A DNA stretch of 64,000 nucleotides. Source: Patescibacteria group bacterium. Its GTDB lineage: Bacteria; Patescibacteriota; Microgenomatia; UBA1400; UBA12028. The position numbers were made by a program, and so were the translations under genes. Below the pieces are notes generated by a model, which worked only from the letters and a program-made list of their open reading frames with translations, did no database searches and was not told where the DNA came from. This document shows positions 1 through 64,000 of this stretch, piece by piece; position 1 is the stretch's first letter, and every line of letters begins with the position of its first letter. The DNA is taken from positions 4,365 to 68,364 of the forward strand of contig DATIJC010000020.1 in assembly GCA_035479015.1 (NCBI GenBank), read 5' to 3'.

Positions 1-135
1 GTACGGCCTAGATGAGAGCGCCTGTTCTTGAGCTCTGCGCATCTTACTGGCTGCCACCATTTCCATCGCCTTGGTAATCTTGGCGATGTTGGTCGCTGAC
101 TTTATTCTGGATTTAATCAGTCTTGCTTGCGCCAT
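1..135 (-). CDS. atpG: ATP synthase F1 gamma subunit, N-terminal part only (gene runs off window start)
   Basis: Reverse-complement of 1-135 translates from ATG at 135 as [45 protein letters not shown], matching the canonical AtpG N-terminus ([14 protein letters not shown]). Not in the ORF track because it is truncated by the window edge. Confidence 0.8.
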
Positions 136-424
136 CAGAATCTCTCCGAATTGTTTTTGCTAGTATATTGTCAATAACCTCATAGCCAGGCGTTATTACA
201 GATCGAATTCCGCCGTGGTGGGCCGCCCTACTAACTACCTCAATGAGTGTTGCACTCGGTAAGTCAAAATAGTTGTTTCTCTTTGCAAACAGGTACCCTA
301 CATGTAGTAAAACTAATATTGGATCATCCGTGGTCAGACGATCCAGATCAAGCTCTTGCTGTCCTGTTACGACTTCACCATTAATCACCAGTTCAATTTC
401 AAAACTTGTCATACGCCTTGTCAT
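113..424 (-). CDS. hypothetical small protein (103 aa, possibly starting at second Met, codon 5) lying between atpA and atpG
   Basis: Open frame directly downstream of hairpin-doublet element copy 1. It overlaps the atpG start by 23 nt in another frame. No motif recognised. Confidence 0.35.
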
Positions 425-512
425 TCCTGCGTAGGCAGGAATCCAGTCAATAAGTAAAATTCAATAATGTATTATTTGTTGTCTGGATACTTGCCTACGC
501 AAGTATGACATT
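417..512. repeat. two-hairpin TGTCAT...ATGACA element, copy 1 (hairpin attcctgc-GTAG-gcaggaat at 421-444; AT-rich 38-nt spacer; hairpin tacttgc-CTAC-gcaagta at 488-505)
   Basis: Seen directly. The left 26 nt are 25/26 identical to 11274-11299. The overall architecture is shared with 11272-11367 and 61770-61876. Confidence 0.65.
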
Positions 513-513
513 C

Positions 514-2016
514 CTATTCCTGTTCGATCTGTAGATCTTTGTGCAATTCATTGAATTTTTCGATCAAATTTTTCAAATCTTTTTCAATGTCTTCAGTTAA
601 TTTTTGTTCTTTCAAAATCGCGTCATAAACTTTCTTGCCACTTGTATCCATATATTCAAGGAAAAGCTCTTCCCATTTGCCGACATTTTCTTTTTTAACT
701 GTGTCAATGTGGCCACGGGTACCAGCATAAATCACAGCAATCTGCTCGGTGACTTCCATGGGTCTATCCCAAGCTTGTTTCAAAAGTTCGGTGAGCCGTT
801 GTCCCCGGTCAATGCGTGCTTTAGTCTTGGCATCCAAGTCACTGGAGAACTGTGCAAAGGCTTCAAGCTCGCGGAATTGTGCGAGATCTAGTTTCATAGT
901 GCCGGCAACTTGTTTCATTGCTTTGATTTGTGCGCTGCCACCCACACGTGAGACGGAAAGTCCTACGTTAATAGCTGGTTTGATTCCGGCGTTAAATAGG
1001 CCTGATTCCAAATAAATTTGACCATCTGTGATGGAGATGACATTGGTCGGAATGTATGCTGAGACGTCATTTGCCTGTGTCTCGATGATCGGCAATGCGG
1101 TGATGGATCCACCACCATGCTTTTCATCCAAACGGCACGATCTCTCAAGTAGTCGGCTGTGCAAGTAGAAAACATCCCCCGGATACGCTTCGCGGCCAGA
1201 GGGGCGCCGGAGTAGCAGTGAGATCTCACGGTAAGCAACGGCATGTTTAGACAGATCATCGTATACGATCAAAACATCTTTCCCTTTGTCCATGAAATAC
1301 TCAGCGATAGAGGATCCAGCGTAAGGAGCCAAGTACTGCATAGAAGCAGGATCTGATGCACTGGCGTTTAGTACCACGGTGTACTCAGTTGCACCAAAGT
1401 GCTCAAGTTGCGCCATGGTTTGGGCCAGATACGCTTCTTTTTGACCGACGGCGACATATACACAGATGACATTCTTGCCTTTTTGGTTGACGATGGTGGT
1501 GAGAGCAATTGCGGATTTACCGGTACCACGGTCACCAATGATGAGTTCGCGCTGACCACGTCCGATCGGGATCATAGCGTCAACCGCTTTAATACCAGTC
1601 TGAAGTGGCACGGTCACGGATTTACGTGACATGACGCCGGGGGCTATTTTTTCCAACGGTTCCCACTTCTCTATTTCAAAAGCTGGTTTGCCATCGAGAG
1701 TCTTTCCCAATGTATTGACCACACGACCCAGGATTCCATCACCCACACCCACAGACATGATGCGTCCGGTGGTGCGTACGTCCTGGCCGGCAGTAATACC
1801 TTTTCCATCAGCGAGCAGAATAACGCCGATTTCAGTTTTACCTAAGTTGAGCGCCAATCCTTCCTGACCGTTGGAAAATTCGACAATTTCTCCCATCATG
1901 ACATCAGAAAGCCCGGAGACTTTGGCGATTCCGTCACCAAATGTCAGTACTTTGCCAATAGAAACTGGCTTGTTGCTAAACTCAATGGTTGAAATGGAAT
2001 CTAAGAGTGATTTCAT
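514..2016 (-). CDS. atpA: ATP synthase F1 alpha subunit
   Basis: 500 aa with Walker A GDRGTGKS and conserved alpha-subunit blocks along its length. Confidence 0.95.
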
Positions 2017-2018
2017 AA

Positions 2019-2231
2019 TTACAAAAGTTTCTCAATTTGTGACAAGCGTCCGCGCACTGATAAATCAATACGCTCTGATCCGTTTATTGTGACTCGTAGT
2101 CCACCGATCAGATCGTTGTCGACCTTAAAATCAGCAGAAATATCATTGCCAAATTTCTTATTCAAGACTGCAAGGATCTTTTCTTCTTGTTCTTTTTCTA
2201 GTTTTACGGCTGATTCAATTAATATGTTCAT
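2019..2231 (-). CDS. atpH: ATP synthase delta subunit, C-terminal domain fragment (70 aa)
   Basis: ...[37 protein letters not shown] matches the delta C-terminus (compare E. coli VIDGSVRGRLERL). A TGA stop lies in-frame immediately upstream. Confidence 0.7.
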
Positions 2232-2485
2232 AAAACTTCATCTCTTATGCGCCTTGCAAGCACTCTTGCTTGGTCGGTTCCAACCCGGTTTTCTAAAGTG
2301 TACCAATTCTCTATCAGAGGTGTAGCGCACTGCATACCTCGGCGGAAGAAATGTATAAGTGACAGTACTAACGAGACAATTATTCTTTGTTCGCCTGGAT
2401 CTATCGTCACAGATTCCACTCTTCTTCTAACTCGCTGCAGCTCTTCCACTGCATCTCTTGGTCCAATAAATACATCTTGAAGCAT
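2228..2485 (-). CDS. atpH: ATP synthase delta subunit, N-terminal domain fragment (85 aa); its stop overlaps the start of the C-terminal fragment in an ATGA arrangement
   Basis: Position is between atpF and atpA. DAVEELQRV and DPGEQRIIVSLVL resemble the delta N-domain (LDAVEEEL, NPSVSAEEKKALL). Frame is -1 relative to 2019-2231. Confidence 0.5.
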   Translation of the reverse strand: MLQDVFIGPRDAVEELQRVRRRVESVTIDPGEQRIIVSLVLSLIHFFRRGMQCATPLIENWYTLENRVGTDQARVLARRIRDEVL

Positions 2486-2488
2486 ACT

Positions 2489-2980
2489 TTATGCTAATGC
2501 CTTCTCTAGATCCTTTACGGCCGCTTCGACTAATTTGCTCTGTGCTTTTTTGTCAGACAGCTCGCTGCCCAAAATCTTTTCTGCCACAGCAACTGCAGTT
2601 TTACTTACCCGGCTTTCCAGCTCGGCCTTCATGCCGGCAAGTTCTGACTGCCATTTCTCCATCTCATTCTCACGAACTTGCTTCATCTCTTCTTTGACTT
2701 CTTTGGAGAGTTTGACTTTGAGCTGTTTGGCTTCATCACGTGCTACTTCCAAGAATTTGCTCGCCTCTTTCTCAGATTGAGATTTTGCTTTTTTCTTGAG
2801 TGTTTCGATTTCCTCTTTTTCACGGATTGAGACCTCAGCAGCGTGTTGTCCCTCCTCTACTTTGGCTCGTCTGTCATCTAAAACTTTAAGTATTGGCTTG
2901 TAGAGGAATTTAACCAACACAGCGAAGATGACGCCGAAATTAATCACTTGAAAAAGGATTTGTAGTCCATTGATTTCCAT
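2489..2980 (-). CDS. atpF: ATP synthase Fo b subunit
   Basis: 163 aa with an N-terminal TM helix followed by a long charged coiled-coil. Operon position between atpE and atpH. Confidence 0.85.
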   Translation of the reverse strand: MEINGLQILFQVINFGVIFAVLVKFLYKPILKVLDDRRAKVEEGQHAAEVSIREKEEIETLKKKAKSQSEKEASKFLEVARDEAKQLKVKLSKEVKEEMKQVRENEMEKWQSELAGMKAELESRVSKTAVAVAEKILGSELSDKKAQSKLVEAAVKDLEKALA

Positions 2981-2989
2981 AAATATCCT

Positions 2990-3235
<246 letters not shown>

Positions 3236-3997
3236 TTAATGTTCTTCCCCACCATGACCTACAGTAGCCAGGTTGAAAAAGACAAGTGAAAGCATAGCGA
3301 ATACCAGTGCTTGAATGACGCCTACAAACAATTCCAGACCATAAAACGGCATAGGAATAATTACAGGCACAAGGAATGTCATCACAGCAAGCAGCACTTC
3401 TCCGGCGAAAACGTTACCAAATAAACGGAAACCGAACGACATCACCTTTGCTAACTCCAGGATAAACTCCAAGATTCCCACAAATGCGTTCATTGGGTTT
3501 GAAAAATTAAAATATTTTTTTAAATAAGATAGCCCTAGTGCGCTCAGGCCAAAATATTGAGTTACCACGACACTCACAAGTGCGAGCGCAATAGTTGTAT
3601 TAAGGTCTGCGGTGCCCGCCCGCATATACGGAACAAATTCACTTACTCCTTCTTTGATTTCACGGAAACCGATCGCACCAACTCCAGGGAGTAAGCCAAA
3701 CCAGTTATTGAACAAAATGAAAAGGAAGAATGTCGCAATGAGTGGAAAAAAAAGAGCAGTCTTTTGACGACTGCCGGTGATATCGAGCGTTAAGTTGTAG
3801 AGACTCTCAATAATCATTTCCATCATTGCTTGAAAGCGGCTGGGTTTACCCTTTGCTTTCAGTTTCGCATGGACGGTGAGAGCCAAAATGACAAGAAGTA
3901 CGGAAACGACCAGACTAGTAAAGATAGAATTGCTTACAGCAAGCGGACCCACATGGGCAATTGTTTCGGCGGAGATCGAGATATGTAATGCGGACAT
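3236..3997 (-). CDS. atpB: ATP synthase Fo a subunit. The start is probably Met25 of the track ORF (ATG at 3997), because a promoter-like site lies inside the 24-codon upstream extension.
   Basis: GNVFAGEVLL motif, multi-TM protein, first gene of the operon. Confidence 0.85.
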   Translation of the reverse strand: MSALHISISAETIAHVGPLAVSNSIFTSLVVSVLLVILALTVHAKLKAKGKPSRFQAMMEMIIESLYNLTLDITGSRQKTALFFPLIATFFLFILFNNWFGLLPGVGAIGFREIKEGVSEFVPYMRAGTADLNTTIALALVSVVVTQYFGLSALGLSYLKKYFNFSNPMNAFVGILEFILELAKVMSFGFRLFGNVFAGEVLLAVMTFLVPVIIPMPFYGLELFVGVIQALVFAMLSLVFFNLATVGHGGEEH

Positions 3998-4041
3998 ATG
4001 TGACCTGTAAACGCCAGTACTTTTCCGGTGCTTACTGTAGT

Positions 4042-4069
4042 AGTATACCCCTAAATTTTTTAGCCGCAA
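4042..4069 (-). promoter_or_regulatory. candidate sigma70-type promoter for the atp operon (TTGCGG-16nt-TATACT on the minus strand)
   Basis: Seen in sequence: -35 at 4069-4064 and -10 at 4047-4042, about 45 nt upstream of the atpB Met25. Confidence 0.35.
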
Positions 4070-4092
4070 GATAGCACTTGAGAGGATTTCTG

Positions 4093-4122
4093 GTTGAAAT
4101 GAGTAAATTCTTGTTGCTACAA
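4093..4122 (+). promoter_or_regulatory. candidate divergent promoter (TTGAAA-18nt-TACAAT) for the 4129 lipoprotein gene, possibly giving a leaderless mRNA
   Basis: The -10 ends 6 nt before the ATG at 4129. Confidence 0.3.
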
Positions 4123-4128
4123 TGAGAA

Positions 4129-5235
4129 ATGCCTCTCAGAGCCCGTGCCGTCTATCTTGCCCTCGCCAGCACGCTGCTCTTTTCAGCGTGTACGCAAAAC
4201 GGTCAAGTAGCTACGCTGGAACAAAAACCTTCGCTCCTGCAAGCATTGATCTCCACCGCCACGAAATCAGGTGCAACTCCAGTTCCAGAAAAATTACCTG
4301 CATACAAGAGTCCAGGACGTGAGTTTTCATTACCAGGTGCTAAATGGGTGCCTCAGAGTTACAACAACTGCGCGCCTGCCACTACATCTATGATCCTTCA
4401 GTACTTTGGTCATAGTGTCAGTCAAGTTGAGACCAAACAGGCTTTGCGAACTACCTCAGGTGATAAAAATGTATTTACTCCGGAAATTCAAACATATTTA
4501 AAAAATACCTATAACTTAGAGTCCAAGCTTGGATTTGGGGGCGATTTGCAAATGCTTAAAACGTTGTTTACGAACGGTTTTTATGTGATGGTAGAAGATT
4601 GGTTACATCCTGGTGAAGACATCGGACATAATACAATTATCCGGGGATTTGATGACGATAGGCAAGTGGTGATTTCCGATGACTCATTTATTGGCGCAGG
4701 AGTCACTTTTCCCTACGATGTTTTCGTAAATAATCAATGGAAGGCCTTTAACCGCGAATACTTGATCGTCTATACCAAGGATAAAGAGCCTCTGCTCAAA
4801 GCAATACTTGCCAGCCGCTTTGATGACAAGGCCATGTGGCAGCATGCGATCGATATCAATACGAGTGAGACAAAGAGTGCTCCAAACGATATGTATGCGT
4901 GGTTTAATCTCGGCAGTAGTTATTATGGGGCGGGAAGTTTCTCACAAGCAAAAACTGCCTTTGATAAAGCGAAAGCTATCGGGTGGCCCCGTCGTATGTT
5001 GTGGTACCAAATCCAGCCGATTCAAACTTACAACAAGGTTGGTGAATATCAAAAAGCGCTTGATTTAATTGCCGAAGGCCTGGCTGGTAATCAAGAATTT
5101 GCGGAGTTGCATTATGAGGCAGCTGTTGCCTATAAAGGACTTGGTCAGCTTGACCGAGCGCGTAGCGAAGTTCAATTAGCTCTTAGCTTTGCTCCCAAAT
5201 ATGCACCAGCGCTAGTTTTATCAAAACAGCTCTAA
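4129..5235 (+). CDS. lipoprotein with a peptidase C39-like (papain-fold) domain and C-terminal TPR repeats
   Basis: Lipobox LLFSAC. The motif Q..NNCAPATTSMILQYFGH matches the C39-like Cys block. TPR-like helices AWFNLGSSYYGAGSFSQAKTAFDKA and YEAAVAYKGLGQLDRARSEVQLAL. Confidence 0.65.
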   Translation: MPLRARAVYLALASTLLFSACTQNGQVATLEQKPSLLQALISTATKSGATPVPEKLPAYKSPGREFSLPGAKWVPQSYNNCAPATTSMILQYFGHSVSQVETKQALRTTSGDKNVFTPEIQTYLKNTYNLESKLGFGGDLQMLKTLFTNGFYVMVEDWLHPGEDIGHNTIIRGFDDDRQVVISDDSFIGAGVTFPYDVFVNNQWKAFNREYLIVYTKDKEPLLKAILASRFDDKAMWQHAIDINTSETKSAPNDMYAWFNLGSSYYGAGSFSQAKTAFDKAKAIGWPRRMLWYQIQPIQTYNKVGEYQKALDLIAEGLAGNQEFAELHYEAAVAYKGLGQLDRARSEVQLALSFAPKYAPALVLSKQL

Positions 5236-5489
5236 TTTTGAATAATTCTTTCTAAAAAAGAAGTAAGTTCGATATCTACGCCAGTTCCCCGCTCTTGGCG
5301 GGCGACATACAGCATGTGGATTTGGCCGTTCTTGATACTGCCCACTCCCACAATCTTCTTGCCGATCTTGGCTACATAGATATTTTCGCGTCCGGCAAAC
5401 CATAACACATTGGGGACATTGTATTCAGGTGTGCCGATGAGGCTTGATACAGCCTCGGCGTCTTCCAGCTCAAATGCACGTATTTTCAT
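5232..5489 (-). CDS. short GNAT-like acetyltransferase domain protein (85 aa)
   Basis: MKIRAFELEDAEAVSSLI...GVGSI...HMLYVARQERGTGVD resembles GNAT motif A. It is unusually short. Confidence 0.35.
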   Translation of the reverse strand: MKIRAFELEDAEAVSSLIGTPEYNVPNVLWFAGRENIYVAKIGKKIVGVGSIKNGQIHMLYVARQERGTGVDIELTSFLERIIQN

Positions 5490-5491
5490 AG

Positions 5492-5908
5492 TTACTCTTC
5501 AAATACCCAGATCTTTTTATTCATTTGAACGAGGTCTGTAAACTTACCGACAAAACGGGTAGCCTTGACTGTCCGGTCATCAATCCAGTGGTAATTTCCC
5601 CCACGTGGTTTGCCAAACATGATCCCATGATACTTGAAACCATGATCAGCAAGCCATCTCTCTGTATTTGGCCGGTGCTCTTCGATCCTGGAAGTAAAAA
5701 AAGTGATGACATGCCCCTGGTCGTACCAGTTGTTTATTTTCTCTTTGGCTCCGGGAATCTCATCTGCTGTGAGCATACGCTCCGGTTCTTCATTTGGTAC
5801 GTCTTCACAAATAGTGCCGTCAATGTCGATCAGGAAGTTTTTGATTCCGTCAGGTAATGAAGGGCTTAGGCGTTTACCATTTGCGTCTACTTTGGCTGTG
5901 AGTTTCAT
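5492..5908 (-). CDS. HAD-superfamily phosphatase (subfamily III-like)
   Basis: Motif I LIDIDGTI, a capless architecture, and a KPRGG block. Confidence 0.55.
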   Translation of the reverse strand: MKLTAKVDANGKRLSPSLPDGIKNFLIDIDGTICEDVPNEEPERMLTADEIPGAKEKINNWYDQGHVITFFTSRIEEHRPNTERWLADHGFKYHGIMFGKPRGGNYHWIDDRTVKATRFVGKFTDLVQMNKKIWVFEE

Positions 5909-5993
5909 GGGGATAAGTGTAACACGGGCAACTTGCCAGGGGTAAGTGCTACCGTACTCGATTTGAGAATGATATACTATAGTGTCGAAATTT

Positions 5994-6065
5994 GAGTCCG
6001 TAGCTCAGTGGTAGAGCAGGAGCCTTTTAAGCTCTGTGTCGTGGGTTCGATCCCCACCGGACTCA
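5994..6065 (+). tRNA. tRNA-Lys (anticodon TTT)
   Basis: Cloverleaf folded by hand: acceptor GAGTCCG/CGGACTC, anticodon loop CTTTTAA, T-arm GTGGGTTCGATCCCCAC. Confidence 0.85.
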
Positions 6066-6070
6066 CTAGT

Positions 6071-6144
6071 GGCCCCATCGTCTAGCGGCCTTGGACGCTT
6101 GGTTTTCATCCAAGAAATCGTGGGTTCGAATCCCACTGGGGTCA
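6071..6144 (+). tRNA. tRNA-Glu (anticodon TTC)
   Basis: Acceptor GGCCCCA/TGGGGTC, D-arm GTCTAGCGGCCTTGGAC as in E. coli tRNA-Glu, anticodon loop TTTTCAT. Confidence 0.85.
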
Positions 6145-6186
6145 CATGCAGAAAATATAGGCCTAGGGTGATATAATATAGGCCTG

Positions 6187-7296
6187 ATGATATACATATA
6201 TCTGCCGGCTGTTCCAGCTGAGCCTATTGGGGGTATCCAGACCCTGTTTGACTATGCCAACACGCTCAATGGGATGTCGGGCAAGACAATTGCCACCATT
6301 GTCAGCAAAGTCAACTATATACGTCAAATTCTCCCGAGATCCTATCCATTAGTTCCGGTCCTCTATAAAGAACCTGAGCTAGTTACCAGTGACATTTTAG
6401 TTTTCCCAGAGGTTCTGCTTGAGAGTGTCGATAAGTACCCAACAGAGAATAAAAAGTATTTAGCAGTTTTAAACTGGCAGTACTTTGAGTTTTATACAAA
6501 ACGTCTCAAGCGCCCAATGCCAAGGATTGAAGGTATATTAACCAATAGCCAGTTCGCCAAAGACAAAATCGAGAAAGTTGTAGACGTACCAGTGTTTGCC
6601 ATTCCCCACATTATCGACGCTAATTTCTCAGTCAAGAATTCGTTTGCCAAACGTGAGCCAAATTCAATCCTTATTTTAAATCGCAAAAACACTCATCACA
6701 TCGGCAAAATCTTATCATTCCTCCAAGCCCTGCCGCACAAAGTTACAATTGTGAACAACGTGACTCCAACAAAGTTGGCAAAGTTGTATAACGAGCATCA
6801 GATCTTCATTAGTTTAGGCTACCCTGAAGGATTTGGTCGCCCAGCTGCAGAGGCAATGGCCTGTGGATGTGTTGTAGTTGGTTTTACTGGGGGTGGAGGC
6901 AGTGACTTCATGAGTGACGGTTTTAACAGCTTTACGGCAAAAGATAGCAACGAGGACGAGTTATTGCAAAAATTGTCACACGTTCTTCACAGATTAAACA
7001 TTCAACAGAAATCAGACATTTCTGCCCTGGCCGCACACACTATTAAGTCCCGCTATAACCCAAAAACACAGTCTAATGTAATTGGTGCAATTTTTGCCAA
7101 AGATGTGGGCAAGACAATAAAAATACTAAAGACCGCGAAGAGTAAGGCGGTTACCCCACTATACGCGGCCAGCTCAAAAGAGACACTAGAGATATCACTG
7201 TTTCATGAGCGGCAAAAATACCAGGATATTGTCTCGTCCAAGTACTTTAAGATTTGGCAGTCACTGAGTTCACTGCGAAGCATAATCCCAAACTAA
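6187..7296 (+). CDS. glycosyltransferase family 1 (GT4-like)
   Basis: EGFGRPAAEAMACGCVVVG matches the GT4 EX7E region. Confidence 0.7.
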   Translation: MIYIYLPAVPAEPIGGIQTLFDYANTLNGMSGKTIATIVSKVNYIRQILPRSYPLVPVLYKEPELVTSDILVFPEVLLESVDKYPTENKKYLAVLNWQYFEFYTKRLKRPMPRIEGILTNSQFAKDKIEKVVDVPVFAIPHIIDANFSVKNSFAKREPNSILILNRKNTHHIGKILSFLQALPHKVTIVNNVTPTKLAKLYNEHQIFISLGYPEGFGRPAAEAMACGCVVVGFTGGGGSDFMSDGFNSFTAKDSNEDELLQKLSHVLHRLNIQQKSDISALAAHTIKSRYNPKTQSNVIGAIFAKDVGKTIKILKTAKSKAVTPLYAASSKETLEISLFHERQKYQDIVSSKYFKIWQSLSSLRSIIPN

Positions 7297-7300
7297 CGGA

Positions 7301-7331
7301 AAAAAACAGGGGGTTGCCCCCCTGTTTTCAA
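7301..7331. terminator. bidirectional intrinsic terminator (12-bp stem AAAAACAGGGGG/CCCCCTGTTTTT, loop TTGC) between convergent genes
   Basis: Perfect hairpin with an A-run on one side and a T-run on the other. An identical 27-nt core occurs at 8106-8132. Confidence 0.7.
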
Positions 7332-7349
7332 GTTTTCCCAAAACACCAA

Positions 7350-7982
7350 TTAGTCACCTACAGTGAAATAGGCATAGGGAGTATTGCTACTAGCTCGCGA
7401 TGATCTCCATGCAACCGCGTCTGTACTGCCATCTTTAACGATAACAGTCAAGATGCCACTGTTATATGCACAGGCATTGCTAATGCTATCAAGTAGGCTA
7501 AAAGTTGTCCAATCATTTACAGAATCTTCCTGCGTAGACAGAGTCGGATAATCTGTCAGTAGTATTGGATTGCTATTTATTGTTCTAATTGCTGGCATGT
7601 TGTTCCAAGTAACGCCAGTCTCTGTCCATGTTGAAGTTTCACCCAACCAAGCATTGTGTCCACCATCTGAAACTGCATCAACTTTCATGTACATACTGCC
7701 GCCTGGAGTTCCTACATACTGCGTACATGGATTATTTCCATCCGTATCTACTGCGCTTGTCAAATCGAATTTCAGAAGAGAATAATTTTGTTCAGTATCA
7801 TTCTGCGACCAAAGCCGAACTGAGGTACCATAGTTAGTATTTGGATGCGCACTAGACACGTACGTATCGGCAATTGGATATATTGGGCCCACCGATTGGT
7901 CCAATGCCTGTACCAGTCCTGGCGTCATTGCAAATGCAAGCGCAGAAATCGTCGCTGCTATCGAATACTTTTTACCAATCAT
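7350..7982 (-). CDS. secreted protein, DNRLRE/CBM96-like domain, paralog 1
   Basis: Signal peptide. PIADTYVSSAHPNTNYG...LLKFDL...ETSTWTETGVTWNNMP is the hallmark pattern of that family. This is recalled knowledge, not a search result. Confidence 0.6.
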   Translation of the reverse strand: MIGKKYSIAATISALAFAMTPGLVQALDQSVGPIYPIADTYVSSAHPNTNYGTSVRLWSQNDTEQNYSLLKFDLTSAVDTDGNNPCTQYVGTPGGSMYMKVDAVSDGGHNAWLGETSTWTETGVTWNNMPAIRTINSNPILLTDYPTLSTQEDSVNDWTTFSLLDSISNACAYNSGILTVIVKDGSTDAVAWRSSRASSNTPYAYFTVGD

Positions 7983-8102
7983 AGGCCTCCTTCAGGCTAC
8001 GCTTTTCTATTAGAATTTAGTATACGGTCATCTCCGGTTAGCGGGTCAATGCACAGTTCATTTCGTGATGGTATTATTCAGACTGTGTTCAGTTTAGTTA
8101 CC

Positions 8103-8135
8103 AAAAAAAACAGGGGGTTGCCCCCCTGTTTAAGT
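8103..8135 (-). terminator. intrinsic terminator downstream of paralog 2, the same hairpin as 7301-7331 followed by T8 on the minus strand
   Basis: Seen in sequence. Confidence 0.7.
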
Positions 8136-8158
8136 AGTCTACAGAATATAGAAATTTG

Positions 8159-8797
8159 TTAGTTTCCTACGTCAAAATATGCATACGGTTTTTCGCTCGA
8201 TGCATCATTTGACTTCCAGGCTATTGCATTCGCTCCGCCATCCTTGACGATCATGGTCAAAATCCCACTGTTATAGGTACATGCACTAGTAAAATCACCT
8301 GACAGGGCTATGTGAGTCCAGTCATTGACAGAGTCTTCTGATGTGGAGGCAGTCGGATTGTCTGAAAGAAGTACTGGACTACCGTCATTTGAAGGGTAGT
8401 CATAGTTACGCACGGCTGGCATGTTATTGCACGTTACTCCTGATTCAGTCCACGTAGAAGTCTCGCCAAGATACACTTGATGTCCCCCATTCGATACTTC
8501 GTCCACTTTCATAACGAGCTCTCCATCAGAACCACCATTGGTGCAGGGAGTGGCACTAGTTCCAGGTTTAATAACCTGAGTTAGATCAAATTTCAAAATT
8601 GAGTAGTTTTGCTCGGTATCATTTTGTACCCAAAGCCTCGACGAAGTACCATAATTGGTACTGGGGTGCGCGCTCGACACATAGGTTGCCGCAGTTGGAT
8701 ACACTGGCCCTACACTAGTAGCCATCGCTAAACTAGGCACCGCCAAGAATGAAAAGGCAGATACTGTTAGCACACATAGTTTCGTTTTACTGCTCAT
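8159..8797 (-). CDS. secreted protein, DNRLRE/CBM96-like domain, paralog 2 (a tandem duplicate of 7350-7982)
   Basis: Roughly 55-60 percent identical to paralog 1 across its full length. Signal peptide present. Confidence 0.6.
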   Translation of the reverse strand: MSSKTKLCVLTVSAFSFLAVPSLAMATSVGPVYPTAATYVSSAHPSTNYGTSSRLWVQNDTEQNYSILKFDLTQVIKPGTSATPCTNGGSDGELVMKVDEVSNGGHQVYLGETSTWTESGVTCNNMPAVRNYDYPSNDGSPVLLSDNPTASTSEDSVNDWTHIALSGDFTSACTYNSGILTMIVKDGGANAIAWKSNDASSEKPYAYFDVGN

Positions 8798-8882
8798 GCT
8801 CCTCCTTTTAGATTTTCCTAACTTTCAGACTTCAGTATACATTCAGTAATACATAAACTGTCAATACATAAAAAGTTTCGCC

Positions 8883-8906
8883 TAATAAAACAGGGGGTTG
8901 CCCTCT
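8883..8906. repeat. degenerate third copy of the CAGGGGGTTGCCC terminator hairpin
   Basis: ACAGGGGGTTGCCCTCTGA has one stem mismatch. It is probably a remnant of a third duplication unit. Confidence 0.3.
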
Positions 8907-8957
8907 GACAAAATTTAGATTTGACCCGAAGGGGTAGAATTTGCCATACTACACACA

Positions 8958-9317
8958 ATGAATACAGTTTCTCTTGGGCCCGATAACATCATCATGGCGG
9001 CGTATGTCGGTGACCAAACGGAAGATACCATCACCCAAACGTGGAAAGAGACCATCCCAATGGTCAAAGAGTTGCGGGACAAAGGTCTACCCATAAAAGT
9101 TATTCTCGATCTCTCGAAACTTACAGGTCAAAATTCCAGCGCCAGAAGAGCTGCCAGAGATGTGCTGTTGCAGTTAGCTCCAGACAAAATGGCAGTGATC
9201 GGCGCCAATACCTTCATCCGCTACCTTGCAGGATTTATCTTTAAAGCCACCAATATGGAGAAAAATATTAAACAATTTCCTGAAATGAAGGATGCAGCGG
9301 CATGGATAAACTCATAG
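8958..9317 (+). CDS. STAS-like (anti-sigma-antagonist fold) small protein, translationally coupled to the kinase
   Basis: VILDLSKLTGQNSSARRAARDVLLQL fits the STAS pattern loosely. It overlaps the downstream kinase gene by 16 nt. Confidence 0.4.
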   Translation: MNTVSLGPDNIIMAAYVGDQTEDTITQTWKETIPMVKELRDKGLPIKVILDLSKLTGQNSSARRAARDVLLQLAPDKMAVIGANTFIRYLAGFIFKATNMEKNIKQFPEMKDAAAWINS

Positions 9318-10567
9318 AACTGTTAAACCCAATTTTTGCCGATGCTACGGTCGGTGAATTTACCAAGGACGTGGATCTTTCCCAAGTGGAGCCGCAATAT
9401 TTAGAGCTCTGTTCTGGAATACAAATCATCATTGACGTGATCCGGGAAAAAATAGCAGATCTTGAGCGTCTTAATTCTGAATTGCTTCAGGAAAGTGTGG
9501 AGCGGCAAGCAATACTTGATAGCATTGGTGAAGGCGTAGCCGTACTCAATGAACATGGTATTGTGTTATTTTTAAACCCTGTTGGTCAGCAGATTTTGGG
9601 TTGGAGTGCCAGTGAGATCGAAGGAAAGCCATGGGTCACTACAGTACCGCTTGAATATGAAAATGGTACGGAGATAGACACAAGCAAACGTCCGTTTGAA
9701 AGTTTTACCTATAGCCAAGAAGCAGACAATTTGGCACAAGCTCTCTACTATCGGCGCAAAAATAAATCTCGCGTACCCATTCAAACAACAGTTTCTCCAG
9801 TGCTCTCTAATGGGCAAAATCACGGAACGATCATCGTCTTTAGAGACGTCTCAAAAGAATGGGAGATAGAAAAACTAAAAGAGGAATTTCTCTCGATTGC
9901 AGCACATCAATTGCGAGGACCCCTGGCTACCATGCGCTGGACAACGGAGACTCTGCTCTCCACCTATGCATCACTTCTTGACCCCGTGGTACGGGAGAAA
10001 ATTGAGTGGGTATACCACAACAACCAAGATCTCATAGGCCTCGTCAACGATATCTTAAGCATCACCAGACTCTCTAAAGGCACCATAAGCGAAGAAGCAA
10101 TTCCGACAAATGTGCGGTTACTCATAACGAAAGAAATCGATGATCTTTCACATCAAATTAAAAAGAAACATATGAATATCGATCTGCGAACTGACCAAAT
10201 CATCAGCGATGGAAAGTTTGCGCTTGATCCAAACCATTTTAAACAGGTACTGCGTAACATCATTGATAATGCGATAAAGTACGGTTTTAAAGATTCAACC
10301 ATTCAAATTTCTGCAACTTTTGACGGCTCAGGGATAACTATAGTAGTATCTGATCAAGGCATGGGAATTGCACCTAAAGAGAAAACCATGGTTTTTCACC
10401 GGTTCTTTCGTGGTAGCAATGTCATTCATTCTGGGATTAGTGGTACAGGATTGGGGCTCTATGTTGTGAAACAGTACATCGATCTGTGGAAAGGCAGCGT
10501 CAATGTGGAAAGCACGCTGAATAAAGGAACAAGCGTCACCATTCATTTACCCATACATCCGTTATAA
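9302..10567 (+). CDS. sensor histidine kinase with PAS domain (cytoplasmic)
   Basis: PAS block ILDSIGEGVAVLNEHGIVLFLNPVGQQILGW. H-box AAHQLRGPL. N, G1 and G2 boxes IIDNAIKYG, DQGMGI, GTGLGLYVV. Confidence 0.85.
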   Translation: MDKLIELLNPIFADATVGEFTKDVDLSQVEPQYLELCSGIQIIIDVIREKIADLERLNSELLQESVERQAILDSIGEGVAVLNEHGIVLFLNPVGQQILGWSASEIEGKPWVTTVPLEYENGTEIDTSKRPFESFTYSQEADNLAQALYYRRKNKSRVPIQTTVSPVLSNGQNHGTIIVFRDVSKEWEIEKLKEEFLSIAAHQLRGPLATMRWTTETLLSTYASLLDPVVREKIEWVYHNNQDLIGLVNDILSITRLSKGTISEEAIPTNVRLLITKEIDDLSHQIKKKHMNIDLRTDQIISDGKFALDPNHFKQVLRNIIDNAIKYGFKDSTIQISATFDGSGITIVVSDQGMGIAPKEKTMVFHRFFRGSNVIHSGISGTGLGLYVVKQYIDLWKGSVNVESTLNKGTSVTIHLPIHPL

Positions 10568-10575
10568 GGAGGATT

Positions 10576-10941
10576 ATGCAAACAATTCTGATCGTGGAAG
10601 ATGATACACAGACACAGGGGTTATACAAGGAAGCGCTGACACAAGCGGGGTTTGAGACGACAGTTGCTGGCAATATCGCTCAAGCACGGACGATGGTGAA
10701 TGAAAAACCGCCAGATTTAGTGCTTCTGGATATTATGATGCCGGGTGGTGAAAACGGATTTGATTTCCTGGAAACATTACAGAAAGATCCCCACTTCAAA
10801 ACAATACCGGTCATCGTTCTTACAAATCTAGACAGTGAGGAAAAAACCGCAAAAGAGATAGGAGCAAAAGAGTATCTGATTAAGACAAACGTCTCAATAA
10901 ATGAGATTATTGCTGCGGTGAAGCGACATCTAGCTTCTTGA
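10576..10941 (+). CDS. single-domain response regulator (receiver only)
   Basis: ILIVEDD...LVLLDIMMPGGENG...IPVIVLTN...K. Confidence 0.85.
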   Translation: MQTILIVEDDTQTQGLYKEALTQAGFETTVAGNIAQARTMVNEKPPDLVLLDIMMPGGENGFDFLETLQKDPHFKTIPVIVLTNLDSEEKTAKEIGAKEYLIKTNVSINEIIAAVKRHLAS

Positions 10942-11248
10942 TCTTCATGGCATTCTTGCCGGCGCGGCCGCGCATGTAGTACAGTTTGCCACGGCGAACG
11001 TCACCCTTGGTAACTATCGCCAGATCAGCAATAGCCGGACCATCCAGAGGGAGGATGCGTTCGACACCTACACCAGAAGCAATTTTGCGCAGTGTGATGG
11101 CCTTACCGCTCTCACGATTGGAGACGGCGATGACTATGCCCTCGAATGCCTGTTGGCGGGTTTTCTCGCCTTCAGTCACGTTGAGCATCGCCTTAACAGT
11201 GTCTCCCACGGAGTATTCGACGTTTTTATATGTAAAGTACTTGGCCAT
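10907..11248 (-). CDS. rplS: 50S ribosomal protein L19
   Basis: GDTVKAML...QAFEGIVIAVSNR...KLYYMRGRAGK matches L19. Confidence 0.9.
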   Translation of the reverse strand: MAKYFTYKNVEYSVGDTVKAMLNVTEGEKTRQQAFEGIVIAVSNRESGKAITLRKIASGVGVERILPLDGPAIADLAIVTKGDVRRGKLYYMRGRAGKNAMKIKKLDVASPQQ

Positions 11249-11271
11249 AGAGAGGGTATTTTATCACATTC

Positions 11272-11367
11272 ATGTCATTCCTGCGAAGGCAGGAATCCAT
11301 GCAACAAAGAAAATACAAAAATGAGTTATTTATTGACTGGATCCCTGTCTACACAGGGATGACAGAC
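11272..11367. repeat. two-hairpin TGTCAT...ATGACA element, copy 2 (attcctgc-GAAG-gcaggaat at 11277-11296; 37-nt spacer; tccctgt-CTAC-acaggga at 11341-11358)
   Basis: Left hairpin is 25/26 identical to copy 1. The spacer is about 70 percent identical. The right hairpin stem differs from copy 1 by fully compensatory changes. The CTA of the loop is the stop codon of the upstream phosphoribosyltransferase gene (read as TAG on the minus strand). Confidence 0.65.
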
Positions 11368-11927
11368 TTATACCCCAACTTGGCTAGGTTCTCTACAATT
11401 TGAATTTTTGTATCTCCCTTTTTCCCCCAAATATCGGACAAAAGAGTGGTAGTCTCCCTGGTTTCCCAGGGCCAGATTATCCATGCCTTGGATGTGTGGG
11501 AGTAAAAGTCAGGAATGACTTTGGTCCAAGGTTTAATGACTAGGGTCGCCGTCTGAACCTCACTGGCTCCATGAAAGCCCAGATAAGATCTGGCCATGGC
11601 TAGGGTTTCTCCGCTATCGGCAATATCATCAATGATGAGCACTTTCTCTCCGCGGATTGAGATTGGCAGGGACTGGGTGATGACAGGAGTACGGTTGGTC
11701 GTAGCGATCCCAGAGTAAAATTCGATTTGAATCGAACTTAGTTCTTTCATGCCAAGCAGGTCTAGTATGGGTCTGGCTATCGTCGTACCGCCCTTGGCTA
11801 GTGCTATCACACGGTCAAAACTCTCCTTCTTGTCGATTATTTTTACTGCAAGTGTCTCTACACCTTGGCCAAAATCTTCCCAAGAGAATACTTCGTAAGT
11901 TTGATCGTGGATGAGGCTTCTGATCAT
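11349..11927 (-). CDS. purine phosphoribosyltransferase (Gpt/Hpt-like)
   Basis: PRPP loop VLIIDDIADSGETL. The C-terminal block WIIWPWE resembles Gpt WIEQPWD. The last 3 codons are supplied by repeat copy 2. Confidence 0.7.
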   Translation of the reverse strand: MIRSLIHDQTYEVFSWEDFGQGVETLAVKIIDKKESFDRVIALAKGGTTIARPILDLLGMKELSSIQIEFYSGIATTNRTPVITQSLPISIRGEKVLIIDDIADSGETLAMARSYLGFHGASEVQTATLVIKPWTKVIPDFYSHTSKAWIIWPWETRETTTLLSDIWGKKGDTKIQIVENLAKLGYKSVIPV

Positions 11928-13606
11928 TTTCTACATGCCTCTAGGAATGCTAAAAAGATTGCATGGGGTTTGAGGGGGGTCGATTTATACTCAGGGTGGC
12001 CTTGCGTACCTACAAAGAACGGATGCACATTTTTTGGCAACTCTATCAATTCGACTAGATTTTCCTTGACGCTCCGTCCAGAGATGATGACGCCCGCTTG
12101 TTCAAATTGGGGTACGTATGCATCATTAACCTCATATCTATGGCGGTGCCGCTCAGCAGTTAACCCTTTTTTCTCGTCCACCATTTGGTCATACTTTTTG
12201 TAAATTTCAAAAAGCCGCGTACCCGGCTTGACTATGCACTCCCATGTTCCCAGTCGCATAGTTCCACCATATGCCCGGTTTTCCAAAATCCGTTTTTGTT
12301 CTGGAATCATATGAATGACTAAATCAGTAGTTTTTGGATCCACCTCCTGTGTGTGGGCATCCTTGATATTCAACACATTTCGCGCAAATTCCACCATAGC
12401 TAGCTGCATGCCATAGCAAAGACCTAAGTAGGGAATTTTCGCTTCACGGGCATACTGGATACTGCGGATCTTGCCCTCTACGCCGCGTGTGCCCCAACCG
12501 ATCGGTACAATTAAGCCATCCAGGTGTCCAAAGAATGTTGCTAGATCTTTGTTAGAAAGTTTGGAATTATCCTTTTGCAGTTTTTCAATTTTCGAAGCAT
12601 CCACCCAAACAATCTCCGTCTCAGTGTCTTTTGCGTCACTAGCATGATGCAGTGCATCGATAAGCGCAGCGTAGGAATCTTTGAGTTGGTATTCACCTGT
12701 TGCCAGGTACTTGCCGACGATCGCTATGCGGGCGGTGTGTTTTTTCTTCCGCCGCGCAATTTTTACCATATTTTCCCAAGCTTCAAGCCTGAGAGTTTTT
12801 TTGGGTAAAGATAAGTCATCTAAAATCAATTCATCAAAGTGCTGCTCCCGAAACAGGAGTGGGATCTCATATATGTTGGCTACATCCGGGCTCTCAATAA
12901 TATGGTCACTCTGTACATTACAAAACAGCGCAAATCTGTCACGGCGGCGCTGATCCATTCGCTGATCGGCACGTGCCACGATAAAATCGGGCTGGATGCC
13001 TAGGGAATTGAGTGTCTGCACTGAAAGTTGAGTCGGTTTGGTTTTGGGTTCGCCGATGTGAGCTGGCGTCGGTAAATAACTGACATGGATATGGATGACT
13101 TGTTGCTTGTGCGTCAGCCGCAAGACGCGGGCAGTCTCATAGTACAAAATGTTGAGGTACTCCCCCGCCGTACCGCCCAATTCAACTATCACAATTTCGG
13201 CGTTATCTTTTTTGGCTGCAGCATTGATGCGTCCAATGATCTCATCACAAATATGGGGCACTTCCACATCCTCTCCGTCATACCCGAAGGCACGTTCACG
13301 ATCGATGACAGCTTTATAGATCTGACCCATGGTCACGAAATTACTCTTTCCCATCTCTTGACCGAGGAACTTTTCATAGGTCCCGAGGTCCATGTCGGAT
13401 TCGGTGCCATCTTCACACAAAAATGGATCGCCATGTTCAATGGGGTTTATGAGTCCGGAATCAATATTGAGATAGTTTTCACACTTTACGATGGTCACCC
13501 GATAACCACGGGACTTGAGGAGCAGAGCGATAGAGCCAGTAACGATTCCCTTACCAAGGGAAGAAAGCACACCTCCGGAAACAAAGATGTATTTTACTTG
13601 GGGCAT
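11924..13606 (-). CDS. pyrG: CTP synthase
   Basis: N-terminus KYIFVSGGVLSSLGKG, a DPY-like block, and the GATase triad region GLCYGMQ. Confidence 0.95.
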   Translation of the reverse strand: MPQVKYIFVSGGVLSSLGKGIVTGSIALLLKSRGYRVTIVKCENYLNIDSGLINPIEHGDPFLCEDGTESDMDLGTYEKFLGQEMGKSNFVTMGQIYKAVIDRERAFGYDGEDVEVPHICDEIIGRINAAAKKDNAEIVIVELGGTAGEYLNILYYETARVLRLTHKQQVIHIHVSYLPTPAHIGEPKTKPTQLSVQTLNSLGIQPDFIVARADQRMDQRRRDRFALFCNVQSDHIIESPDVANIYEIPLLFREQHFDELILDDLSLPKKTLRLEAWENMVKIARRKKKHTARIAIVGKYLATGEYQLKDSYAALIDALHHASDAKDTETEIVWVDASKIEKLQKDNSKLSNKDLATFFGHLDGLIVPIGWGTRGVEGKIRSIQYAREAKIPYLGLCYGMQLAMVEFARNVLNIKDAHTQEVDPKTTDLVIHMIPEQKRILENRAYGGTMRLGTWECIVKPGTRLFEIYKKYDQMVDEKKGLTAERHRHRYEVNDAYVPQFEQAGVIISGRSVKENLVELIELPKNVHPFFVGTQGHPEYKSTPLKPHAIFLAFLEACRK

Positions 13607-13612
13607 AGGTAA

Positions 13613-16600
13613 TTATACCAATGCTTCGGCCAAAATGCCAGATACCTCATTTTGCGTCTGCTCGTCCCAAGTGATGGTATAGGGCAGGCGCATCGACGTA
13701 TGTGATTCGCCATTGGGGATAAGCACGGTCAATTCATCTTCGCCTGGCCGAGTCTTTAGATATCTTCCGATCTCCTGCAACTTCTCTTTGGGAGTGCCAC
13801 GCGGAATGACAAGCGTGTTGGTTGGCTTATTTGATTCTTGTGGATTAACCGCTTCTGGCTCACGGACTTTATCTACCTGGAGAGAAAATTTTCCCTCACG
13901 AAGTGCTAGCTTGCCCTTCATGATCACTACTTTGTCTACGCCAAGGAAGTCTTTATACACTGTGTAACTTCTTGGAAATATGACAAAGTCAATTGTGCCT
14001 GTGCCATCATCAAGAGTGCCAAAACACATCTCTTCTTGTTTCTGCTTGGTGAGCACTTGCCGCTGAGTCGCTATGAACCCACCCAGAGATACTACCGCCC
14101 CCTCATGCAACTGCTCATCCAAATTTTTGATTTGATGCGTAGACAGTTTGGATACTTCATCCAAGGCATCTGCCATAGGATGCCTGGTGAGATAAAAACC
14201 AAACAACTCTTTTTCAAACGATAACAGTTCTGCCTGAGGGTACTCTTCAATGTTCCGGAACGTATCTTTAGTTTCATGCGCTTGGGCATGTGCTTCACCA
14301 GTAAATAGGCCATCTTGACCCTCAATTGTGTCAGCAACTACGCCTATGCCGCTGCGGATTTCTTCCAACTGCTCCAATATTGATGCCCGTGTGCAAAACG
14401 AATCAAAAGCTCCAATTTTTGCTAAACTCTCCAGCACCTTTTTATTTACTTTTCTCGCATCAGTTCTGCGCAAAAAATCAGTAAATGATGCAAAGGGTCC
14501 ATTTTCCCTAGCAGCTTGAATACTTTCAATTGCAGCTGACCCTACATTTTTGACTGCACCTAAACCAAAGCGTATTGAACTTTCTTCGATACTGAAATCA
14601 TCGCTGGATTTATTAATATCGGGCGGTAGTACTGTGATCCCAAGACGTCTGCACTCACTGATTGCTTGTGAGACCTTCTCTTCCCGATTTGCGCCCATTG
14701 AGTGGCTCTCTACGGAGAGCAGTGCGCACATATACTCAGCAGGGTAGTTGGTCTTCATGTACGCGGTTTGGTAGGCAATCATGGCATAGCCTGCGCTATG
14801 TGCACGGCCAAAACCGTAGCCAGCAAATTTCTCAATAAATCCCCATACCTTCTCGATCGTCTTTTCGTCGTATCCTTTGGCTTTAGCGCCCTTTTTAAAT
14901 TTTTCCTTCTCTACCATCATGATCTCAGTTTTTTTCTTTCCAATGGCACGGCGTAATTCATCCGCTTGGCCCATACTAAAACCTGCCATGACGTTAGCAA
15001 CCTGCAAACACTGCTCTTGGTACAAGAGAACACCGTATGTATCTTTCAGCACCGGCTCCAAATCAATATGTGGGTACTTGATACTCTTGGGATTATTTTT
15101 ACTAGCTACGAAATCATCAATCAGCGCCATAGGACCAGGTCGGTACAGCGCCACCATAGCTGCCAGGTCAGAGAAAACACTGGGCTTGAGTGATCGTGCG
15201 AGTTTTCGCATACCGCCTGATTCCATTTGAAACACACCTGTCGTCTCGCCGCTGGCAATCATTGCATAGACCTTTTTATCATCGATAGGAATACGGGCCA
15301 AGTCCACCACTTCGTCGCGTGTTTCTTTCACTACTCGGATTGATTCTTCTAGGATAGAAAGATTTCGGAGGCCTAAAAAGTCCATCTTCAGTAGTCCGAT
15401 AGCATCAGATGAAACGTTGAGATCCAATACTTTCATGTCATATTGTGTAATAGTCTTACCCGACTTGCTATCTCTTTGAATTGGCGTGTACTCCATGAGT
15501 GGCTTATCGGCAATAATCACACCCGCGGCGTGCACACTTGTGTGCCGTGCGCTGCCTTCCACCTTCATCGCTAGATCGAGGAGCTCTTTGTACTTGGGCT
15601 GCTGATAGTAGATACCGAGTTCAGCCACGCTTGCCAGCGCATCCTTGATATGCACCACATGTCCTTGTACTGGCTCCGGAATAAGTTTGGCCACATGATC
15701 GACTTCCGTATATGACATGCCAAGCACTCTACCGACATCGCGAACAGCGGCCTTGCTCTCCATTCGCCCAAATGTAATGATCTGACCCACTTTGTCCGCT
15801 CCGTATTTTGCCGTCACATAGGCGATCACTTCATCACGGCGCCTATCTGCAAAATCAATATCGATATCAGGGGTGGATTCACGCTCCGGATTCATGAAAC
15901 GCTCAAATGGCAGCGCGTGAACAAGTGGATCAATTGTCGTGATATTTAATGCAAATGAGAGCAGAGATCCGGCGGCAGATCCACGGCCCGGGCCCACGAA
16001 TATGCCTTGAGATTTTGACCAGTTCACAAAATCCTGCACAATCAAAAAGTACGTGAGGTAGCCTTTATCCTCAATCACTTTCATTTCATATTGGAGCCTC
16101 GCCGCCGCTGAAGCGGGATCAAAAATATTGTTAGGATTAGCAGTCGCTTTCTTCTTTTCAAATTCTTTTACGCCGGGATAGATTGAATCCAATCGCTCAA
16201 ACGCAAGCTTGGCGACATAAGATGACACAGTTTCCCCTTCCGGAATATCAAATTTTGGGAAAATCACCCTGCCCAATGGGATTTGCAAATCACACTTATT
16301 GGCAATTTTTACAGTATTCTCTAGAGCGTCCGGGTACTGTCCAAACTCTGCTTCCATTTCTTTGATGGTTTTGAGGTAAAAATCATTGGCTCCCATTTTC
16401 ATGCGATCTGTATCTGAAATAAGCTTACGTGTTTGAATACACAAAAGTGCGTCTTGTGCCCGCGCATCGTCTGGTGAAATGTAGTGAACATCGTTGGTAG
16501 CGACTAAGGGTATTCCTAGTTCTCTGGACAACTTCACCATCTCTTCACGCATGTTTTCAACTTCTAGGATCTCCGGATGTGACTGTATCTCGATATAAAA

Positions 16601-17107
16601 ATCACCTTCAAAAAGTTCATAGTATTTTCTCAGTTCTGCTTTTGCTTCATCGCGCTGATTATTCATGATGAGCTTGCTAAAGCGGCTAGCGAGACACCCA
16701 CTGGTAGCGATAATTCCCTCATGGTGTTTTTTAAGCAGATCAAAATCAAAACGGGGTTTATAGGAAAATCCATCCAAGTGTGCAAATGAGGTGAGCTTCA
16801 TGAGGTTTTGGTACCCAGTAAAATTTTTAGCGAGCAATAATATGTGAAATTGGTCGGCGCCCATTTTCGCTTGCTTCTCTCGCATGTCACCAGCTGACAT
16901 GTAGCCTTCCATACCGACGATGGGTTTCATTTCCTTGGCGCGAAGCTTGTTATAGAAGTGAACCGCACCGTGCATGACACCGTGATCGGTTATAGCCAAC
17001 GCATCCTGGCCGTCATCATGTGCGCGTGTTGCTAATTCTGGGATTTTTGACAGCCCATCTAGGAGTGAAAACTCTGTATGGACGTGCAGATGGACAAAAG
17101 AAGACAT
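13613..17107 (-). CDS. dnaE: DNA polymerase III alpha subunit
   Basis: PHP domain HLHVHTEFSLLDG, palm/fingers conserved blocks, 1164 aa. Confidence 0.95.
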   Translation of the reverse strand: MSSFVHLHVHTEFSLLDGLSKIPELATRAHDDGQDALAITDHGVMHGAVHFYNKLRAKEMKPIVGMEGYMSAGDMREKQAKMGADQFHILLLAKNFTGYQNLMKLTSFAHLDGFSYKPRFDFDLLKKHHEGIIATSGCLASRFSKLIMNNQRDEAKAELRKYYELFEGDFYIEIQSHPEILEVENMREEMVKLSRELGIPLVATNDVHYISPDDARAQDALLCIQTRKLISDTDRMKMGANDFYLKTIKEMEAEFGQYPDALENTVKIANKCDLQIPLGRVIFPKFDIPEGETVSSYVAKLAFERLDSIYPGVKEFEKKKATANPNNIFDPASAAARLQYEMKVIEDKGYLTYFLIVQDFVNWSKSQGIFVGPGRGSAAGSLLSFALNITTIDPLVHALPFERFMNPERESTPDIDIDFADRRRDEVIAYVTAKYGADKVGQIITFGRMESKAAVRDVGRVLGMSYTEVDHVAKLIPEPVQGHVVHIKDALASVAELGIYYQQPKYKELLDLAMKVEGSARHTSVHAAGVIIADKPLMEYTPIQRDSKSGKTITQYDMKVLDLNVSSDAIGLLKMDFLGLRNLSILEESIRVVKETRDEVVDLARIPIDDKKVYAMIASGETTGVFQMESGGMRKLARSLKPSVFSDLAAMVALYRPGPMALIDDFVASKNNPKSIKYPHIDLEPVLKDTYGVLLYQEQCLQVANVMAGFSMGQADELRRAIGKKKTEIMMVEKEKFKKGAKAKGYDEKTIEKVWGFIEKFAGYGFGRAHSAGYAMIAYQTAYMKTNYPAEYMCALLSVESHSMGANREEKVSQAISECRRLGITVLPPDINKSSDDFSIEESSIRFGLGAVKNVGSAAIESIQAARENGPFASFTDFLRRTDARKVNKKVLESLAKIGAFDSFCTRASILEQLEEIRSGIGVVADTIEGQDGLFTGEAHAQAHETKDTFRNIEEYPQAELLSFEKELFGFYLTRHPMADALDEVSKLSTHQIKNLDEQLHEGAVVSLGGFIATQRQVLTKQKQEEMCFGTLDDGTGTIDFVIFPRSYTVYKDFLGVDKVVIMKGKLALREGKFSLQVDKVREPEAVNPQESNKPTNTLVIPRGTPKEKLQEIGRYLKTRPGEDELTVLIPNGESHTSMRLPYTITWDEQTQNEVSGILAEALV

Positions 17108-17145
17108 GGGGATATCCTACGGCAAAACTTGAGAAAGATGAAGAG

Positions 17146-20100
17146 TTAGAGTGTTGCAAGTACGTAATCCTTCAAACCCTCATCTGAAACACTATTATAG
17201 AGCGCCAGCTTAATTGAAAATTTTTCACCAGGGTGGTTCTGCAACCAAAGGTTTGCTGCACTATCAACATCCACCTCATTTTTTATTCCATTTTTGAATT
17301 CAGTTTTGATCCAGGTTTCTGGAGTTATATCTTCATTTTCAAGACTTTCTTCCTCTGGGGTTAATTCTTCAGTCGCTTCTGTTTGAGGAGTAACACGCGG
17401 CATTACAATAGTTGGTTGACTCACCTCACGCAAAACTTGCGTCGTGCTCTTTCCTTCGAAGGGAGGCATATGAAAGAACATTTTTACTTTATTCACTTCG
17501 GCATTATGCCGGATATCGTTGGGATCTACAGCTGGTACTCTCCATCCGATTGCTTGTTCAGGAAATTGAAAAGCCTCACTAGCCTGGCTCTCATACACCG
17601 AATAAACCTCTGCAACCATCTCAGCTCTATTTGACTCAATTTTCCCTACATTTTCGATCAAGCGTGCTAAGTATCTAGGGGTATCAAGTAGTTCGGCAAC
17701 AATCTTTGGTGAAACTTTCTTCTCTAATACAAGTTGAGCTATTACTTCTCTCAGTTTTTCCAGGGTATTTTTGAAATCGTCTTCTTGAAGCTTTCTATTA
17801 ACTTTGACACCTTCTGACATTGCATTAACTGATTCCATTATTTGCTCAGGCCAACTAGAATTTGCCACAAAAAGTGGCATGGTAAAAACTTTTTCAATCT
17901 TACTAAGTACTTCCGACGAATCACCGCTCACCCCTTCCCCGAAGACCTGTATCGCATACTGGAGCGCTTCCGCTGGTGTTACTTCGACATCTTCTGGAAT
18001 TAGACTGAGTGCACGTTCAAACTCCGGCTTATAACTTTCGTTGGATATGTTGAGATCAACTTGTTTCAACCGTACCACGTTGGCCTCAAAAGTTTCTTTT
18101 AATTCGTTGTCTTTTTCAGATTTCTTTTTCTTGTCTCCAATATGCCTAGCTTGATCCTGTGCGTATGAAACAGCTGACTCAATGGCGCTATAGAAATCGC
18201 TCAGAGGACTATTGAATAGTAAGCTCTCTTGTCCTTCAGGTATCCTTCCCTGTCCCATTGCCACTAAAAATAAACTTTGAGGATTATTGACAAGCAATAA
18301 ACTAGACAATAAGCGTTGAGACCGCTCTTTGGATGTCTGCATATTCGCACGTGTCTTTTTAATCCTATTAAGTTCTTTTCTTTGTTCTCTGACTTTATCC
18401 TTCTTATCACTTTCTTTATTTTTGGACAACCATGTTTCAATCTTAGTGATCTCTCCTGTCAATCTTTGCACATCTTGTAAGTCGTCACTAAGTGACATTT
18501 CAATCAGTAATTGTGACGCTTCAACTGCTTCCGCTATGTCCTCAAGCACATGGTTCACAACTTCATTAAATTCATCCTCCTTAGCAATTGCGTCCAAGAG
18601 CTTCGAGTATTGCTTCCTGCGCAGTTCTAACAACCTATCTGATAACTGTGATGTATATGTAGTTTTGGGATATGCTGCTTGATCAATTAAGTCGAATAAC
18701 GCCTGATGTATTGAGTCCAAATCGTATGTTTTACCCCAGAGTAAGATTTTTCGTCCTCTGTCAGTCAGGCTTTCAGGCATTCCTGCAAGGAACATCTCGT
18801 TCTCTTGTTCGGATAATGGATGATTTTGAATTTGAACCACCTCTGTAAAGAATGCGACTGAGTATGTTTCAACCATTGCGTTATCAAGATAACCCTCTAG
18901 TGCGCTTAGGTAATGCAGAAGTTCTACAGTGCGGCTGCCTAAACTCTCCAGTATCCTTTCGGCAGGAAGCCCAAGATGCTCTAAAATGTTGCTGATCCGT
19001 ACTAATGCTTGGTCGGAATGGCCTTCAAGTTGGTTCGCTGCAAGTAGCTGTTGAATATCCTGGTGCAATATCTCATAGCTCTGTATCTGCAAACGGGCTC
19101 GGTCCGAAGCGTCGATTCGCTTTTTCTTGGTATTATTCTTTCTTGCATCAGTTTCCAACCTTTTCTCTTCAGTGACTAATAGTTCCTGGTAACCTTGCTG
19201 TAATTTTTTTACAAAAAGCACCTGGACATAGTTTTCAGGATAGCAGATGAACTCTTGGCAACGCTCTTCAACTAACCGCTCCTTTGTTGCCCGTTTTTCT
19301 TCGCGGGTTTGTCGGCGCTGTTCTCGAGCTGCTTGTTCTTGCGATACTAAATGGACATATTCTTCTGTAGATCCTCCCTCAGCGTGCATCACCCAAAACT
19401 TTCCAGGTACGTCTGTCGGCGCGTAGCGTGATCCTTCGTCGGCGAAAATTGAAGTGAACTCGGCAGTGGTCAAAGATTCAATGAGGTCGTCATTGCTCGC
19501 CCCAGGTTGAAAATTGTAACGGTCAATGCGCGCCGCACCATCAAATTCAGGGGTTTCAAAAAGCTTAGCTAGAGGCTGACCAGGTATATCCGCTTCCGCA
19601 GCCTCTGGTTCCGTTATTTCTTCTACCTCACTATCTGTCACATCATCTTCGGGCTCAACATGATTTCCCTGTTCAGCGGGAAGTTCAATAATTTGTCCGA
19701 ATATTCCCTCTCTACCACGCCAAGAATGTATAACATCAATTATTCTTGGATCAGAATTGACTTCCAAACGAGCGTCGGGCTCATTTTCCTCAACAAACGC
19801 ATACAGAGAATCTAAGTTCCCCAAGATCTCAGACATTGTTCCATGCTTAAAAACAAGTTGCATTCCATCGTCCAAACTTTTCTGAAGAAAATCAAATGCC
19901 AGCTTCGTTTCCTCTCGTTTTAATCTATCTTGCTCAGAAAGTGCTGTGGCCTGCTCAGGCACTTTTGGAATAGGTGGTAGTCTCTCTTCTCTAACTCCCT
20001 CAAAATCACCAGGGTTAGCGCGTGTGTCGTATGGGCGTGAGGAGGCCTCTCCCCTATCCGGTAAAGGTTGGAGTGGGACCATTCTACTTTTCTTAGATTT

Positions 20101-20187
20101 GGACGGTAACTGTTCAACCCCCATACCTTGGTCCTTACTGGCCATGTAACTCCTTTTGGATCGATTCTTGCACTCTTTCTCTATCAA
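17146..20187 (-). CDS. large orphan protein (about 1000 aa), acidic with coiled-coil-rich stretches and no recognisable domain. The true start is probably a downstream Met (for example MASKDQ at 20145), which would avoid the 53-nt overlap with gatB.
   Basis: Uninterrupted 1013-codon frame. No Walker, HExxH or other motifs seen. Confidence 0.55.
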
Positions 20188-21430
20188 CTCTGCCTGCTTT
20201 TTTAAATACCATGCCGATTATAAACCCTAGCACCTGCTGTTTGCCAGCTTTATAATCACTGACAGCCTTTGGATTCTCAGAAAGCACTGTCGCAATCACC
20301 TGGGACAATTTACTATCATCCATTTGCACCGTACTTTCAAGAGCTGCCATCTGTTCCAGTAGTATTTCTTTTGTATCACCTGTTATTTTCCCATTCACCA
20401 CCAAGTTAGCTACTCTTGCAGCACTACCTCCCAATTCTTCCATAACAGCCACTAGTTTTGGATTTTTGGCAATAATTTTTGCATCTGATTCTTTCAGTCC
20501 AAGCTCTTGTAAATGAGCGACAGTTTCCTGTGGAAGCCGCGGTAGAGCAGACATGATCCCCTCAACAAACTCTTTTGTGAAGTGTAATGGCGGTAGGTCT
20601 GGATCTGGGAAATAGCGATAGTCTTCCGCGGACTCTTTACTTCGCTGGGCAAATGTTTCACCCTTGGATTCGTTCCACCCACGTGTTTCTTGTCTCGGCA
20701 ATTCGCCTTTTCTCCGAATCTCTGATTGTCTCACTGTCTCAAAAGCAATTGCTCGTTCTATGTATCTGAAAGAGTTTAAGTTTTTGACCTCTACTTTATA
20801 TGGTGGTAAAGATTTATCAAAGGTTACGCTGATATTTGCTTCTAGGCGCATGGAACCCTTTTCCATGTCAGCGCTACTAACTTCTAGTGCTTTGATAATT
20901 TCAGCAATTTTTTTGGTATAGGCTTTGGCAGCCTCAGGAGAATGAATGTCAGGCTCACTAACTATCTCTACTAGTGGTACTCCAGAGCGGTTAAAGTCGA
21001 TCAAGGATTCATTATTTTGATGAAGTAATTTCCCTGTATCTTCTTCCAAATGAACGCGAGTAATCCGTACTGGACCAAATTCAGTATCTACGCTACCTTC
21101 GTAGCACAGCGGCTGATCATACTGGCTGATTTGATAGCCCTTTGGGAGATCCGGGTAAAAATAATGTTTGCGGTCAAATTTAGAAAACAAATTGATCTTG
21201 CACCCGAGAGCTAATCCAATCTTAATCGTCCACTCAATCGCCTTTTTATTCGCAACCGGTAGTGCTCCGGGCATCCCTAGACACACTGGACAGGTGTAGA
21301 TGTTAGGTTCTGGTGCAAAAAACGGATCATTCTTGCAGCCACAAAACATCTTGCTCTTTGTCGCAAGTTCGACGTGAATCTCAATCCCCACAACTGGTGT
21401 AAATGTACTTATTTTATCCATGCGTTCCAT
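20135..21430 (-). CDS. gatB: Asp/Glu-tRNA amidotransferase subunit B
   Basis: [20 protein letters not shown]...[15 protein letters not shown]. Confidence 0.9.
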
Positions 21431-22785
21431 TCTGTCGCTTGTTCATACGCGTAGGCGGCCTGGATCATGCGCTCTTCTTGCCACATGGGGGCAACAATGT
21501 TCAAACCAAGATACAAATTCGTTTTCTGATCGTGATACATTGGCACGTTTATTCCAGGTAAACCAGAAATAGAACTCGGTTCTACCAACATATCCGCCAA
21601 TTCTCCAAACATCGGGTTATCTCCGAGAGCGCCAATTTTTTGGGCAAACCCAGGCGATGTTGGTGAGATCAATAAATCGTATTTTTCAAACAGCTCGTTG
21701 TAGTTTTGAATGTACATTGAGCGAACTTGTTGCGCCTTCACATAGTACTTATCTGAATATCCTTTTGAAAGTGTGAAGGTTCCCAGCATGATGCGTCGTC
21801 TGGCTTCTTCGCCAAAGAACGAACGGTCATTGCCATAACGCACACCGTCATAGCGGGCTAAATTACTGCTCACTTCGCTGCGCTGTACCACTGTGTACAC
21901 AGCAATCGCTAGATCCGGTTTCATTGCCTTCGCAGTTTCTACTGTTGCGCCCAAGTTTTCAAATACTTTGCCGGCTTGCTGTAGCGCATTGGCAACTACT
22001 GTACCCTTAATTTTCTCATGTTCACTATAGAGAAGTCCGATACGCAACCCTTTCACCCCTTTTTTTATCTCCTTTGTAAAATCAGGAACGGGCAGCTTGG
22101 AAGTGGTCCCATCATATTTATCACTCCCAGCGATAATATTTAAAAGAATAGCCGTGTCATCTACTGTTTTTCCCATTGGCCCTGGGCTATCAAGTGACGA
22201 GCCCATCGCTACAACACCTGCACGGCTAACGCGTCCATACGTTGGCTTCAATCCGACGATCCCGCACCAACTAGCTGGTTGGCGTATAGATCCAGCCGTT
22301 TCTGAGCCAATGGCGGCGATACATAAATCTGCGGCTACCGCTGCAGCGCTCCCGCCAGAAGAGCCCCCTGGCAAATACTCAAGATTTCGGGGGTTTTTAG
22401 TCGGACCAAAGTCGGATGTCTCTGTACTGCTCCCGTGCGCCCAAGCGTCCATATTGGTTTTACCAATGATTGCTGCACCAGCCTCTTTTAGTTTCTTCGT
22501 GACAGTTGACTCGTATGGTGGTTTAAAATTTTCTAAAACTTTCGAACTCGCAGTCGTTACTAATCCCTTAGTCAAAAAGTTATCTTTAATTGCCAACGGT
22601 GCTCCTAACAAACTATTTGGATTTTGGAGTTTGGATTTTGGATTTTTGTTCCTCGCTAAATATATGTTTAGTTTTGGATTCTCTTGGTCAATCGCTTCGT
22701 TAATTTCAGCCAGTACGTCGTCCGGCGAAATTTCTCTTGCTTTCACTTTATCCAAATACTGTTTTAAGGTTAAATTTCTTAGCAT
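21409..22785 (-). CDS. gatA: Asp/Glu-tRNA amidotransferase subunit A (amidase signature)
   Basis: [13 protein letters not shown]...[13 protein letters not shown]. Confidence 0.95.
22619..22646. repeat. heptanucleotide tandem array (GGATTTT/GGAGTTT) x4 inside the gatA coding sequence; encodes [11 protein letters not shown]
   Basis: Seen directly. The same unit occurs inside ileS at 50692-50721. Confidence 0.7.
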
Positions 22786-22787
22786 AA

Positions 22788-23087
22788 CTACTCACCAATC
22801 AATTGCGGTACCACAAAATATCCATCGTGTTTATTTGATGCATTACTCAGCGCTTCCTCCTGTGTAAACATGCGCTCCTCGTCTACCTCATCTTCTCGCA
22901 ATACATTTTCCAAGCCAGTCACCTGATGTGTGGGCTCCACTCCGGATGTATCTACGTCCATGAGTTGGTCAACTACCTTGAGAGTCGTGACAAAACCCGA
23001 AGCTAATTTTTCCTCTTCAGCCTTCGTGACAGGTATGTTTGCGAGATTTGCAATGTGCGCGACAAGCTGCGCATTCATGACGGACAT
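22788..23087 (-). CDS. gatC: Asp/Glu-tRNA amidotransferase subunit C
   Basis: 99 aa, immediately upstream of gatA, with a GatC-like sequence. Confidence 0.8.
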   Translation of the reverse strand: MSVMNAQLVAHIANLANIPVTKAEEEKLASGFVTTLKVVDQLMDVDTSGVEPTHQVTGLENVLREDEVDEERMFTQEEALSNASNKHDGYFVVPQLIGE

Positions 23088-23099
23088 ATGGGTTATATT

Positions 23100-24032
23100 C
23101 TACATCGATTTTAATCTTTTGATGCGGTCAGCAAGGGGTGGATGCGTAGAAAAAAGTCCAGAGAGAAATCCGACAGCACCATTGCCTTCAAACTTCATAT
23201 TTGGGGTGTCCAAATGAAATGGGCTGTGAATATACAGATGTGCCGTGGCTTTGTTAGCAGCTTCAAGAGGTTCACGGTCAGCGCCAAGCTTGGCAAGGGC
23301 CGACGCTAGTCCTGGTGGATACTTAGTCAGAGCCGCTCCGGAAGCATCAGCTAAGTATTCGCGCTCTCTAGAGATAGCTAGCTGGATCAAGGTTGCGATA
23401 ATTGGCGACAAAATAGCAAAGACAATTCCCAGGACAAAGAAAATCATCTGTGAATCTCCACCTTCGCGGTTGTTACGCCGTTTGCCCCCGCCAAAATAGG
23501 TAATGCGCAAAAACCAGTCACCAAGCAACGCGACCAATCCCACTAGGATCGAAACGATAGACATCAAGCGCGTGTCATAGTTTCTTACATGTGATAGCTC
23601 GTGAGCGATCACACCTTCAAGTTCTGTACGATCAAGACGAGAGAGAATTCCTGTTGTTGCACACAAAGCTGCGTGTTGTGGATCACGACCCGTAGCGAAT
23701 GCATTCATTGCGGTGTCGTCTATAACATAGAGCTTTGGCATTGGTAAACCTGCTGCCAAGCATAAGTTTTCAGTGACTGTATAGAACATGAAGTCGTGTT
23801 TGCGGTCAGCAGGACGTGCGCCTGAGATACCCAAAACTATTTGATCGGAAAAGTAATAACTGCCCAAAGACGTAGCTCCAGCGATGACCAGCGCAAAGCC
23901 TGAAATAGAGAGCGGATCATACCCCAAGCCTTGGGCCATGACGTATGCGACAGCAACCACGAACACCACAAACAAGATCATGATGATCCAGCTTTTACGT
24001 TTGTTCTGGTCAACCGCCTGATAAAAATTCAT
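23100..24032 (-). CDS. htpX: M48 zinc metalloprotease HtpX-like
   Basis: TM helices plus HELSHV (the HExxH motif). Confidence 0.85.
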   Translation of the reverse strand: MNFYQAVDQNKRKSWIIMILFVVFVVAVAYVMAQGLGYDPLSISGFALVIAGATSLGSYYFSDQIVLGISGARPADRKHDFMFYTVTENLCLAAGLPMPKLYVIDDTAMNAFATGRDPQHAALCATTGILSRLDRTELEGVIAHELSHVRNYDTRLMSIVSILVGLVALLGDWFLRITYFGGGKRRNNREGGDSQMIFFVLGIVFAILSPIIATLIQLAISREREYLADASGAALTKYPPGLASALAKLGADREPLEAANKATAHLYIHSPFHLDTPNMKFEGNGAVGFLSGLFSTHPPLADRIKRLKSM

Positions 24033-24811
24033 TACTTCCTCTTTCGTTTGCCTTCTTCTTTTATTTTATCTCCTCGCATGAGCGGCTGTATACTTTGTTC
24101 ATACTCAATAACAAAGTTGTCTACCTGGTTGCCAGAGAACCCTATTCTTGTATATTTTCCACAAATGTAGAGCCCGTTAAGTACTTGCCGTCGCTGTCCA
24201 CCTCTGATTATCCCTTGTTTAGGTATTTCTGAAACACCATATTCCCTAGCAATCCACCAAACAAACTCTTGAATCAGATAGAAGCAATATCCAACTTCTG
24301 AAATCTGCTTTTCTCTCACCTCAACGAGAACCTTAGACACGATTTTTTCATCATAAAAGTTTTGTTCATATGATATTTGGTGAACTATATCATCCGGGTC
24401 TCGAACTCTTCCTTCCTCACGATATATTTGTTGATCCAGATAGAACTTCACCAACAGATCAATATATGTTCGAATTTCATTCAAGTGATCAACTACTTCC
24501 TGATCCCTTACTTCTTCACCTTCTGTATTTAACAATTCATATAGCGCAACAATATTCTCATACGTATCAGAAACTTTGTTGAAATGCTCGAGATAACTTA
24601 GAGCATTTCTAGTTACAATATCAGCACATAAATTGCGAAATTCAGAAAGATTCTCAAAACCAATTTGTTTTGCGTATGTTTGAAAGTGTAAATATTCATC
24701 AAGTATTCGCCCATAACGTGTGCCAGAGATGCTATCGCTATACAAAGTAGCAAGTTGCTCAATTGACGCGACACGTTGATCAAACTCAACTTTAGAAATA
24801 TGGTTAGCCAT
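24032..24811 (-). CDS. hypothetical protein (259 aa)
   Basis: Intact ORF in an operon with htpX and lemA. No motif recognised. Confidence 0.45.
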   Translation of the reverse strand: MANHISKVEFDQRVASIEQLATLYSDSISGTRYGRILDEYLHFQTYAKQIGFENLSEFRNLCADIVTRNALSYLEHFNKVSDTYENIVALYELLNTEGEEVRDQEVVDHLNEIRTYIDLLVKFYLDQQIYREEGRVRDPDDIVHQISYEQNFYDEKIVSKVLVEVREKQISEVGYCFYLIQEFVWWIAREYGVSEIPKQGIIRGGQRRQVLNGLYICGKYTRIGFSGNQVDNFVIEYEQSIQPLMRGDKIKEEGKRKRK

Positions 24812-24837
24812 GTCTACTCACTTATTTCGCCATAAAT

Positions 24838-25449
24838 CTACAAACTGACCTTAACATCATGTGTTTCTTCTTCCGAAACTTCCACGTGCGCCCCAGTAGA
24901 AGGAGTTGCAATCCCGGGTTTCTTAATAAAACCAAAAACGCTGCCAAAAATATTGCCTGGGAAGGTAACAAGTGACTGGTTGTATTGCTGAGTCAAGTCA
25001 ATCACAGAGCGCCTGGCATACATCAACTTATCTGCAGTATCGCGCAGCTCATTCATCAGATCACTGACAACCCTGTCAGCTTTAATCTCTGGGTTACTTT
25101 CAACAATGACCTGCAATTTGCTGGCCAAGCCGTTCATAGCGGATTCCACTTTATCCAAGGCCTTCCCACTCGTACCACCATCAGCAGCTTCCACCGCCTT
25201 ACGGGCATCCGTCAAGCTCGCAAAAATTCCTTTTTCGTGCTTCATGTAACCTTTGACGCTGGCTTCAAGATTGGGAATGAGTGAAGCTTGGCGCTTCAGT
25301 TGGTTGCCGATCTCTTGGATTGCGGCATCGATGCGCGTCGACGTAGTCTGAAATGAGTTGTAAACACTGGCGATATAGAGCAGTGCGACGACAACAATAA
25401 TGATTGGAATAAACATAAAATACCCCCTGCATTTGATTATACGCTTCAT
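24838..25449 (-). CDS. lemA: LemA family membrane protein
   Basis: N-terminal TM helix, YN-rich region and C-terminal FPGNIFGSVFGF block typical of LemA. Confidence 0.8.
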   Translation of the reverse strand: MKRIIKCRGYFMFIPIIIVVVALLYIASVYNSFQTTSTRIDAAIQEIGNQLKRQASLIPNLEASVKGYMKHEKGIFASLTDARKAVEAADGGTSGKALDKVESAMNGLASKLQVIVESNPEIKADRVVSDLMNELRDTADKLMYARRSVIDLTQQYNQSLVTFPGNIFGSVFGFIKKPGIATPSTGAHVEVSEEETHDVKVSL

Positions 25450-25472
25450 CCCACGAAGGTGGGGACCCTTAG

Positions 25473-25751
25473 GTGTATAGTCATCAAATGTCGACCGAAA
25501 CTGAATCTGTCATCGTGCATATTTCTTTAGAGCAAGCAGGGATTACTTTTGATAAATTATTTAAATCAAAACTGGGGAGAGAGTTTAACGGTAGTGAAGA
25601 TGATATTATGGCCGTGGTTCCAATGATTTTGCTTGAGTTAAGTTCGCCATATTCAAGTAACCCATTTTACTTACGCATTATCGGTGATAAAGCTGAGGTG
25701 CAGATATTGCACGTCTTGCCTGCGGGAGGAGACTCGAATGAATGGGATTGA
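25473..25751 (+). CDS. hypothetical small protein
   Basis: ORF only. Confidence 0.3.
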   Translation: MYSHQMSTETESVIVHISLEQAGITFDKLFKSKLGREFNGSEDDIMAVVPMILLELSSPYSSNPFYLRIIGDKAEVQILHVLPAGGDSNEWD

Positions 25752-25797
25752 CCGACTCATATTGAGACAGGGTATAAGTATATAAATAGAAAGAAAT

Positions 25798-26037
25798 ATG
25801 CCGACAGAGCTAATTGGAGAAAATAAAAGTGTTTCATTGCGGGATTTGCACGCCATCAAAATACCAAGCAAGAAAGAGATCGAGTTTGACAATGCCTGGT
25901 ACAAGAGAATTACGGCCAAACTTCAAGAATATTTTGCAGAGCAATTACAGGATGGAGGGCATGTCTCAAGTTGGGCTTTGAATCGAACCGAAGGGACACT
26001 AAGCGTCATCCTCGCCAGACCTAAGTCAAGAAAATAA
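25798..26037 (+). CDS. hypothetical small protein
   Basis: ORF only. Confidence 0.3.
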   Translation: MPTELIGENKSVSLRDLHAIKIPSKKEIEFDNAWYKRITAKLQEYFAEQLQDGGHVSSWALNRTEGTLSVILARPKSRK

Positions 26038-26170
26038 GGCGGGCGCACCCAGTATCGAACTCTTCGAACACTTATTCCTGGGCTACCGGGAAATATAATC
26101 CCCCCTCTCACTGTAAGGGGCAGGGCGAAATTTTCGCAACACTCCGTGGTGATAAACCCGAAGGATAAAC

Positions 26171-26584
26171 CTATTTTCGTTTGAATAAAGATTGGGCTCT
26201 ATGGTATAGCCAGACCCAGGGATATTGTTCTGCCTTTAGACGATTTAATTCTGCAACCGCATCTTGAATTTCTTCGTTGCTTAAAGGTCTTAATGATTTA
26301 TTTATTTCTTCATCTGTACTTCCGGCTTCCCTCATTTTTTGACGCACCTTGCTAGTCTCTTTTTTGTTAATTTCCAGTGCTTTTTGTAAATCTCGGTCGC
26401 CTTCCAAGTACGTCTGATACAGTTTGTTGATCTCTGCCGCTGAAACATCTTCTGTCAAGAGTTTAGCTGACAGCTCCTCTTTACCATGTTTCAAGAAATA
26501 CTTGGACACGACAACTCGTTTGTCTTCAAGCGAAATTGTAGAAATTGAAGGATCACCGCCTGGCTCATTTATTAACCCGCTCAT
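26171..26584 (-). CDS. hypothetical protein (137 aa)
   Basis: ORF only. Confidence 0.4.
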   Translation of the reverse strand: MSGLINEPGGDPSISTISLEDKRVVVSKYFLKHGKEELSAKLLTEDVSAAEINKLYQTYLEGDRDLQKALEINKKETSKVRQKMREAGSTDEEINKSLRPLSNEEIQDAVAELNRLKAEQYPWVWLYHRAQSLFKRK

Positions 26585-26628
26585 TGCTACATTGTACAGA
26601 ATAATAGAAAATTTTCACTATTTATTGC

Positions 26629-26703
26629 GCTCCGGATCGGATTCGAACCGACGGTCTTCTCCGTGACAGGGAGACGTGTTAGGCCAGCTACACCACCGGA
26701 GCT
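26629..26703 (-). tRNA. tRNA-Asp (anticodon GTC)
   Basis: Reverse-complement folds as GCTCCGG...CTGTCAC loop...GTCGG-TTCGAAT-CCGAT...CCGGAGC-G. Confidence 0.8.
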
Positions 26704-26750
26704 CAAGATATATATTCTATCATGTGAAAATAGTATTTTCGGGCATTAAA

Positions 26751-26789
26751 AACCCGCTCCTTGCGGAAGCGGGCTTTCAAAAAACAAAT
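26751..26789 (-). terminator. intrinsic terminator on the minus strand (AAAGCCCGCTTCC-GCAA-GGAGCGGGTTTTT)
   Basis: Hairpin with one bulge followed by a T5 run, downstream of the 26792-27217 ORF. Confidence 0.5.
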
Positions 26790-26791
26790 GA

Positions 26792-27217
26792 TCAGCCCCA
26801 CGGTCCACTCTGCGGATTGCCGAGTGTGTGATTGACCATTTCCTGGCCCGTAATCAGAACCCCCTCGCCGGGACGTGTTTTCCATGGTCCCGAAAGGATC
26901 GGTCCGAATACGGAGACGCCGAACTTCCATCCGCTGCCGATTTTCTTCGGCACTTCCATCAAGACTGCACTGACACCAAACCTGTTGGCATGGGTCTTTG
27001 CAAGCGCCAAAGGCTTCAGGTATCCGCCTTTCCACATCTCAGCCCCGATAGTTTCACCGGGTTGAGAGTTGAAAACCAAAACCAATACCCTACTTCGCCA
27101 CAGCGTCAGATTGACGAAGAGTACCTTGCGGTACTCTTTTGGTGCCGGGATCAGCACCAAATTGGCGTAATGAACCTCTGGCTCAGTGTCTTTCACGTTC
27201 TTCTGTTGGCTACTCAT
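26792..27217 (-). CDS. hypothetical protein (141 aa)
   Basis: Followed by a terminator. Preferred over the overlapping antisense ORF 26828-27271. Confidence 0.4.
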   Translation of the reverse strand: MSSQQKNVKDTEPEVHYANLVLIPAPKEYRKVLFVNLTLWRSRVLVLVFNSQPGETIGAEMWKGGYLKPLALAKTHANRFGVSAVLMEVPKKIGSGWKFGVSVFGPILSGPWKTRPGEGVLITGQEMVNHTLGNPQSGPWG

Positions 27218-27340
27218 CGTAGCCTCCTTTTTCTAGAGGACCCGCCGCGTGGAGCGGTGAGCCCTACGTAGCGAGGCGATTATTATAAGCCTATAACTAT
27301 ATAAAGTCAAAACACCACATTTGGTATACTATCGCCGAAT

Positions 27341-27640
27341 ATGACAAATAATAGAAAAGAGACCTCCAGAGTTGTAGCTAAAATTCTGCCAATTAATCCA
27401 CTCGATCAGGATGCCGCCAAAGATCTGCATATGAAACCAGATCCAAAGGGTCTGCGTCTGAGATGGTCACAACCGCTGCATAAACCACTTTTCGTTGAGC
27501 GATTTGACCCTGATGTTGAGGATGACTCACTAAGGGTAAAAGTCGGTGTCAGTGAGAAAGTTCAAGACTATATTGCCACCTTTGGTAAAGAATCAAACAC
27601 AGCACACGCAATGCTGGTTCGCTTACGCAGACGCACATAA
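27341..27640 (+). CDS. hypothetical protein (99 aa)
   Basis: Extended -10 TGGTATACT lies 13 nt upstream. Confidence 0.4.
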   Translation: MTNNRKETSRVVAKILPINPLDQDAAKDLHMKPDPKGLRLRWSQPLHKPLFVERFDPDVEDDSLRVKVGVSEKVQDYIATFGKESNTAHAMLVRLRRRT

Positions 27641-27748
27641 TTCAGATAACATTCGTCTTTCATTCAAACTCCCCCTTGACTCTTTCTGTATTTATTCGTA
27701 GTGTGTGTATCAACATTCGGGTCCTAGAGTATATAGAAAGAGGATACT

Positions 27749-28342
27749 ATGCCAAAAAAACAGCCTAGCTTCACTGAAAAACTGCAGCAATATGAAACGG
27801 AGATCAGTAGTCTTCTTGGAATGCTTGTCGTCCTCGTCCTCGCGGGCGCCATTTTCTTTTTCATCAAGCGTTCAGTCCCTACCCCTCAGGTATCACCCAA
27901 TGATCAAGCCAGTCAAATTGAAGATCTTATGAAGCAACAGCAAGCCGAATCCTCAAACACGTACACCGTCAAACGTGGACAAGGCCTTTCACAAGTAGCC
28001 AAAGAGGTGTACCACGATGGTAAGAAGTGGACGCTGATTGCCGAGGCGAACAATTTGAAAGCTCCGTATGTCTTGGAAGCTGGACAGAAGTTAAATGTGC
28101 CAGACGCGCCAGGAGCAACTGCTGCACCTACTTCTGAACCCGAGAAAGGAGAGGAAACAGAGCCCGTTGGAAAATCTGATACCACCACATATACCGTGCA
28201 AAAGAATGATAACCTGTGGGAAATCGCTGTCGCGCAATATAAAGATGGGTACAAGTGGACAAAGATCTATGCAGCCAACAAGAACTTGATCGGCAAGAAC
28301 CCTGGGATTATCAACGCAGGACAGGTACTAACGCTCCCATAA
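27749..28342 (+). CDS. membrane-anchored protein with two LysM peptidoglycan-binding domains
   Basis: YTVKRGQGLSQVAKEVY...AGQKLNVP and YTVQKNDNLWEIAV...AGQVLTLP. SD GAGGA upstream. Confidence 0.85.
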   Translation: MPKKQPSFTEKLQQYETEISSLLGMLVVLVLAGAIFFFIKRSVPTPQVSPNDQASQIEDLMKQQQAESSNTYTVKRGQGLSQVAKEVYHDGKKWTLIAEANNLKAPYVLEAGQKLNVPDAPGATAAPTSEPEKGEETEPVGKSDTTTYTVQKNDNLWEIAVAQYKDGYKWTKIYAANKNLIGKNPGIINAGQVLTLP

Positions 28343-28410
28343 TTATTAATTTTGAAATAATCCAAGGGCATCTATATCAAAAGGTGCCCTTTTGGTATAG
28401 TAATTAAATT

Positions 28411-28677
28411 ATGGCAAATGAAACATTAAATATCATTGATGCTGCAAAACAAGCGAGAGATGATAAGAAATTAACACCTGAGGGCTTCCTGACAATCTTA
28501 CAAGCTGTTCAACAAAGAAGTGAAGATGTACTCTCTCAAACCGAATCTAGTTACCCGGATACCGCAAACTCATACGAAGCTCTAGCGCTACTCGAAATAA
28601 TAATTGATCTAGAAACGTATGCTGGAGTACCAAATAACTTCTACATGCATAAGGTAGCATTGCCTCATGATTTATAA
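28411..28677 (+). CDS. hypothetical small protein
   Basis: ORF only. Confidence 0.3.
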   Translation: MANETLNIIDAAKQARDDKKLTPEGFLTILQAVQQRSEDVLSQTESSYPDTANSYEALALLEIIIDLETYAGVPNNFYMHKVALPHDL

Positions 28678-28700
28678 GTTCTGGTAGAATATCCACAATA

Positions 28701-28771
28701 GCGGGATTAGTTTACCGGTAAAATATCTCCTTCCCAAGGAGAAGTAAGGGGTTCAATTCCCCTATCCCGCT
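28701..28771 (+). tRNA. tRNA-Gly (anticodon CCC)
   Basis: GCGGGAT/ATCCCGC acceptor, anticodon loop TTCCCAA, T-arm AGGGGTTCAATTCCCCT. Confidence 0.8.
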
Positions 28772-28794
28772 CTTGCCTTTCTTCTTCGGGTATA

Positions 28795-29748
28795 ATGCAT
28801 CCCAATATGGGACAAGAGCGGATAATGCTTCGAAAAGCTTCTCGGTTATTAGGTCTTCGCGCAGATCGAGTTCTTGCAGCCGCCCAAGAAATTTCAGAGG
28901 AAGATCCCACAGTCACTATCGAAATGATTGGAAACGGAACATATCTGCCGCACGCCCTGCTCGAACGAATTCGCAAACACTTGGGGTTACTAAATGAAGA
29001 GGAAGAGCGGGAACTACGCGATACTGGGTACATGACAGTACAAGAAACAGCAGATTTTCTGGGAATACATCATGCGGTCGTTTGTGATTTTCTCAAGGTT
29101 GTGTGTCCAAATTGGAGGACCTCGCACCCGTATATTAGAAGTGGAAAAGCATGGATGAGCTTGCTTTCTACAGACACAGTCCAAAAAGTGACTAGATACC
29201 GCAAGCTTTCAGAAGAACGACAAGTACTTGGAAACTGGAGATGGCAAAAACGTCACCGAACCAATCACGTCAATGTGCGCGACATTGACCTAAACCCAGA
29301 TTCTGATCCTACATTAAAAAAAGCCTTTGAAGGCAGTGTAAGCGACCTACGATACCATTTTAGATCTGGCACTTTACAGAGAATATCCGACTCGCTCCAA
29401 GTATACAAAGACAAGCAGAGAATCGCCCAGACCATACTTCAAAACTCAGATATTATCCCCTTGGAAGAAGCCGACATAGAAATGCTGTCTAACATTGTTG
29501 AATCGACCGCACTTTCCCGAGATCTCATTATCATCAGTCTTTTACCTGTTCTTGTCGATCGCGTAGAACGACGAAACATTGATGATACTAAGAGAAATAT
29601 ATTGATTGCGCAAGGCTACAAGTATCTTCATGAAGAAATTTCAAATTTCACGGATTATGATATTCTCCAAGAAAATTTGGAACGATTTCTCCTGCTCTAT
29701 ATGTTCGACGTCACCAAAAATGTCTTTCAAAAATTGAATAACCTATGA
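28795..29748 (+). CDS. hypothetical protein with a putative helix-turn-helix segment (YMTVQETADFLGIHHAVVCDFLK)
   Basis: ORF plus an HTH-like motif only. Confidence 0.45.
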   Translation: MHPNMGQERIMLRKASRLLGLRADRVLAAAQEISEEDPTVTIEMIGNGTYLPHALLERIRKHLGLLNEEEERELRDTGYMTVQETADFLGIHHAVVCDFLKVVCPNWRTSHPYIRSGKAWMSLLSTDTVQKVTRYRKLSEERQVLGNWRWQKRHRTNHVNVRDIDLNPDSDPTLKKAFEGSVSDLRYHFRSGTLQRISDSLQVYKDKQRIAQTILQNSDIIPLEEADIEMLSNIVESTALSRDLIIISLLPVLVDRVERRNIDDTKRNILIAQGYKYLHEEISNFTDYDILQENLERFLLLYMFDVTKNVFQKLNNL

Positions 29749-30197
29749 CGGATCTCCAATCTACCCTCATTTTTGTCTATGGTCTCGCAAATTTCATACT
29801 TTTTATACGTGGATTTCACGAAACCAAAAATAAGAAAAATGCGTATGGCTTGACACCTTGGTTACTGCCGGTGGGAATGTTCGCCTGGGCAGATTCAATA
29901 TCAATTGGTATATTCTGGACACTGACTTCATTCATCGCACTATTTCGTGATGATTGGATATTATTTCTACTTATAGTTTCCCTATTTTGGGCTGTGCGCG
30001 CTTTTGGAGAGATGACTTATTGGTTTCACCAGCAGTTTTCATCAAAGAACCTCAATCCCATCGAGAAAATTCCTTGGCATAGCATTTTTCATGACGATTC
30101 GGTGTGGTTTTTTGTACAAACTATTTGGCAATGCATTTTGGTGACGACGCTCATTACTTCTGTGTACCTAGCACATCTTTGGTTACGCGGTAAATGA
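29745..30197 (+). CDS. hypothetical integral membrane protein (4 TM helices)
   Basis: Hydrophobic helices. Start overlaps the upstream gene by 4 nt. Confidence 0.45.
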   Translation: MTDLQSTLIFVYGLANFILFIRGFHETKNKKNAYGLTPWLLPVGMFAWADSISIGIFWTLTSFIALFRDDWILFLLIVSLFWAVRAFGEMTYWFHQQFSSKNLNPIEKIPWHSIFHDDSVWFFVQTIWQCILVTTLITSVYLAHLWLRGK

Positions 30198-31275
30198 CAC
30201 CTGCCTTATCATCACTGATAAACAGATTATCATGGCTATCGTACTCAACATCTACAGGTCGGCCGATCACAGCGTTACCTGAGATAAATCCAGTAATGAA
30301 ATCTTGTGATCCTGTGATTGAATTACCCTTCACGGTCAGTTTCACGATCTTATAGCCATCAGGTACTGACCTATTCCAAGATCCGTGGTATGCGACTAGC
30401 AAATTGCCATCGGGATCAAATGTCAACCCAAGCGGGGCTGAATGTGCAGGAATTTTATAGACCGGTGGAATTGTATTTGCACACACACTCGAATCATGTG
30501 ATGCTCCCTTTGTATCAAATACTTTGTCTCCATAACAATTGGGCCAGCCGTAATTACCTCCTTCACTGAATATATTAATTTCGTCCGGCGGAATATCATC
30601 TCCTAAGAAATCTCTACCCATCTCTGTTCCCCAAATTGCACCAGTTTTAGGGTTCTTAGTGATAAACACGCTATTTCGAAGACCTTTGGAAAAGATTTTT
30701 ACACTCTTCCCATCCGTGCTCGTCTGCATAATTGCCGCCAATCGATCATCTTTTTCATTACACACATCGCAAGTAGAGCCTACTGAAACATAAAAATTTC
30801 CCTGGTCGTCAAAAACTAGTGAACGCGTGAAATGCCTGCCGCCAGTAGGCAGAGACAGTACTTTGTTATCATAGATTGCGGTCAGATTTTGCTCGTCAAG
30901 CACATACCGGTTCACAGATGTCTCTTGCGCAACATATAAAAATCCGTCACGGATAGCTAGGCCATGGGGTCGCTTCAAGTTGGATAATAGTGTGTGCACT
31001 GAAAAATCAGAAAGATTTATCGCATCCACTTTGCCACCATTCATCTCTGATACATAGAGAATGCCGCCATGCACTAGTAGATCGCGGGGAGTATTTAAAT
31101 TTTCGACCACGGTTCGAACTGCGTATCCGGTAGGGACTTTCAGAGTGGACACTTCCCTACCAAATAGTTTTGTGGGCACAGGAATTACAGGAGAAACAGC
31201 TACGTGCTGGTTTCTAGCCACCACGCCTACACCCAGCAAGAAAAGAAGAATGACTAGAAGTGCTATCTTTTTCAC
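30154..31275 (-). CDS. soluble PQQ-type glucose/sorbosone dehydrogenase family beta-propeller protein (secreted)
   Basis: Signal peptide. RPHGLAIRDGFLYV and GGNYGWP blocks are typical of the GSDH family. Confidence 0.75.
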   Translation of the reverse strand: MKKIALLVILLFLLGVGVVARNQHVAVSPVIPVPTKLFGREVSTLKVPTGYAVRTVVENLNTPRDLLVHGGILYVSEMNGGKVDAINLSDFSVHTLLSNLKRPHGLAIRDGFLYVAQETSVNRYVLDEQNLTAIYDNKVLSLPTGGRHFTRSLVFDDQGNFYVSVGSTCDVCNEKDDRLAAIMQTSTDGKSVKIFSKGLRNSVFITKNPKTGAIWGTEMGRDFLGDDIPPDEINIFSEGGNYGWPNCYGDKVFDTKGASHDSSVCANTIPPVYKIPAHSAPLGLTFDPDGNLLVAYHGSWNRSVPDGYKIVKLTVKGNSITGSQDFITGFISGNAVIGRPVDVEYDSHDNLFISDDKAGVIYRVTKDVLGTQK

Positions 31276-31327
31276 AATTCCATAATAGCTAATTTAGCAA
31301 AAGATTGCTAGAATTCCCTCTAGAAAA

Positions 31328-31398
31328 GCCCTTTTAGTTCAGTGGCAGAACAGCGGTATCGTAAACCGCGGACGTCAGTTCGATTCTGACAAAGGGCT
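31328..31398 (+). tRNA. tRNA-Thr (anticodon CGT)
   Basis: GCCCTTT/AAAGGGC acceptor, anticodon loop ATCGTAA, T-arm GTCAGTTCGATTCTGAC. Confidence 0.85.
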
Positions 31399-31430
31399 CA
31401 CTCTGGCAAGCTGGGTGCTACAATGATCTT

Positions 31431-32141
31431 ATGTCCTATTCCCGTCTTGAAACCCACGAACGAACCACGCTTATCCGCCAGATAGTATTTTTCTTAGGTG
31501 CCGGTGCCGGCTTGATCCTTGTGTTCATGCTGGTAGTCATGCCCTTATCCATCCAGATCCTTGCACGGATGCACGTGTCATCCAAAATTACAGTGGATAA
31601 TCAAAGCTCTGTACCACCGAGTAAACCTTTTTTGGAACAACCGTTTAATGCCACAAATAGTGCACAGATTAGTTTGCGAGGAGTAGCTCAGTCGGGCAGC
31701 AAGATCCTATTGTTCCAAAACAATTCGCAGATTCAAGAGTCCACTGCATCTGATGACGGTTCATTTACATTTGACAACATAACGCTTGCGACAGATTCCA
31801 ATGTATTCAATGCATATGCAGAAAATGAAAAAGGCCTGCGCAGCACACCTTCAGAGAGTATAACTATTGCCTACATCACTAAGGCTCCCTCTCTTGCTAT
31901 TGATTCGCCTGCAGACGGTACAGTAATCACAGCTAGCAAACAAAATCCGATAACTATTAAAGGCAAGACAGATCCTGGCAGTAAGATACTCATTCAAGAT
32001 CAAGTCACCTTTGTATCTTCAGATGGATCATTTTCGGGCCAAGTGCAATTAGTTCAGGGAGTAAATGCCATCGTTGTGAAAGCAATCAACGCCGCGACTT
32101 TGGAGACCGACCAGACACTAAACTTGCGCTATATCCCATAG
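31431..32141 (+). CDS. membrane-anchored protein with two Ig-like (bacterial Ig) repeats
   Basis: N-terminal TM helix. Two roughly 75-aa internally similar beta-rich repeats (GSKILLFQNNSQ.../GSKILIQDQVTF...). Confidence 0.5.
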   Translation: MSYSRLETHERTTLIRQIVFFLGAGAGLILVFMLVVMPLSIQILARMHVSSKITVDNQSSVPPSKPFLEQPFNATNSAQISLRGVAQSGSKILLFQNNSQIQESTASDDGSFTFDNITLATDSNVFNAYAENEKGLRSTPSESITIAYITKAPSLAIDSPADGTVITASKQNPITIKGKTDPGSKILIQDQVTFVSSDGSFSGQVQLVQGVNAIVVKAINAATLETDQTLNLRYIP

Positions 32142-33210
32142 TCAGTGAGAGAAACAATAGAACTGCTGGGTAAAAAAGCACATTACTAAAAAGAGAGCCA
32201 ACTGCAAAAGTAGCCCCTATTAGCATTGCGTCTTTACCCCAACGAGCGGTCTTTAGCTGAACCAGTAGTAAACCCACCCACAAGATCATTCCAATGATCC
32301 CAAGTGAAGAAAACAAAAATAAAAGCGAGTTATCAGGAGCACTGGCATGGTTTGGAACAATGATTCGCTGGTATGAGCTGACGGGTTTAACATCACGCAG
32401 TGAATACCAACCGTTACCCAAAATTACAGTGGATAAATTTAAATTGGAAACAGACGCGCTCATGCTCTCCACCCGTGAGTTAATACTAGCAGTTCTCTCT
32501 AACCTTGCTCCCTCACTAGAGGGTCTGGGGAGCAGCAAAATTCCAATCATAAATGCTGCCAACAAACCTAGATAAATCTTTTGCCTGTAGATGATAAACA
32601 ACCCTATCATCCCGACTGCGAACGCCACGTATCCGGCACGGGAATACGTAAGCAGAAGTGCGACGATACAAAGAGCCAAAGGGACTTTCAAATTCTTTTT
32701 TGTGATAATAATTCCGCCGACCAAGAGTGCTGCAAAGAAATTCGGATCAAAAATCGTACTGATAGCGCGGAAGTAATGATCATCCCAACCTAAGAATTTT
32801 AAAAGCCGTACGTCCGGCACAAAAATGTATTGGAGGATTCCAATAATTGCCAAACCCATTATCCAAAAAACAATACTTTTCTTAATCTCATCACCTAAAA
32901 TAATCTTTTGTTTCACGCTTTCTACTAACAGCCACCCAAAATATACGTATATCCCAAAGCGCATCGTATATGCTGCTCCTGCTAGAGAGAAATGACCCAT
33001 GATAACTGTCCACGCCAAGAATACGATCAGTGCTGCAGGAGGAATCACTAATTTTTTAAATAAAACAAAATACACATCAAACAGTAAGATTAAAAAGTCT
33101 GCGAGTGTGAAGGCAATAGAGTTCGTGATTTGCACTCTACCCAGTTGGCCTAGGACAGACACTCCTATCAGGAGTAAAAATAACACCCGTACTACAGCGT
33201 TATGCTTCAT
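32086..33210 (-). CDS. O-antigen ligase / Wzy-like polymerase family membrane protein
   Basis: Ten or more TM helices. LLTYSRAGYVAF block and a large periplasmic loop. Confidence 0.65.
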   Translation of the reverse strand: MKHNAVVRVLFLLLIGVSVLGQLGRVQITNSIAFTLADFLILLFDVYFVLFKKLVIPPAALIVFLAWTVIMGHFSLAGAAYTMRFGIYVYFGWLLVESVKQKIILGDEIKKSIVFWIMGLAIIGILQYIFVPDVRLLKFLGWDDHYFRAISTIFDPNFFAALLVGGIIITKKNLKVPLALCIVALLLTYSRAGYVAFAVGMIGLFIIYRQKIYLGLLAAFMIGILLLPRPSSEGARLERTASINSRVESMSASVSNLNLSTVILGNGWYSLRDVKPVSSYQRIIVPNHASAPDNSLLFLFSSLGIIGMILWVGLLLVQLKTARWGKDAMLIGATFAVGSLFSNVLFYPAVLLFLSLTMGYSASLVSGRSPKSRR

Positions 33211-33937
33211 ATTTTTCTAATATAAAAATCCGCACACAGAGCGAGTGCAGGCTCATGGCCCATGCATAGATGAGTCCTGGTACTCCGTCCAAAAAACCTA
33301 ATCTTAAAAAATAGTTATGCACAAATTTTGCTGGTGGGAATAGAATTAATTGCACGAAAGTAATAACCTGAGTTTGTTGCCGGTTTTTGGATTCAAGTTC
33401 CGCATACATTGTAATATCAGAAATAAACTCAGAAACTGTTTGGTGCGGGTAATGCTGTAATGCTCCATCGAGTTTACCGATTCCGCCCGTTATTTGCCAA
33501 ATCTCATGTACATTTCGGATCCACTTTCCTGCGGATTTTTTAGCGAGGCGCAGTATCCACACATTTCCTACCTCCCCGTGCAAGAGTTTTCTGCCCATAA
33601 AAATGTCTGTGCGTCGTATCAAGTAACCATTCAACTCCGACCCAATAGACTTTTCGATTGACTGGACCAACTGATCGCTTACTACTTCATCTGAGTCGAC
33701 AAACAACACCCATTCATGGGTTGCGTGCTGCATAGCAAAGTTCCGCTTGGCGGCAAACCCAAGACCCGGAGGGAGATGCAAAATCTTTGCACCAAACTTT
33801 TTAGCAATTTCCGTGCTATTGTCCGTCGACCCATCATCAGCCAGAATAATCTCGTCACAAAACTCTAAGGATTTTAGTGTCCGCTCTAGAGAGTTAGAAG
33901 CATTTTTACAGAGAATGATCGCAGATATATTTATCAT
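33200..33937 (-). CDS. glycosyltransferase family 2
   Basis: ISAIILCKNASNSL...ILADDGSTDNS...FVDSDE. Confidence 0.85.
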   Translation of the reverse strand: MINISAIILCKNASNSLERTLKSLEFCDEIILADDGSTDNSTEIAKKFGAKILHLPPGLGFAAKRNFAMQHATHEWVLFVDSDEVVSDQLVQSIEKSIGSELNGYLIRRTDIFMGRKLLHGEVGNVWILRLAKKSAGKWIRNVHEIWQITGGIGKLDGALQHYPHQTVSEFISDITMYAELESKNRQQTQVITFVQLILFPPAKFVHNYFLRLGFLDGVPGLIYAWAMSLHSLCVRIFILEKYEA

Positions 33938-35340
33938 AATGCTTTAAACATGTACGGACCGTTAGTAGAAAAACTCTTATCCTCTGCCCACGGCGCAATG
34001 GCCGGCTCAAGTTCGATGGTTCGGCAAGGCTTGTACCCTCTGTCAGCCAACAAGAAGCGCACATTATCCCAATAACTAGGGAATGTTTGTTCTTGCTCCT
34101 GTGAGACTACATTTATGCATTGGCCATTTGAAAGGGATAGCATCGACGTCACTGTCTGTTGCTGCAAAGATAGCGCCGCCCCAAAGCGCCTACTCGCAGC
34201 ATCAGTTTCACCTCGTTGTAATAAGAAAAAGTGATTACTCAAAATCACCTGAAGAGATAATCCTAAAAGCACAATTGCCACAAGCAGTGTTGCCCAACGA
34301 ATCGCCCGCACGGTGTTCGCCAGTGCAAATCCAATAATGATTGGTGCCAAAGTTATGAGAGGCGGAAAGTAGGCTTCCGATGGTGACGAATGTATAAAGA
34401 AGGACGCGAATAACAAACAAAAAGCAACGAATGATAAACGAATTACTTCATTCATTCGTTTCCAAAGAAGAATACACAAAGTAAGTGAAAAAACCGTGAT
34501 GAATATCCAGAATGACATATCTTCAAGTGTTCCCCTCTCAGAAAATATTTTCAGGTAGTATGTGAGGATCGAAGTGCTAGTTTCGGCAACCGTAGCTTCA
34601 CGTATGTGGGGAATAAATGCACTGACTATCCGATATCCTACCCATATGATAAATAATCCCAGCTGTGAAAATTTATGGGTGAAATCATAAATAATTTCAG
34701 GAAGCAGTCCCAACACAATTCCTATAATCCATGATCTGCAATCTACAATCTTATGTCCTTTACTCCACCAAACAAATGCAACTAAAAGTACCAGCGGAAA
34801 AGTAGCAAGCTCACTGTTAAACAGCAGCGCAAATAGTAATCCTGATCCGAAAGCACCCCATTTTTTATTCTCAAAGAAGCGCTGTAACTGCCATAGATAC
34901 AACACGATGAGTAAAGGAATGGGGTTAACCACAAAAGGCATCCGACTATGAAGTATGGCCATTGGTGAAAGTGCCAGCAACAGACTTGCGATTTGTGCAG
35001 CTCGCTTTTTTATTGGTAAGAGCAAGAGATACACTGCTATAATTGCCGAAATTCCAAAAAGAGTAGACATCACACTGACGGCGAAAATGCTTCCATTGCC
35101 TATCCATAGTGTGATAGCACTAATCCAAATATACAGCGGCCCCTGACGAAAACGGGGCAAACTGGAGGGAATACCTAATAAAGGAATGTAATGGTCCGTT
35201 AGCATGCGCCGCGCTTCTAATAAATCTCTTCCCTGATCACCGATAAATATCATGTCGCTGTTTAAATGGTAGAAGCGGATAGAGACCGCAACGATCAGTA
35301 TGAGAAAGAATACCCAGTGACGGAGAAAGACGGCTTTCAT
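33934..35340 (-). CDS. ArnT/PMT-like membrane glycosyltransferase (GT39/GT83-type)
   Basis: Multi-TM protein with an N-terminal periplasmic loop motif FIGDQGRDLLEARRM, similar to dolichyl/undecaprenyl-phosphate sugar transferases. Confidence 0.6.
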   Translation of the reverse strand: MKAVFLRHWVFFLILIVAVSIRFYHLNSDMIFIGDQGRDLLEARRMLTDHYIPLLGIPSSLPRFRQGPLYIWISAITLWIGNGSIFAVSVMSTLFGISAIIAVYLLLLPIKKRAAQIASLLLALSPMAILHSRMPFVVNPIPLLIVLYLWQLQRFFENKKWGAFGSGLLFALLFNSELATFPLVLLVAFVWWSKGHKIVDCRSWIIGIVLGLLPEIIYDFTHKFSQLGLFIIWVGYRIVSAFIPHIREATVAETSTSILTYYLKIFSERGTLEDMSFWIFITVFSLTLCILLWKRMNEVIRLSFVAFCLLFASFFIHSSPSEAYFPPLITLAPIIIGFALANTVRAIRWATLLVAIVLLGLSLQVILSNHFFLLQRGETDAASRRFGAALSLQQQTVTSMLSLSNGQCINVVSQEQEQTFPSYWDNVRFLLADRGYKPCRTIELEPAIAPWAEDKSFSTNGPYMFKAL

Positions 35341-35344
35341 AACC

Positions 35345-36580
35345 TTACGTCCTTGGATTCAAATCTATCATTCTATAGGCACGCCAAAAGAAAAATGGCT
35401 GGATGAGTACTTTCGCAACTAGCACTGCAGTAGCAGCGCCGGTTATACCAAATCTTGAAGTAAAAAGCAGCAGAGCGGTGATCAGACATACTAAACCTAT
35501 GGAGTAAATGACCGTTAATTCCTTAATATGATTTTTTGCCAGGAACAACGGGCTAAAGAGTATATCCATACCATTGAGCCACGCCGACAGTGAAAGGAAT
35601 GCGAATAACGGTAGTGCTGGCCGCCACTTATCATGAAGGAAGAAAATAATGAGTTCTTGAAAAATGTGAGTGTTTAAAAGAATGACTGGAATCAACATCA
35701 CTAGAGCGGCAGGCAAAATCACACGAATAACTGCTTTGCGGATACGGTGCTCATCGCCAACAATTCGTCCATAGATTGGCAGCAACACCTGCGAGAATGA
35801 CGTGCCTACTTCCGTTACTGCTGAACGGGTAAAGTTAAATGCAGTTTGGTAATACCCAAGTTGCGTAGCTCCGAGCACTCGGCCCACGATAATGTTATCG
35901 ATATTTTGTTCTGCAAATGTCACTACACCAGCGAGATTCACCCACTTGCCCGGGTTAATGATCTCCATTGCGATTTTTTTATTAAATGAGAATTTGGGCC
36001 AAGGTCGCAGTAATACGTATGAGCTGATTACTTCAGCGACTGCTGCAATCAGCATTCCCCAGATTAAGCTCAACGCATTATGAAATCTATATACAAGTAG
36101 TATCGAAGATACTACATCAACCAATATCAATCCTAACCGGAAAAATGCTTCTTTATGATATTTTAGGTCTTTTACAAATGATGCCTCAGCCGGATTGATA
36201 AAGCCTTTCGTGATAGGAATGACTGCGGCCCAAATAAGCAGGATGAAAAGTCCGGGATCGCGGAAGAATTGCGGCAGTACAAATGATGAGCTAAACAGAA
36301 TGAGTGAAATGATGATTCCACGGGCAACAGATACAAAAAAGGCTGTGTCGATAAAGTGCGTCAATGGTTTTTTGTCGCGGATCAAGACTATGTTTATTCC
36401 GGTCTCAGTCAGCATTTCTAAAAAACCAAGTGCAATGGCAGCGAGACCAAATAGTCCCACTTCGCGAGGCGAGAGGAATCTGTACGCTACAAGTACCTTA
36501 AAAAAGACAATCGCTTTCGCCCCGAAGCGGAAAAATCCTATCCATCCCAAACCCTTGGCTACGTCACGTGTATATCCCAT
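35345..36580 (-). CDS. Wzx-type oligosaccharide flippase (polysaccharide biosynthesis protein family)
   Basis: About 12 TM helices and Wzx-like N-terminal blocks. Confidence 0.75.
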   Translation of the reverse strand: MGYTRDVAKGLGWIGFFRFGAKAIVFFKVLVAYRFLSPREVGLFGLAAIALGFLEMLTETGINIVLIRDKKPLTHFIDTAFFVSVARGIIISLILFSSSFVLPQFFRDPGLFILLIWAAVIPITKGFINPAEASFVKDLKYHKEAFFRLGLILVDVVSSILLVYRFHNALSLIWGMLIAAVAEVISSYVLLRPWPKFSFNKKIAMEIINPGKWVNLAGVVTFAEQNIDNIIVGRVLGATQLGYYQTAFNFTRSAVTEVGTSFSQVLLPIYGRIVGDEHRIRKAVIRVILPAALVMLIPVILLNTHIFQELIIFFLHDKWRPALPLFAFLSLSAWLNGMDILFSPLFLAKNHIKELTVIYSIGLVCLITALLLFTSRFGITGAATAVLVAKVLIQPFFFWRAYRMIDLNPRT

Positions 36581-36584
36581 AGCA

Positions 36585-37559
36585 CTATTGTAACAGTCCT
36601 ACTGCAGTTGCGGTCATGACACAGAGATCACTTAATATTTGCAGGACCGGCAAGATGAACACTGCACGCCCGTCACGCACATATCTATAATTCTTCACTA
36701 TGCTGTAGACGATATAGACAATGCTCAGCTGAAGCGTGAAAAACCAGAGAGGCCAGAAGTATAGTGAAAGTAGCATAAGTCCAATAAAAAAGAAATAACG
36801 GACAAAAATAAATGCTACTTTGGGGCGGAAGATTTTGTTATACGCATCACCATACGCATGCTCATAAATCATCCTTGCAAACGAAGAAAGATTGCCCCGA
36901 GGCCTCCAGTAGACGACAGCATCAGCCACTACGTGAATCTTAATTCGTGAATCGTGAATCTTCCGCGCTAATGCATAGTCTTCAGCATAGCGGAAATCTT
37001 CGTCAAACTTCCCTATTTCCTGCCAAACTTTTTTCGTGATACCCATGCTACGGGTAGCCGGCAGGAAAGTTTTGACATTTAATTTATCTGGCATGACCAG
37101 AGCATAAGGCGCTACACATTTTTCAAATGTATTTTTGCAGTCAGCCGCGTAGTAGCCCGCAACCACATCTGCCTTCTCAAATCCCTCCTTCATCCGCTCT
37201 ACCCAGTGTTCTTCCAGCGTGCACCCAGCATCAGTGATTAAAATATGTTCATGCTTTGCCGCCGTTATCGCTTTATTTCTCCCCACAGATCTATTTGCAT
37301 CTGCCGGCAAATCAATAAAACGAACTGTTTTTTTGTTTTTATATTTTGTCAGCCATCCGACGGATTGCATTTCAGAATTGCCTCCAGCATCTGTAAACAC
37401 AAACTCATCAGGTCCGATTGTTTGTTTCGATATCGATTCCAAAAGACTAGAGATGTCTGCCTCGTTCTTTATCGTAATAATCAGTGATACTTTCATTTTA
37501 GTTTCCATAGTTTGTAGTACGTCTCCGCTGCTTTCTCCCATGTTTGTTCCTTGGCCCAA
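36585..37559 (-). CDS. glycosyltransferase family 2 with C-terminal TM anchor
   Basis: VSLIITIKNEADIS... DAGCT... and a C-terminal hydrophobic region. Confidence 0.8.
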   Translation of the reverse strand: MGQGTNMGESSGDVLQTMETKMKVSLIITIKNEADISSLLESISKQTIGPDEFVFTDAGGNSEMQSVGWLTKYKNKKTVRFIDLPADANRSVGRNKAITAAKHEHILITDAGCTLEEHWVERMKEGFEKADVVAGYYAADCKNTFEKCVAPYALVMPDKLNVKTFLPATRSMGITKKVWQEIGKFDEDFRYAEDYALARKIHDSRIKIHVVADAVVYWRPRGNLSSFARMIYEHAYGDAYNKIFRPKVAFIFVRYFFFIGLMLLSLYFWPLWFFTLQLSIVYIVYSIVKNYRYVRDGRAVFILPVLQILSDLCVMTATAVGLLQ

Positions 37560-38512
37560 TTGTAGGCGGCATTGACATCAGTTTTCGTTTTTTTCTTGTC
37601 CTTAGTAATTTTTTCTAGATTTGATCGTATTTCTTCTGATGTGTGCGCAATGTTCACCCAAGAATGAAATGGGGTGGTCATCAGATAATCATATTTAATC
37701 TCGTTGTTGTAGTGTGCGATCACAGGAACTTTAGATATGAAGGCTTCAAGTATAGATAGGTATCGGGAAACAAAAGCTACTTTATAATTTTTAACTTTAT
37801 CTGCCGCAACAGCGACAAATCCAAAGAAGGTAACATCTACTTTTAGCTCCATCGCCAATTTCTTCGCCTCTTCCATTTGCGGACCATCACCGAATACATC
37901 CAACGTTAATTTCGTGCCCTTTAATGATTTAATGTACTCGGTAATTCCGGTATCTTCTTGTAATCTGCCGATAAAAATGGCTTTTGGATTTTTTGATTTG
38001 TTTAGTTTACTGGCCGGATCAACCCCACCAAAGATCACATAATTAGGACTAGTCCCATACCATTTTGTGTAGAACCCACCCACACAAATATTACCAACGG
38101 TTAGCTTTTCGCCCAGCTTATGCCAAAATTTTTGTTTCAATGTGGGTAATTCGAACCCCTCATATCCATGAAATGTTATAAATAATTTGGGCAACTTGAA
38201 AATTAGTAATGGTATTATCCAAAAAAACACATCGTGAAAATGAATTACGTCAAACCCTTGCAACCAAGTCTTGTGTTTTATCATCCATTTCCAGATTTTC
38301 CATTTTTTGTTTTTTTCATTAGTACCTGAAGTATCGATGCGATGAATTTTTATACCTTGATATACCTCCTCATTGCTAAGCTTGCCTTCGTTGTCTTCTG
38401 TCAACACGAAAACCTCGTTATTTCTCATTAATAGCTTGGAAAACTCCTCTATATGTTTTTCTATACCTCCGATGTTTGGATAATAAGATCGTGTAATGTG
38501 AAGGATTTTCAT
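37493..38512 (-). CDS. glycosyltransferase family 1 (GT4)
   Basis: MKILHITRSYYPNIGGIEKHI... N-terminus and GT4 fold blocks. Confidence 0.8.
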   Translation of the reverse strand: MKILHITRSYYPNIGGIEKHIEEFSKLLMRNNEVFVLTEDNEGKLSNEEVYQGIKIHRIDTSGTNEKNKKWKIWKWMIKHKTWLQGFDVIHFHDVFFWIIPLLIFKLPKLFITFHGYEGFELPTLKQKFWHKLGEKLTVGNICVGGFYTKWYGTSPNYVIFGGVDPASKLNKSKNPKAIFIGRLQEDTGITEYIKSLKGTKLTLDVFGDGPQMEEAKKLAMELKVDVTFFGFVAVAADKVKNYKVAFVSRYLSILEAFISKVPVIAHYNNEIKYDYLMTTPFHSWVNIAHTSEEIRSNLEKITKDKKKTKTDVNAAYNWAKEQTWEKAAETYYKLWKLK

Positions 38513-38564
38513 ACTGCAACTCTGCCTATTGACACACAGCTAAACATCAGTATTACTTAATCTA

Positions 38565-40343
38565 ATGTTAAGTAAATATTGTACAGTTAATGCTTTCATT
38601 TCTTTTGCAATAGTTTTCTTTCTGTTCTTATTGATTATACCTGGTCTGAGCCTAGCTTGGGCCTCAAATATCGTATTTAGCGATAACTTTAGCTCTCCAA
38701 CAAACGGCATTCTGCTTGAATCATATAATCCTCTTTGGCATCGCTACGATACCTCTACTTCCCAGGTTCATATAATAAATAATCTTGCAGTAAGTGATGA
38801 CGGGGCAAACAGTCTATACACTCTCCCTTCAGTCCAGTCTCAAAACCTCTGTGTTCAAGTTGATTATATGGTCAAACAAAATTTTGAAGAATTTTTAGAC
38901 TTATCTACCCGCTACCACGGAGTAAGCGGTCAGCCGCTCGTGCAGTTTATGTTTTATGGAAATGGACAAGGATTCACCCATGCTTATGGAACAGGTGTCG
39001 ACTTTACTGGTACTTTCCCAATAGGTGTCTCTAATGGAATTCACACGCTAACTTTTTGCGAGATATCAAATAATTTAACTTGGTATATTGATGGAACAAT
39101 ACATGGAAACTTCACGGATCCCAATCCAATAGCCGTAGGAGTAACTGATTTTTCTGCCTCACATGCTTCAAACTTTGATAACTTCAAAGTCTTTGATGGG
39201 ATACCCGCCTTCGAACAAATGCAACCGGGGGCGATAGAGCCCCCAGCACCAACTCCTTTCCCCTATTATCTTCAAACAGACCCGCGTTGGAAAAACGAAA
39301 TCTATGATAAGGCAGATATTTGGTCGCCAACAGCGGTGAGTTTTGAGCGATGGGGCTGCGCCGTCACAGACATGAGCATGATACTCAAATATCATGGCAT
39401 CAATACACTTCCAGACGGTCATGAGTCAACACCAGGCAACTTAAACGCCTGGCTCAAATCCCAACCTGATGGATACATTCGTGACGGAATGCTTAATTGG
39501 CACGCAATCAGTAGAGCAACAAAATGGGCGCACACGCAAGATAGTGCCGTCCCTACACTCGAGTATCAAATTGGGGGTAATTCATTAAGTGAATTGCAAA
39601 CAGAACTTGATGCTCATAGACCTGCGATTTTGGATGTGACTGGTCATTTTGTCGTCGGATATAAATTTACATCTCCCGCGACCTATCTAATCCGTGATCC
39701 GTTCTATGAGACGAAGACAACACTAGGAAGCTATTCAAATACATTCGCGTCTATACGTAAATTCTATCCTACTAGCTCTGATTTAAGCTATATCAGCGTG
39801 TATGCTGACCCAGACATCAGCGCTACTCTTGATCATGGAGCGCCGCAGGTCGGAATCCAAGACCCCATCACTGATCCGTTAACAGGCAATAGTTCATCCC
39901 CTTTTTCGTATCTTGAGCTATACCAACCAAACGATGGCATATACGAATTAACACTCACTCAAAATAGTCCGGGCGAAGGCACTTTTGTGATATACGCATA
40001 TAATGAATTCGGGGAACAAACCAATCTCTCCCAGACGGTCTTATTCAGGCAATCACCGATCTCGTTTCGTATTCATTTTTCTAAACAGGGAGCGTCTACA
40101 ATCGAGCGTGAGCTGAATTTCCGGTATCTTCAGGCGGAAGTCTCACAATTTTATGGACCCGGGAAAAACCTGCTTGCATTACTTGCCAACAGTGAACGTG
40201 AATATCCAAGTAACACTCTGCTTTCATCACGGTCATTCAAACAATTCATGATGAATTTACAGGTACATCAGAAGCAAATTCTTCCCGCTGACTATGCACT
40301 ACTTCTGTCAGATTCTCAGTTGCTCTACAACCAACTGTATTAA
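38565..40343 (+). CDS. secreted 592-aa protein with a central peptidase C39-like domain
   Basis: Signal/TM at the N-terminus. Q..WGCAVTDMSMILKYHG Cys block and downstream HFVVGY. Confidence 0.6.
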   Translation: MLSKYCTVNAFISFAIVFFLFLLIIPGLSLAWASNIVFSDNFSSPTNGILLESYNPLWHRYDTSTSQVHIINNLAVSDDGANSLYTLPSVQSQNLCVQVDYMVKQNFEEFLDLSTRYHGVSGQPLVQFMFYGNGQGFTHAYGTGVDFTGTFPIGVSNGIHTLTFCEISNNLTWYIDGTIHGNFTDPNPIAVGVTDFSASHASNFDNFKVFDGIPAFEQMQPGAIEPPAPTPFPYYLQTDPRWKNEIYDKADIWSPTAVSFERWGCAVTDMSMILKYHGINTLPDGHESTPGNLNAWLKSQPDGYIRDGMLNWHAISRATKWAHTQDSAVPTLEYQIGGNSLSELQTELDAHRPAILDVTGHFVVGYKFTSPATYLIRDPFYETKTTLGSYSNTFASIRKFYPTSSDLSYISVYADPDISATLDHGAPQVGIQDPITDPLTGNSSSPFSYLELYQPNDGIYELTLTQNSPGEGTFVIYAYNEFGEQTNLSQTVLFRQSPISFRIHFSKQGASTIERELNFRYLQAEVSQFYGPGKNLLALLANSEREYPSNTLLSSRSFKQFMMNLQVHQKQILPADYALLLSDSQLLYNQLY

Positions 40344-40357
40344 CGTATAATACAGGC

Positions 40358-41407
40358 ATGGCTTTTTCCTGGAACTCGCTTCCCAAACCCATCATTGGTC
40401 TATCCGCAATGGATGGTGTGACGGATGCCGCAATGCGGGAGATTACAAAGGAAGTTGGCGGGCCTGACTTCATGGTGACAGAATTTACCAGCGCCGATGG
40501 CATCGTGCACGGAGTCGCTAAACTACTTCGTGATTTTTATTACACTCTCAAACAGCGCCCTATCATCGCGCAAATTTTTGGTACGAACCCAGAAACTTTC
40601 TATAAGACTGCCATCATCTGTGCTTATTTAGGATTTGATGGAATCGATATCAATATGGGCTGTCCAGCCGACTCTATAGCCAAAAAAGGCGGCGGAGCGT
40701 GTCTTATCCAAACACCAGAGCTTGCGCAAAAACTGATTAGAGCAGTACAAACCGGCATTGCTGATTGGGCAAATGGAAAAAGTATCAACGATTTGGGTTT
40801 GCCACCTACCTTTGTAGAATTATTGAAATTGCGCGCCCCTAATCTCCAATCTCTAACCCCTAATCTCTTACCTGTCTCGGTAAAAACTCGTATTGGTTTT
40901 GATAAGCCTGACACAGCTAATTGGCTACCTAGTTTGCTAGAGACCCATCCTGCAGTTATTACCTTGCATGGGCGCACGCTGGAGCAGCAGTATAGCGGCA
41001 AAGCCAACTGGGAAGAGATTGCTAAGGCAGTAGAGATCGCAAAGGGAAGTGGGACGTTGATTTTTGGCAATGGAGATCTGACGTCACAGGAAGTGATACA
41101 TCAGCGTATAAGTGAGAGCGGCGTGGATGGAGTGTGGGTCGCACGAGCCGCGATGGGTAATCCGTGGATATTCACAAATCACAGCCCTACGACACAAGAG
41201 CGCTTTGCAGTAGCGATCAAACACTGTGAAATATTTGAAGAATTTAACCGTACAGTGTTTGCCAGTGACCCTTATCCGTTTTTGAATATGCGCAAACACT
41301 TGGGTTGGTACGTCAAAGACTTTCCCGATGCTGCTCTCATCCGAGCCAAGCTTTTTCAAACAAATAATTCAGTGGAGGTGAAACAAGTACTTGCAGAAGT
41401 GTTGTAG
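40358..41407 (+). CDS. dusB: tRNA-dihydrouridine synthase
   Basis: LSAMDGVTDAAMR...DINMGCP...GGGACL. Confidence 0.9.
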   Translation: MAFSWNSLPKPIIGLSAMDGVTDAAMREITKEVGGPDFMVTEFTSADGIVHGVAKLLRDFYYTLKQRPIIAQIFGTNPETFYKTAIICAYLGFDGIDINMGCPADSIAKKGGGACLIQTPELAQKLIRAVQTGIADWANGKSINDLGLPPTFVELLKLRAPNLQSLTPNLLPVSVKTRIGFDKPDTANWLPSLLETHPAVITLHGRTLEQQYSGKANWEEIAKAVEIAKGSGTLIFGNGDLTSQEVIHQRISESGVDGVWVARAAMGNPWIFTNHSPTTQERFAVAIKHCEIFEEFNRTVFASDPYPFLNMRKHLGWYVKDFPDAALIRAKLFQTNNSVEVKQVLAEVL

Positions 41408-41413
41408 AATCCC

Positions 41414-41752
41414 TTGAAAGGAAAAAATATGTCGGTTTTTAACATCGAATCCCGTGAGCAATTTATCTCAGAAGTATTCCCTGATGGCGTTCCTGCCCTA
41501 CAATCTAGAGATTACTTAAAAGAGAGTGCAATCGACTGGTCTGTTTCACGTAGCAGGTTGTTGAAGACGGCAATCAGAAATGGCGATGAGGAACAAGCAA
41601 AAACAGTTATTCGTGAGTACGCTGCCATCGTTGGTATAGACAGAGCAATACAAGTATTTCTTGAAATTTGGGGAAACGTGGTCACTGAGAACATGGAAGA
41701 TGAACCAATTGTTGAAGACTTAGATACTGGTTTCCCGCCTGCGCGGGAATGA
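41414..41752 (+). CDS. hypothetical protein (112 aa)
   Basis: ORF only. Overlaps the tsaD 3' end convergently. Confidence 0.35.
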   Translation: MKGKNMSVFNIESREQFISEVFPDGVPALQSRDYLKESAIDWSVSRSRLLKTAIRNGDEEQAKTVIREYAAIVGIDRAIQVFLEIWGNVVTENMEDEPIVEDLDTGFPPARE

Positions 41753-42766
41753 AAGATTCGATTGACGATCTAACGTAGAAAAATCTGTAACAAAGTCGTT
41801 GGCCTGGGCCTGAAAATATGCTGCAACGCCAATCATCGCCGCATTATCTGTATACAGTTTTTGTGAGTAGGGAACTAGCAGGGGAATTTTATGGGTACGA
41901 GCAACCGAACGTAGAGCATGGCGCACTTCCCTATTGGCTCCTACTCCCCCGCCCAAAATAATACTTTTCACCTCTTTATCTTTTAGCGCAAATTCAAGTT
42001 TCTCAATCAGGTGTGTGATCGCAGAAGTTTGGAATCCAAGCGCAATATCTGCTATATCTTGTTGTGTTAGTTTGTCGTATTTTTCAATGATGCGGGAAGC
42101 AGCAGTTTTTAAACCTGAAAAACTCATATTAGCGTCTTTGACTTGTCGCATTGGCACTGGAAAAGGAATTTTTCCAACTATTCCTTTGCGGGCCATCAGC
42201 TCTACTAACCTGCCAGCTGGATATCCTAAGCCCAACATGCGACCGACTTTATCAAAGGCTTCGCCCATCGCATCGTCTTGTGTCTGCCCGACGATTTCAT
42301 ACTCCCCAATTGCTTTGGCATACACAAACTCGGTATGACCTCCCGATACCAATACGGCCAATGCTGGAAATTGATCAGCCCATGGCTGACCCGCCTTGGG
42401 CGGGTTTGCAAGAAACGAAAGCAAATGTCCTTCCATATGGTTAACTGCAATCAACGGCTTGTTGTATTTAGTCGCAAGCTCTTTTGCATATGCGATACCA
42501 ATCTCTAATGCTATCGCGAGTCCAGGACCGACCGTCACGGCGATTGCGTCAAGATCGCTAAGATTTACTTTTGCTTTTTTCAATGCTTGCTCTACAACCG
42601 TCGGCAAATTTTGTTCATGCGACAAGCGGGCTAGTCTTGGCACAACACCACCATAAATCTGTAAATCAGAAACCTCGCTAAAACGTATATTTGAACGAAT
42701 AGCTAAGTTTTCGATTACTGCGGCTGCAGTATCATCAAATGAGGTGTCGACAGATAAAATAATCAT
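41720..42766 (-). CDS. tsaD: tRNA N6-adenosine threonylcarbamoyltransferase
   Basis: HMEGHLL ... LVSGGHTEF. Carries an extra NPPKAGQPWAD insert encoded by the 30-nt repeat. Confidence 0.95.
   Translation of the reverse strand: MIILSVDTSFDDTAAAVIENLAIRSNIRFSEVSDLQIYGGVVPRLARLSHEQNLPTVVEQALKKAKVNLSDLDAIAVTVGPGLAIALEIGIAYAKELATKYNKPLIAVNHMEGHLLSFLANPPKAGQPWADQFPALAVLVSGGHTEFVYAKAIGEYEIVGQTQDDAMGEAFDKVGRMLGLGYPAGRLVELMARKGIVGKIPFPVPMRQVKDANMSFSGLKTAASRIIEKYDKLTQQDIADIALGFQTSAITHLIEKLEFALKDKEVKSIILGGGVGANREVRHALRSVARTHKIPLLVPYSQKLYTDNAAMIGVAAYFQAQANDFVTDFSTLDRQSNLSFPRRRETSI
42377..42407. repeat. 30-nt GC-rich palindromic repeat, copy 1, inside tsaD (encodes KAGQPWAD)
   Basis: 28/30 identical to 42779-42809. 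Contains CCCGCC-N3-GGCGGG. Confidence 0.7.
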
Positions 42767-42774
42767 GTTTGTAG

Positions 42775-43851
42775 TTAGTCAGCCCAAGGCTGACCCGCCA
42801 TGGGCGGGTAATTAATTGTAATTTTACGTGAGAACTCCCCAGTGTCTTCTAGGGAAATCCAAATAATCTTTGCTCCTCTACAGAGTTTTTCCAATTCTAT
42901 GGCAAATCGGTCTGCCCACTCTATGGCCAGCACGCAGTTGTTTTCAATATATTTTTTGATACCAATCAGCTCCAGTTCCTTTGCTTCGCTCATCCTCCAT
43001 GTATCGATATGCACGAACAAACTTGGCCGTGACTCGCTCTCAAATCTATACTCACTTGCCATCGTGTAGGTAGGACTAACAACTGGATCCCCTATGGATA
43101 GACCTGCAGCTAAGCCCTTCACAAAGTGCGTCTTCCCAGCCCCCATCTCACCCGTGAGCGCAAAAACGATTGGGGTATATGTATAAAAGGATCGGTACTG
43201 CGTTGCCAAACTTTGCGCCGCAGCAACCGTCTCCTGTACTGAATCCGTTTCAATAATTTGTTTTTTGGCAAACTGGATTTGACCCATTCGCTGTACTTTT
43301 ATGTCATCCAAAGTTGTATCAATTACTGTAGACGGTTCATTGTGCGGCAATTCTCCTGCGTCCAAAACGAGATCAATGAGATCCTTTTGTGATCGTGAAA
43401 TTGCCGTGAAAATATCGCTAATAGTGTACGGGCGCTTTTGATTGGAGGCATTAGCCCCGGTAGCAGTTATTCCGTGTCCAAATTTAGAAATAATCTCTAA
43501 AATTAGTGGGTACTTAGGGATACGGATCCCCAGCGTACCACCAGTAATTTTGTGTGAAACTACGGTCACCGGACCTGGTAAAAACGTCTGGTAGACATTG
43601 AGTGCAGTATCATTGAGCTCCACATACTTTTGGGCCATCCGGACATCGGATACAGCCACAGAAATTGGTTTATTATTGCGCTTCCCTTTATAGTCCAAGA
43701 GTCTTTGCATCGCGGCTGGATTTTCACAATCCGCCCCTATGCCATAGGTAGTTTCGGTGGGGTACACTACAAGACCGCCAGCTTGTAATACAGCTACGAT
43801 TTTCTTAATCACTTCTTCTTTTGAGATTTTTCCCAGGTCCAGTATTTCCAT
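42775..43851 (-). CDS. tsaC: fused L-threonylcarbamoyladenylate synthase (TsaC/YrdC domain) and TsaE (YjeE P-loop) protein
   Basis: N-terminal half VVYPTETTYGIGAD is a YrdC domain. C-terminal half LTGEMGAGKTHFVKG...SPTYTM...HIDTWR is TsaE. The C-terminus ...MAGQPWAD comes from the repeat. Confidence 0.8.
   Translation of the reverse strand: MEILDLGKISKEEVIKKIVAVLQAGGLVVYPTETTYGIGADCENPAAMQRLLDYKGKRNNKPISVAVSDVRMAQKYVELNDTALNVYQTFLPGPVTVVSHKITGGTLGIRIPKYPLILEIISKFGHGITATGANASNQKRPYTISDIFTAISRSQKDLIDLVLDAGELPHNEPSTVIDTTLDDIKVQRMGQIQFAKKQIIETDSVQETVAAAQSLATQYRSFYTYTPIVFALTGEMGAGKTHFVKGLAAGLSIGDPVVSPTYTMASEYRFESESRPSLFVHIDTWRMSEAKELELIGIKKYIENNCVLAIEWADRFAIELEKLCRGAKIIWISLEDTGEFSRKITINYPPMAGQPWAD
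42779..42809. repeat. 30-nt GC-rich palindromic repeat, copy 2, forming the last 8 codons and stop region of tsaC/tsaE
   Basis: Seen directly. Confidence 0.7.
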
Positions 43852-43876
43852 ACCCCTGGTATTATACCCGACTTAC

Positions 43877-44086
43877 CTACTTTTTCCGTAGAGTCTCGAC
43901 AATAGAGGGCGGCATACTGCCATACAGGGAAAGGCAACAAGTTACCAAGAAGATGAGCATCCGCTTATTGCTTAACTTTTCGGTCTTTTCCAACAAATGC
44001 GGGGCAATCTCTTTTTCCCGTCCAGGAGCGCTGTCAAAATCTTCGACGTTTTCAAATTCAGGGATTTTCATTTTCTTTGTCCTCAA
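43877..44086 (-). CDS. hypothetical small protein
   Basis: ORF only. Confidence 0.25.
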   Translation of the reverse strand: MRTKKMKIPEFENVEDFDSAPGREKEIAPHLLEKTEKLSNKRMLIFLVTCCLSLYGSMPPSIVETLRKK

Positions 44087-44087
44087 G

Positions 44088-44161
44088 TGGACCCGAGAGG
44101 AGTCGAACCTCTGACCTCATCAATGTGAATGATGCGCTCTAACCAACTGAGCTACGAGTCC
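44088..44161 (-). tRNA. tRNA-Val (anticodon CAC)
   Basis: Reverse-complement GGACTCG...TTCACAT loop...AGAGGTTCGACTCCTCT...CGGGTCC-A. Confidence 0.85.
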
Positions 44162-44181
44162 AAGAATGCTATTATATCAGG

Positions 44182-44523
44182 ATGAAGGCGGCTATTGTTG
44201 AAGATTTCCCCGATTGGAAAGAAAAGATAACCAAAGAACTAGAATCTCATGGGATTAATGTTGTGGCAAAAGCTACCACAAAGGCTCAAGGAATTCAGTT
44301 GGTTTCTCAGCTTCAAAAATTGGGTGTTCAAGTGCTCATACTCGATGGGGCACTCGATCAAAGTAGTGATGACGGAAACGAGATAGGTAAACTGTGTAAA
44401 CAAATTGCGCCCGATGTTTTACGGGTTGGGATGTCGCGATACCCAGATGGGGTGACCGAGGTGGATATTGTTGTTGGAAAAGAGAATTTAAATGAACTGG
44501 CCGAAACAATTCTCTCGTTTTAA
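44182..44523 (+). CDS. receiver (REC)-like single-domain protein, degenerate
   Basis: AAIVEDFPD ... VQVLILDG ... secondary-structure pattern of a CheY fold. Confidence 0.4.
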   Translation: MKAAIVEDFPDWKEKITKELESHGINVVAKATTKAQGIQLVSQLQKLGVQVLILDGALDQSSDDGNEIGKLCKQIAPDVLRVGMSRYPDGVTEVDIVVGKENLNELAETILSF

Positions 44524-44617
44524 GATTTTGCCATCCAAGAATGGAATTTGTCGTACAACATTCAATTTCAGGCACTCGACTCTAGGGTGAGATATAAGGA
44601 TTTCTTATAGTTCGAAA

Positions 44618-44863
44618 TTAGAGCAAGGGAGACTCATTTCCTTCCTCGTCAACAAAAGACCAGTTTTCAGTAGTCATTAATCGAGTCATCATATCCATAA
44701 CCATCTTTTCTACTAATTCTGGAGGATAATGTTCACTCATCCTCTCCATTACGGTTGAAAGCGACTCCGGGTCATGACTTCTCAAGGCGATTTTAAGTAA
44801 ACGTGATGTATCCGCTTCCCATTGAAAATTGTCCTTCCCTGGGTACCATTGTTCCTCAGCCAT
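44618..44863 (-). CDS. hypothetical small protein
   Basis: ORF only. Confidence 0.3.
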   Translation of the reverse strand: MAEEQWYPGKDNFQWEADTSRLLKIALRSHDPESLSTVMERMSEHYPPELVEKMVMDMMTRLMTTENWSFVDEEGNESPLL

Positions 44864-44963
44864 ATTTTTCTCCTATTTTTGTGCATTCTATCATCCAAAC
44901 TAACAACAGCTCAACGTGCTACTCTACTGAGAGTATTTACAAGTAAAGAGGTGTTTTCTGTAT

Positions 44964-45617
44964 TTGGCGGGATCGGGTCCACATTCCCCACCCTTGCTTT
45001 CGGCACTATACCCAGTAGAATTATTGCTTATGGAAGAAACCTCAATTGCCCATCGAATTGGTGCATTTTTTTTGGACATGATCGAGACAATCGTCATCGC
45101 TCTCTCCATCTTTCTCGTCATCTACCTCTTTTTAATGCAACCTCACCAGGTGAGCGGCCTCTCTATGTTCCCAACCTACCATGATAAAGAGTACCTATTA
45201 ACTGACAAAGTTTCTTATAAATTCGGCAATCCGAAGCGTGGCGACGTGGTTGTGTTTCACGCTCCACCGGCCGCAAATTGTCCCGCCGGAACCGGTTGTG
45301 ACTTCATCAAACGCGTGATTGGTCTACCTGGCGAAACTCTAGAGATCAAAGACCACGCCTGGTACATTAATGGCAAACAGTTGCCTGAACCTTATATTCC
45401 TCCCGAGAACATATTAAATGATGGTGCCTTCACAGAAGGGCGTGCCGTCACCCTAGGACCCGATGAATATTTAGTAATAGGAGATAACCGTCCTCACAGT
45501 AGTGACGGCCGCGTCTGGGGTCCAATCACCAAAGAGGAGATTGTTGGGAGAGTATTCTTCCGTTACTTCCCATTTAATCGGGCTGGCCTTACAGCGCCCG
45601 TAACGTATCCGTTTTAG
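44964..45617 (+). CDS. lepB: signal peptidase I (likely start at the internal Met near 45030)
   Basis: S26 boxes SGLSMFPT, GDVVVF, IKRVIGLPGETL, VIGDNRPHSSDGRVWG. Confidence 0.85.
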   Translation: MAGSGPHSPPLLSALYPVELLLMEETSIAHRIGAFFLDMIETIVIALSIFLVIYLFLMQPHQVSGLSMFPTYHDKEYLLTDKVSYKFGNPKRGDVVVFHAPPAANCPAGTGCDFIKRVIGLPGETLEIKDHAWYINGKQLPEPYIPPENILNDGAFTEGRAVTLGPDEYLVIGDNRPHSSDGRVWGPITKEEIVGRVFFRYFPFNRAGLTAPVTYPF

Positions 45618-46509
45618 GTTCTTCCGGTTTTCCTATGGAAAGCAGTTTATTAAGCACTGGCTGCGTCTCTTCGGGTGAGCCTTTTAGGAGAATAGTTACG
45701 CGGGTTTGTGAGCGTGACCTGGTGAGTTTCACCAGTGACTTACTTCCAAATGAATTCTGCAGTTTTGCTTGCCACGAATCGATTTGGTCAGACACCATAA
45801 ATGCCGTCTTGTACTGTCCTGACTGCGTTTGTTTGGGTGCTGCTTGTTCCTTCATGCGCCGCGCCAAGTCTTCTGCTCGACGCACTGAGCCATCTTCACG
45901 CAATAGTGTTTTGTACGCTTCTACCATCAGCTTTGTGTCTTCTATGGCCGATAACGCACGCGCATGACCTTCTGTAATCGCCCCACTCAACAAACCATCT
46001 TTTATCGCATCGGGTAGCGTCAGCATGCGTATTGAATTAGATACATACGCCTGAGATTTTCCAATTCTCTCTGCTACCAAACCCACCGTTAATCCAAACT
46101 CATGAAGTAATCTATCAAATGCTTTTGCGCGGTCTAGCACATGTAGATTTACGCGCTGCACATTTTCAATGAGTGCCATCTCCAACATTCCTTTTGGACT
46201 GGTTTCAAGAATCATTGCCGGTACTTCTTTTAGACCAGCGAGTTTTGCTGCTCTCCAACGGCGTTCTCCCGCAATTATCTGATATCCCGCCGGCGTGTGA
46301 GCTACCACCAATGGTTCCAAGACACCATGCAGCTGAATAGATTGCATTAGGTCATCCAGTTCTTCCTTATCCATACTTGCTCGCGGCTGTAGCGGGTTTG
46401 GTTCCAAACTATTGATAGGAAGGTGTTGGATTTGTGATTGAATAGTATCTGGCATAGTGTGCACACTGTACAATACAGGCATGCCTTCTGCAACCCTCCG
46501 TAATTTCAC
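45589..46509 (-). CDS. parB: ParB/Spo0J-like partition protein
   Basis: GVLEPLVVAHTPAGYQIIAGERRWRAAKLAGL (ParB box) and a downstream HTH. Confidence 0.85.
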   Translation of the reverse strand: MKLRRVAEGMPVLYSVHTMPDTIQSQIQHLPINSLEPNPLQPRASMDKEELDDLMQSIQLHGVLEPLVVAHTPAGYQIIAGERRWRAAKLAGLKEVPAMILETSPKGMLEMALIENVQRVNLHVLDRAKAFDRLLHEFGLTVGLVAERIGKSQAYVSNSIRMLTLPDAIKDGLLSGAITEGHARALSAIEDTKLMVEAYKTLLREDGSVRRAEDLARRMKEQAAPKQTQSGQYKTAFMVSDQIDSWQAKLQNSFGSKSLVKLTRSRSQTRVTILLKGSPEETQPVLNKLLSIGKPEEPKTDTLRAL

Positions 46510-47158
46510 GGTTTCCTACCACGATAAACTTGAGTACGATACACTGGTCAATGAGATTTTCAAAAAAAACGAATATTACGTTGATCTTGAAAACCCGGAA
46601 CCCGTAATCATTGATTGTGGAGCCCACATTGGACTGACTTCTCTCTACCTACTTTCGTTATATCCAAAGGCGAAAATCACCGCAATTGAACCTAATCCTG
46701 CAAACCTAGCACTACTTCGTGAAAACATTAGTCAAAATGGATTTGAATCTCAGGTAAACATCCTGCCCAAGGCACTCGCGAGTTTTGAGGGTAAGGTGCC
46801 TTTATTTGTCAATCCAAATTGGGGAGTTTTTTCATCTCTGAAAAAAGGCGGTTGGACCGGCGAGCATGCGCCAAATTCAGTGCCAATAGAGACTATCAAA
46901 TTCTCATCGCTTCTAGATAAACCAATTGATTTTGTCAAAATGGATATCGAGGGCCTAGAACTGGAAGTGCTACGGGAAGCAGGTCCAAAGTTGAAACTCA
47001 TTTCCCACCTAACCCTAGAATTTCATGAAACCAAAAAACAAAAAGTAGATACGCTGGTAAAACTACTCCAGCAGTTTTTTAAATCGGTAGAAGTGGAAAA
47101 GGACGATAGACGGGAGAAAGATAAAGCCAATCAGCTGTATTTAGTTACCGCACATTAA
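46457..47158 (+). CDS. FkbM-family SAM-dependent methyltransferase
   Basis: IIDCGAHIG ... [15 protein letters not shown]. Confidence 0.7.
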
Positions 47159-47390
47159 CGAGCGTGCGGCCGAGGCGCTTGGAGAAGGCGACTACTCCGT
47201 CCATCATGGCGAAAATTGTGTGATCACGACCCAAACCCACACCTTTTCCTGGTTTGTATTTTGTCCCATGTTGGCGGACAATAATTTGACCAGTTTTCAC
47301 GGCTTGATTCCCGGATTTCTTCAGTCCGAGTCGTTTGCCATGACGCTGATGATGTTGTCTGGTGGAACCACCAGCTTTAACGTGTGACAT
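47145..47390 (-). CDS. rpmA: 50S ribosomal protein L27
   Basis: KAGGSTRQ...IIVRQHGTK...GRDHTIFA. Confidence 0.9.
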
Positions 47391-48510
47391 ATTCTAAAAC
47401 AAATATTTGTCGTTTTACGATCGTATCTGGACGATCATACACAAATACAGAACTCGTAGTATATCCAATATCCTTTACCCTGTCAATGACGCTCTCGAGA
47501 GAAAAACGCTGTCTCCCTGTTTCCTCTATCAGAGGCAGGGCGATGCATATCTTTCCGCCGTCTTTGAGAATTTTGGTCCACTGCTTAAATGTCCCTATGT
47601 AAAGTTTTTCCAAACCTTTAAATATTCCTGGGAGTGCGCCTTTTGCTGGTGTTTGTGGTCCCAATAAGCCTTCTACGACGATTGCATCTACCTGCCCTCC
47701 AAGCTGCTCAACAGTCACATGTGTTGCATCGGCACAGAAAACTAACGCATCATTTGACAAGTGATACTCATCTTTGAGCCATTTGGTATTAGCGCTAGCC
47801 TGGTCGGCAGCTTCTTGTCGGATATCCGACCCGATTGCAGTCATATCTAGCGTCATTGCCTCCAAAAGCACTGTACCCGTTCCACACATAGGATCGTACA
47901 CACGTAAGTTGGGTTTTCCGCCGGTAGCAAGATTTAACATCATTCGTGCGAGCTTAGGTGGCAACATCCCACGTTTGCGGTCAGACTCAGGCTTGCGCCG
48001 GTCCCGCAGCGTCCATTGATCAATATTTTGCACACCTATCGTGTACGCAAAAGTGACCATATCCTCTGAGAAAACCAACCAAACCTCTTCCACGTTTTGA
48101 TGAAGCAGGACACTGGCAGACAATCCTTCACGGGGTGATTCCACAAATCTCCCACGTATATCTGACTCTGAGAGCTTTTCTTTGATAGCAGCGAGGTCCA
48201 CACTGGGGACATTTGTACGGCCAAATTCAGCGACACCAAAGGAAATCTTTGTTTGTCCCGCGGTTACTAATCCCTGCAGCACCTCTGTCACTTGGTTGAT
48301 CAAGTCACTTTCATCCAGAACGGGTATTTTTTTGACTACTTGAGCCACTTTGATGCTACCGCCTAGAGCATTCTGCAGTTCAATTGCTTCTTTATCTCCT
48401 GGTAGTTCTACCACGGCAACATTGGACAATAGTAATGTAGCAGGACACAGAGCCTGTAGCTCAGCAAACGACAGGTCGGCGAGCCGGCCTAATAAAAAGA
48501 GGAATTGCAT
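47377..48510 (-). CDS. putative RNA methyltransferase (UPF0020/THUMP-associated class I MTase) located between rplU and rpmA
   Basis: Motif [16 protein letters not shown]. No clear NPPY. Confidence 0.5.
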
Positions 48511-48516
48511 AGAAGT

Positions 48517-48828
48517 TTATTGTATCGCGGTTATCTCAATGGTGGACAGTGACTGTCGGTGACCATGAACCTTACGGAATCTTGACTTGGCTTTAAAGAC
48601 TGCGACGCGGATCTTGTCACCTTTTTCGTCAGAAATGAGTTTGGCTTCAACCTTTGCATCCTCGACTAATGGGGTTCCGATTTGGCGTTTCTCTCCATCG
48701 ACAACCAAAAGGACGTCTTTTATCGTAAGTTTCTCACCTACGTCTTGGGGCAAACGGTCGATTGTGAGCTTCTCGCCTTCAGAGACGACATGCTGTTTAC
48801 CATTAATCGCTATAACTGCGTATTTCAT
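48517..48828 (-). CDS. rplU: 50S ribosomal protein L21 (start taken at MKYAVIAINGKQ)
   Basis: YAVI..GKQ..V.EG block and a basic C-terminus. Confidence 0.85.
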   Translation of the reverse strand: MKYAVIAINGKQHVVSEGEKLTIDRLPQDVGEKLTIKDVLLVVDGEKRQIGTPLVEDAKVEAKLISDEKGDKIRVAVFKAKSRFRKVHGHRQSLSTIEITAIQ

Positions 48829-49889
48829 AGAGTGGTAGTATACCAGATCAGACGCATTGTGTGAAGCCGCATGATAAGCCCTAAACCGATACACGTAGCC
48901 AGAAAAGAGCTGCCCCCAGCTGAAAGAAGGGGCAAAGGAATTCCTGTTACGGGAAAAAGACGCATATCCATACCCGCGTGAATAATGGCTTGAAATAGAA
49001 TCGAAGTACCTATCCCAATGATAGCCAGACGTGCAAAGGGATCCAGAGATTGAGTACCTCGCAAAGCCAAAATACCCAAGAATGTATATCCCAGTAGCAC
49101 AATCGCTCCACCTACAAATCCAGTCTCTTCTACCATGGATGCAAAAAAGAAGTCAGTCTGGCGCTCTGGCAAAAACCGTAGTTGCGATTGGATACCATGC
49201 CCCAGACCCCTGCCCTCCAGTTTGCCAGAACCCACAGCGATCATTGCCTGCTGGGCATTGTAACCTGAGGAGCGTATCGCATCATTTGGATGGGCAAACG
49301 CGAGAATGCGCTGTTTTTGATAGGGATACAGCGCAAAATTCCAAATAAGAAGTACCCCCAGTGTTCCCAACACTATCCAAGGAAGTAACAAACGTAACTT
49401 TTCAATGGCAAAAAACAGAATTGATGCCGACACAGCAGTCAAAACCATCGCACTTCCAAAGTCTGGTTGCAAGAATACCGGTATGCAAAAGGCGAGCGTA
49501 AGTAGGAAATAGACAAATACCCGCCGCTGGGTACGCAACGGATACTTGCGGACGAAGTACGCCAAAAGTAGAGCTAAAGTCGGCTTGGCAAATTCAGAAG
49601 GTTGCACGGATATCTGGCCAAGGGTAAGCCAACGGACCGAGCCCTTCGCATTCCTGCCAGCAATCATGGTGAGCATGAGTAGAACGAATATGATTCCAGC
49701 CACACCGGGAGCCAGCCTCTTAAAAAACTGCGGATCCGGTATCTGCAAACCTAAAAAAACTAACCCTGAAAAAAGTGCTGCTACAGCTTGAGCTTTTACT
49801 TCGTTGCTGGCTACGCTCGCAAGCACAGTGACAGAGAATATACCGAATAATATGATGAGGATGAGTGTAAACAATACTCGAAATCTCAT
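48825..49889 (-). CDS. SEDS-family peptidoglycan glycosyltransferase (RodA/FtsW-like)
   Basis: About 10 TM helices. GSAMVL... and a C-terminal SEDS block. Confidence 0.75.
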   Translation of the reverse strand: MRFRVLFTLILIILFGIFSVTVLASVASNEVKAQAVAALFSGLVFLGLQIPDPQFFKRLAPGVAGIIFVLLMLTMIAGRNAKGSVRWLTLGQISVQPSEFAKPTLALLLAYFVRKYPLRTQRRVFVYFLLTLAFCIPVFLQPDFGSAMVLTAVSASILFFAIEKLRLLLPWIVLGTLGVLLIWNFALYPYQKQRILAFAHPNDAIRSSGYNAQQAMIAVGSGKLEGRGLGHGIQSQLRFLPERQTDFFFASMVEETGFVGGAIVLLGYTFLGILALRGTQSLDPFARLAIIGIGTSILFQAIIHAGMDMRLFPVTGIPLPLLSAGGSSFLATCIGLGLIMRLHTMRLIWYTTTL

Positions 49890-52741
49890 ACCTTCTCTAC
49901 TTTGGGAGTGCCTCGAAGGAGCGTTCCCACATGAGCCCGGCGGCGAATCTCTTCCGTATACTCATCCGGCCACTCCGGTAGCCAAGCATTTACATGGTCT
50001 CCCACAGCTATCGATACATCAGCCTTGCGCATATCTTGGATTTGACGGACACACTCGCGCATTTTCCCTTCCGCTATCAATTGATCTGTCAGCGTAGTAT
50101 CTAGATCCACTTCTAGTAAACTTGCAGATTTTTGCAGCCAATCTATTTTTTTGACGTTCACTTCAACAGAAATAAGTTCCTGTAATTTCACATCAATAGC
50201 TGGGAACTCACTGACGACGTGAAGAATGGACAAGGGTTGGCGCACTTTGAGTGACTTGAGTTTACGGATAGACAGAGCCTTTTCCACAATTTGGGCGGTC
50301 AGTGCCATATCTGCTTCTAATTTCTCATCACGTAGTGCCAACAGATCAGAGACCTCTGGCCAGTCAGCCAAGTGCAATGACTCTCCACTCCCAGTGATAC
50401 CTTGATAAATCGTCTCACTAATAAACGGGATAAATGGTGCAAACAATTTGCATAGTAGTACTAGCGCACGCCTATATATCTCGCGGGCATCGCTACTTTC
50501 TTTCAAACGCTCACGCGATAACCGGACATACCAGGTGGAGAGAAGTGTAGTAAATTCCATGAGTGTTCTACTGGCGTTAGTGAGGTCATACCCATCCATA
50601 TAGATAGTCACCTCTTGGGTCAAGTTGGCGAGTTTTGACAGCAGCCAGCGATCCATTACATGTAGAGTTGATAGTTGATAGTTGACCGTTTGGATTTTAG
50701 ATTTTAGATTTTGGATTTTGGAGTCCTGTAAGTACATTGCGTAGAATCCATACATATTCCACAATGTGTTCACTACACGATTTTGGATTTCATGCACTCC
50801 TTTTTCGGAAAAATTCAAATTTTCACCCTTCATGAGAGGGCTACTCATCATGTAGAGGCGCAGTGAGTCTACTCCATACTTATCGATGAGTAAGTTTGGG
50901 TCGGGATAATTGTGCTTGCTCTTACTCATCTTTTGGCCGTCCTCAGCGAGGATTGTCCCGGTGGTCAAACAGTTTTCAAACGCTTGCGAGCCAAATATTC
51001 CCACAGATAAGACGTGCATACAGTAAAACCACGCACGTGTCTGAGCGATGTACTCGGTGATAAATTGCGCAGGATAGGAAGAATCAAATTGCGGTTTATT
51101 TTCAAAGGGGTAATGCATTTGGGCAAACGGCATGCTCCCGGATTCCACCCAACAGTCAAATACTTCAAAAACGCGTTTTCCTTTGATCGTCTTCTGGTCA
51201 TCCACCCAAACTTCTATTTCGTCCAAAAATTCCCGGTGTAGATCTGTCAGTTTTTCCACCTGTTTTGGATCTACCGCCCAGTGTTTCAATTCTTCGATGC
51301 TTCCTACAACCCGGCGCAAATTTCCGCTTTGCCAGATGGGCATCGGTGTTCCCCAGTATCTACTGCGTGAAATGTTCCAATCAGGTGCAGTCTCTAGTCC
51401 CTTGCCGAAGCGTCCGTACTTTAAATGCTCCGGGAACCAATTGATGTATTCGTTAGCTTTTATCATTTCAGGCCGCAACTTGGCAACGTCAATAAACCAC
51501 GCGGGTAGGGCATTAAAGTACAGTGGTGTTCCACAGCGGTAACAAAATGGATATGAGTGCGTGAAACGACTCGTGTGAAAAACAAGATCTCGTTGAGTTA
51601 AGTCCTCTACTACCCACTTCTCTGCTTTTTTATAGAAGACTCCCGCAAGTGGTTCCACAAATTCTAAAAATTTCCCCTGATCATCCAAGGTTGGTACACA
51701 AGGTAATTTTCTCTCCTGTGCAAGTTTATAGTCATCCTCACCAAAAATTGCAGCAGTATGAACGATACCGGATCCTTCCTCTAAGCTCACAAAGTCGGCA
51801 GTCATGACATAGTGTGCTTTTTTCCCATCAAGAGGCATGTAGGTGTATAGCGGTTCGTACTCCAATCCTTCCAACTCTTTCCCTTTCGCAGTTTTAAGTA
51901 CGGTTGGCTCCTTGATGCCAAGCAAGTGTGCCATCGCGCTTAAACGGTCTTTAGCCACCCAAAAACTCATGTCCTGGAATTCGAACAAAACATATTTTGC
52001 TTCAGGAAGTACTGCCAGAGCTACATTACCAGGAAGTGTCCAAGGAGTAGTTGTCCAAGCTACAAAATAGGTATTTTTTTCACCAACTACTTTAAACTTT
52101 ACAAAAAGTGAATAATCTTCAGTATCTTGATAGCTATTGTCCATAGCTATCTCAAAATTTGAGAGCGGTGTGGAGCAGCGCGGACAGTATAAAATTACTT
52201 TTCTACCTTGATATATCAAACCTTTTTTGTAGAGCTCGCTAAAACCCCACCAGACACTTTCCATGAAATTCTTATCCATGGTTTTATACGCTCTATCAAA
52301 ATCAACCCAACGTCCCAGGCGGCGGATAGTTTTCTTCCATTCTTTGTCATAAACCATGATAGATGCAGCACAGGCTTGGTTAAATTTATCGATTCCAAGT
52401 TCTTCGATTCCTTTTTTTCCACCTTTCAGACCCAGCTGCTTCTCAATCGCATTTTCGATCGGCACGCCGTGACAGTCCCATCCCCAAACACGTTCGACGT
52501 GCTTACCTCGCATCGTCTGGTAGCGTGGAATGACGTCTTTACTCGTAGAGCTGAGAAGATGGCCGTAATGAGGTAAACCGTTGGCAAAGGGTGGCCCGTC
52601 GTAAAAAACGTAGGTATCGTTTTTAGGACGGTTGTCGACCGATTTTTTAAATGCGTCCGTATCATCCCAGAACTGCAACACTTCTTCTTCAAGTTTGGCA
52701 AAGTTCGGACGACCTTGCGAAAATTTAGATAATTTTTTCAT
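49886..52741 (-). CDS. ileS: isoleucyl-tRNA synthetase (type 2-like)
   Basis: PPFANGLPHYGHLL (HIGH region), GWDCHGVPIE, KMSKSKHN. Confidence 0.95.
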   Translation of the reverse strand: MKKLSKFSQGRPNFAKLEEEVLQFWDDTDAFKKSVDNRPKNDTYVFYDGPPFANGLPHYGHLLSSTSKDVIPRYQTMRGKHVERVWGWDCHGVPIENAIEKQLGLKGGKKGIEELGIDKFNQACAASIMVYDKEWKKTIRRLGRWVDFDRAYKTMDKNFMESVWWGFSELYKKGLIYQGRKVILYCPRCSTPLSNFEIAMDNSYQDTEDYSLFVKFKVVGEKNTYFVAWTTTPWTLPGNVALAVLPEAKYVLFEFQDMSFWVAKDRLSAMAHLLGIKEPTVLKTAKGKELEGLEYEPLYTYMPLDGKKAHYVMTADFVSLEEGSGIVHTAAIFGEDDYKLAQERKLPCVPTLDDQGKFLEFVEPLAGVFYKKAEKWVVEDLTQRDLVFHTSRFTHSYPFCYRCGTPLYFNALPAWFIDVAKLRPEMIKANEYINWFPEHLKYGRFGKGLETAPDWNISRSRYWGTPMPIWQSGNLRRVVGSIEELKHWAVDPKQVEKLTDLHREFLDEIEVWVDDQKTIKGKRVFEVFDCWVESGSMPFAQMHYPFENKPQFDSSYPAQFITEYIAQTRAWFYCMHVLSVGIFGSQAFENCLTTGTILAEDGQKMSKSKHNYPDPNLLIDKYGVDSLRLYMMSSPLMKGENLNFSEKGVHEIQNRVVNTLWNMYGFYAMYLQDSKIQNLKSKIQTVNYQLSTLHVMDRWLLSKLANLTQEVTIYMDGYDLTNASRTLMEFTTLLSTWYVRLSRERLKESSDAREIYRRALVLLCKLFAPFIPFISETIYQGITGSGESLHLADWPEVSDLLALRDEKLEADMALTAQIVEKALSIRKLKSLKVRQPLSILHVVSEFPAIDVKLQELISVEVNVKKIDWLQKSASLLEVDLDTTLTDQLIAEGKMRECVRQIQDMRKADVSIAVGDHVNAWLPEWPDEYTEEIRRRAHVGTLLRGTPKVEKV
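50665..50721. repeat. two adjacent heptamer arrays (AGTTGAT)x3 and (GATTTTR)x4 inside the ileS coding sequence; encode SKIQNLKSKIQTVNYQLSTL
   Basis: Seen directly. Confidence 0.7.
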
Positions 52742-52744
52742 AAT

Positions 52745-52769
52745 TTGTCCCCGCGTAGGCGGGGATCCA
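52745..52769. repeat. left-type hairpin (TTGTC-ccccgc-GTAG-gcgggg-ATCCA) between GIY-YIG stop and ileS start
   Basis: Flanks TTGTC...ATCCA and loop GTAG match the left hairpins of the doublet elements. Confidence 0.55.
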
Positions 52770-52780
52770 CGTATTGATAG

Positions 52781-53071
52781 TTAGAATAAACTTAAATCTA
52801 TCCACTTAGGATTCATTTCCCAGATTCTTCTCAATTTCCATGCTCTATTCCATTTTTTCATTTGTTTTTCTTTAATCCTTGCTTCTCTTAAACTCCCGGT
52901 TTGTTCAAACCATACTAAAATATGAGTTTCATACTTTTTAGTAAAATTAGAGTTGTTATGCTTATGCTGATATATTCTTCTGTTCAAATCCTTTGTACTA
53001 CCAATATAGAGCGTTCCACATTTTTTATTTGCGAGCATGTAAACATATCCATATTCTTTTTCATCAACCAT
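52781..53071 (-). CDS. small GIY-YIG nuclease (UPF0213-like, 97 aa, start at MVDEKEYGYVYML)
   Basis: GYVYMLANKKCGTLYIGSTKDLNRRIYQH is a canonical GIY-YIG motif. The upstream 14 codons of the track ORF run through a hairpin and a terminator, so Met15 is preferred. Confidence 0.75.
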   Translation of the reverse strand: MVDEKEYGYVYMLANKKCGTLYIGSTKDLNRRIYQHKHNNSNFTKKYETHILVWFEQTGSLREARIKEKQMKKWNRAWKLRRIWEMNPKWIDLSLF

Positions 53072-53072
53072 A

Positions 53073-53104
53073 CTGGACCCCCGCCTTCGCGGGGGTGGAC
53101 ATAA
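53073..53104. repeat. right-type hairpin (CTGGA-cccccgc-CTTC-gcggggg-TGGACAT) 2 nt upstream of the GIY-YIG start
   Basis: Flanks CTGGA...TGGACA and the CTWC loop match the right hairpins of the doublet elements. Confidence 0.55.
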
Positions 53105-53150
53105 AAAAACCACGCTACATGTCCATTGTAAAGGACGCTGGCGCGTGGTA
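53101..53150 (-). terminator. imperfect long hairpin (CCACGC...GCGTGG) followed by T7 on the minus strand
   Basis: Seen in sequence. Ends the 53271-54018 gene pair. Confidence 0.45.
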
Positions 53151-53270
53151 CCACCTTTAATACTTCTCGTACTGCTGTGTCGGGCTTACCCGGAGGGATT
53201 TACTTAGTTTCTCCCCTCATGCTCATCTAGTGATAGCTAGACTCAAACGCAACTAGAACTAATTATACAC

Positions 53271-53657
53271 CTATTCCCGTACTCTGATCGACCCCGCAAG
53301 TAAAACTATTTCTTTGAAAACATCGCCAATTCTAAATGGGTTTTCGATGCCTGCAATGTTTGAATTAAACTGTGTAGTATCAAACTCTCCTTTTCGCGTG
53401 AGTACTATCTGGTAACCGCCCAATCTTCCGAGATGATGCACGTAATTTATCAGAATACCTTCGTTAGGGCGAAGATCTACGACCAGTTTTCCGCTCGGTC
53501 CAATTTTCAATTCATATCTGCCATTGACCAACTTCCATGAGGAATCACTGCTGGGCCTACGTTTTGCTTCAAAACCACTCATTATTTGGGTAACCGACTC
53601 AGGATCAATCATTTCCATAGTCTTGATCACTTCCCAACGATAGAGCAAGCACAGCAA
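53271..53657 (-). CDS. hypothetical protein
   Basis: ORF only. Confidence 0.35.
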   Translation of the reverse strand: MLCLLYRWEVIKTMEMIDPESVTQIMSGFEAKRRPSSDSSWKLVNGRYELKIGPSGKLVVDLRPNEGILINYVHHLGRLGGYQIVLTRKGEFDTTQFNSNIAGIENPFRIGDVFKEIVLLAGSIRVRE

Positions 53658-54018
53658 TCCATTGAACTAATTCCTTAATAGACATTGCATGATATTCATT
53701 CATTTGTCGAGAATAATCATCAATACTGAGAATTTGTCCAAATGTATCGATTACAAACGAAACAGTGCACGGATTACCGAGCATGGCAAAATATTGCACG
53801 CGTATTCCAGTGAATGGCATCTCAGTAACGATAATTTTAGAGGTACCATTTGAACCCTTTTCATATGTATCACCCACTCTAACCCATCCAATAGAGTCAG
53901 CTTTTTCGCCTCTTCTTAAGCCGCTGATTATTTTTCCTACGTTGGCCTCGTTTAATATTTCCTTCATATTATTTGTTCCGTAAGAATGCTGGGATGTCAA
54001 ACTCGTCATCCAGATCAT
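53605..54018 (-). CDS. hypothetical protein
   Basis: ORF only. Confidence 0.35.
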
Positions 54019-55225
54019 CAGATTTGGGTTTTGGAGCTTGTGGTTGCTCGTGTATTGGCGCAGGTTGAATAGGAGTGAATCCGCTGCTCACAGGTTGCTG
54101 GGCCGATGAATACACGGGAATAGAAGACATCGGACTTTGTTGGGTTCTGGGGGGTAGGTTTTGGGTAGTGGGTTGCAGATTAGAAGCAGCAGGAGACTCA
54201 CCGTACGCTCCAAAGTTGCGGCGCATGAAACCGCTTGCATACTTTAATCTGTTTTCATCAAAGCCAGTAGCAATGACAGAGATTTTAAGATTTGATCCCA
54301 TTTTCTCATCGATCGTCGCACCAAAAATAATGTTCGCATCGGGATCAGCCGCTTGCGTGATCACTTGCGATGCTTCAGCAATCTCGGGCAGTGTAATATC
54401 TCCACCGCCAGTAATGATGTATAGGATACCCTTCGCCCCTTCTATGGACACCTCTAAGAGAGGTGAAGAAATTGCGCCACGTGCTGCAGTCGTAGCACGG
54501 TTTTCGCCACTGGCTTGCCCAATTCCCATCAGGGCAGTACCGCTGTCAGCCATAATCGTCTTTACATCCGCGAAGTCGACGTTTACCAAGCCTGGTACTG
54601 TTATGAGGTCAGAGATTCCCTGCACACCTTGTCCAAGTACGTTATCAGCTAGATGAAACGCATCAAGCAATGTCATTTTTCGATCAACCACGTCCAACAA
54701 TTTTTGATTGGGGATCACGATGAGCGTGTCCACTTTTTCTTTAAGGTTCTCGATGCCTTCTTCCGCTACGCGTCCGCGGCGCATTCCCTCAAAGCCAAAT
54801 GGCTTTGTCACGACGGCTACTGTCAGCGCACCTGATTCTTTGGCCACTTCCGCGATGATTGGTGATGCTCCAGTTCCCGTTCCACCTCCCATACCGGCGG
54901 TGATGAACACCATGTCGGTGTCATATAAGAGCTCTTTGATTTTTTCACGCGATTCCTCTGCGGCTTCATGACCCACATCAGGATCTGCACCACTTCCTAA
55001 GCCTCTCGTAAAATTATTTCCAATTTGTAGTTTTGTCTGTGCTTTATTATTCAAAAGTGCTTGAACATCTGTATTGATCGCCACAAACTCAACTCCTTGG
55101 ATCAATTCTGACTCAATCATTGAGTTGATGGCATTGCCACCACCACCGCCGATACCTAAGACTTTTATTTTTGCGAATGTATTATTAGTTGGTTTAACGA
55201 GTGCCATAGGGATATATGAATACAA
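53969..55225 (-). CDS. ftsZ: cell division GTPase FtsZ
   Basis: [14 protein letters not shown] ... [14 protein letters not shown] (tubulin signature). Confidence 0.95.
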
Positions 55226-55315
55226 TCAGTATACGAAATTCGCGTTTTTCCGAATGTATACCAAATTCGGCCTCATCATAAATGCGCTAAAATTTAATTG
55301 CAAGAGGAGAAAAAA

Positions 55316-55891
55316 TTATTTACTCTTTCCACCATGAACTCGAACACTGCCAGTAGGAGGTATGTTTACACCACGCAGACCAATTTGTTCCGATAGAGGA
55401 AAGAAACCACTTACTGTTTCTGTACCATCACCTATTGGAATGGTAATCTCTGCCCCCTCAGGCATGCGATTGTCTCCAAACACAAGAGAGTCTACGGGAA
55501 TCCCCTCATTTCGTAGTGCCGGCGCAGATGTATATTGAGGATTATTCCCTGTCAACATATCTTGACGGGACTTGAAATACACAAGATTTTCTCTACTTAC
55601 CAAAGCAACTAGGTGATGAGACTCCAAATATTCGCGTGATAATGAATGTGAAGTGTCAATAAATTCAGGCCGAGAACCTTGTTCTTGCTCTGTTGTTTGT
55701 TTCGCGCTTGCCGTCATCTCACCTCTCTGGCCTCCTAGATTCAATGCCGTTGTCGCGCCCAGAAGGATAGTGCTACCTACTAAGCCCAATCGAGTCAACA
55801 ATGGAAGCTTACTATTCTTTTTCTTTTTATCTTTTAGAAGATCAAGCTCTTCAGGATCACCTTCTTTGTAAAAAATCTTGTCGCGGTCCAT
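55316..55891 (-). CDS. hypothetical single-pass membrane protein between ftsA and ftsZ
   Basis: One TM helix (LLTRLGLVGSTILLGATTAL). Confidence 0.4.
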   Translation of the reverse strand: MDRDKIFYKEGDPEELDLLKDKKKKNSKLPLLTRLGLVGSTILLGATTALNLGGQRGEMTASAKQTTEQEQGSRPEFIDTSHSLSREYLESHHLVALVSRENLVYFKSRQDMLTGNNPQYTSAPALRNEGIPVDSLVFGDNRMPEGAEITIPIGDGTETVSGFFPLSEQIGLRGVNIPPTGSVRVHGGKSK

Positions 55892-55893
55892 AT

Positions 55894-56385
55894 TTAACTC
55901 CTATTGGATGATTCGAGCATTCCGGTCATAGTAATCCCTGCGGTAAGTATCCCATCTTGACTCAACAGAATCGCTCCACCATCAGCATCATGCGGGATAC
56001 GCATGTACACCCCGCCCTGATAGTCAAATATATTGTCACTATCTGCTACGACAAAGAAGTGCGTCCCAGCAGCAAGAGTTTTACCAGAGTCATACCTGCC
56101 TACATACGACGACGGTAAATGGTATATAGGAATATCTGCAGTAAACTCCAATTTAAATAACTTGGGCCTTTCTGATGTGTCGACACCAAATTGCGCTGCT
56201 ACGTCAAATATAGCAGTATCCACTACCGGGGTGGGGGCATATGGAGATTCGACAAATGGAACATCTGGCGATGGGGTTTGTTCCTGTGCTTGAGCAGGTA
56301 GAGCTGACAATCCAAACAGAATAGCAATTTCAGCAACAGATAATTTCAAAAACTGTCTGCGATCGATTTCGGGCGACTTATTCAT
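55894..56385 (-). CDS. secreted hypothetical protein with a twin-arginine-like signal (start taken at MNKSPEIDRRQFLKLSVA)
   Basis: RRQFLK motif followed by an h-region and AQA cleavage site. The upstream part of the track ORF overlaps ftsA by about 130 nt, so the internal Met was chosen. Confidence 0.45.
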   Translation of the reverse strand: MNKSPEIDRRQFLKLSVAEIAILFGLSALPAQAQEQTPSPDVPFVESPYAPTPVVDTAIFDVAAQFGVDTSERPKLFKLEFTADIPIYHLPSSYVGRYDSGKTLAAGTHFFVVADSDNIFDYQGGVYMRIPHDADGGAILLSQDGILTAGITMTGMLESSNRS

Positions 56386-56389
56386 ATTT

Positions 56390-57694
56390 TTATGGGAGCA
56401 GTGATTTAAACAGACTAATAATCTTTTCCGGAAGCTTGCTGAAATTTTTTGGCAGTAGCGATGCAACCGAGAAACCAGAGCCATTGGCGCGAACTTCTTC
56501 TCCCCCGTTCTTAGCTCCATAGAGGATCAAACCCATTGCTGTGGTAAAGATCGGCGACTCTACATCTTCTATAAGTCCACGCACTCCTGTGGGTACGCCT
56601 ACTCTCGTAGACAGTGAAAGCGTGCGTTTGCAAACATCGGTCATGCCTACTGTCAGCGCACCACCGCCAGAAAGTACAATGCCCGCTGGAATCAATGGGA
56701 ACAATTTTTCCTTCTCCAATTCTTTACCTACAAGTTCAAACATCTCTTTCATACGCGGCACCATGATGTTTTCTACTACCATCTTGCGTGACAGGGTATC
56801 TCCCTCATCTATTCCTAGACGCTTCAAATCCATTTCGTCTTCACGCTTTAATCGCTCCCGGCGCTGCTCGCGCGTTTCTCCAGAAGGTGCATCCGATTCG
56901 GGTGGCATATCGGCCAATGCTAGTTTGATTTTTTCCGCTGCTGCTAGACTTAGGTGCGTGCCAAGCGCAATGTCTTGGGTGACATGCCGCGCGCCTATCG
57001 GTAGCACTGCTGAATATGTCAGCGCACCTTCGACATAGATCGCCATAGATGTCGAGCCTGCACCAATGTCCAGTAACACCACACCCAGCTCTTTCTCTGT
57101 CTCTGACAATACAGCAAGCGATGATGCAAGTCCGGCAAATACAAATCCGGAGACAGTTATCCCTACCTCACTCAAACATTTTGTTAAGTTGCGCAGAGCC
57201 GTAGCAGAGCCAGAGATAATATGCGCTTCAGCTTCTAGGCGGATACCGCTCATGCCTACTGGATCTTTGATGCCACTTTGGCCATCCACTTGAAACTCCC
57301 GCGGTATGACGTGAATAATTTCACGTGCCGAGGGAAGTGATATTGCGCGGGCAGCCTCGATCACGCGGTCAATATCAGTAGCCGTGATTTCACCATCTGG
57401 GCTGGCTACAGCTACTACTCCCTTAGAATTTTGTGAACTAATATGTGTCCCAGACACAGAGACGTATGCGCTGGAGACACCAAATCCTGCCATGCGCTCC
57501 GCACCATCTAATGATTGAATGATGGCCTCAATAGCCTCTTCCAAATCGACGATTTGACTCTTTTTGATGCCTTTGCTGGCAATTGAAGAAATACCTAAAA
57601 TCTGCAGAGCCCCCTCAGGGGATTGTCCCGCAATTACCGTACACACTTTTTCCGTTCCTATATCGATCGCAGTGATCACTTTAGTTTTTGCCAT
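56390..57694 (-). CDS. ftsA: cell division protein FtsA
   Basis: Actin-like ATPase blocks IDIGTEKV, DIGAGST. Confidence 0.9.
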   Translation of the reverse strand: MAKTKVITAIDIGTEKVCTVIAGQSPEGALQILGISSIASKGIKKSQIVDLEEAIEAIIQSLDGAERMAGFGVSSAYVSVSGTHISSQNSKGVVAVASPDGEITATDIDRVIEAARAISLPSAREIIHVIPREFQVDGQSGIKDPVGMSGIRLEAEAHIISGSATALRNLTKCLSEVGITVSGFVFAGLASSLAVLSETEKELGVVLLDIGAGSTSMAIYVEGALTYSAVLPIGARHVTQDIALGTHLSLAAAEKIKLALADMPPESDAPSGETREQRRERLKREDEMDLKRLGIDEGDTLSRKMVVENIMVPRMKEMFELVGKELEKEKLFPLIPAGIVLSGGGALTVGMTDVCKRTLSLSTRVGVPTGVRGLIEDVESPIFTTAMGLILYGAKNGGEEVRANGSGFSVASLLPKNFSKLPEKIISLFKSLLP

Positions 57695-57710
57695 ACACCT
57701 TTAACCCACT

Positions 57711-58355
57711 CTACTGTTTCAGTACCGGATTTGCAAACCGCAAATCAATGACCGTAAATCTATTCTCTATTGTAGAGTTACTCAAGATCGATTGTAAAGA
57801 CTCTAGTTCTTTTCCAAAATCTTGTGTATCGACAACGGCTTTCCTTCCGTCTCTGCTAAAAATAGTGATTTCCGTATCATCTTTCACTTCAATCCGCAGG
57901 ATCATATCCCGCAGACCAGGAGATATGTTACTCAGTGAGCGGTACATAGATATGACGGGAGAGCTCACCCTATCTCCCGGGTGAAGCGGCGCAAACCGCT
58001 GATCTATCACTTCAATTTTGAGTTGGGGTGGCGCTTCCACTACTAACCCTGCATCACCTATTTGGCGATACTCCCCGTTTGGCGCAACCCGTACCGAATA
58101 CAACACACTGGGATTTTCAATCTTTACCCAAATCGTTTGTGGATATTGTTTTTCAATATGCACGATATATGGAGTTAGACTGATTTTCACGGATCCAAGT
58201 ATTGTGCGCCGCTGCAGTCCTTCCAGCTTGCGTAACTGTTCTTGTGTGCATGTAGTCTGTTCAAATGTGCAATTGATGTGACGTATTTTGAATTGAGAAG
58301 TGATCAACAGAACTAATAGTATGCAAAAGACAACGGGGATTAAAACTCTATACAT
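57711..58355 (-). CDS. ftsQ: FtsQ/DivIB-like cell division protein
   Basis: Position between murG and ftsA. Single TM helix plus POTRA-like region. Confidence 0.55.
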   Translation of the reverse strand: MYRVLIPVVFCILLVLLITSQFKIRHINCTFEQTTCTQEQLRKLEGLQRRTILGSVKISLTPYIVHIEKQYPQTIWVKIENPSVLYSVRVAPNGEYRQIGDAGLVVEAPPQLKIEVIDQRFAPLHPGDRVSSPVISMYRSLSNISPGLRDMILRIEVKDDTEITIFSRDGRKAVVDTQDFGKELESLQSILSNSTIENRFTVIDLRFANPVLKQ

Positions 58356-58359
58356 GGGG

Positions 58360-59457
58360 CTATTGTAACGAATCAGTGATGAGTTTAGTGAAACGTCTGG
58401 TACCATCAAGTACTAAGTGTTTTTGAAATTCGCTCATATTGCGCTTCAAGGTTGGGTAACGCCGCTCCATCGTCTGGATAGCGCTCCACAGGGTGCTGGG
58501 CAATAAATTCTTTTGCAGCAGTAGCAGGCTTGCTCCTGCGCGTACAACCTCAGCGCAGTTTTTGTACTGTTCATCGTTATAGGCAAATGCTAAGGGTATA
58601 TAGATAGCCGGCGTCCCTGCTATCGACAACTCCTGCACTGTGTTCGCACCGGCTCGGCTAATCACAAACTTTGCATGCCGCAATAGAAAGCTCACCTCTT
58701 TCGCTTCAATCCATTCACGCGCCACATATGATCCCTGTTCCAAATCTGCGGATACATGTAACTCAAGTTCTCCTTTTCCGCACTGGTGCACAACTAAATA
58801 TTCTTTGGCTAACTTCGGGAGTATTGCCCGCAAGGTTTGATTGATAATATGCGAACCCTGAGATCCACCAGTGACATAGACAAATGGCTTCTTCGTAAAC
58901 GAATCCGGCAGCCAAGTAGGTGGACGCGTGTATTCCCGAAATAATGATTCTCGGATCGGGTTACCCGTAAATTTCACCTTCGCTTTTGGGAAAAACCGAG
59001 CAGATTCTGGATATGAGACTGCGACATGATCAGCAAAGAGAGCGATTGCCTGGTTTGCAAGTCCTGCGACCCGCGTTTGTTCGTGTGTAAGGACTTTGGC
59101 GCCAAAAAGCTTTGCTATCAGTGCGACTGGAAGTGCGACATATCCACCAAATGAAACCACCAAGTCCGGTTTATTTTTCCGGAACATAGTAAATAATTTT
59201 TGAAGTGTTGGTAGGATTTTAGGAATCTCTGAAATGTTTTCCCACCAGAGGGCGCGGTGAAATTTTGGCGCATCAATTGATATGAACGGAACAGAACGGA
59301 CCTCCATCTCTTCCCGTTCTCTAGAGTGCATGCTCTTCCCTTGGGCATACTCTCTGCCGATAAAAATGATCGACAAATTCTCTTTTTTCTTTATCAATTC
59401 ATCGATGACGGCGAGCGCGGGAGTCAGGTGCCCGCCCGTTATATATACGTTTTTCAT
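58360..59457 (-). CDS. murG: undecaprenyl-PP-MurNAc-pentapeptide GlcNAc transferase
   Basis: ITGGHLTPALAV N-terminus and GT28 blocks. Confidence 0.9.
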   Translation of the reverse strand: MKNVYITGGHLTPALAVIDELIKKKENLSIIFIGREYAQGKSMHSREREEMEVRSVPFISIDAPKFHRALWWENISEIPKILPTLQKLFTMFRKNKPDLVVSFGGYVALPVALIAKLFGAKVLTHEQTRVAGLANQAIALFADHVAVSYPESARFFPKAKVKFTGNPIRESLFREYTRPPTWLPDSFTKKPFVYVTGGSQGSHIINQTLRAILPKLAKEYLVVHQCGKGELELHVSADLEQGSYVAREWIEAKEVSFLLRHAKFVISRAGANTVQELSIAGTPAIYIPLAFAYNDEQYKNCAEVVRAGASLLLLQKNLLPSTLWSAIQTMERRYPTLKRNMSEFQKHLVLDGTRRFTKLITDSLQ

Positions 59458-60511
59458 TTTTTAATCCCAACAATATTCCTATTCCAAATAATTCAGTTGC
59501 TAGTGCGGACCCTCCATAGGAAATGAAGGGGAGCGGTACGCCAGTAAGCGGGATCAGTGCAAACACAGACCCTAGGTTTACAATCGTTTGCGCACATATC
59601 CATGCTACTATTCCCCCACCCAGCAAAATCTCCTGTGCCCCGTCAAGATTTGACACAAATTCCGACATGCGGCGGAATAATGTTATATAGCCGATAATAA
59701 TGATACCACAGCCCAAGAAGCCAATCTCTTCGGCAATCACTGCGAAGATTGAATCCGTGGTCGCCTCTGGAATGTAGCGGTATTTTTGCAAAGATTTGCC
59801 CAAGCCTCGGCCAAACAAGCCACCGTTGCCAAGCGCCAGTGTGATCTGGTGGATGTGATAGGAACGCCCCAGTGGATCAGATTCTGGATCAAGATAGGTC
59901 TTCAACCGGTCCAGTCTATACGGCGCCACTACAATGATAATAAGTAGCGAGAAAAGGGCTGTGGCAAATAACCAAATAAAATGCCTAATTGGTTTGCCGC
60001 TCAAAAAATACATGCTGCCGGCAGTGATAGCGAGAATCAGCGCTGTTCCCAGATCAGGCTCTATTAATACGGTAATAAAGATGCCCGCCACTAATAGTAG
60101 AAAAGATAGAAATCGGCGGCTTTTTGAAAGCCAAACAGACAAGTACATAGTGAGGGCCAATTTCATCAGCTCTGAGGGCTGAATGGTAAAACCAGCGAGA
60201 CGTATCCAGCGGCGTGCACCACCGACACTTGTGCCGATATGAGGAATAAGTACGGCTAGCAGCAACACAAAAGAAAAAGAAAAAAAGAACGGTGCCATCT
60301 TAAACCAAAAACGTGTCGGGATCTTTGCGGCAACCAACATACCCATGAGACCGACTATTGACCACATGACCTGCTGGCGTAAAAAATATAATTTGTCTCC
60401 AAACTGGGTTGCAGCCTCGACAATAGAAACATCATAGACAAACAATATGCCAACTAAAACAAACAGGATGACGAGTCCGACTATTGGTGTTGTGAGAGAT
60501 TTTCTATGCAT
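59399..60511 (-). CDS. ftsW: SEDS-family FtsW (lipid II flippase/polymerase)
   Basis: SEDS blocks. Sits between murD and murG. Confidence 0.85.
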   Translation of the reverse strand: MHRKSLTTPIVGLVILFVLVGILFVYDVSIVEAATQFGDKLYFLRQQVMWSIVGLMGMLVAAKIPTRFWFKMAPFFFSFSFVLLLAVLIPHIGTSVGGARRWIRLAGFTIQPSELMKLALTMYLSVWLSKSRRFLSFLLLVAGIFITVLIEPDLGTALILAITAGSMYFLSGKPIRHFIWLFATALFSLLIIIVVAPYRLDRLKTYLDPESDPLGRSYHIHQITLALGNGGLFGRGLGKSLQKYRYIPEATTDSIFAVIAEEIGFLGCGIIIIGYITLFRRMSEFVSNLDGAQEILLGGGIVAWICAQTIVNLGSVFALIPLTGVPLPFISYGGSALATELFGIGILLGLKNEKRIYNGRAPDSRARRHR

Positions 60512-61758
60512 TGTCGGAACTGCGCGCTTCGGTCACGATAATCTATAAATATTCCAAAACTTGGGGCGCCGGCAGATAGCAATACTATTCCTTCGCCCAC
60601 CTCCTTATACGCTATTGCTACGGCCTGCTTCATTGAGTCAACATGAAAAACCTTTTGCTCAGCTTGTATCTGTTCCAGCTCATCCCCAATCCGCTTACCC
60701 GTCGATGGAAAACAGATGACAGTTTTCACGCTGGAATTTTTAATGCGCGCCGCAAGCTCGCTATAATCCTGGGCGCGTTCATGTCCGCCGACAATGAGGA
60801 CACTGACTTTGTCACCTAGAGTATCCAGCGCCGCGATCGTAGCCTGTGGGATCGTGGCGAGTGCATCATCATAAAATTCTATGCTGCCGACTGTCGCTAT
60901 TTTTTCCAGTCTTCCCGGCAATGGAGTGAAAGTTTGAGCGTGCTGCAAGACTTCTTCACGTGTGTATCCCAAAACACTTACTGCCGTTACAGCTAAATTG
61001 ATATTAGTTTGATGGACTGAAGGCGCTCTTTGCACAGTAATGATTTTTGCCCGTGAGGACACTAAGGGAATAATTGCCGGATCGTTGGGAACAACTGCAA
61101 TATCCTGCGCAGTTTGCAAGTCAAATACATGTTTCTTGGCTGCTCTATAGGCATCGTAATCTTTGTAATAATCCAAATGTTCTGGATATAGTGACGTGAA
61201 CACCGCTATGTGCACCGGCGCCGTAATGGTCTCACTTTGAAACGCTGAGAGTTCTAATACTACATGAGTGTTCACTTCGATTTGGTCAAGAATTTCAAGC
61301 ACTGGCAGGCCAATATTTCCTGCAAGGATTGCGCTCTGGCCCAAGCTGTTGAGTAAGTGCGCTATGAGAGCGCTGGTCGTACTTTTACCCTTGGTGCCCG
61401 TAACGGCGATCACCTGTTTGCCATATATTTGCGTGAACAGATCTACCTGCGAAGTAACTGTTCCCGCACGTCCATTTTTATAGTGCAGTTTCGACTGCGC
61501 TATTCCCGGGGTTTTAAAAACTACGTCAAATGGTGGGAGTAAGAATATCCCCAGAGAGTATTTTAGGTTAATGTCATTATCATGCAGATGAATAAGCGTT
61601 GGTTCCAATTTTTTGTCCTCATCAAAAATCCAGATCGGAACTTGTGGAAAGAAGTTGCGGATGAATCGATATGTACTTTGTCCCTCACGGCCAAATCCAA
61701 CGATTGCAATAGATTTTGCACTGTGTAGCCAAGATGGTAATCTTTTCAAATCAAACAT
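60481..61758 (-). CDS. murD: UDP-N-acetylmuramoylalanine-D-glutamate ligase
   Basis: IAVTGTKGKSTT P-loop and Mur ligase domains. Confidence 0.9.
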   Translation of the reverse strand: MFDLKRLPSWLHSAKSIAIVGFGREGQSTYRFIRNFFPQVPIWIFDEDKKLEPTLIHLHDNDINLKYSLGIFLLPPFDVVFKTPGIAQSKLHYKNGRAGTVTSQVDLFTQIYGKQVIAVTGTKGKSTTSALIAHLLNSLGQSAILAGNIGLPVLEILDQIEVNTHVVLELSAFQSETITAPVHIAVFTSLYPEHLDYYKDYDAYRAAKKHVFDLQTAQDIAVVPNDPAIIPLVSSRAKIITVQRAPSVHQTNINLAVTAVSVLGYTREEVLQHAQTFTPLPGRLEKIATVGSIEFYDDALATIPQATIAALDTLGDKVSVLIVGGHERAQDYSELAARIKNSSVKTVICFPSTGKRIGDELEQIQAEQKVFHVDSMKQAVAIAYKEVGEGIVLLSAGAPSFGIFIDYRDRSAQFRQCIENLSQHQ

Positions 61759-61769
61759 ATGGTTTCATC

Positions 61770-61876
61770 TTGTCATCTTGAGCATCCTGGTAATCCAGGA
61801 GGTCGAAAGATAGTTTGTGCGATTAAAACTATCCATTCGACTGCCAGGAATACCTGGCGCGCTCAGGATGACAAAC
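61770..61876. repeat. two-hairpin TTGTCAT...ATGACAA element, copy 3 (tcctgg-TAAT-ccagga at 61785-61800; gccagg-AATA-cctggc at 61844-61859)
   Basis: Terminal 14-nt inverted repeat TTGTCATCTTGAGC / GCTCAGGATGACAA with 13/14 matching. Same architecture as copies 1 and 2 but with different stems. Includes the TGA stop of the PP-loop gene. Confidence 0.55.
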
Positions 61877-63218
61877 TCCTTTTAAGTATGGTCAAAAACT
61901 GTGATGGCAATTCGTGTTCATTGGAGAATTGTTTTAAAATCATTTCTGAATTTTCACGAAGCATGCTTTCATTTTCACGGATCCATTTTTCATAGTGCGT
62001 GAAAACAAGCGGCTGGTTTTTCCCTTCGCGCTTTTTCCATCCCAGATAAGCGGCGGCTCCTGACTCTAGCACAGTTCCCACGCACTCAAATGGCTTGTAT
62101 GGCGTAAACCCAAGTAGTTCTTCCATAATGGGAATATTTTTTTCGGCGTTTAGTGGATTTTTTCCCCAAATCTTGAAGATCACGTCATCATCCACAAATG
62201 CTGAAAGCAACAATGCCACAAACACACACTTAGGACACTCTCCACACCAAGCGTTGGTTTTCTGTCCGCGATTACAGCTCTTAAATTGTCTAAAGTATTC
62301 TTTGTAATTTGAAAAAAGCTTCACTATCTGTAATTCATAGAGCGGCCGCATAAAACTAAAATATTCTGGCACACCTGCCATCGAATGCTCTACGTAGTTT
62401 TTAAAATCTTTTTCAAACTCAAACGTCTTTGAGTACTGATGATTGACTGGAATTCCTTCATATTGTGCAGTCGGCTCGTTGGCACTACCTTCGTTGGAGA
62501 GCACGATATACTTTGAACCCGCTAGATAGCCCACTAAGAGTGTTTCAAATGCAAGAACTGATGAAAACGGTGTATGGCCATTGGGATGACCAGTTCTGTT
62601 GAGCTCAAATAGATGGGGATCCAGAATCCGTTTGCCAACATAATCTTTTTCTAATTTATGAAGTTCGGCGTAGGTTTGTATGACATTTTCACTTGCACCC
62701 ACATGACCTGAGTATGTAGAAATTTTAAAATCATGTTTGCTTATTAGTTCCAGACTGACTACCGAGTCTTTGCCACCACCGACTGGAACAAGCACACTCG
62801 ATTCGTCTAAAGAGCCGTTAAATTTCACGGAGGTATCTTCATGGCTTTGACTCACGATTTCAGTTTGAAAAGGTTTGAAATGATTCATGAAGAAAAATTC
62901 ACCCATGCCAAAGAAAAACAATTTCTGCCAAAATTTTGTTTGTTCACTATCGAGTTTCCCAGCTTTGATCACGATCTTTGGCGAACAAAAAGCTTTCCAA
63001 TATGATGGGATCTCAGCCATGCCAATATGAAAGGCTAGTCGTTTAATTGCCTCCTTGTTTTCATCGGCAACTTTGGCATTCTCTAGGATGTATTTAGAGA
63101 CAAAACTTTGCTCTCCACATGAGAAGTAAAACCTCAGCTCCAGATCAGCCCCAAAATCTACTTCCGTCTTTTCAAACACGAACTCGGGATACGTAGTTTG
63201 TAGATCATCAAGATTCAT
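61863..63218 (-). CDS. PP-loop superfamily ATP pyrophosphatase-like protein (SGGKDS) with a C-terminal CGECPKC motif; function unknown
   Basis: VPVGGGKDSVVSLELI PP-loop at about residue 145. CxxCxxC near residue 330. Confidence 0.55.
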   Translation of the reverse strand: MNLDDLQTTYPEFVFEKTEVDFGADLELRFYFSCGEQSFVSKYILENAKVADENKEAIKRLAFHIGMAEIPSYWKAFCSPKIVIKAGKLDSEQTKFWQKLFFFGMGEFFFMNHFKPFQTEIVSQSHEDTSVKFNGSLDESSVLVPVGGGKDSVVSLELISKHDFKISTYSGHVGASENVIQTYAELHKLEKDYVGKRILDPHLFELNRTGHPNGHTPFSSVLAFETLLVGYLAGSKYIVLSNEGSANEPTAQYEGIPVNHQYSKTFEFEKDFKNYVEHSMAGVPEYFSFMRPLYELQIVKLFSNYKEYFRQFKSCNRGQKTNAWCGECPKCVFVALLLSAFVDDDVIFKIWGKNPLNAEKNIPIMEELLGFTPYKPFECVGTVLESGAAAYLGWKKREGKNQPLVFTHYEKWIRENESMLRENSEMILKQFSNEHELPSQFLTILKRSLSS

Positions 63219-63654
63219 TCTTACCTTCCGAAGAAATTACTTTTGCCGGGGCGGGCTTGAGTTCCGTATAACGCCACCATTTTGGAACAAATTTAAGCAA
63301 TACGCTATCAGCAAGATCCTTATACTTTTCCGATCCTTTAAATTTCTCACTATATACTCTCCAGGCTTCATCCAACTGATCTTCTTTAGTAAGTATCCGT
63401 ACCTCACCTTCCATTTGTAGTGTCACCCACTCCTCTTCACTAAACCCAATGACGAGGGATGCTGGGGTGCTCCCGCTATTTATAAGCTTCTGATTTTTAC
63501 GGCTCTCTTTATCTGTCATGAAGATAAAATAGAAGGATGAAAATGATGCGCTATAGTGCAGGGTGCTACTGTGTGGAGTTCCATCCAACAACATAGTAGT
63601 CAGCACACTTATTCGGTGCTTGGTGACAAAATCAATAATTTTTTTATCCCTCAT
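63208..63654 (-). CDS. pyridoxamine 5'-phosphate oxidase-like FMN-binding split-barrel protein
   Basis: N-terminal ISVLTTMLLDGTPHSSTLHY pattern typical of the PNPOx-like family. Confidence 0.55.
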   Translation of the reverse strand: MRDKKIIDFVTKHRISVLTTMLLDGTPHSSTLHYSASFSSFYFIFMTDKESRKNQKLINSGSTPASLVIGFSEEEWVTLQMEGEVRILTKEDQLDEAWRVYSEKFKGSEKYKDLADSVLLKFVPKWWRYTELKPAPAKVISSEGKNES

Positions 63655-63666
63655 ACCCGGTCCTCT

Positions 63667-64000
63667 CTATATCAGAGATATCCACAGTCCAATAATGGTC
63701 AATATGATACCAGCAAGCCAGGCACGTGCAACAATCTTGGGTTCTTCCCAGCCAATGTACTGTAAGTACAAGTGAAATGGAGCGACGGGATATAACTTCT
63801 TCTTACGGATCGCCTTCGACAGTAGCTGTGTGCCGCTGGTAAAGATCTCTACAAAGAATAACCCACCGATGACTACTAAACCGCCAACTTTGCCAAGCAG
63901 CAGCCCGACTACTGCGAGAGTTGCGCCAAATGAGAGCGCCCCCACATCACCCAGCCAGATACGGGCCGGGTGCACATTAAAGTACAGGAATGCAATGAGT
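63667..64000 (-). CDS. mraY: phospho-N-acetylmuramoyl-pentapeptide transferase, C-terminal part (gene continues past window end)
   Basis: APFHLYLQYIGWEEPKIVARAW matches the MraY C-terminal block PIHHHFEL.GW.E..VV.RFW. Confidence 0.8.
   Translation of the reverse strand, partial: LIAFLYFNVHPARIWLGDVGALSFGATLAVVGLLLGKVGGLVVIGGLFFVEIFTSGTQLLSKAIRKKKLYPVAPFHLYLQYIGWEEPKIVARAWLAGIILTIIGLWISLI

Follow-up and report, generated by a model that had tools for sequence, protein, structure and literature searches.

The window analysed here, a 64,000-nucleotide stretch of a Patescibacteria contig, carries two short elements of shared architecture, copy 1 at positions 419-510 and copy 2 at 11273-11364 (92 nt each, no strand assigned), whose neighbouring genes are all encoded on the minus strand. 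The window corresponds to positions 234174-298173 of contig CAZNEY010000002.1 in the MAG GCA_964572785.1. Copy 1 begins 4 nt past the atpA stop codon (514-516) and ends 6 nt ahead of the 99-aa ORF situated before atpG. Copy 2 reaches into the end of a phosphoribosyltransferase gene (prt) and stops 25 nt short of rplS. This gene context is as given in a preliminary description of the two intergenic doublets, which also held that copy 2 ends the phosphoribosyltransferase reading frame. The element does supply the last codons and the stop, yet these are four codons (V-I-P-V-*) and not three.

Anatomy of the doublets

Both doublets have the ends TGTCAT...ATGACA, and in each a 38-nt AT-rich spacer separates two 28-nt units in inverted orientation. 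Read from the outside in, a unit comprises the tag TGTC, an 8-bp stem starting with AT, a loop of 4 nt with the sequence GTAG or GAAG, and CCA(G/T) as its tail, so that each doublet is a tags-outward (HH) heterodimer. The left unit of copy 1 (419-446, plus strand) is TGTC-ATTCCTGC-GTAG-GCAGGAAT-CCAG and scores 47.3 bits (E 2.5e-10) with the unit covariance model R1, and its right unit (483-510), in the minus-strand reading TGTC-ATACTTGC-GTAG-GCAAGTAT-CCAG, scores 40.0 bits. The corresponding units of copy 2 are TGTC-ATTCCTGC-GAAG-GCAGGAAT-CCAT (11273-11300, plus strand, 47.7 bits) and TGTC-ATCCCTGT-GTAG-ACAGGGAT-CCAG (11337-11364, minus strand, 44.4 bits). Run unfiltered, the model gives each of the four doublet units a score between 40 and 48 bits (E 2e-10 to 2e-8) and reports three weaker units besides in the window. 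Shuffled copies of the window yielded no such unit (0 in 50 shuffles). A chance origin of the doublet units is excluded.

In a repeat search, no direct repeat of the window was longer than the copy 1/copy 2 pair (78% identity over 102 nt), and the two ends of each doublet came out as inverted repeats of one another. The left units agree at 26/27 positions and differ in their loops (GTAG vs GAAG), and the spacers are identical at 27/38 positions (71%; the 38 nt of copy 1 are 446-483, and its AT-rich spacer proper is 447-482, no strand assigned), close to what had been reported before. For the right units, the original claim of a retained CTAC loop, retained flanks and compensated stems holds, but to call these stems completely different was an overstatement: three of the eight pairs differ, all of them compensated. 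Because left and right hairpins are the same kind of unit in opposite orientations, the doublet has terminal inverted repeats and may fold either into two local hairpins or into one long hairpin (z-scores -6 to -10). This inverted relationship had escaped the preliminary description, and the repeat family went unrecognised.

Further copies and empty sites

In about 84 kb of contig we count three doublets, one half element, one singlet and two units of a gene cassette (see below). The third doublet is a full one between murC and murB, about 3 kb past the right end of the window (locus L134, 6085-6175), and the half element, one unit with a homologous spacer, follows atpG to the left of the window (locus L001, 12757-12784). 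The singlet (41727-41754, minus strand; R1 24.9 bits, E 2.8e-4) is a degenerate unit with the tag TTTC and the loop GCAG that provides the last codons of tsaD (...SFPRRRETSI*). Every one of these further copies sits at a gene 3' end, all doublets come directly after stop codons of co-directional genes, and the spacer of copy 1 is homologous to the spacers of two further copies in the contig. Contigs assembled from short reads of the same population stop within doublets; such ends fit a repeat but also assembly trouble at palindromes, and we therefore do not count them as evidence.

The phosphoribosyltransferase is about eight C-terminal residues shorter than 14 homologues and carries the element-encoded V-I-P-V-stop instead. 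The nearest phosphoribosyltransferase, 62% identical, comes from a Candidatus Cerribacteria genome. Three relatives with the same pyrG-prt-rplS gene order have no unit at this site, nor elsewhere in 47 kb. Empty sites, which the preliminary description had proposed to look for in relatives, are thus there at the rplS locus, and together with the further contig copies and the lost prt residues they bear out the idea of a dispersed, inserted element. That the doublets are mobile we infer from distant relatives only (about 60% protein identity).

A nuclease gene flanked by the same units

Between 52781 and 53071 (minus strand), the window encodes a 96-aa single-domain GIY-YIG nuclease (Pfam GIY-YIG 1.1e-14), a homologue of Neisseria SsnA whose gene we call ssn. 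It is 52% identical (E 8e-29) to a 94-aa SsnA homologue of N. gonorrhoeae, taken from a gonococcal chromosome filed in a plasmid collection, and its residues Y11, Y22 and E68 align with Y6, Y17 and E64 of the N. meningitidis protein, i.e. the catalytic residues are kept. NCBIfam holds no specific model for the window protein. Its placement in the YhbQ/UPF0213 group is unsupported, the solved UPF0213 structure 1zg2 matching at E 0.13.

Two units face tag-outward from this gene. The one on its 5' side (53073-53101, minus strand; R1 33.9 bits, E 1e-6) has a 1-nt insertion, the stem ACCCCCGC and a tail that ends 1-2 nt ahead of the ssn start codon; the one on its 3' side (52747-52769, plus strand; R1 23.4 bits) is degenerate, with a 3-nt deletion in the 5' arm. 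The stems beside ssn are GC-rich (CCCCGC) as opposed to TCCTGC, ACTTGC and CCCTGT in the doublets. When 80 metagenomic loci with Ssn relatives were scanned with the unit covariance model, counting as flanking any outward-facing unit within 150 nt, 36 had units on both sides of the gene and 65 on at least one side, with median unit-gene gaps of 30 and 26 nt, which matches the published flanking of ssn homologues by their motif (42% on both sides, 71% on at least one; PMC11893778). One locus of the doublet survey described next (L046) holds the same unit-ssn-unit cassette, and the inner flanks of that cassette resemble the doublet spacer ends of its contig. When spacer ends and the inner flanks of cassettes were compared for inverted repeats reaching past the units, the signal was weak (3.5 and 3.2 of 8 positions vs about 2.4-2.5 in controls), and taken overall the inner flanks of cassettes and doublets are only weakly similar.

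Spread and structural conservation

A scan of one genome per species for the bare doublet pattern, in which six stem positions of each unit could vary freely, found the architecture at no fewer than 118 loci in many phyla. Hosts among the matches listed include Patescibacteria (15 of 84 listed loci are labelled candidate-phyla-radiation) and Alpha-, Beta- and Gammaproteobacteria, among them Legionella, Coxiellaceae, Francisellaceae and Rickettsiales, as well as Chloroflexi, Bacteroidetes, Vampirovibrionales, Smithella, Candidatus Hatepunaea and Candidatus Electryonea. Among the matches listed, TGTCATTCCCGCGAAGGCGGGAATCCAG is the most frequent unit; a literal text search for this sequence in the papers available gave no match. 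Across the 114 unique doublets among the matches listed, 199 of 228 units have Watson-Crick pairs at all six free positions, and in the 69 heterodimers 191 of the 210 positions at which the partners differ are still paired within their own unit; G.T accounts for 14 of the 32 mismatches in units.

In 70 distinct doublets, the structure of two local hairpins has 98.0% of cells paired and a covariation of 0.367 vs 0.114 in shuffled alignments (reached by 0/500), with double-sided changes in 10/16 pairs. One long hairpin has 92.1% of cells paired and a covariation of 0.116, with up to 30/70 cells unpaired at variable columns, and is rejected as the covarying structure. Strong covariation of the former and weak covariation of the latter identify the local hairpin as the conserved object. 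Compensatory change, from which selection on structure had been proposed on the strength of two copies, is thus general to these 70 doublets from many genomes.

Visual inspection of the flanks of 125 doublet copies revealed no direct repeats of the kind expected from target-site duplication. A MITE of the DDE type was considered and discarded, as inverted repeats are present but the target-site duplication is missing. Around the 118 doublet loci, all-against-all clustering of ORFs of at least 100 aa (clusters not annotated) produced no recurrent partner family; the 96-aa ssn went unseen in this search because of the 100-aa threshold and was exposed by the covariance-model scan only.

Relation to known repeat families

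According to Di Nocera, De Gregorio and Rocco (2013; PMC3733652), REPs of the CGTC-1 type have a CGTC tag (TGTC or CCTC being allowed), an 8-bp stem starting with AT, a 4-nt loop and a CCA tail. They occur mostly as HH dimers with spacers of 20-100 bp, heterodimers with different stems are known, and they lie near the 3' end of the upstream ORF, occasionally overlapping coding ends. Every feature that the paper states for CGTC-1 recurs in the window: TGTC tags in 4/4 doublet units, stems with 8/8 Watson-Crick pairs and an AT start, GTAG/GAAG loops and CCA tails, tags-outward doublets with 38-nt spacers and different partner stems, and multi-copy dispersal within about 84 kb of contig. The host is different, a Patescibacteria MAG compared with the five phyla, mostly Alphaproteobacteria, of the published survey, and so are the stems (TCCTGC, ACTTGC, CCCTGT), which are more AT-rich than the common CCCGCG. 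The same paper equates CGTC-1 with Neisseria dRS3 and Rickettsia RPE-6, and states that CGTC repeats "apparently lack a dedicated transposase"; in no species did its authors find a CGTC-flanked tyrosine transposase gene.

Chenal et al. (2025; PMC11893778) give the oriented repeat the name NTS (CGTCATTCCCGCGMAVGCGGGAATCYRG) and, in a wider sense, Ssn-related motif (SRM). In their report, the 94-aa GIY-YIG protein SsnA binds the hairpin as single-stranded DNA only and cuts a few nt 5' of it; it acts neither on double-stranded DNA nor on RNA or the reverse strand. Recognition, reported for three Neisseria species and Wolbachia together with cutting, involves sequence as well as shape, notably GTC before and C after the palindrome, and SsnA activity was lost when the stem was changed in sequence but still formed the hairpin. 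In N. meningitidis the Ssn system lowers transformation by NTS-bearing DNA; cutting by Ssn restricts incoming transforming single-stranded DNA in Neisseria. The window units share this anatomy, with GTC before and C after the palindrome in 4/4 doublet units, and the window likewise has a single-domain GIY-YIG gene of the ~94-aa class flanked by inverted units. As for differences, the main text of PMC11893778 makes no mention of Patescibacteria, and the published SRM string HGTCWYN(0-2)YYVSBRHN(0-5)WNVSBRGN(0-2)RNCYNB has 0 matches in the window (mean of 0.2 in shuffles), since the doublet units have a T.A pair at stem position 6 (CCTGCG), ruled out by V/B where only C, G or A may stand, and the units beside ssn contain indels.

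Neisseria dRS3/NIME elements, in which a palindromic 20-mer core flanks AT-richer spacers of 50-150 bp (Parkhill 2000; Bentley 2007, PMC1797815), resemble the window doublets in that palindromic core units flank an AT-richer spacer here too. The core ATTCCC-N8-GGGAAT is not found, however, the window cores being ATTCCTGC..., ATACTTGC... and ATCCCTGT... (ATTCCT...), and the doublets are isolated instead of set in long arrays. They are also REPIN-like, as inverted REP doublets of about 90 nt capable of a long hairpin, and the Neisseria REPIN seed belongs to the same repeat family; in contrast to REPIN-RAYT systems, it is the local hairpins and not the long one that are conserved. At gathering thresholds, Rfam reports only tRNAs in the window. 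Permissive matches at the doublets are look-alikes of miRNA hairpins and, below threshold, RF02625 (WsnRNA46, Wolbachia), whose consensus is itself a doublet with the ends TGTCAT...GGATCCAG and CTGGAT...ATGACA; the window scores 27.9 bits against a gathering score of 65.3, and the Wolbachia units are longer. Coxiella QMITE1 and QMITE2 were compared and dismissed for their other size, direct repeats and GTAG REP.

Discussion

Our findings make it probable that the two elements are HH heterodimers of REPs of the CGTC-1 type (dRS3/NTS/SRM), that they are Ssn sites and that they form a dispersed repeat. Most likely, they act as single-strand DNA hairpins recognised by the Ssn nuclease. By analogy with what Chenal et al. 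(2025) describe for Neisseria, a forward-oriented unit would fold into a hairpin once the DNA is single-stranded and be bound by the ~94-aa Ssn protein, which may then cut the single strand a few nt 5' of the tag. The window doublets would accordingly be predicted recognition sites in this genome and, as each of their strands contains one forward unit, cuts are predicted just outside the doublet on either strand. Whether the window's own enzyme recognises them is uncertain because the stems of doublets and cassette differ, and stem changes abolished SsnA activity in the experiments of Chenal et al. Spread as a dispersed repeat has probably brought the doublets to the 3' ends of four genes (atpA, prt, atpG and murC), and any influence on mRNA or the rplS promoter would be of a secondary nature.

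In the doublets we probably see short relatives of the unit-ssn-unit cassette that lack the gene. One may go further and see them as non-autonomous derivatives of the cassette that the Ssn GIY-YIG nuclease copies via a single-strand DNA route. What can be cited for this, as indirect evidence, is that doublets and cassettes have the same unit orientation, that spacer ends match cassette inner flanks in L046 and that doublets reside at gene 3' ends without target duplications. Chenal et al. (PMC11893778) remarked on the IS-like layout of the ssn cassette and left its mobility untested. To our minds such copying is conceivable, though rather unlikely.

Unlikely, too, and slightly more so, is a scenario in which the doublets are REPINs copied by a single-copy RAYT, with Ssn merely using or restraining the repeats. 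Bertels and Rainey class the ATTCCCGCGCAGGCGGGAATC-based doublets of Neisseria among the REPINs and connect them with a Group 2 RAYT, and two inverted REPs within 130 bp, which is how a REPIN is defined, are what we find. The Group 2 RAYT homologue of N. gonorrhoeae has a doublet 140-240 nt upstream, and the lack of target-site duplications is as HUH/Y1 enzymes would predict. However, tblastn with E. coli RayT detected no homologue in the window, its flanks of about 20 kb (about 84 kb in total, the portion of the genome readable for RAYT) or the 118 doublet loci, and Di Nocera et al. (PMC3733652) came upon no CGTC-flanked tyrosine transposase gene in any species. Moreover, the gonococcal ssnA lies within a 16-unit array compared with two units near RAYT. 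In the plasmid collection, Ssn homologues come from Sinorhizobium, Azospirillum and Novosphingobium, all given as CGTC hosts by Di Nocera et al., and from the related Rhizobium and Sphingobium, whereas the RAYT matches fall outside such CGTC-host genera, Neisseria excepted.

A main function of the doublets as RNA (a 3'-end stabiliser, a processing site, a terminator of operon transcripts or a small RNA) has no direct support and seems improbable to us. Of the two options put forward originally, a functional RNA or a DNA hairpin recognised by protein, published and local evidence favour the latter in the form of single-stranded DNA and Ssn. It is true that every doublet directly follows a stop codon of co-directional genes, that RNA folds of the doublets are very stable, that Di Nocera et al. 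favour transcription of the REPs (PMC3733652) and that the closest Rfam family, WsnRNA46, is a small RNA. Yet neither doublet scores as an intrinsic terminator, because a T-run is missing, and termination inside the ATP synthase operon, to which copy 1 belongs, would do harm. The covariation suits single-stranded DNA equally well, the G.T share of about half of all mismatches is explicable by single transitions alone, no Rfam family reaches its threshold and, according to PMC11893778, RNA is not bound by Ssn. Least of all do we expect the units to be attachment or target sites for a recombinase of the IS110/Piv type, a highly improbable reading modelled on the published use of dRS3 by Neisseria filamentous prophages; it would account for the use of such sites but not for their origin, none of the window units is interrupted by an element, and the ORF clusters (at least 100 aa, not annotated) include no family that recurs beside doublets in the 118 loci.

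The preferred reading, dispersed CGTC-1-type repeats that serve as single-strand DNA sites for Ssn, does not call for a new kind of element. The repeat family has been described since 2000/2013 and its partner enzyme in 2025, and the window is a further example in Patescibacteria, hosts that go unmentioned, as do candidate-phyla-radiation bacteria at large, in the available text of PMC3733652 and PMC11893778. What it adds is the combination of the repeat family and an ssn cassette in a reduced Patescibacteria genome, whose AT-shifted stems fall outside the published SRM string, so that counts made with this string miss genomes of this sort. The same repeat has been followed in three literatures without cross-reference, as CGTC REPs, as REPIN-RAYT and as NTS-Ssn, and these assign to it no dedicated enzyme, RAYT and Ssn, respectively. 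On the shared Neisseria repeat, papers on RAYT and papers on Ssn leave each other uncited. Small complete genomes of the present kind could decide which enzyme travels with the repeats. If copying by Ssn were true, the doublets would be a transposable element driven by a GIY-YIG nuclease and not by a DDE, HUH/Y1 or serine/tyrosine recombinase enzyme, and this would answer the question raised in the work of Di Nocera et al. (PMC3733652) as to why CGTC repeats come without a dedicated transposase.

Arrangement of the units and accounts of the repeat family

Our comparison of doublet surroundings shows that in Candidatus Hatepunaea (L006, L008, L013, L017, L098, L103, L104) and at a further doublet locus, L092, the 12-nt flanks are mutually reverse complementary, as exemplified by tacttcccattt ... 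aaatgggaagta, which makes the doublet the central part of a larger palindromic element. The doublets differ from the arrangement on a metagenome contig (L211, Ga0105359_10001323) where an ssn homologue, i.e. a gene for an SsnA-type GIY-YIG single-strand DNA nuclease, is embedded among at least 12 units that follow one another head to tail in tandem, share a single orientation and are spaced by about 140-160 nt.

In the independent Logan assemblies of SRR9179560-63, which give short-read contigs from the same population (L002-L004, L128-L130, L132-L133, L135), every contig terminates within the elements, and the breaks at copy 2 coincide with the exact inner edge of each unit. Such breaks are compatible with a repeat in multiple copies, or with palindromes at which the assembly failed.

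Of the published descriptions, the 2013 CGTC paper (Di Nocera et al., PMC3733652) presents CGTC repeats as lacking a dedicated transposase, and the REPIN papers (Bertels and Rainey) attribute the same Neisseria repeat to RAYT, the REP-associated tyrosine transposase. In the 2025 paper on Ssn (Chenal et al., PMC11893778), neither 'RAYT' nor 'REPIN' occurs in the main text, where 'CGTC' is present within sequence strings only. The three accounts of one repeat family (CGTC, REPIN-RAYT, Ssn) are unreconciled. The gonococcal ssnA and RAYT loci were both taken from L217 and L218 (NZ_CP119140.1); these are N. gonorrhoeae chromosomes, both complete and 2.17 Mb long, that are labelled as plasmids in the plasmid collection.

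Repeats at gene ends and ahead of rplS

At the left end of copy 1, the 8-mer CTTGTCAT is present twice with a spacing of 12 nt (window 405-412 and 417-424), the second copy being the very end of the element, and this doubling provides two in-frame ATG codons (412, 424) for the small ORF preceding atpG. Part of the tag region of copy 1 may have been duplicated here, or the doubling may have arisen by chance. The ATP synthase operon (window 113-4069; 8020-15181 in L001, the source-contig flank) carries additional small ORFs without Pfam match, which encode 85 aa (ahead of a 70-aa OSCP fragment), 99 aa (ahead of atpG) and 90 aa (following atpG), together with an RNHCP-domain ORF between atpD and atpC. 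Repeat units are found at two of the small-ORF junctions, atpA/99-aa ORF and atpG/90-aa ORF.

Directly ahead of rplS, on the minus strand (window 11258-11287), a -35-like TTCGCA is contributed by the right unit of copy 2; it is located 18 nt upstream of TG-n-TAAAAT. Relatives carry TGGTATAAT at the corresponding position, and rplS may have had the -35 region of its promoter exchanged when copy 2 inserted.

Further hairpins occur elsewhere in the window. A terminator-like one, AAAAAAACAGGGGGTTGCCCCCCTGTTT, has three copies (7300-7327, 8104-8131, 8884-8911) adjoining two tandem CBM96-domain paralogues (7350-7982, 8159-8797) that have a 98-nt stretch at 70% identity in common; this arrangement points to local tandem duplication. 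Distinct from the CGTC-1/NTS-like unit is a 31-nt double hairpin, TCAGCC-CANG-GCTGA followed by CCCGCC-NTG-GGCGGG, present twice, 404 nt apart, within tsaD (42375-42405) and at the end of the Sua5/TsaE gene upstream of it (42779-42809). With no copies expected by chance, it could be a member of a second small repeat family. As for tsaD itself (41720-42766, minus strand), a degenerate single unit (41727-41754) forms its end, with the C-terminus ...SFPRRRETSI*, and tsaD is a further gene end reshaped by the CGTC-1/NTS-like repeat.

Follow-up and report, generated by a model that had tools for sequence, protein, structure and literature searches.

A C-domain-only ATP synthase delta subunit and an upstream orphan reading frame in the atp operon of a Patescibacteria clade

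The delta gene (atpH) in the atp operon studied here encodes a protein of 70 aa, which carries the C-terminal b-binding domain of the subunit. To our knowledge, all F-type ATP synthases characterised so far rely on the N-domain of delta to fix the stator stalk to the catalytic head. We hold with moderate confidence that the 70-aa ORF is the entire delta, whose alpha-binding N-terminal helical domain would have been lost before this Patescibacteria clade diversified, and that the 85-aa ORF immediately upstream (ORF85) is a separate, lineage-specific orphan. A sequence-only reading of the same DNA had taken the two ORFs for the N-domain and C-domain halves of a split atpH. The data do not favour this interpretation: ORF85 appears unrelated to delta, and all nine relatives compared contain only the C-domain, five of them without a full-length ORF upstream.

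Results

Organisation of the atp operon

The window, which is the whole 64-kb stretch of DNA analysed here, contains an atp operon on the reverse strand. The ORF list and the gene table give the canonical order a-c-b-delta-alpha-gamma-beta-epsilon (atpBEFHAGDC). The gene atpB (subunit a, 253 aa in the NCBI gene call; PF00119) lies at positions 3236–3997, converted from 4489–5250 in the gene table of this locus (L001). It is followed by atpE (subunit c, 74 aa, PF00137; 2990–3214) and atpF (subunit b, 163 aa; 2489–2980), the latter identified by Pfam ATP-synt_B with an E-value of 2.7e-20. ORF85 (2228–2485) fills the spacer between atpF and atpH. The 70-aa gene (2019–2231) sits between atpF and atpA (alpha, 500 aa; 514–2016; assigned from the ORF list, the Pfam gene table and homologues), which is the standard location of delta.

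ORF85 and the 70-aa ORF are in different frames, and the TGA of ORF85 overlaps the ATG of atpH (ttATGAac; overlap at 2228–2231), exactly as and where the sequence-only reading had placed them. The packing on both sides is equally tight, with 3 nt between the atpF stop and ORF85 and 2 nt between atpH and atpA, and this spacing fits a translationally coupled set of genes. The overlap is of the type that permits translational coupling, as was also proposed from the sequence, whereas coupling itself is a prediction. The atpH junction differs in nothing from that of ordinary ATGA-coupled gene pairs, which share the same four-base stop/start overlap. Among ORFs of at least 60 aa, the window has seven same-strand overlaps of 4 nt, some of which may involve spurious ORFs. 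We infer that coupling across ORF85, atpH and atpA operates: ribosomes that end one ORF would most likely restart on the next, and an open ORF85 would keep the translation of delta and alpha coupled. That atpH and atpA have no Shine-Dalgarno sequence does not point specifically to coupling, because most genes here do without one (the core is missing in 27 of the 41 long ORFs of the window). A promoter and terminator scan of the spacer found no motif on the gene strand.

ORF85 is not the only small ORF in the operon. A second orphan ORF (113–424, reverse strand; 99 aa in the gene call, 103 aa if taken as the longest ORF) occupies the atpA-atpG junction and belongs to no Pfam, NCBIfam or PHROG family, and an RNHCP-domain ORF lies between atpD and atpC in this genome. 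Among the relatives described below, five have orphan ORFs at the delta-atpA junction, and a 23S-rRNA-IVP ORF is present in the atp operon of one (L096); further variable ORFs occur in the clade at the atpA-atpG and atpG-atpD junctions. At several junctions, the atp operons of this clade collect small, variable orphan ORFs.

The 70-aa ORF is the C-terminal domain of delta

The 70-aa ORF matches positions 105–172 of the 172 positions of PF00213 (OSCP) with an E-value of 4.8e-15 and 56.5 bits (cut-off 22.3). It also matches TIGR01145 over positions 105–172 (E 9e-13), where its 48.9 bits stay below the cut-off of 57.5 set for full-length proteins. Its PDB matches fall solely in delta C-domains, such as residues 111–172 of the E. 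coli subunit (5t4o_L). We further built HMMs of the N-domain, the C-domain and the full-length delta from 51 full-length deltas adjoining atpA in related loci. The C-domain HMM gives 64.7 bits for the 70-aa ORF, and the N-domain HMM gives about 0 bits. The protein is already labelled delta in databases, and its identification as the b-binding domain in the sequence-only reading is confirmed.

Because the PF00213, TIGR01145 and 5t4o_L matches cover the C-domain only, the start of the 70-aa ORF coincides with the domain boundary. As the 70-aa ORF begins at profile position 105, it lacks the N-terminal helical bundle of delta/OSCP, and no N-domain-like ORF was found in any frame of the 64-kb window. 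The proposal that the split falls exactly at the domain boundary is therefore right for the start of the 70-aa ORF and unsupported for the ORF upstream, which does not appear to be the missing half. On sequence grounds, the C-domain places the 70-aa ORF in the delta/OSCP family, while the other defining feature of the family, the N-domain, is missing. The role of the 70-aa protein is presumably to dock onto the C-terminus of b.

A short delta is conserved throughout the clade

The search with atpA returned about 25 proteins at 71–79% identity, some of them labelled Woesebacteria or Cerribacteria, and the next proteins were at 68% or below. Nine loci of the 71–79% group were examined (L089–L097). 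A search of genome contigs gave no relative above 66% atpA identity, and a metagenome scan with the C-domain alignment gave one distant locus only (L088), which holds the nearest full-length delta found (C-domain 48% identical).

In all nine relatives delta is 67–74 aa long, consists of the C-domain only and starts with Met at the same domain boundary, where the clade shares the motif M-x-[IV]-x-I-[ET]-S. The delta frame is closed upstream of this Met by a stop 1–8 codons before it (24 codons in L091). In a further relative from JGI (L003), delta is 86% identical and has the same Met start, and the preceding 75 nt align poorly to the window. None of the nine relatives has an unsplit full-length delta at the locus. 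Since every one of them carries the C-domain-only form with the same Met start, this form predates the clade.

The region upstream of delta, in contrast, is variable. A full-length ORF ahead of delta is absent in five of the nine relatives (L089, L090, L095, L096 and L097). Nothing separates atpF from delta in L097, in which the stop of atpF and the ATG of delta share an ATGA, and the gap is 7 nt in L095, 19 nt in L090 and 32 nt in L096. L089, which pairs with the window on the atpA tree, has a gap of 61 nt with a 15-codon mini-ORF that ends in ATGA on the delta start. The remaining four relatives (L091–L094) have ORFs of 87–99 aa between atpF and delta, and in L094 this ORF again meets atpH through an ATGA junction. 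Leave-one-out HMMs of the five upstream ORFs indicate that they are mutually dissimilar, with L091 and L093 alone weakly alike, and ORF85 scores −1.4 bits against the profile of the others. Delta remains 60–86% identical while these ORFs diverge almost past recognition.

The upstream ORFs of the window and of L091–L094 share the same frame relation to delta (gap = 2 mod 3). This common relation would fit one ancestral split, but on the tree it corresponds to about two independent events. The neighbour-joining atpA tree, which carries no bootstrap values, places L096 and L097, both free of inserted ORFs, deepest; on the same unbootstrapped tree, lineages without an upstream ORF separate the window from L091–L094. 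The most economical order of events would be that the N-domain was lost first and that ORF85 came into the atpF-atpH junction later. The N-terminus of alpha is about 7–15 residues shorter than in the outgroups, yet it is conserved in the clade, and something presumably still binds it.

The junction is authentic

Over the 500 nt around the junction, the contig of an NCBI MAG (GCA_964572785.1, contig CAZNEY010000002.1) and four Logan assemblies (SRR9179559, -60, -61 and -63) agree at every base. TGA is an ordinary stop in this genome, where it ends 11 of 51 long ORFs. The arrangement is real and not an assembly artefact.

The sequence-only reading had also raised a 1-nt indel, through assembly error or pseudogenisation, as the source of the two frames. 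Nothing beyond the differing frames speaks for such a recent change confined to this genome. The five assemblies agree, there is no long homopolymer at the junction, the Met start of the C-domain is conserved in the nine relatives and in L003, and the frame upstream of this Met is closed in all these loci. An intact atpH in relatives with a frameshift here alone, which would have marked a pseudogene, was not seen in any of the nine relatives compared. An indel, error or pseudogene is refuted by these data, and we regard it as extremely unlikely.

ORF85 has no detectable relation to the delta N-domain

ORF85 had been thought to resemble the N-terminal helical domain of delta, and every comparison made for this resemblance stayed at background. 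ORF85 has no OSCP match in Pfam up to an E-value of 10 and no family in Pfam, NCBIfam or PHROGs. A word-index search of 5.8 billion proteins finds only ORF85 itself, and an exhaustive phmmer search of 1.84 billion cluster representatives adds four weak matches that we judged spurious. ORF85 scores about 0 bits with each of our own HMMs (N-domain, C-domain and full-length); the 0.7 bits with the N-domain HMM are not above those of unrelated control ORFs. In hhalign against the delta alignment, ORF85 reaches a probability of 0.4%, compared with 98.7% for the 70-aa ORF as a control. The best Smith-Waterman score of ORF85 against 68 N-domains is equalled by 49% of shuffles. A sequence search of the PDB with ORF85 gave no delta match. 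When the AlphaFold2 model of ORF85 was searched with Foldseek, the PDB yielded generic helical bundles only (best E 0.7), none of the 50 PDB matches listed being a delta/OSCP chain, and a viral library yielded nothing. When all small ORFs were compared by tblastn with the window and with every locus, ORF85 showed no paralogues; it also does not align with the four-helix 23S-rRNA-IVP ORF of L096.

By eye, ORF85 contains motifs in the right order, FIGPRDAVEE resembling F-x-NP-x-x-x-EE and TLENR resembling L-x-EN-x-R, at a level without statistical support. The best local alignments of ORF85 land on the F-x-NP region of the L088 and L023 deltas. We do not claim these likenesses (AVEEL, IDP/NP, LENR), because Smith-Waterman and hhalign remain at background. 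As far as sequence and model comparisons reach, ORF85 is without detectable relation to the delta N-domain; sequence saturation could hide a true N-domain origin.

A truly split gene would mean that ORF85 is an N-domain diverged beyond recognition, which is made as a separate chain and joins the C-domain protein at the top of F1. In its favour, ORF85 lies where an N-domain would be expected, behind atpF and ahead of the C-domain ORF, the lengths add up (85 + 70 = 155 aa), the frame of ORF85 is kept open, and its model is all-helical like the N-domain. The motif likenesses, weak as they are, follow the correct order where ORF85 aligns best with the L088 and L023 deltas, in their F-x-NP region. 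An ORF of 87–99 aa at the same place and in the same relative frame in four relatives, together with the conserved alpha N-terminus, also accords with a split. However, no sequence, profile or fold test rises above background, the model has four helices rather than six, the codon usage is not gene-like, and ORF85 is not related to the ORFs that precede delta in the relatives. Moreover, five of the nine relatives, including the two deepest on the unbootstrapped tree, have no full-length upstream ORF, so a split gene would require a half that is supposedly functional to have been lost independently four or more times. We consider a split gene decidedly unlikely, and a whole delta of 70 aa with an unrelated neighbour remains our preferred reading.

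ORF85 is probably translated

Of 2000 dinucleotide shuffles of the 257-nt spacer, 10 have a frame free of stops from end to end. The long spacers of four relatives are also fully open, which is seen in 3–18 of 2000 shuffles each. AlphaFold2 in single-sequence mode predicts four helices for ORF85 with a pLDDT of 73.5 and a pTM of 0.58, in contrast to 40 and 0.18 for an antisense ORF of 77 aa used as a control. ORF85 is probably translated, as a predicted four-helix protein, because the stop-free spacer is rare in shuffles and the model is far above the antisense control.

The codon usage of ORF85 gives a log-likelihood of 0.031 bits per codon. Spurious ORFs that lie within long genes spread around a mean of −0.016 (sd 0.10), a range that includes this value, and almost every 85-codon window of a real gene scores higher (mean 0.213, sd 0.078, minimum 0.004). 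With 13 Arg and no Lys, ORF85 has a composition unusual for this genome, and three of the four Logan assemblies list no gene at this position.

These properties bear on the alternative that ORF85 makes no functional protein and is an inserted or leftover spacer, which is open for ribosome read-through to atpH and atpA or by luck. The codon usage agrees with that of spurious ORFs. The upstream ORFs also diverge extremely fast next to a delta that stays 60–86% identical, in the sister genome (L089) the position is reduced to a mini-ORF that still places an ATGA on the delta start, and other relatives manage without any such ORF. Against a mere spacer, the model is confident for an orphan when compared with the antisense control, an open frame by pure chance is unlikely at 10 in 2000, and deletion would be an easy way out if the spacer were only a burden. 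We rate a non-functional spacer as rather unlikely. Selection may act as much on the open frame, as a passage for ribosomes from atpF to atpH and atpA, as on the ORF85 protein. Our best guess is that the protein is a dispensable accessory or a neutral passenger.

Programmed −1 frameshifting, which would fuse ORF85 and the C-domain into a two-domain delta of 155 aa, is very improbable. The downstream frame is indeed −1 relative to ORF85, the same frame relation holds in five loci, and a P-site slip on U-UUA ahead of a slow UGA stop is conceivable. A −1 fusion is nevertheless unlikely because the two frames share only two codons, the C-domain frame having a TGA three codons before its ATG, and because this overlap holds no X-XXY-YYZ slippery heptamer. 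The spacer matches no Rfam family and shows no unusual RNA stability (fold z −0.84), so that no stable structure is predicted that could stimulate a shift. In L091–L093 the upstream ORF stops 2–5 nt before the ATG, and delta starts at the same Met in the relatives that have no upstream ORF.

Discussion

Comparison with other ATP synthase stalks

The canonical delta/OSCP, as in E. coli (5t4o chain L), has the same C-domain and the same place between atpF and atpA. It differs in its length of about 175–180 aa, of which about 105 residues form the N-terminal helical bundle, compared with 70 aa and no bundle here. In characterised enzymes the bundle is established to clamp the N-termini of alpha (Carbajo et al. 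2007, cited in PMC6131620).

Outside the clade, other Patescibacteria show the same trend, in which the N-domain is shrunken or lost and the C-domain is conserved. C-domain-only deltas of 71 aa (L012) and 80 aa (L019) occur beside deltas of about 130 aa with an internally deleted N-domain (L014, L017 and L021) and intermediate forms of 98 aa (L029) and 117 aa (L011). Two loci (L008 and L009) have tandem C-domain deltas of 146–148 aa, and an Uhrbacteria genome (L016) has a normal delta of 179 aa. Unlike the window, the reduced-delta loci contain no extra ORF between atpF and delta, and L008 and L009 also differ in their doubled C-domain. We also considered ORF85 as the degenerate first copy of such a tandem C-domain and rejected this, as ORF85 scores −0.9 bits with the C-domain HMM. 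Our literature search found no description of C-domain-only deltas in Patescibacteria.

The nearest functional precedent is the N-ATPase, an F-type enzyme whose stalk contains a module like the delta C-domain and no delta N-domain. The 70-aa ORF matches positions 178–243 of the 246 positions of the N-ATPase b model TIGR03321 (alt_F1F0_F0_B) with an E-value of 7e-10. The N-ATPase gene order is reportedly atpDCQRBEFAG (Dibrova et al. 2010). N-ATPases carry the module as a fusion with b and have another operon order, whereas b (163 aa) and delta (70 aa) are separate here and the order is canonical; we rejected an N-ATPase identity of the operon on these grounds. N-ATPases are described as lacking delta and having a longer b (PMC5706428). 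The b-delta fusion of mycobacteria is likewise a rearrangement of the stalk, and the 70-aa ORF matches residues 380–438 of its 445 residues (PDB 7jg5 chain d). The mycobacterial protein, however, keeps the delta N-domain and gains b, while here the N-domain is lost and delta is unfused.

Implications

With the N-domain gone, the stator would attach to F1 by some other route. The small ORFs of the atp operon, which include ORF85, the upstream and downstream ORFs of the relatives and the ORFs along atpA-atpG-atpD, might be stator accessories that replace the N-domain and tether the stalk of b and delta C-domain to the N-terminus of alpha; we think this improbable. If it were true, the head of an F-type peripheral stalk would have been rebuilt repeatedly from new proteins.

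For our preferred reading, in which the 70-aa protein is all of delta and ORF85 an orphan, a whole clade of Patescibacteria has an otherwise complete and conserved atp operon and yet a delta of about 70 residues without the N-domain. Short deltas of this kind are liable to be flagged as truncated or frameshifted during annotation, although they are the normal state of the lineage. On a small scale, the interleaved orphan ORFs illustrate how rapidly genes can turn over in nature within an operon that is essential and tightly coupled. A delta without its N-domain raises the concrete question of how torque is resisted in these enzymes.

Orphan ORFs at the junctions of the atp operon

In the gene tables of the window (and L001, the NCBI MAG contig record that contains it) and of the relatives' loci L089–L096, nearly all gene junctions of the clade's atp operons hold variable orphan ORFs, for example at the alpha/gamma, gamma/beta and delta/alpha junctions. 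Junction ORFs of this genome lie at positions 113–424 of the window (minus strand) and at 9297–9569 and 10953–11255 in the coordinates of L001. The beta-epsilon junction in the same genome carries an ORF with an RNHCP domain, and the alpha-gamma junction of L096 carries a PF05635 23S_rRNA_IVP ORF. Homologues were undetectable for most junction ORFs of the clade's atp operons, and the only related pairs among them are L093_D78/L094_D82 (59% identity) and L089_GD120/L095_GD328.

The former pair is a conserved ORF at the delta-atpA junction (L093, 2261–2497; L094, 2249–2497), which begins ..NELAR(E/K)YV.. and bears a weak likeness to helix 1 of delta (I-A-R-R-Y-A). The Smith-Waterman score of L094_D82 is higher than those of all 200 shuffles, but hhalign gave only 1–4%. 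The N-terminal tail of alpha is conserved in the clade as M-K-x-x-[FL]-[DE]-x-I-x-T-x-x-F (window 1960–2016, minus strand; L089–L097), and is approximately 7–15 residues shorter than in the outgroups, with or without an upstream ORF.

Between the atpA stop and the next ORF, the window contains an imperfect inverted repeat of 39 nt (419–457 and 472–510; 82% complementary, 14-nt loop), both arms of which form small hairpins themselves. Elsewhere in the window, two neighbouring paralogous secreted proteins of approximately 210 aa are encoded on the minus strand (7350–7982 and 8159–8797) and are assigned to PF24517 (CBM96) in the gene table.

Variation of delta among Patescibacteria

The delta of the closest relative, the JGI locus L003 (76–270; 86% identical), stops six codons early at a premature TAA, although the six codons beyond it (QIEKLL, followed by a stop) remain conserved. 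Delta is 146–148 aa long in L008 (908–1348) and L009 (2233–2679), the two that come nearest among the species-representative genomes of the GTDB scan (66% and 63% identity in atpA). It consists there of a tandem pair of C-terminal domains without the N-domain, with two matches to the C-domain HMM in each. Many Patescibacteria deltas have an internal deletion of approximately 45 residues but retain helix 1 and the last helices of the N-domain. In the deltas of approximately 130 aa of L014, L017, L021, L036 and L010, the N-domain HMM matches only profile positions 3–23 and about 61–105.

Follow-up and report, generated by a model that had tools for sequence, protein, structure and literature searches.

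The large orphan gene between gatB and dnaE is probably the present occupant of a replaceable slot in a clade of Woesebacteria-like Patescibacteria; it would then be accessory and dispensable, with no conserved partnership with the genes beside it. It lies in a window of 64,000 nucleotides (the whole stretch of DNA that was analysed) from a Patescibacteria (Woesebacteria-like) MAG, and it is known so far from one species only. Given that the same position is empty in some related genomes, holds unrelated genes in others, and is bounded by sharp breaks in DNA similarity, the orphan is best read as one of the alternative alleles of a variable slot of the replacement type. A single unannotatable protein is ordinary in a candidate-phyla genome, and the context of the slot is the more useful part of the observation.

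The orphan gene and its neighbourhood

The genes are arranged in the order gatC-gatA-gatB-X-dnaE-pyrG, where X is the orphan. In window coordinates, the features are as follows.

11924-13606, minus strand: pyrG
13613-17107, minus strand: dnaE, which bounds the slot downstream (1285 bits to the NCBIfam model of the DNA polymerase III alpha subunit)
17121-20192, minus strand: variable slot, in which the DNA of the window resembles none of the related loci (blastn, compared with L003-L006 and L026)
17146-20145, minus strand: orphan coding sequence, 999 aa and stop TAA at 17146-17148 (open reading frame, translation and coding statistics, with the start at ATG 20145)
20135-21430, minus strand: gatB, which bounds the slot upstream (492 bits to NCBIfam GatB; Pfam GatB_N and a shortened GatB_Yqey)
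21409-22785, minus strand: gatA
22788-23087, minus strand: gatC

We found that the orphan is a genuine protein-coding gene. The minus-strand frame 17146-20187 is open throughout, with 1013 codons from a mechanically assigned TTG, and, given the base composition, the probability that a run this long lacks a stop by chance is about 7e-25. In frame, the average codon log-odds score is +0.21, as against −0.29 to −0.65 for the five alternatives, and every one of the 10 in-frame blocks of 100 codons is positive. The GC content at the three codon positions (0.565/0.343/0.374) is close to that of gatB (0.537/0.363/0.380), with an overall GC of 0.427 vs 0.458 in dnaE. The sequence is unchanged across three independent assemblies or read sets, and the gene-caller product in GCA_964572785.1 is the same 999-aa protein. 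All public copies are identical (0-1 mismatches over 3-23 kb).

Properties of the predicted protein

The product has a pI of 4.80 and an E+D content of 17.9%, with neither a membrane segment nor a signal peptide. A scan for catalytic and clamp-binding motifs found no Walker A, DEAD, HExxH, clamp-binding, or nuclease/ATPase motif; likewise, we found no internal repeats in the protein and no paralogs in the window. The following regions stand out.

19936-20145, minus strand: proline-rich N-terminal region (aa 1-70) with no predicted secondary structure (composition and low-confidence model)
19546-19695, minus strand: strongly acidic stretch (aa 151-200) with a net charge of −15 (composition and low-confidence model)
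18289-18546, minus strand: heptad-like, charged long helices (aa 534-619; heptad score and AlphaFold2)

AlphaFold2 run without an alignment gave no confident fold (pLDDT of 39.3 for the full length and 43.1 for aa 351-860). Its low-confidence models are all-helical, with aa 150-259, approximately, almost wholly devoid of predicted secondary structure. The sole confidently modelled part is aa 534-619, with a pLDDT of 64-87 in two independent runs, and this stretch has a heptad score of 0.59 vs a maximum of 0.54 in shuffled sequences; the heptad pattern covers less than 10% of the protein. Based on these models, the product would be soluble, non-enzymatic, and mostly alpha-helical, with linkers that are flexible and either acidic or rich in proline, and with a single stretch resembling a coiled coil.

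Searches of Pfam, NCBIfam, PHROGs, PADLOC, and PDB sequences with the orphan gave no match above noise. It matched itself alone among 5.8 billion word-indexed proteins and again in an exhaustive phmmer search of 1.84 billion representatives, and no homolog was found in metagenome contigs, viral contigs, or phage genomes. The original prediction, made from the sequence of the window, had described the longest open reading frame apart from dnaE (the third in length, a class I tRNA synthetase, has 964 codons), co-oriented with gatCAB and dnaE, acidic, and devoid of recognisable motifs. All of this holds, with the orphan overlapping gatB by 11 nt and lying 38 nt from dnaE, and profile searches brought out no known family. 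The further description of the protein as partly coiled-coil applies to aa 534-619 and fails elsewhere.

The gatB-dnaE position in related genomes

The order lemA-htpX-gatCAB-slot-dnaE-pyrG is kept at 12 related loci, with the slot at the same position between the same core flanks, and a longer version, lemA-htpX-gatCAB-X-dnaE-pyrG-PRT-L19, is found in L003-L006, L031, and L033-L038. Of the more than 100 GatB-anchored contigs on record, nine entered the comparison. In three of the 12 (L026, L037, and L038), the slot is empty, with 20-55 nt from gatB to dnaE. The other nine, as well as one further contig known from its gene table alone, carry proteins of 286 to around 1400 aa in total (551+864), which are Pfam-less insofar as they were scanned or come with precomputed annotation. 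The occupants share one orientation, and those that have been sequenced have a pI of 4.4-5.6, no membrane segment, and a top hydrophobic 19-mer of at most 1.51. None has a signal peptide, so surface exposure is not indicated.

Beyond these bulk properties, the occupants can be sorted into seven or more groups that do not align with one another (families A, B, and C and four singletons, including the orphan), with no links between the groups in profile-profile comparisons. No homolog of the orphan was detected in the related genomes. PADLOC gave 0 matches for the orphan and six other occupants, and the slot showed no transposases, restriction systems, or other cargo typical of islands. Across all occupants, hhalign in single-sequence and profile-profile modes gave links confined to the families already known.

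Two candidate similarities were rejected. A weak collinear similarity between aa 232-397 of the orphan and L006_696 (pairwise E of 0.086), with segments that include FSPTEDPKAFFL and LKFLGVPESR, was discarded as remote homology because the family C profile score was reached by 89-127 of 2000 shuffled versions of the orphan. Similarly, a C-terminal module, "LA+L...i..id.lY", that appeared to be shared in a MAFFT alignment was rejected by the family A profile test, as 142-245 of 1000 shuffles reached its score.

Evidence for replacement and selection

DNA homology between the window and its relatives stops at 20193 on the gatB side and returns at 17120 on the dnaE side; across the loci compared, it is regained around 13-40 nt ahead of the dnaE start. 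The same pattern is seen between much closer genomes. In L004/L006 (DnaE 95% identical), L005/L035 (93%), and L034/L036 (93%), both the DNA and the proteins of the slot are unalignable, with breaks that fall in the final 40-80 nt of gatB and, on the other side, 30-40 nt ahead of the dnaE ATG. Thus far, unrelated occupants are found in genomes with DnaE 93-96% identical, whereas in L006/L031 (DnaE 96%), the slot retains 81-83% identity. Given that this pair has kept its slot while pairs at a similar distance are unalignable, the rate of point mutation alone is insufficient to account for the differences.

Family A is present in three separate core lineages (DnaE 71-77%), with members only around 21% identical, and its distribution and similarities are incongruent with the DnaE tree. 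For instance, the L034 occupant is nearer to that of the distant L033 (E of 1e-6) than to that of its sister L036 (E of 0.045). In the L006/L031 comparison, dN/dS is 0.28-0.32 for the slot genes and 0.02-0.10 for the recognised flanking genes, which indicates that the slot genes do encode proteins under selection. The lower dS of the slot in this pair (0.29-0.42, vs 0.52-1.70 in the flanks) is consistent with a cassette that was shared more recently than its flanks.

The closest GatB to that of the window, among 5.8 billion proteins, is only 66% identical, so that turnover has been shown for the relatives and not within the window's own lineage. The orphan itself may have diverged vertically, and rapidly, past recognition. 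No pair of template and variable repeats of the kind found in diversity-generating retroelements was detected, as blastn of the open reading frame against the 64-kb window returned chance matches of 21-22 nt.

Competing explanations

Such rapid divergence could be extended to the whole slot, and all of the occupants, including the orphan, would then be fast-evolving positional orthologs of one ancestral gene with a conserved, sequence-tolerant function. We consider this unlikely, although several observations are in its favour: the occupants are alike in kind (large, acidic, co-oriented, Pfam-less, and free of membrane segments), typical island cargo is absent, family A has diverged extensively at moderate DnaE distances, slot dN/dS is roughly tenfold that in most core genes of the flanks, and weak collinear motif matches join the orphan to family C. 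Nevertheless, a fast clock does not readily produce unalignable DNA with sharp borders between genomes whose DnaE is 93-96% identical, nor does it explain why L006/L031 escaped it at a similar core distance or why family A similarity departs from the core tree. The similarities to family C and in the C-terminal module are no better than those of shuffled sequences, and profile-profile comparisons were uniformly negative. The same sharp borders, together with the patchy presence and the slightly lower GC of the orphan, are insertion-like and would suit a gene brought in between gatB and dnaE as cargo of a mobile element or a prophage remnant, or as a defence system; variable hotspots among core genes frequently carry defence genes. 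This is very unlikely here, as PHROGs, PADLOC, phage genomes, and viral contigs are all without a match, nuclease and ATPase motifs are absent, codon usage is native-like with a GC3 equal to that of gatB, and the gene has no integrase or tRNA beside it (the tRNA closest to it is at 26628) and is not framed by direct or inverted repeats.

The original prediction had instead taken adjacency to essential genes as a sign of co-transcription and of an important lineage-specific function, which would make the orphan a protein tied to GatCAB or DNA polymerase III. The shared orientation, the short distances to gatB and dnaE, and the lack of a terminator-like site between the genes agree with it, and the synteny is indeed kept in relatives. 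However, the orphan itself is in none of them, an outcome that the original prediction had named as refuting it, gatB lies directly beside dnaE in three, unrelated replacements occur in genomes with near-identical DnaE, and the protein has no clamp-binding, Walker, or other motif. Co-transcription with dnaE is not needed either, since dnaE has a promoter-like element of its own that is conserved in the relatives with an occupied slot. A partnership of this kind is thus highly improbable, and the original prediction, which was correct on the orphan status, acidity, short coiled-coil-like stretch, orientation, and overlap of the gene, is not supported in regard to lineage-wide importance. Least probable of all, to the point of being hardly credible, is that the frame is spurious or a recently born (de novo) one with no functional protein. 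The absence of homologs, the lack of a confident AlphaFold2 fold, and the parts predicted to be unstructured could be read in this manner, but a 3-kb open frame is not expected by chance, its codon bias is frame-specific, extends over the full length, and equals that of its neighbours, it has a good ribosome-binding site, and purifying selection acts on the comparable slot genes of relatives (dN/dS of around 0.3).

A probable replaceable slot, its likeness to known systems, and its possible role

With the orphan read as one occupant of a replaceable slot, the closest parallel is found in the replacement-type flexible genomic islands of aquatic and streamlined bacteria, which are exchanged by homologous recombination (Lopez-Perez, Martin-Cuadrado, and Rodriguez-Valera 2014, PMC4033161). 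As in those islands, the slot is fixed between core genes, its content is non-homologous in close relatives, the breaks at the flanks are sharp, the occupants are apparently equivalent in kind, and recombination in the flanks is plausible. In contrast to them, the slot holds one or two genes for soluble, acidic, helical proteins instead of several genes for exposed structures such as the O-antigen or glycosylation, its alternative cassettes agree in bulk properties only (pI of 4.4-5.6, no membrane segment, and no domains), and it has been compared between species or genera (DnaE 70-96%) and not between strains. In groundwater Patescibacteria, the same phylum as the source of the orphan, up to 13% of genome length has been attributed to horizontal transfer, mostly between Patescibacteria (PMC12455944). 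The genomic islands reported there were called by composition-based tools and described by their annotated functions, whereas the slot encodes unannotatable proteins and its only compositional anomaly is a GC content around 3% lower. A Gracilibacterium hypervariable gene provides another case of a CPR gene marked by extreme local variability, which has been read as diversification pressure (PMC6851277), but there the variation is in PTD repeats inside one gene in one population, while the slot is repeat-free and shows whole-gene replacement between lineages. The orphan also resembles long coiled-coil or SMC-like proteins in being large, acidic, and helix-rich with one heptad-like stretch, although it lacks Walker A/B motifs, a hinge, and any sequence or profile match to them, and its heptads cover only a small part of the protein.

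We infer that the cassettes would be swapped through homologous recombination in the conserved flanks and drawn from a pool of very divergent alleles. A helical protein with flexible linkers and a coiled-coil-like stretch would suit a scaffold or binding role, and the orphan might tentatively be assigned to such non-enzymatic scaffold or interaction proteins. It is possibly under diversifying pressure, of which such turnover is typical, and we propose as a speculation that it may therefore take part in interactions with phages, host cells, or competitors; the negative PADLOC and PHROGs searches and the absence of a secretion signal count against this role. A more general possibility, which we consider rather improbable, is that the large, acidic, helical, and hyper-diverse slot proteins form a class that has so far gone unrecognised, with interchangeable members that share one role (for example, host or phage specificity) and with ancient alleles shuffled by recombination. 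If so, they would be the counterpart, in an ultra-small symbiont, of O-antigen or pilin variation, but located in the cytoplasm or exported by a non-classical route.

What the slot offers is a precise site between two essential genes at which related ultra-small bacteria would exchange unrelated large proteins of one physico-chemical type, and thus a tractable marker of strain-level diversification in unculturable organisms. If the occupants set host or phage specificity, they would also point to partner-choice genes in episymbiotic bacteria. A word of caution follows for annotation, as function should not be read from adjacency to essential genes in these genomes.

Start site and expression signals

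The positions relevant to the translation of the orphan and the transcription of dnaE are the following.

20150-20155, minus strand: AAGGAG resembling a Shine-Dalgarno site, 4 nt ahead of ATG 20145 (read from the sequence)
20135-20145, minus strand: 11 nt common to the gatB 3′ end, with its stop TAA at 20135-20137, and the orphan 5′ end, counted from its start codon (read from the sequence)
20080-20082, minus strand: alternative start ATG (M22), giving 978 aa (public annotation HSW89677.1)
17108-17145, minus strand: intergenic 38 nt with the dnaE promoter-like element (upstream regions of 12 relatives compared)

Public annotations are split on the orphan start, with ATG 20145 (999 aa) in one and ATG 20082 in another. 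The best-supported start is ATG 20145, which has the Shine-Dalgarno-like site, while only a weak purine-rich stretch lies upstream of ATG 20082, and TTG 20187 is merely the earliest possible start codon of the frame. The overlap of the orphan 5′ end with the gatB 3′ end, which had been noticed before its start was defined, is thus of 11 nt, and it suggests translational coupling. The orphan is more plausibly the final cistron of a gatCAB-X transcript, expressed through its Shine-Dalgarno site and this overlap, with dnaE transcription restarting at its own promoter-like element.

That element consists of TTCATC (17137-17142), a 17-nt spacer, TAGGAT (17114-17119), and 6 nt before the ATG (17105-17107), a geometry that fits a leaderless mRNA. 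When the 12 relatives were compared side by side, a TA[GTA]GAT box upstream of dnaE was found to be kept in all nine with an occupied slot, and those of the clade have a TTCATC/CTTCTC box, 17 nt, TAGGAT, and 6 nt, irrespective of the occupant; the empty-slot relatives have a different box, TACACT. A promoter consensus scan did not flag the element in the window because its −35 box is poor. Elsewhere in the window, a response-regulator gene at 10576 has the same Shine-Dalgarno geometry, with AAGGAGG followed by 3 nt.

A genuine gene without a known family

The orphan ORF lies on the minus strand between gatB and dnaE, in a variable position that we call the slot. Its open frame, which runs for 1013 stop-free codons from 20187 to 17146, ranks second in length among the ORFs of the window, followed by a class I tRNA synthetase. 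By NCBIfam, gatC, gatA and gatB lie upstream and dnaE, pyrG and a phosphoribosyltransferase gene downstream, all on one strand.

20145-17146, minus: orphan ORF, 999 aa
17121-20192: slot between gatB and dnaE
17108-17145, minus: 38 nt between the orphan stop and the dnaE ATG, containing a promoter-like element

At this base composition, the chance of 1013 codons without a stop is ~7e-25. Codon log-odds, with six neighbouring genes as the training set, score +0.21 per codon in frame versus -0.29 to -0.65 in the five other frames, and they are positive in 10/10 100-codon blocks. GC at codon positions 1/2/3 (0.565/0.343/0.374) parallels that of gatB, and the identical sequence was recovered by independent assembly three times, as part of a 336-kb contig of GCA_964572785.1, a further MAG and a Logan contig. 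The orphan is a genuine gene, and these coding statistics and assemblies confirm the ORF as originally observed. Between 7146 and 30145, the window differs from its public copy (CAZNEY010000002.1, GCA_964572785.1) by 1 mismatch in 23,000 bases; thus, a single near-clonal population underlies the public assemblies.

TTG 20187 is merely the earliest codon that could serve as a start. ATG 20145, the first ATG, yields the 999-aa product, is preceded by AAGGAG at a distance of 4 nt, and gives an 11-nt overlap with gatB, whose stop codon is TAA 20135-20137. One public annotation uses ATG 20145 and another ATG 20082 (978 aa, HSW89677.1), a choice that alters only the proline-rich N-terminus, predicted to lack structure. 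The window GatB (20135-21430, minus) is short, with 431 aa versus ~480 in the model, and its C-terminal YqeY-like domain starts at profile position 47 of 148; GatB of clade relatives is likewise short (435-464 aa).

The original prediction of an orphan has held, as family and protein searches return nothing but the protein itself. It has no match above noise in Pfam and none in NCBIfam, PHROGs or PADLOC, and its best E among PDB sequences is only 1.5. A word-indexed search of 5.8 billion proteins and an exhaustive phmmer search of 1.84 billion representatives return only itself, and no homologs were found in JGI metagenome contigs, IMG/VR viral contigs or GenBank phage genomes. The protein is without a known family, an isolation that is in part due to sampling, given that the nearest GatB to that of the window in the 5.8-billion set is just 66% identical.

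Predicted make-up of the protein

The protein (113.6 kDa, pI 4.8, 12% Glu) carries a net charge of -15 across aa 151-200, its top 19-residue hydropathy of 1.42 indicates that it has no membrane segment, and its N-terminus does not resemble a signal peptide. The AlphaFold2 models, made without an alignment, are usable for their secondary-structure picture only (mean pLDDT 39.3 at full length and 43.1 for aa 351-860); they contain 32 helices, covering ~61% of residues, and no strands, with little or no secondary structure in aa 1-70, about 150-259 and 853-941. The sole confidently modelled part (pLDDT 64-87) is also the sole heptad-like stretch, aa 534-619, with a heptad score of 0.59 versus a maximum of 0.54 among 200 shuffles. 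No internal repeats were found, and a motif scan found no Walker, DEAD, HExxH, CxxC or clamp-binding motif. Judging mostly from such predictions, this is probably a soluble helical protein that is not an enzyme and whose acidic and proline-rich linkers are flexible, a make-up that fits a scaffold or binding protein.

Probable replacement in the slot

Scanning GTDB genomes with DnaE as anchor yielded four loci whose DnaE is 70-72% identical to that of the window, some of them labelled Woesebacteria, and one locus at 57%; GatB-anchored look-ups gave seven further contexts. All loci share the order lemA-htpX-gatC-gatA-gatB-[slot]-dnaE-pyrG-PRT-L19, and identity to the window in the flank proteins is 46-79%.

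Slot content in the window and related loci (L numbers). Families A to C were grouped by BLASTP and phmmer.
Window: 999 aa (orphan)
L005: 286 aa
L034: 548 aa (A)
JGI contig: 780 aa, known from the gene table alone
L035: 817 aa
L033: 827 aa (A)
L036: 939 aa (A)
L003: at least 804 aa
L006: 515 aa (B) + 696 aa (C)
L031: 499 aa (B) + 695 aa (C)
L004: 551 aa (B) + 864 aa (A)
L026, L037, L038: empty, gatB-dnaE gap of 20-55 nt

The MAGs of L003, L006 and L026 are labelled "uncultured Pseudomonadales bacterium"; their DnaE is 57-71% identical to that of the window, whose gene order is also present in L003 and L006, and these labels look wrong.

Among occupants scanned or with precomputed annotation, none has a Pfam family, and the six scanned against PHROGs and PADLOC have no match there. 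Those with sequences are all acidic (pI 4.4-5.6) and without membrane segments. Members of family A share ~21% identity, four occupants, including the orphan, are singletons, and profile-profile comparison added no links.

Unrelated occupants are found despite close cores in L004 and L006 (DnaE 95%, GatB 83%), L005 and L035 (DnaE 93%), and L034 and L036 (DnaE 93%). The members of each pair lose DNA homology to each other close to the end of gatB, in its final 40-80 nt, and regain it 30-40 nt before the dnaE ATG; the window has the same borders (20193 and 17120) when compared with its relatives. L006 and L031 are about as close in their core (DnaE 96%), yet their slot proteins are 81-83% identical; amino-acid divergence is greater in these genes than in the flanking core, with a dN/dS of 0.28-0.32 versus 0.02-0.10 in recognised flanking genes. 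Their dS is lower (0.29-0.42 versus 0.52-1.70), which hints that this cassette may have been shared more recently than the core around it. Family A is spread over three separate core lineages, and the occupant of L034 resembles the one in the distant L033 more closely than the one in its sister L036.

The close-core mismatches, borders, dS values and spread of family A fit whole-cassette exchange, in which cassettes would come from a pool of highly divergent alleles. Replacement-type flexible genomic islands are described as showing the same pattern (PMC4033161), and horizontal exchange is documented in this phylum (PMC12455944). The slot is a new example of a known phenomenon, a variable replacement slot, and is unusual in that a one- or two-gene cassette is wedged between gatB and dnaE and in that the occupant is always one physico-chemical type of unrecognisable protein. 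That uniformity would also suit a single hyper-divergent ortholog family, a reading that is unlikely beside the unrelated occupants of close cores.

The importance originally read from adjacency to essential genes is not borne out: relatives have the slot empty or otherwise filled, and the orphan is dispensable at clade level. An essential role as partner to GatCAB or Pol III, as the location might suggest, is therefore very improbable. Mobile-element or defence cargo would agree with the patchy presence and is quite improbable for a protein with no defence or phage match, and a non-functional ORF, which might explain the missing homologs, is scarcely credible beside the coding statistics. Under the preferred reading of cassette replacement, such turnover would be expected from diversifying pressure through phage, host or competitor interaction, although the orphan shows no defence match, phage match or secretion signal that would speak directly for such a role; if occupants do prove to be a specificity determinant, the slot gains interest.

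A predicted dnaE promoter

Before the dnaE ATG, the window has TTCATC, 17 nt, TAGGAT and 6 nt. In 9/9 occupied-slot relatives, a CTTCTC(T)TTT box and a TA[GTA]GAT box keep their positions whatever the occupant, and the two closest empty-slot relatives (L037 and L038) have TACACT instead. This geometry would suit a predicted promoter for a leaderless dnaE mRNA. No such -10-like box precedes the orphan, which has a Shine-Dalgarno site and the gatB overlap instead and would thus be the last cistron of a predicted gatCAB-X transcript. From these sequences, we infer that dnaE expression may be independent of read-through from the orphan.

A strong promoter-like site also precedes pyrG (13607-13641, minus: CTGGCA, 18 nt, TG-TATAAT, 5 nt to ATG), and -10-like boxes lie 9 nt before the ATG of gatC (TAGAAT) and the L19 gene (TAAAAT). 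As many genes here have no Shine-Dalgarno site, this genome may often use leaderless starts.

Other variable slots nearby

Further small variable slots exist in this neighbourhood. Between lemA and htpX, the window has a 259-aa Pfam-less ORF (24032-24811, minus), and relatives have ORFs of 103-149 aa or nothing. Among L004, L006, L031 and L033-L036, some relatives carry a cytochrome-b5 gene at the htpX/gatC junction, and some a Pfam-less ORF of 419-436 aa between dnaE and pyrG. In one relative, on a contig from JGI sample 3300078620, the slot between lemA and htpX is taken by a 119-aa gene that matches bAvd / 23S_rRNA_IVP, a type of protein found alongside diversity-generating retroelements.

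Follow-up and report, generated by a model that had tools for sequence, protein, structure and literature searches.

The window analysed here, a stretch of DNA of 64,000 nucleotides, carries two adjacent minus-strand genes: tsaD (41720..42766, 348 aa; Pfam PF00814, E = 2.9e-81), whose product is identical to an NCBI protein named TsaD, and a tsaC(Sua5/YrdC)-tsaE fusion gene (42775..43851, 358 aa), in which PF01300 covers residues 21-190 (2.9e-39) and PF02367 residues 203-342 (1.1e-27). Each gene hosts one copy of a 30-nt element. Copy E1 lies within tsaD at 42375..42404 (plus strand) and consists of TCAGCC-CAT-GGCTGA followed by CCCGCC-TTG-GGCGGG; copy E2 lies at the end of the fusion gene at 42779..42808 (plus strand) and consists of TCAGCC-CAA-GGCTGA followed by CCCGCC-ATG-GGCGGG. 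The pattern TCAGCCCAWGGCTGACCCGCCWTGGGCGGGT has two exact matches in the window, at 42375-42405 and 42779-42809, both on the plus strand, and 100 dinucleotide shuffles gave no match even with three mismatches allowed. The original prediction of a repeat common to both genes and identical at 28 of 30 positions is borne out (29 of 31 over the whole pattern); its start for the second copy, 42779, also stands, whereas the first copy begins 2 nt earlier than predicted, at 42375. A direct count puts the G+C content of the 30-nt core at about 70-73%, compared to 41-47% for the window. Three assembly records contain these two copies: NCBI GCA_964572785.1 and the two Logan assemblies built from SRR9179561 and SRR9179562.

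With a spacing of 404 nt, E1 and E2 have a common orientation and, on the minus strand, a common reading frame. In TsaD, E1 reads N-PPKAGQPWAD-Q, the decapeptide being residues 122-131, and in TsaC-TsaE, E2 reads Y-PPMAGQPWAD-stop, which makes up the final 10 codons of the gene; the tsaD ATG lies 8 nt plus the stop codon downstream of E2. The inserted unit is therefore 30 nt, or 10 codons encoding PPxAGQPWAD, and not the eight codons first proposed. Because it is exactly 30 nt long and stop-free in the frame used, the element would be transcribed and translated as a Pro/Gly/Ala-rich decapeptide. Both differences between the copies sit in 3-nt hairpin loops, CAT/TTG in E1 and CAA/ATG in E2. The notion that these mismatches are arranged in a complementary manner holds, since GCCCATGGC of E1 is the reverse complement of GCCATGGGC of E2, and GCCCAAGGC of E2 is that of GCCTTGGGC of E1. 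E1 and E2 have rare features in common, a T that follows the element and a first loop of the form C-A-x, and are probably the products of one local duplication or hop.

Each copy comprises two abutting 6-bp hairpins with 3-nt loops, rather than the single palindrome suggested by the original prediction. On both strands of both copies, the DNA fold of lowest energy is ((((((...))))))((((((...)))))), with a free energy of -12.2 kcal/mol per copy (z = -4.3 to -4.5; none of 200 shuffles as good), and the RNA fold in the mRNA sense reaches about -19.7 kcal/mol. The element is built from two abutting 15-nt modules, each of the form Y-C-[A/C]-GCC-NNN-GGC-[T/G]-G-R, and is a near-palindrome of two sub-palindromes. 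Across the family, the consensus is YCAGCC..GGCTGR followed by YCCGCC..GGCGGR. Module swaps occur (CC/CC, AA and CA), as does a compensated stem variant, TCGTCC/GGACGA, and the loops vary freely among 114 copies matched with the stems fixed. A pattern with fixed stems cannot by itself show stem conservation; the pairing test is provided by the two pairs left free in a relaxed scan. In this relaxed set, among the matches listed, the closing pair of hairpin 1 was T-A in 73 copies, C-G in 53 and another combination in 4, and the outer pair of hairpin 2 was T-A in 123, C-G in 3, T-G in 3 and C-A in 1. The two closing pairs thus covary, each being Watson-Crick in 126 of 130 copies, although a few propagating subfamilies could mimic such covariation, because only two pairs with two states each are involved. 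The flanks show a weak and symmetric preference, T-Y^R-A (0.74 and 1.03 bits at positions -2 and +2), from which both window copies depart (GA^TT and AG^TA). Flank pairing enclosing the element was not in excess (0.56, compared to 0.70 in shuffles), and insertion into pre-existing hairpin loops was rejected on this ground.

A relative, L114, is syntenic with the window (ParB, signal peptidase, TsaC-TsaE, TsaD and Dus), and its TsaD is 79% identical to that of the window. L114 lacks the element at both sites. Its TsaC-TsaE is 348 aa long, compared to 358 aa in the window, and ends in ITINY*; taking the 30 nt of E2 out of the window gene gives AAT TAC TAA, which restores this end and uses the same TAA. 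Its TsaD has a short loop at the E1 insertion site, and a different GC hairpin is present at its tsaC/E-tsaD junction. An empty tsaD site would join ...TTGCAAA to TCAATTT..., an empty tsaC/E site ...AATTA to CTAACTAC..., and ...SFLANPPKAGQPWADQFPALAVLVSGGHTEF... is among the peptides that would span the insert. Judged by the comparison with L114, both window copies are recent in-frame insertions, in agreement with the proposal of a tiny palindromic element that had entered two adjacent genes. A PPxAGQPWAD-type peptide is present in only 1 of the closest 120 TsaD homologs, and the 10-residue TsaC-TsaE tail was aligned by none of the best 150 representatives. The expectation that the TsaD insert occupies a surface loop was likewise supported by the homolog alignment and a structural model, which place it in a lineage-variable coil. 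The length of this loop ranges from about 5 to 36 residues among the closest 120 homologs, and the E1 peptide falls between helix 110-119 and strand 135-140 of the TsaD model (mean pLDDT 93.7), in which residues 121-130, with a mean of 72, form the lowest-confidence internal block. In contrast, the TsaC-TsaE fusion, thought to be uncommon, proved to be common in the clade: it is present in L114, and among the best 150 representatives at 50% identity, most are about 350-380 aa long and can be aligned to the query over almost its entire length. All three assemblies carry both copies; no empty/filled polymorphism within the species was found, and neither the filled nor the empty tsaD site was matched when JGI metagenomes were scanned.

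When searched for elsewhere, the element turned out to belong to a dispersed family. The pattern CAGCCNNNGGCTGACCCGCCNNNGGCGGG matched 110 loci in species-representative genomes, for which we estimate a chance expectation of about 0.02, and a relaxed pattern matched at least 120 loci in JGI metagenomes. Altogether, more than 250 copies outside the window carry the same 24 stem bases, which contradicts the suggestion of a gene-conversion tract private to the two genes. The shared pathway of TsaD and TsaC-TsaE also looks incidental, given that elsewhere, too, 2-4 copies are found within about 1 kb, at loci of unrelated context. About half of the 110 loci are from CPR/Patescibacteria; the other hosts include Chloroflexi, Planctomycetota, Omnitrophota, Zixibacteria and Elusimicrobiota and, by label, span at least nine phyla beyond CPR. 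Several TPA MAGs labelled 'Gammaproteobacteria/Pseudomonadota' were left out of this count because their flanks are common to CPR loci (e.g. L097 with Curtissbacteria L040 and L071). The hits come from bacterial MAGs and one SAG and span many projects and assemblers; no hit labelled Rickettsia was among the matches listed. Most genomes contain one or two exact copies, which is unusual for a transposing repeat, and the density in the window is two copies in 64 kb. In IMG/VR, the exact pattern gave no hits and the relaxed pattern 15. About 11 of these, some 8 of them distinct, are genuine copies and come from contigs of low GC; the remaining four all fall in a single GC-rich gene and appear to have matched by chance.

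Searches of existing collections did not recover the family. No Rfam family matched at E<=10 over 41500-43500, and at gathering thresholds the element was unmatched in 13 loci and in the whole window. In agreement with these negatives, a riboswitch or ribozyme reading was rejected, a hammerhead core having been ruled out by inspection (CUGA is not followed by NGA). Concatenated decapeptides gave no scoring match against 5.8 billion proteins, and literature searches by encoded peptide, junction 12-mer and topic returned no description of a 30-nt element of this kind. The 30-nt double-hairpin family is apparently undescribed.

The same 30 nt are found in intergenic DNA, in pseudo-tRNA loops and within housekeeping ORFs that are unrelated to one another, where they are read in at least five different frames. 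Among the matches listed, 76 of 258 copies (about 29%) are embedded in ORFs that extend for at least 40 codons to either side, and frame counts for the coding copies, again among the matches listed, were 19 for PPxA[G/D]QPxA[D/E/G], 25 for SAxGGPAxGW and 11 for QPxADPPxA. Coding copies avoid the two TGA-containing frames, and the copies that are read in those frames come from a stop-free variant, CCAGCC..GGCTGG. The host ORFs include TatD, the one host with a database annotation, and, by reading of their translations, a GspE/PilB-type ATPase and PBP-like, cysteine desulfurase-like and Def-Fmt-like proteins. At tRNA loci, element-bearing and intact paralogs differ by exactly 30 nt (GTAGCT^CAATGG in L166; also L042 and L065). 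This comparison of paralogs with and without the element fixes its 30-nt boundaries, and it revealed no target duplication at the tRNA insertion sites. Each disrupted tRNA gene that was examined has an intact copy nearby.

The TatD genes provide a case of recurrent occupation. Most TatD homologs lack the element, and fresh as well as decayed copies (e.g. LPSRSSAQVG and PPRLGETG) are found at one codon on separate branches. Identity between TatD bearers and non-bearers is 78-91%, whereas between one bearer and another it is only 60-66%: P0142, which carries the element, is 91% identical to P0190, which does not, and only 60% identical to the nearest other bearer, and the pairs P0122/P0127 and P0129/P0144 are 84% and 78% identical, respectively. 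In a comparison of P0142 and P0190 DNA, the left junction is clean, whereas a tract of about 55 nt on the right shows 42-67% identity in a gene that is otherwise about 90% identical. The element thus recurs at a single TatD codon together with a co-transferred flank, and its old copies decay.

Inspection of the surroundings of the copies identified a small GIY-YIG ORF (PF01541) as the only recurrent neighbour family, present at 19 of 230 loci at a median distance of 19 nt among the matches listed. In about 12 loci the element lies 2-25 nt ahead of the GIY-YIG ATG, and such an ORF is found within 50 nt of 5.5% of copies, compared to 1.0% of positions drawn at random from the same loci. About 90% of copies are more than 600 nt away from any GIY-YIG gene; in the window, one small GIY-YIG ORF is present at 52781-53071, 10 kb from the element copies. 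The association may simply reflect permissive spots, such as tRNA clusters, at which element and nuclease gene both build up. No transposase-like family recurred among 1654 ORFs neighbouring the copies (8-15 kb around each), and neither did any HUH transposase.

Taken together, these results make it probable that E1 and E2 are two copies of a selfish, non-coding 'double-hairpin' DNA element of 30 bp. The element would have entered the tsaC/E-tsaD operon of this lineage after its split from the nearest sampled relative, one copy going into the length-variable surface loop of TsaD and the other inside the last sense codon of TsaC-TsaE. Movement would occur at the DNA level through a trans-acting, structure- or sequence-specific nuclease. 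As the sole recurrent neighbour, a stand-alone GIY-YIG protein would be the best candidate for this nuclease, with an HUH/Y1 single-strand transposase as an alternative, and spread may proceed by insertion at new sites combined with homing-like recombination between orthologous genes. The full version of this scheme, in which stand-alone GIY-YIG nucleases move the 30-bp double hairpin and it spreads by new-site insertion without target duplication and by homing between orthologs after DNA uptake, is offered tentatively, and we regard it as possible rather than probable. We know of no smaller mobile element.

The conservation of the stems over huge phylogenetic distances could also reflect host-level selection on the sequence, and the element might then be a cis-acting double hairpin that is recruited repeatedly, for instance as an mRNA stabiliser or processing site, a translational coupler of tsaC/E and tsaD or a protein-binding site, with the coding copies as by-products. 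Conserved and covarying stem pairs and a stable RNA fold (about -20 kcal/mol) are what such a signal would show; the position of E2 just ahead of the tsaD start, where L114 has its own GC hairpin, the many copies immediately ahead of GIY-YIG start codons and the weak symmetric flank preference point in the same direction. However, a host signal fits poorly with a sequence that occupies unrelated ORFs in several frames, pseudo-tRNA loops and intergenic DNA alike, that is patchily present between 78-91% identical orthologs, that decays at the TatD site and that has no Rfam match, and we consider it unlikely. Purely local copying between the tsaD loop and the tsaC/E tail, by gene conversion or slippage and without any mobile family, would explain the short distance, common orientation, common frame and shared rare features of E1 and E2, as well as their cross-complementary loops. 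It is nevertheless very improbable in view of the copies found elsewhere with the same stem bases and of the empty sites in L114; moreover, the 374 nt between E1 and E2 are not foreign, being 69.8% identical to L114 compared to 72-73% outside. The latter result also led us to reject a composite unit in which two elements flank a cargo. Within the mobile-element explanation, local duplication of one inserted copy is a likely step.

The element might also be removed after transcription, as a minimal intron or a translational-bypass ('hop') element, so that TsaD is made without the decapeptide. Bypassing has precedents in the GC-rich byps of yeast mitochondria (Magnusiomyces) and in T4 gene 60, and a GC-rich hairpin former with precise boundaries inside essential genes and tRNA loops is reminiscent of these. 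Yet the element always has a length divisible by three, the TGA-containing frames are avoided by coding copies other than those of the stop-free variant, and E2 is followed in frame by the original stop codon; all this is hard to reconcile with removal, to which we give very little credence. For the tRNA copies, an intron reading was rejected because the disrupted genes examined have intact paralogs nearby and no tRNA splicing is needed. Finally, all sources are metagenome assemblies and some copies lie at contig ends, which is where an assembly or sequencing artefact or contamination might be suspected. An artefact is extremely improbable, given that the locus is identical in three assembly records and that the hits, drawn from many projects and assemblers and from one single-cell genome, each have unique flanks and an intact frame.

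By description, one of the closest parallels to a selfish double hairpin is found in fungal mitochondria. The double-hairpin elements (DHEs) of Allomyces, other chytrids and Schizosaccharomyces octosporus/osmophilus are short and GC-rich, fold into two adjacent hairpins and stand in a genome that is richer in AT; they are scattered over intergenic DNA and structural RNA genes and are identical or near-identical across species, with differences confined to a loop; their mobility is suspected, its mechanism not being established (PMC10085805). The 30-nt element is likewise GC-rich, made of two adjacent hairpins, located in intergenic DNA and structural RNA genes and conserved across species, and its window copies differ only in their loops. 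In contrast to DHEs, with which it was compared by description, it resides in bacteria of many phyla rather than in organelles, is strictly 30 nt long and is physically associated with stand-alone GIY-YIG genes. Rickettsia palindromic elements (RPEs) are palindromic selfish repeats that lie in frame in unrelated housekeeping genes and are translated as fold-compatible peptides; they are about 100-150 bp long, restricted to Rickettsia and present in tens of copies per genome (PMC10969869). Reading frames are similarly intact through the element in tsaD, in tsaC/E and in the 76 of 258 coding copies among the matches listed, but the present element is 30 bp long, crosses phyla and usually has one or two exact copies per genome.

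REP/BIME/REPIN sequences, which RAYT (HUH Y1) transposases mobilise, resemble the element in that both are GC-rich imperfect palindromes of 20-40 nt that cause no target duplication and cluster locally. Two hairpins are the natural substrate of a Y1 transposase dimer. REPs are extragenic and high-copy. A GTAG or CGTC tag marks one of their ends (PMC3733652); the 30-nt consensus has neither tag, 29% of its copies among the matches listed are intragenic and its copy number is low. It recalls palindrome-associated IS200/IS605 elements as well, the hairpins at both ends making up the whole of it and target duplication being absent. Homing elements (inteins, group I introns with GIY-YIG or LAGLIDADG endonucleases, free-standing Seg-type GIY-YIG genes) are evoked by the recurrent occupation of the TatD site across unrelated lineages, by the divergent TatD flank of about 55 nt, which resembles a co-conversion tract, and by the proximity to GIY-YIG and tRNA genes. 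Unlike them, the element encodes nothing, is unspliced, occupies many different sites and is mostly far from a nuclease gene. With classical, DDE-derived MITEs it shares a non-autonomous nature and halves that are mutual inverted repeats, like two abutted 15-bp terminal repeats, but it lacks a target-site duplication. Known MITEs measure about 50 bp or more, well above 30 bp.

Should this reading of the family be right, a non-coding sequence of 30 bp is entering essential genes in frame in at least ten bacterial phyla; the genes affected include those for TsaD and TatD and ORFs that resemble secretion ATPases, aminoacyl-tRNA synthetases and PBPs. For annotation, such insertions would mean extended ORFs, spurious C-terminal tails and disrupted tRNA predictions. 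In bacteria, the family would parallel the unexplained double-hairpin elements known from fungal mitochondria; with 30 bp and a candidate nuclease of about 80 residues, it would also be a tractable system for studying how so small a palindrome is mobilised. CPR bacteria are known for unexplained insertions in their proteins and RNAs, and for some lineage-specific loop insertions typical of CPR/Patescibacteria proteins, the element would provide an origin that can be tested. If it is indeed moved by GIY-YIG nucleases, it could cross phylum boundaries among groundwater and sediment bacteria and would furnish a steady supply of 10-residue loop insertions in essential proteins, those of CPR bacteria included.

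The 31-mer TCAGCCCAWGGCTGACCCGCCWTGGGCGGGT was found by pattern scan at two places in the window, 42375–42405 and 42779–42809, with no third copy in the window at up to three mismatches and no match in 100 shuffles of it. This confirms the repeat pair of the original prediction and its placing of the second copy at 42779–42809; the first copy, put at 42377, begins its exact match at 42375. The first 30-nt element (E1) is carried by tsaD (41720–42766, minus strand) and the second (E2) by the neighbouring, co-directional tsaC(Sua5/YrdC)-tsaE fusion gene (42775–43851, minus strand), and the pattern reads on the antisense strand of both genes. In the coding sense, E1 gives N-PPKAGQPWAD-Q in TsaD and E2 gives Y-PPMAGQPWAD-stop in TsaC-TsaE, ten residues each in place of the eight codons first proposed. 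The layout is TCAGCC-NNN-GGCTGA followed directly by CCCGCC-NNN-GGCGGG, and both nucleotide differences between E1 and E2 fall inside the 3-nt loops. Folding of either strand predicted exactly this two-hairpin structure, at −12 kcal/mol as DNA (z ~ −4.3) and ~ −20 kcal/mol as RNA; what had been read as a single palindrome is, by sequence and folding, two abutting hairpins. Since three assembly records contain the locus with both copies, E1 and E2 are not an assembly accident.

The nearest TsaD homolog outside the species (79% identical) lies in a syntenic locus, L114, which encodes ParB, signal peptidase, TsaC-TsaE, TsaD and Dus. Its TsaC-TsaE has 348 aa, against 358 in the window, and ends in ...ITINY*. 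Removal of 30 nt from the window tsaC/E yields ...ATT AAT TAC TAA, that is ...INY* with an unchanged stop codon, which makes E2 a clean insertion of 30 nt within the last sense codon. In TsaD, L114 has an unrelated loop of 12–13 residues at the insertion site. This relative is thus without the element at both sites, as expected if a tiny element entered two adjacent genes. It also has tsaC and tsaE fused, an arrangement that had been called uncommon and is ordinary for this clade. The segment from HLLSFLA to FPAL spans ~5 to 36 residues in the best 40 TsaD homologs, and window TsaD minus 30 nt (...SFLAN-QFPAL...) falls at the short end of that range. In keeping with the idea of a lineage-specific insert, the AGQP.A, PWAD and GQPW motifs occurred in one of the best 120 TsaD homologs, the window protein itself. 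In the AlphaFold model of TsaD (mean pLDDT 93.7), residues 122–131 form coil between helix 110–119 and strand 135–140, and the insert block is the lowest-confidence internal stretch (mean pLDDT 72), which places the E1 decapeptide in a variable, probably exposed loop adjoining the metal-binding HxxxH helix. E1 and E2 have in common an unusual base just after the element and an unusual loop state, and so probably go back to a single insertion. From an ancestor with CAT/ATG loops, one reversion toward the family consensus per copy would give the cross-complementary loops of E1 and E2. In the operon mRNA, E2 may pair with E1 over a long range through two 9-bp helices in register.

Element boundaries were tested at loci that hold both an intact tRNA gene and an element-interrupted second copy. 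In L166, the interrupted gene reads GTAGCT(30 nt)CAATGGTAGAGC... and the intact copy GTAGCTCAATGGTAGAGC...; rightward of the insertion the two are identical for 55 nt. The tRNA-Asn of three loci (L042, L049, L091) reads CAATT(30 nt)GGCTGTT; L065 has the element reversed at that same site and a second copy in the D-loop, and the tRNA-Pro duplicate of L013 has a D-loop copy and a decayed T-loop copy. In all compared tRNA pairs the difference was exactly 30 nt, without target duplication: the element is gained at the DNA level. An intact paralog lies near each disrupted tRNA, so removal from RNA need not be postulated. In L013, L015, L042, L049, L065, L091, L116 and L166 the host is a duplicated or partial gene for tRNA-Asn, -Pro or -Met. 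The element occupies its D-loop, its T-loop or position 26/27, and in each case the gene adjoins a GIY-YIG ORF as well as an uninterrupted copy of that tRNA. A group I intron (Rfam, 83 bits) lies nearby in L049.

A scan of GTDB representatives (one genome per species) with CAGCCNNNGGCTGACCCGCCNNNGGCGGG found 110 loci, against a chance expectation that we estimate at ~0.02 matches (23 specified bases, 596 Gb). Roughly half bear a CPR/Patescibacteria label; other labels are Chloroflexi/Dehalococcoidia, Planctomycetota/Brocadiia, Omnitrophota, Zixibacteria, Elusimicrobiota (a single-cell genome), Verrucomicrobiota/Kiritimatiellia, Acidobacteriota and Deltaproteobacteria. The relaxed pattern CAGCCNNNGGCTGNYCCGCCNNNGGCGGR, with two base pairs left free, matched at least 120 loci in JGI metagenomes and, on IMG/VR contigs of low GC content, ~11 copies judged genuine, some 8 of them distinct. 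The element is dispersed to many unrelated sites and also clusters locally. Rfam has no family matching it, and in the literature collection covered, searches by sequence, encoded peptide and topic returned no description of the 30-nt element. Some TPA_asm MAGs (L024, L042, L091, L097 and others) are labelled 'uncultured Gammaproteobacteria/Pseudomonadota'. They match CPR loci in element flanks and gene content, as L097 does Curtissbacteria L040 and L071; the labels are probably mistaken, judging by these matches, and the suspect MAGs were left out of the evidence for phylum breadth.

One MAG, CAZHVX01, has at least 13 exact copies in one genome (loci L004, L021, L023, L027, L053, L063, L068, L073, L074, L080, L086 and L096), each inside a longer (~100-nt) repeat, ...GAAGGATCCCG..CGGGATTCTTT(element)CGCT..CTCAGAATGACA, which suggests nested or composite repeats. 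Tandem arrays hold four copies at an exact 70-nt period (L188, 2551–2789), three copies (L151) and two copies 43 nt apart (L115, 6244–6315); L182 has three copies inside 200 nt.

Among the JGI matches listed, the outer pair of hairpin 2 is T-A in 123 copies, C-G in 3, T-G in 3 and C-A in 1, and the closing pair of hairpin 1 is T-A in 73, C-G in 53 and other in 4. Both free stem pairs covary, and a doubly compensated TCGTCC/GGACGA stem is also present in the family. The two modules differ at one pair only, A-T versus C-G. All four combinations were seen, one of which, TCCGCC-CAA-GGCGGA then TCCGCC-TTG-GGCGGA, is a perfect 30-bp palindrome with a GGATCC centre. Loop 1 is usually N-R-A and loop 2 usually T-Y-N, so the two loops are complementary, and the general form reads as a near-palindrome of two sub-palindromes. 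The window form CCCGCC..GGCGGG is rare (3 of 130 copies among the JGI metagenome matches listed). Flanking information is confined to positions −2, −1, +1 and +2 (T-Y^R-A), and pairing between flanks was no more than chance.

Among the matches listed, 76 of 258 copies (29%) fall within ORFs that extend 40 or more codons to either side. These read as SAxGGPAxGW (25 copies), PPxA[G/D]QPxA[D/E/G], the window's frame (19), QPxA[D/G]PPxA (11), SxRL[T/I]RLxR (9), PAxGWSAxGG (8) or RxRR[I/V]SLxL (4). TGA occurs in two of the six frames of the T-A closing-pair form, and the copies that use these two frames, reading SAxGGPAxGW or PAxGWSAxGG, are of the stop-free C-G form. Variants are sorted by reading frame, the outcome that would be expected from selection on random insertions. 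Hosts include TatD, by database annotation; other host ORFs were read as putative GspE/PilB-type ATPase, PBP1A-like protein, cysteine desulfurase and Def-Fmt fusion.

One TatD codon, right after the conserved SFTGVITF, is occupied in five genomes. Most of the best 120 TatD homologs read TF-(T/A)xxYD-EV, and 17 carry an insert at that point, some fresh (PPKAGQPRAD, PPKADQPMAD) and some decayed (PPRLGETG, LPSRSSAQVG, LARRNSAKEG); old copies thus decay. Bearers are dispersed over the TatD tree, each far closer to an insert-free protein than to any other bearer: P0142 is 91% identical to P0190 (60% to the nearest other bearer), P0122 84% to P0127 (66%), P0129 78% to P0144 (63%) and P0133 77% to P0145 (63%). 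Aligned as DNA, P0142 matches P0190 at ~90% throughout and the left element junction is clean; on the right, identity over ~55 nt falls to 42–67%, with numerous synonymous differences and a deletion of 6 nt. This looks like a co-conversion tract, as if part of a foreign tatD allele had come in together with the P0142 element; the Thr directly after the element, common to most bearers, fits arrival with such a flank. The element has recurred at a single orthologous site and brought flanking DNA along, and as read from these alignments the TatD pattern is homing-element behaviour, beyond transposition alone. The tatD gene of P0142 (L250) has a second GC-rich in-frame insert at columns ~455–475, the 21-nt GTCTGCCCGACGGCGAGGCGG (...SSARRRGG...), which is missing from the 91%-identical P0190 allele and may be a decayed single hairpin module.

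The 1654 ORFs within 1.5 kb of element copies were clustered into families. The sole recurrent neighbour was an ~80-residue stand-alone GIY-YIG nuclease (Pfam PF01541, E ~1e-16), present in 19 of 230 loci among the matches listed, at a median distance of 19 nt. In ~12 loci the element lies 2–25 nt upstream of the GIY-YIG start codon, and in L121 the gene is bracketed by two copies. Overall, 5.5% of copies are within 50 nt of a GIY-YIG ORF; for positions drawn at random from these loci the figure is 1.0%. We consider it likely that the element is a selfish mobile double-hairpin element. Ectopic insertion as well as homing would be driven by a trans-acting nuclease that recognises either the double hairpin, with its two-fold symmetry, or the empty site. 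The GIY-YIG protein, being adjacent to the element, is the best nuclease candidate, and its involvement in mobilisation is put forward tentatively, as a rather doubtful proposal. The main alternative is mobilisation by an HUH/Y1 transposase dimer. Such a dimer binds two hairpins and leaves no duplication, both of which suit the element, but the sequence around the copies examined lends it no support; no transposase-like family recurred among the 1654 neighbouring ORFs.

The window has a GIY-YIG ORF of its own (52781–53071, minus strand; Pfam PF01541, 1.6e-14), bracketed within 52747–53098 by a pair of hairpins. These belong to another GC-rich class, CCCCGC-N4-GCGGGG; one lies 3 nt before the ORF's ATG and the other between its stop and the next gene's ATG at 52741. 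The interval 52747–53098 resembles a small cassette that was inserted downstream of a hairpin of terminator type. A GC hairpin of this second class, TTCCCGC-CTGC-GCGGGAA (41732–41749), lies at the tsaD 3' end, in the overlap with the convergent ORF 41414–41752; the two reading frames continue across it (...SFPRRRETSI* and ...GFPPARE*), and the final TsaD residues are modelled at pLDDT <50. L114 has a hairpin of this class, GGATCCCCGC-CTCC-GCGGGGAC, at the junction of tsaC/E with tsaD, the position that E2 holds in the window. A 102-nt repeat at 419–520 and 11273–11374 (78% identity), which includes TGTCATTCCTGCGTAGGCAGGAATCCAG and recurs in part as inverted arms (419–457 and 11326–11364), is probably another small dispersed repeat family. 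Three tandem related genes, which share a 98-nt stretch at 70% identity with ~800-nt spacing, are followed by hairpins at 7300–7327, 8104–8131 and 8884–8911, two of them the identical terminator-like AAAAAAACAGGGGGTTGCCCCCCTGTTT and the third a diverged copy (71% identity). Low-complexity TTTGGATTTTGGA tracts lie at 22616–22646 and 50675–50719; similar tracts, AAAGTCAAAAGTC and AAATCCAAAATCC, flank the element in many other genomes and occur within variable TsaD and TatD loops of relatives.

Like Rickettsia palindromic elements (RPEs), which insert in frame and are translated (PMC10969869), the element makes in-frame insertions that would be translated, but its size and taxon do not match theirs. 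Unlike REP elements, it is without a GTAG/CGTC tag, is not extragenic and has a low copy number, and unlike classical MITEs it makes no target duplication. Its closest look-alikes are the double-hairpin elements (DHEs) of fungal mitochondria, likewise GC-rich, two-hairpin, conserved across species and differing in their loops; no mechanism is known for the DHEs (PMC10085805), and the hosts differ, being bacteria here. It does not fit the definition of REP, MITE, RPE or DHE and is therefore classed as a bacterial, cross-phylum, 30-bp double-hairpin element. The pair in the window is one small instance of it, and the interest lies in the family that this pair reveals.
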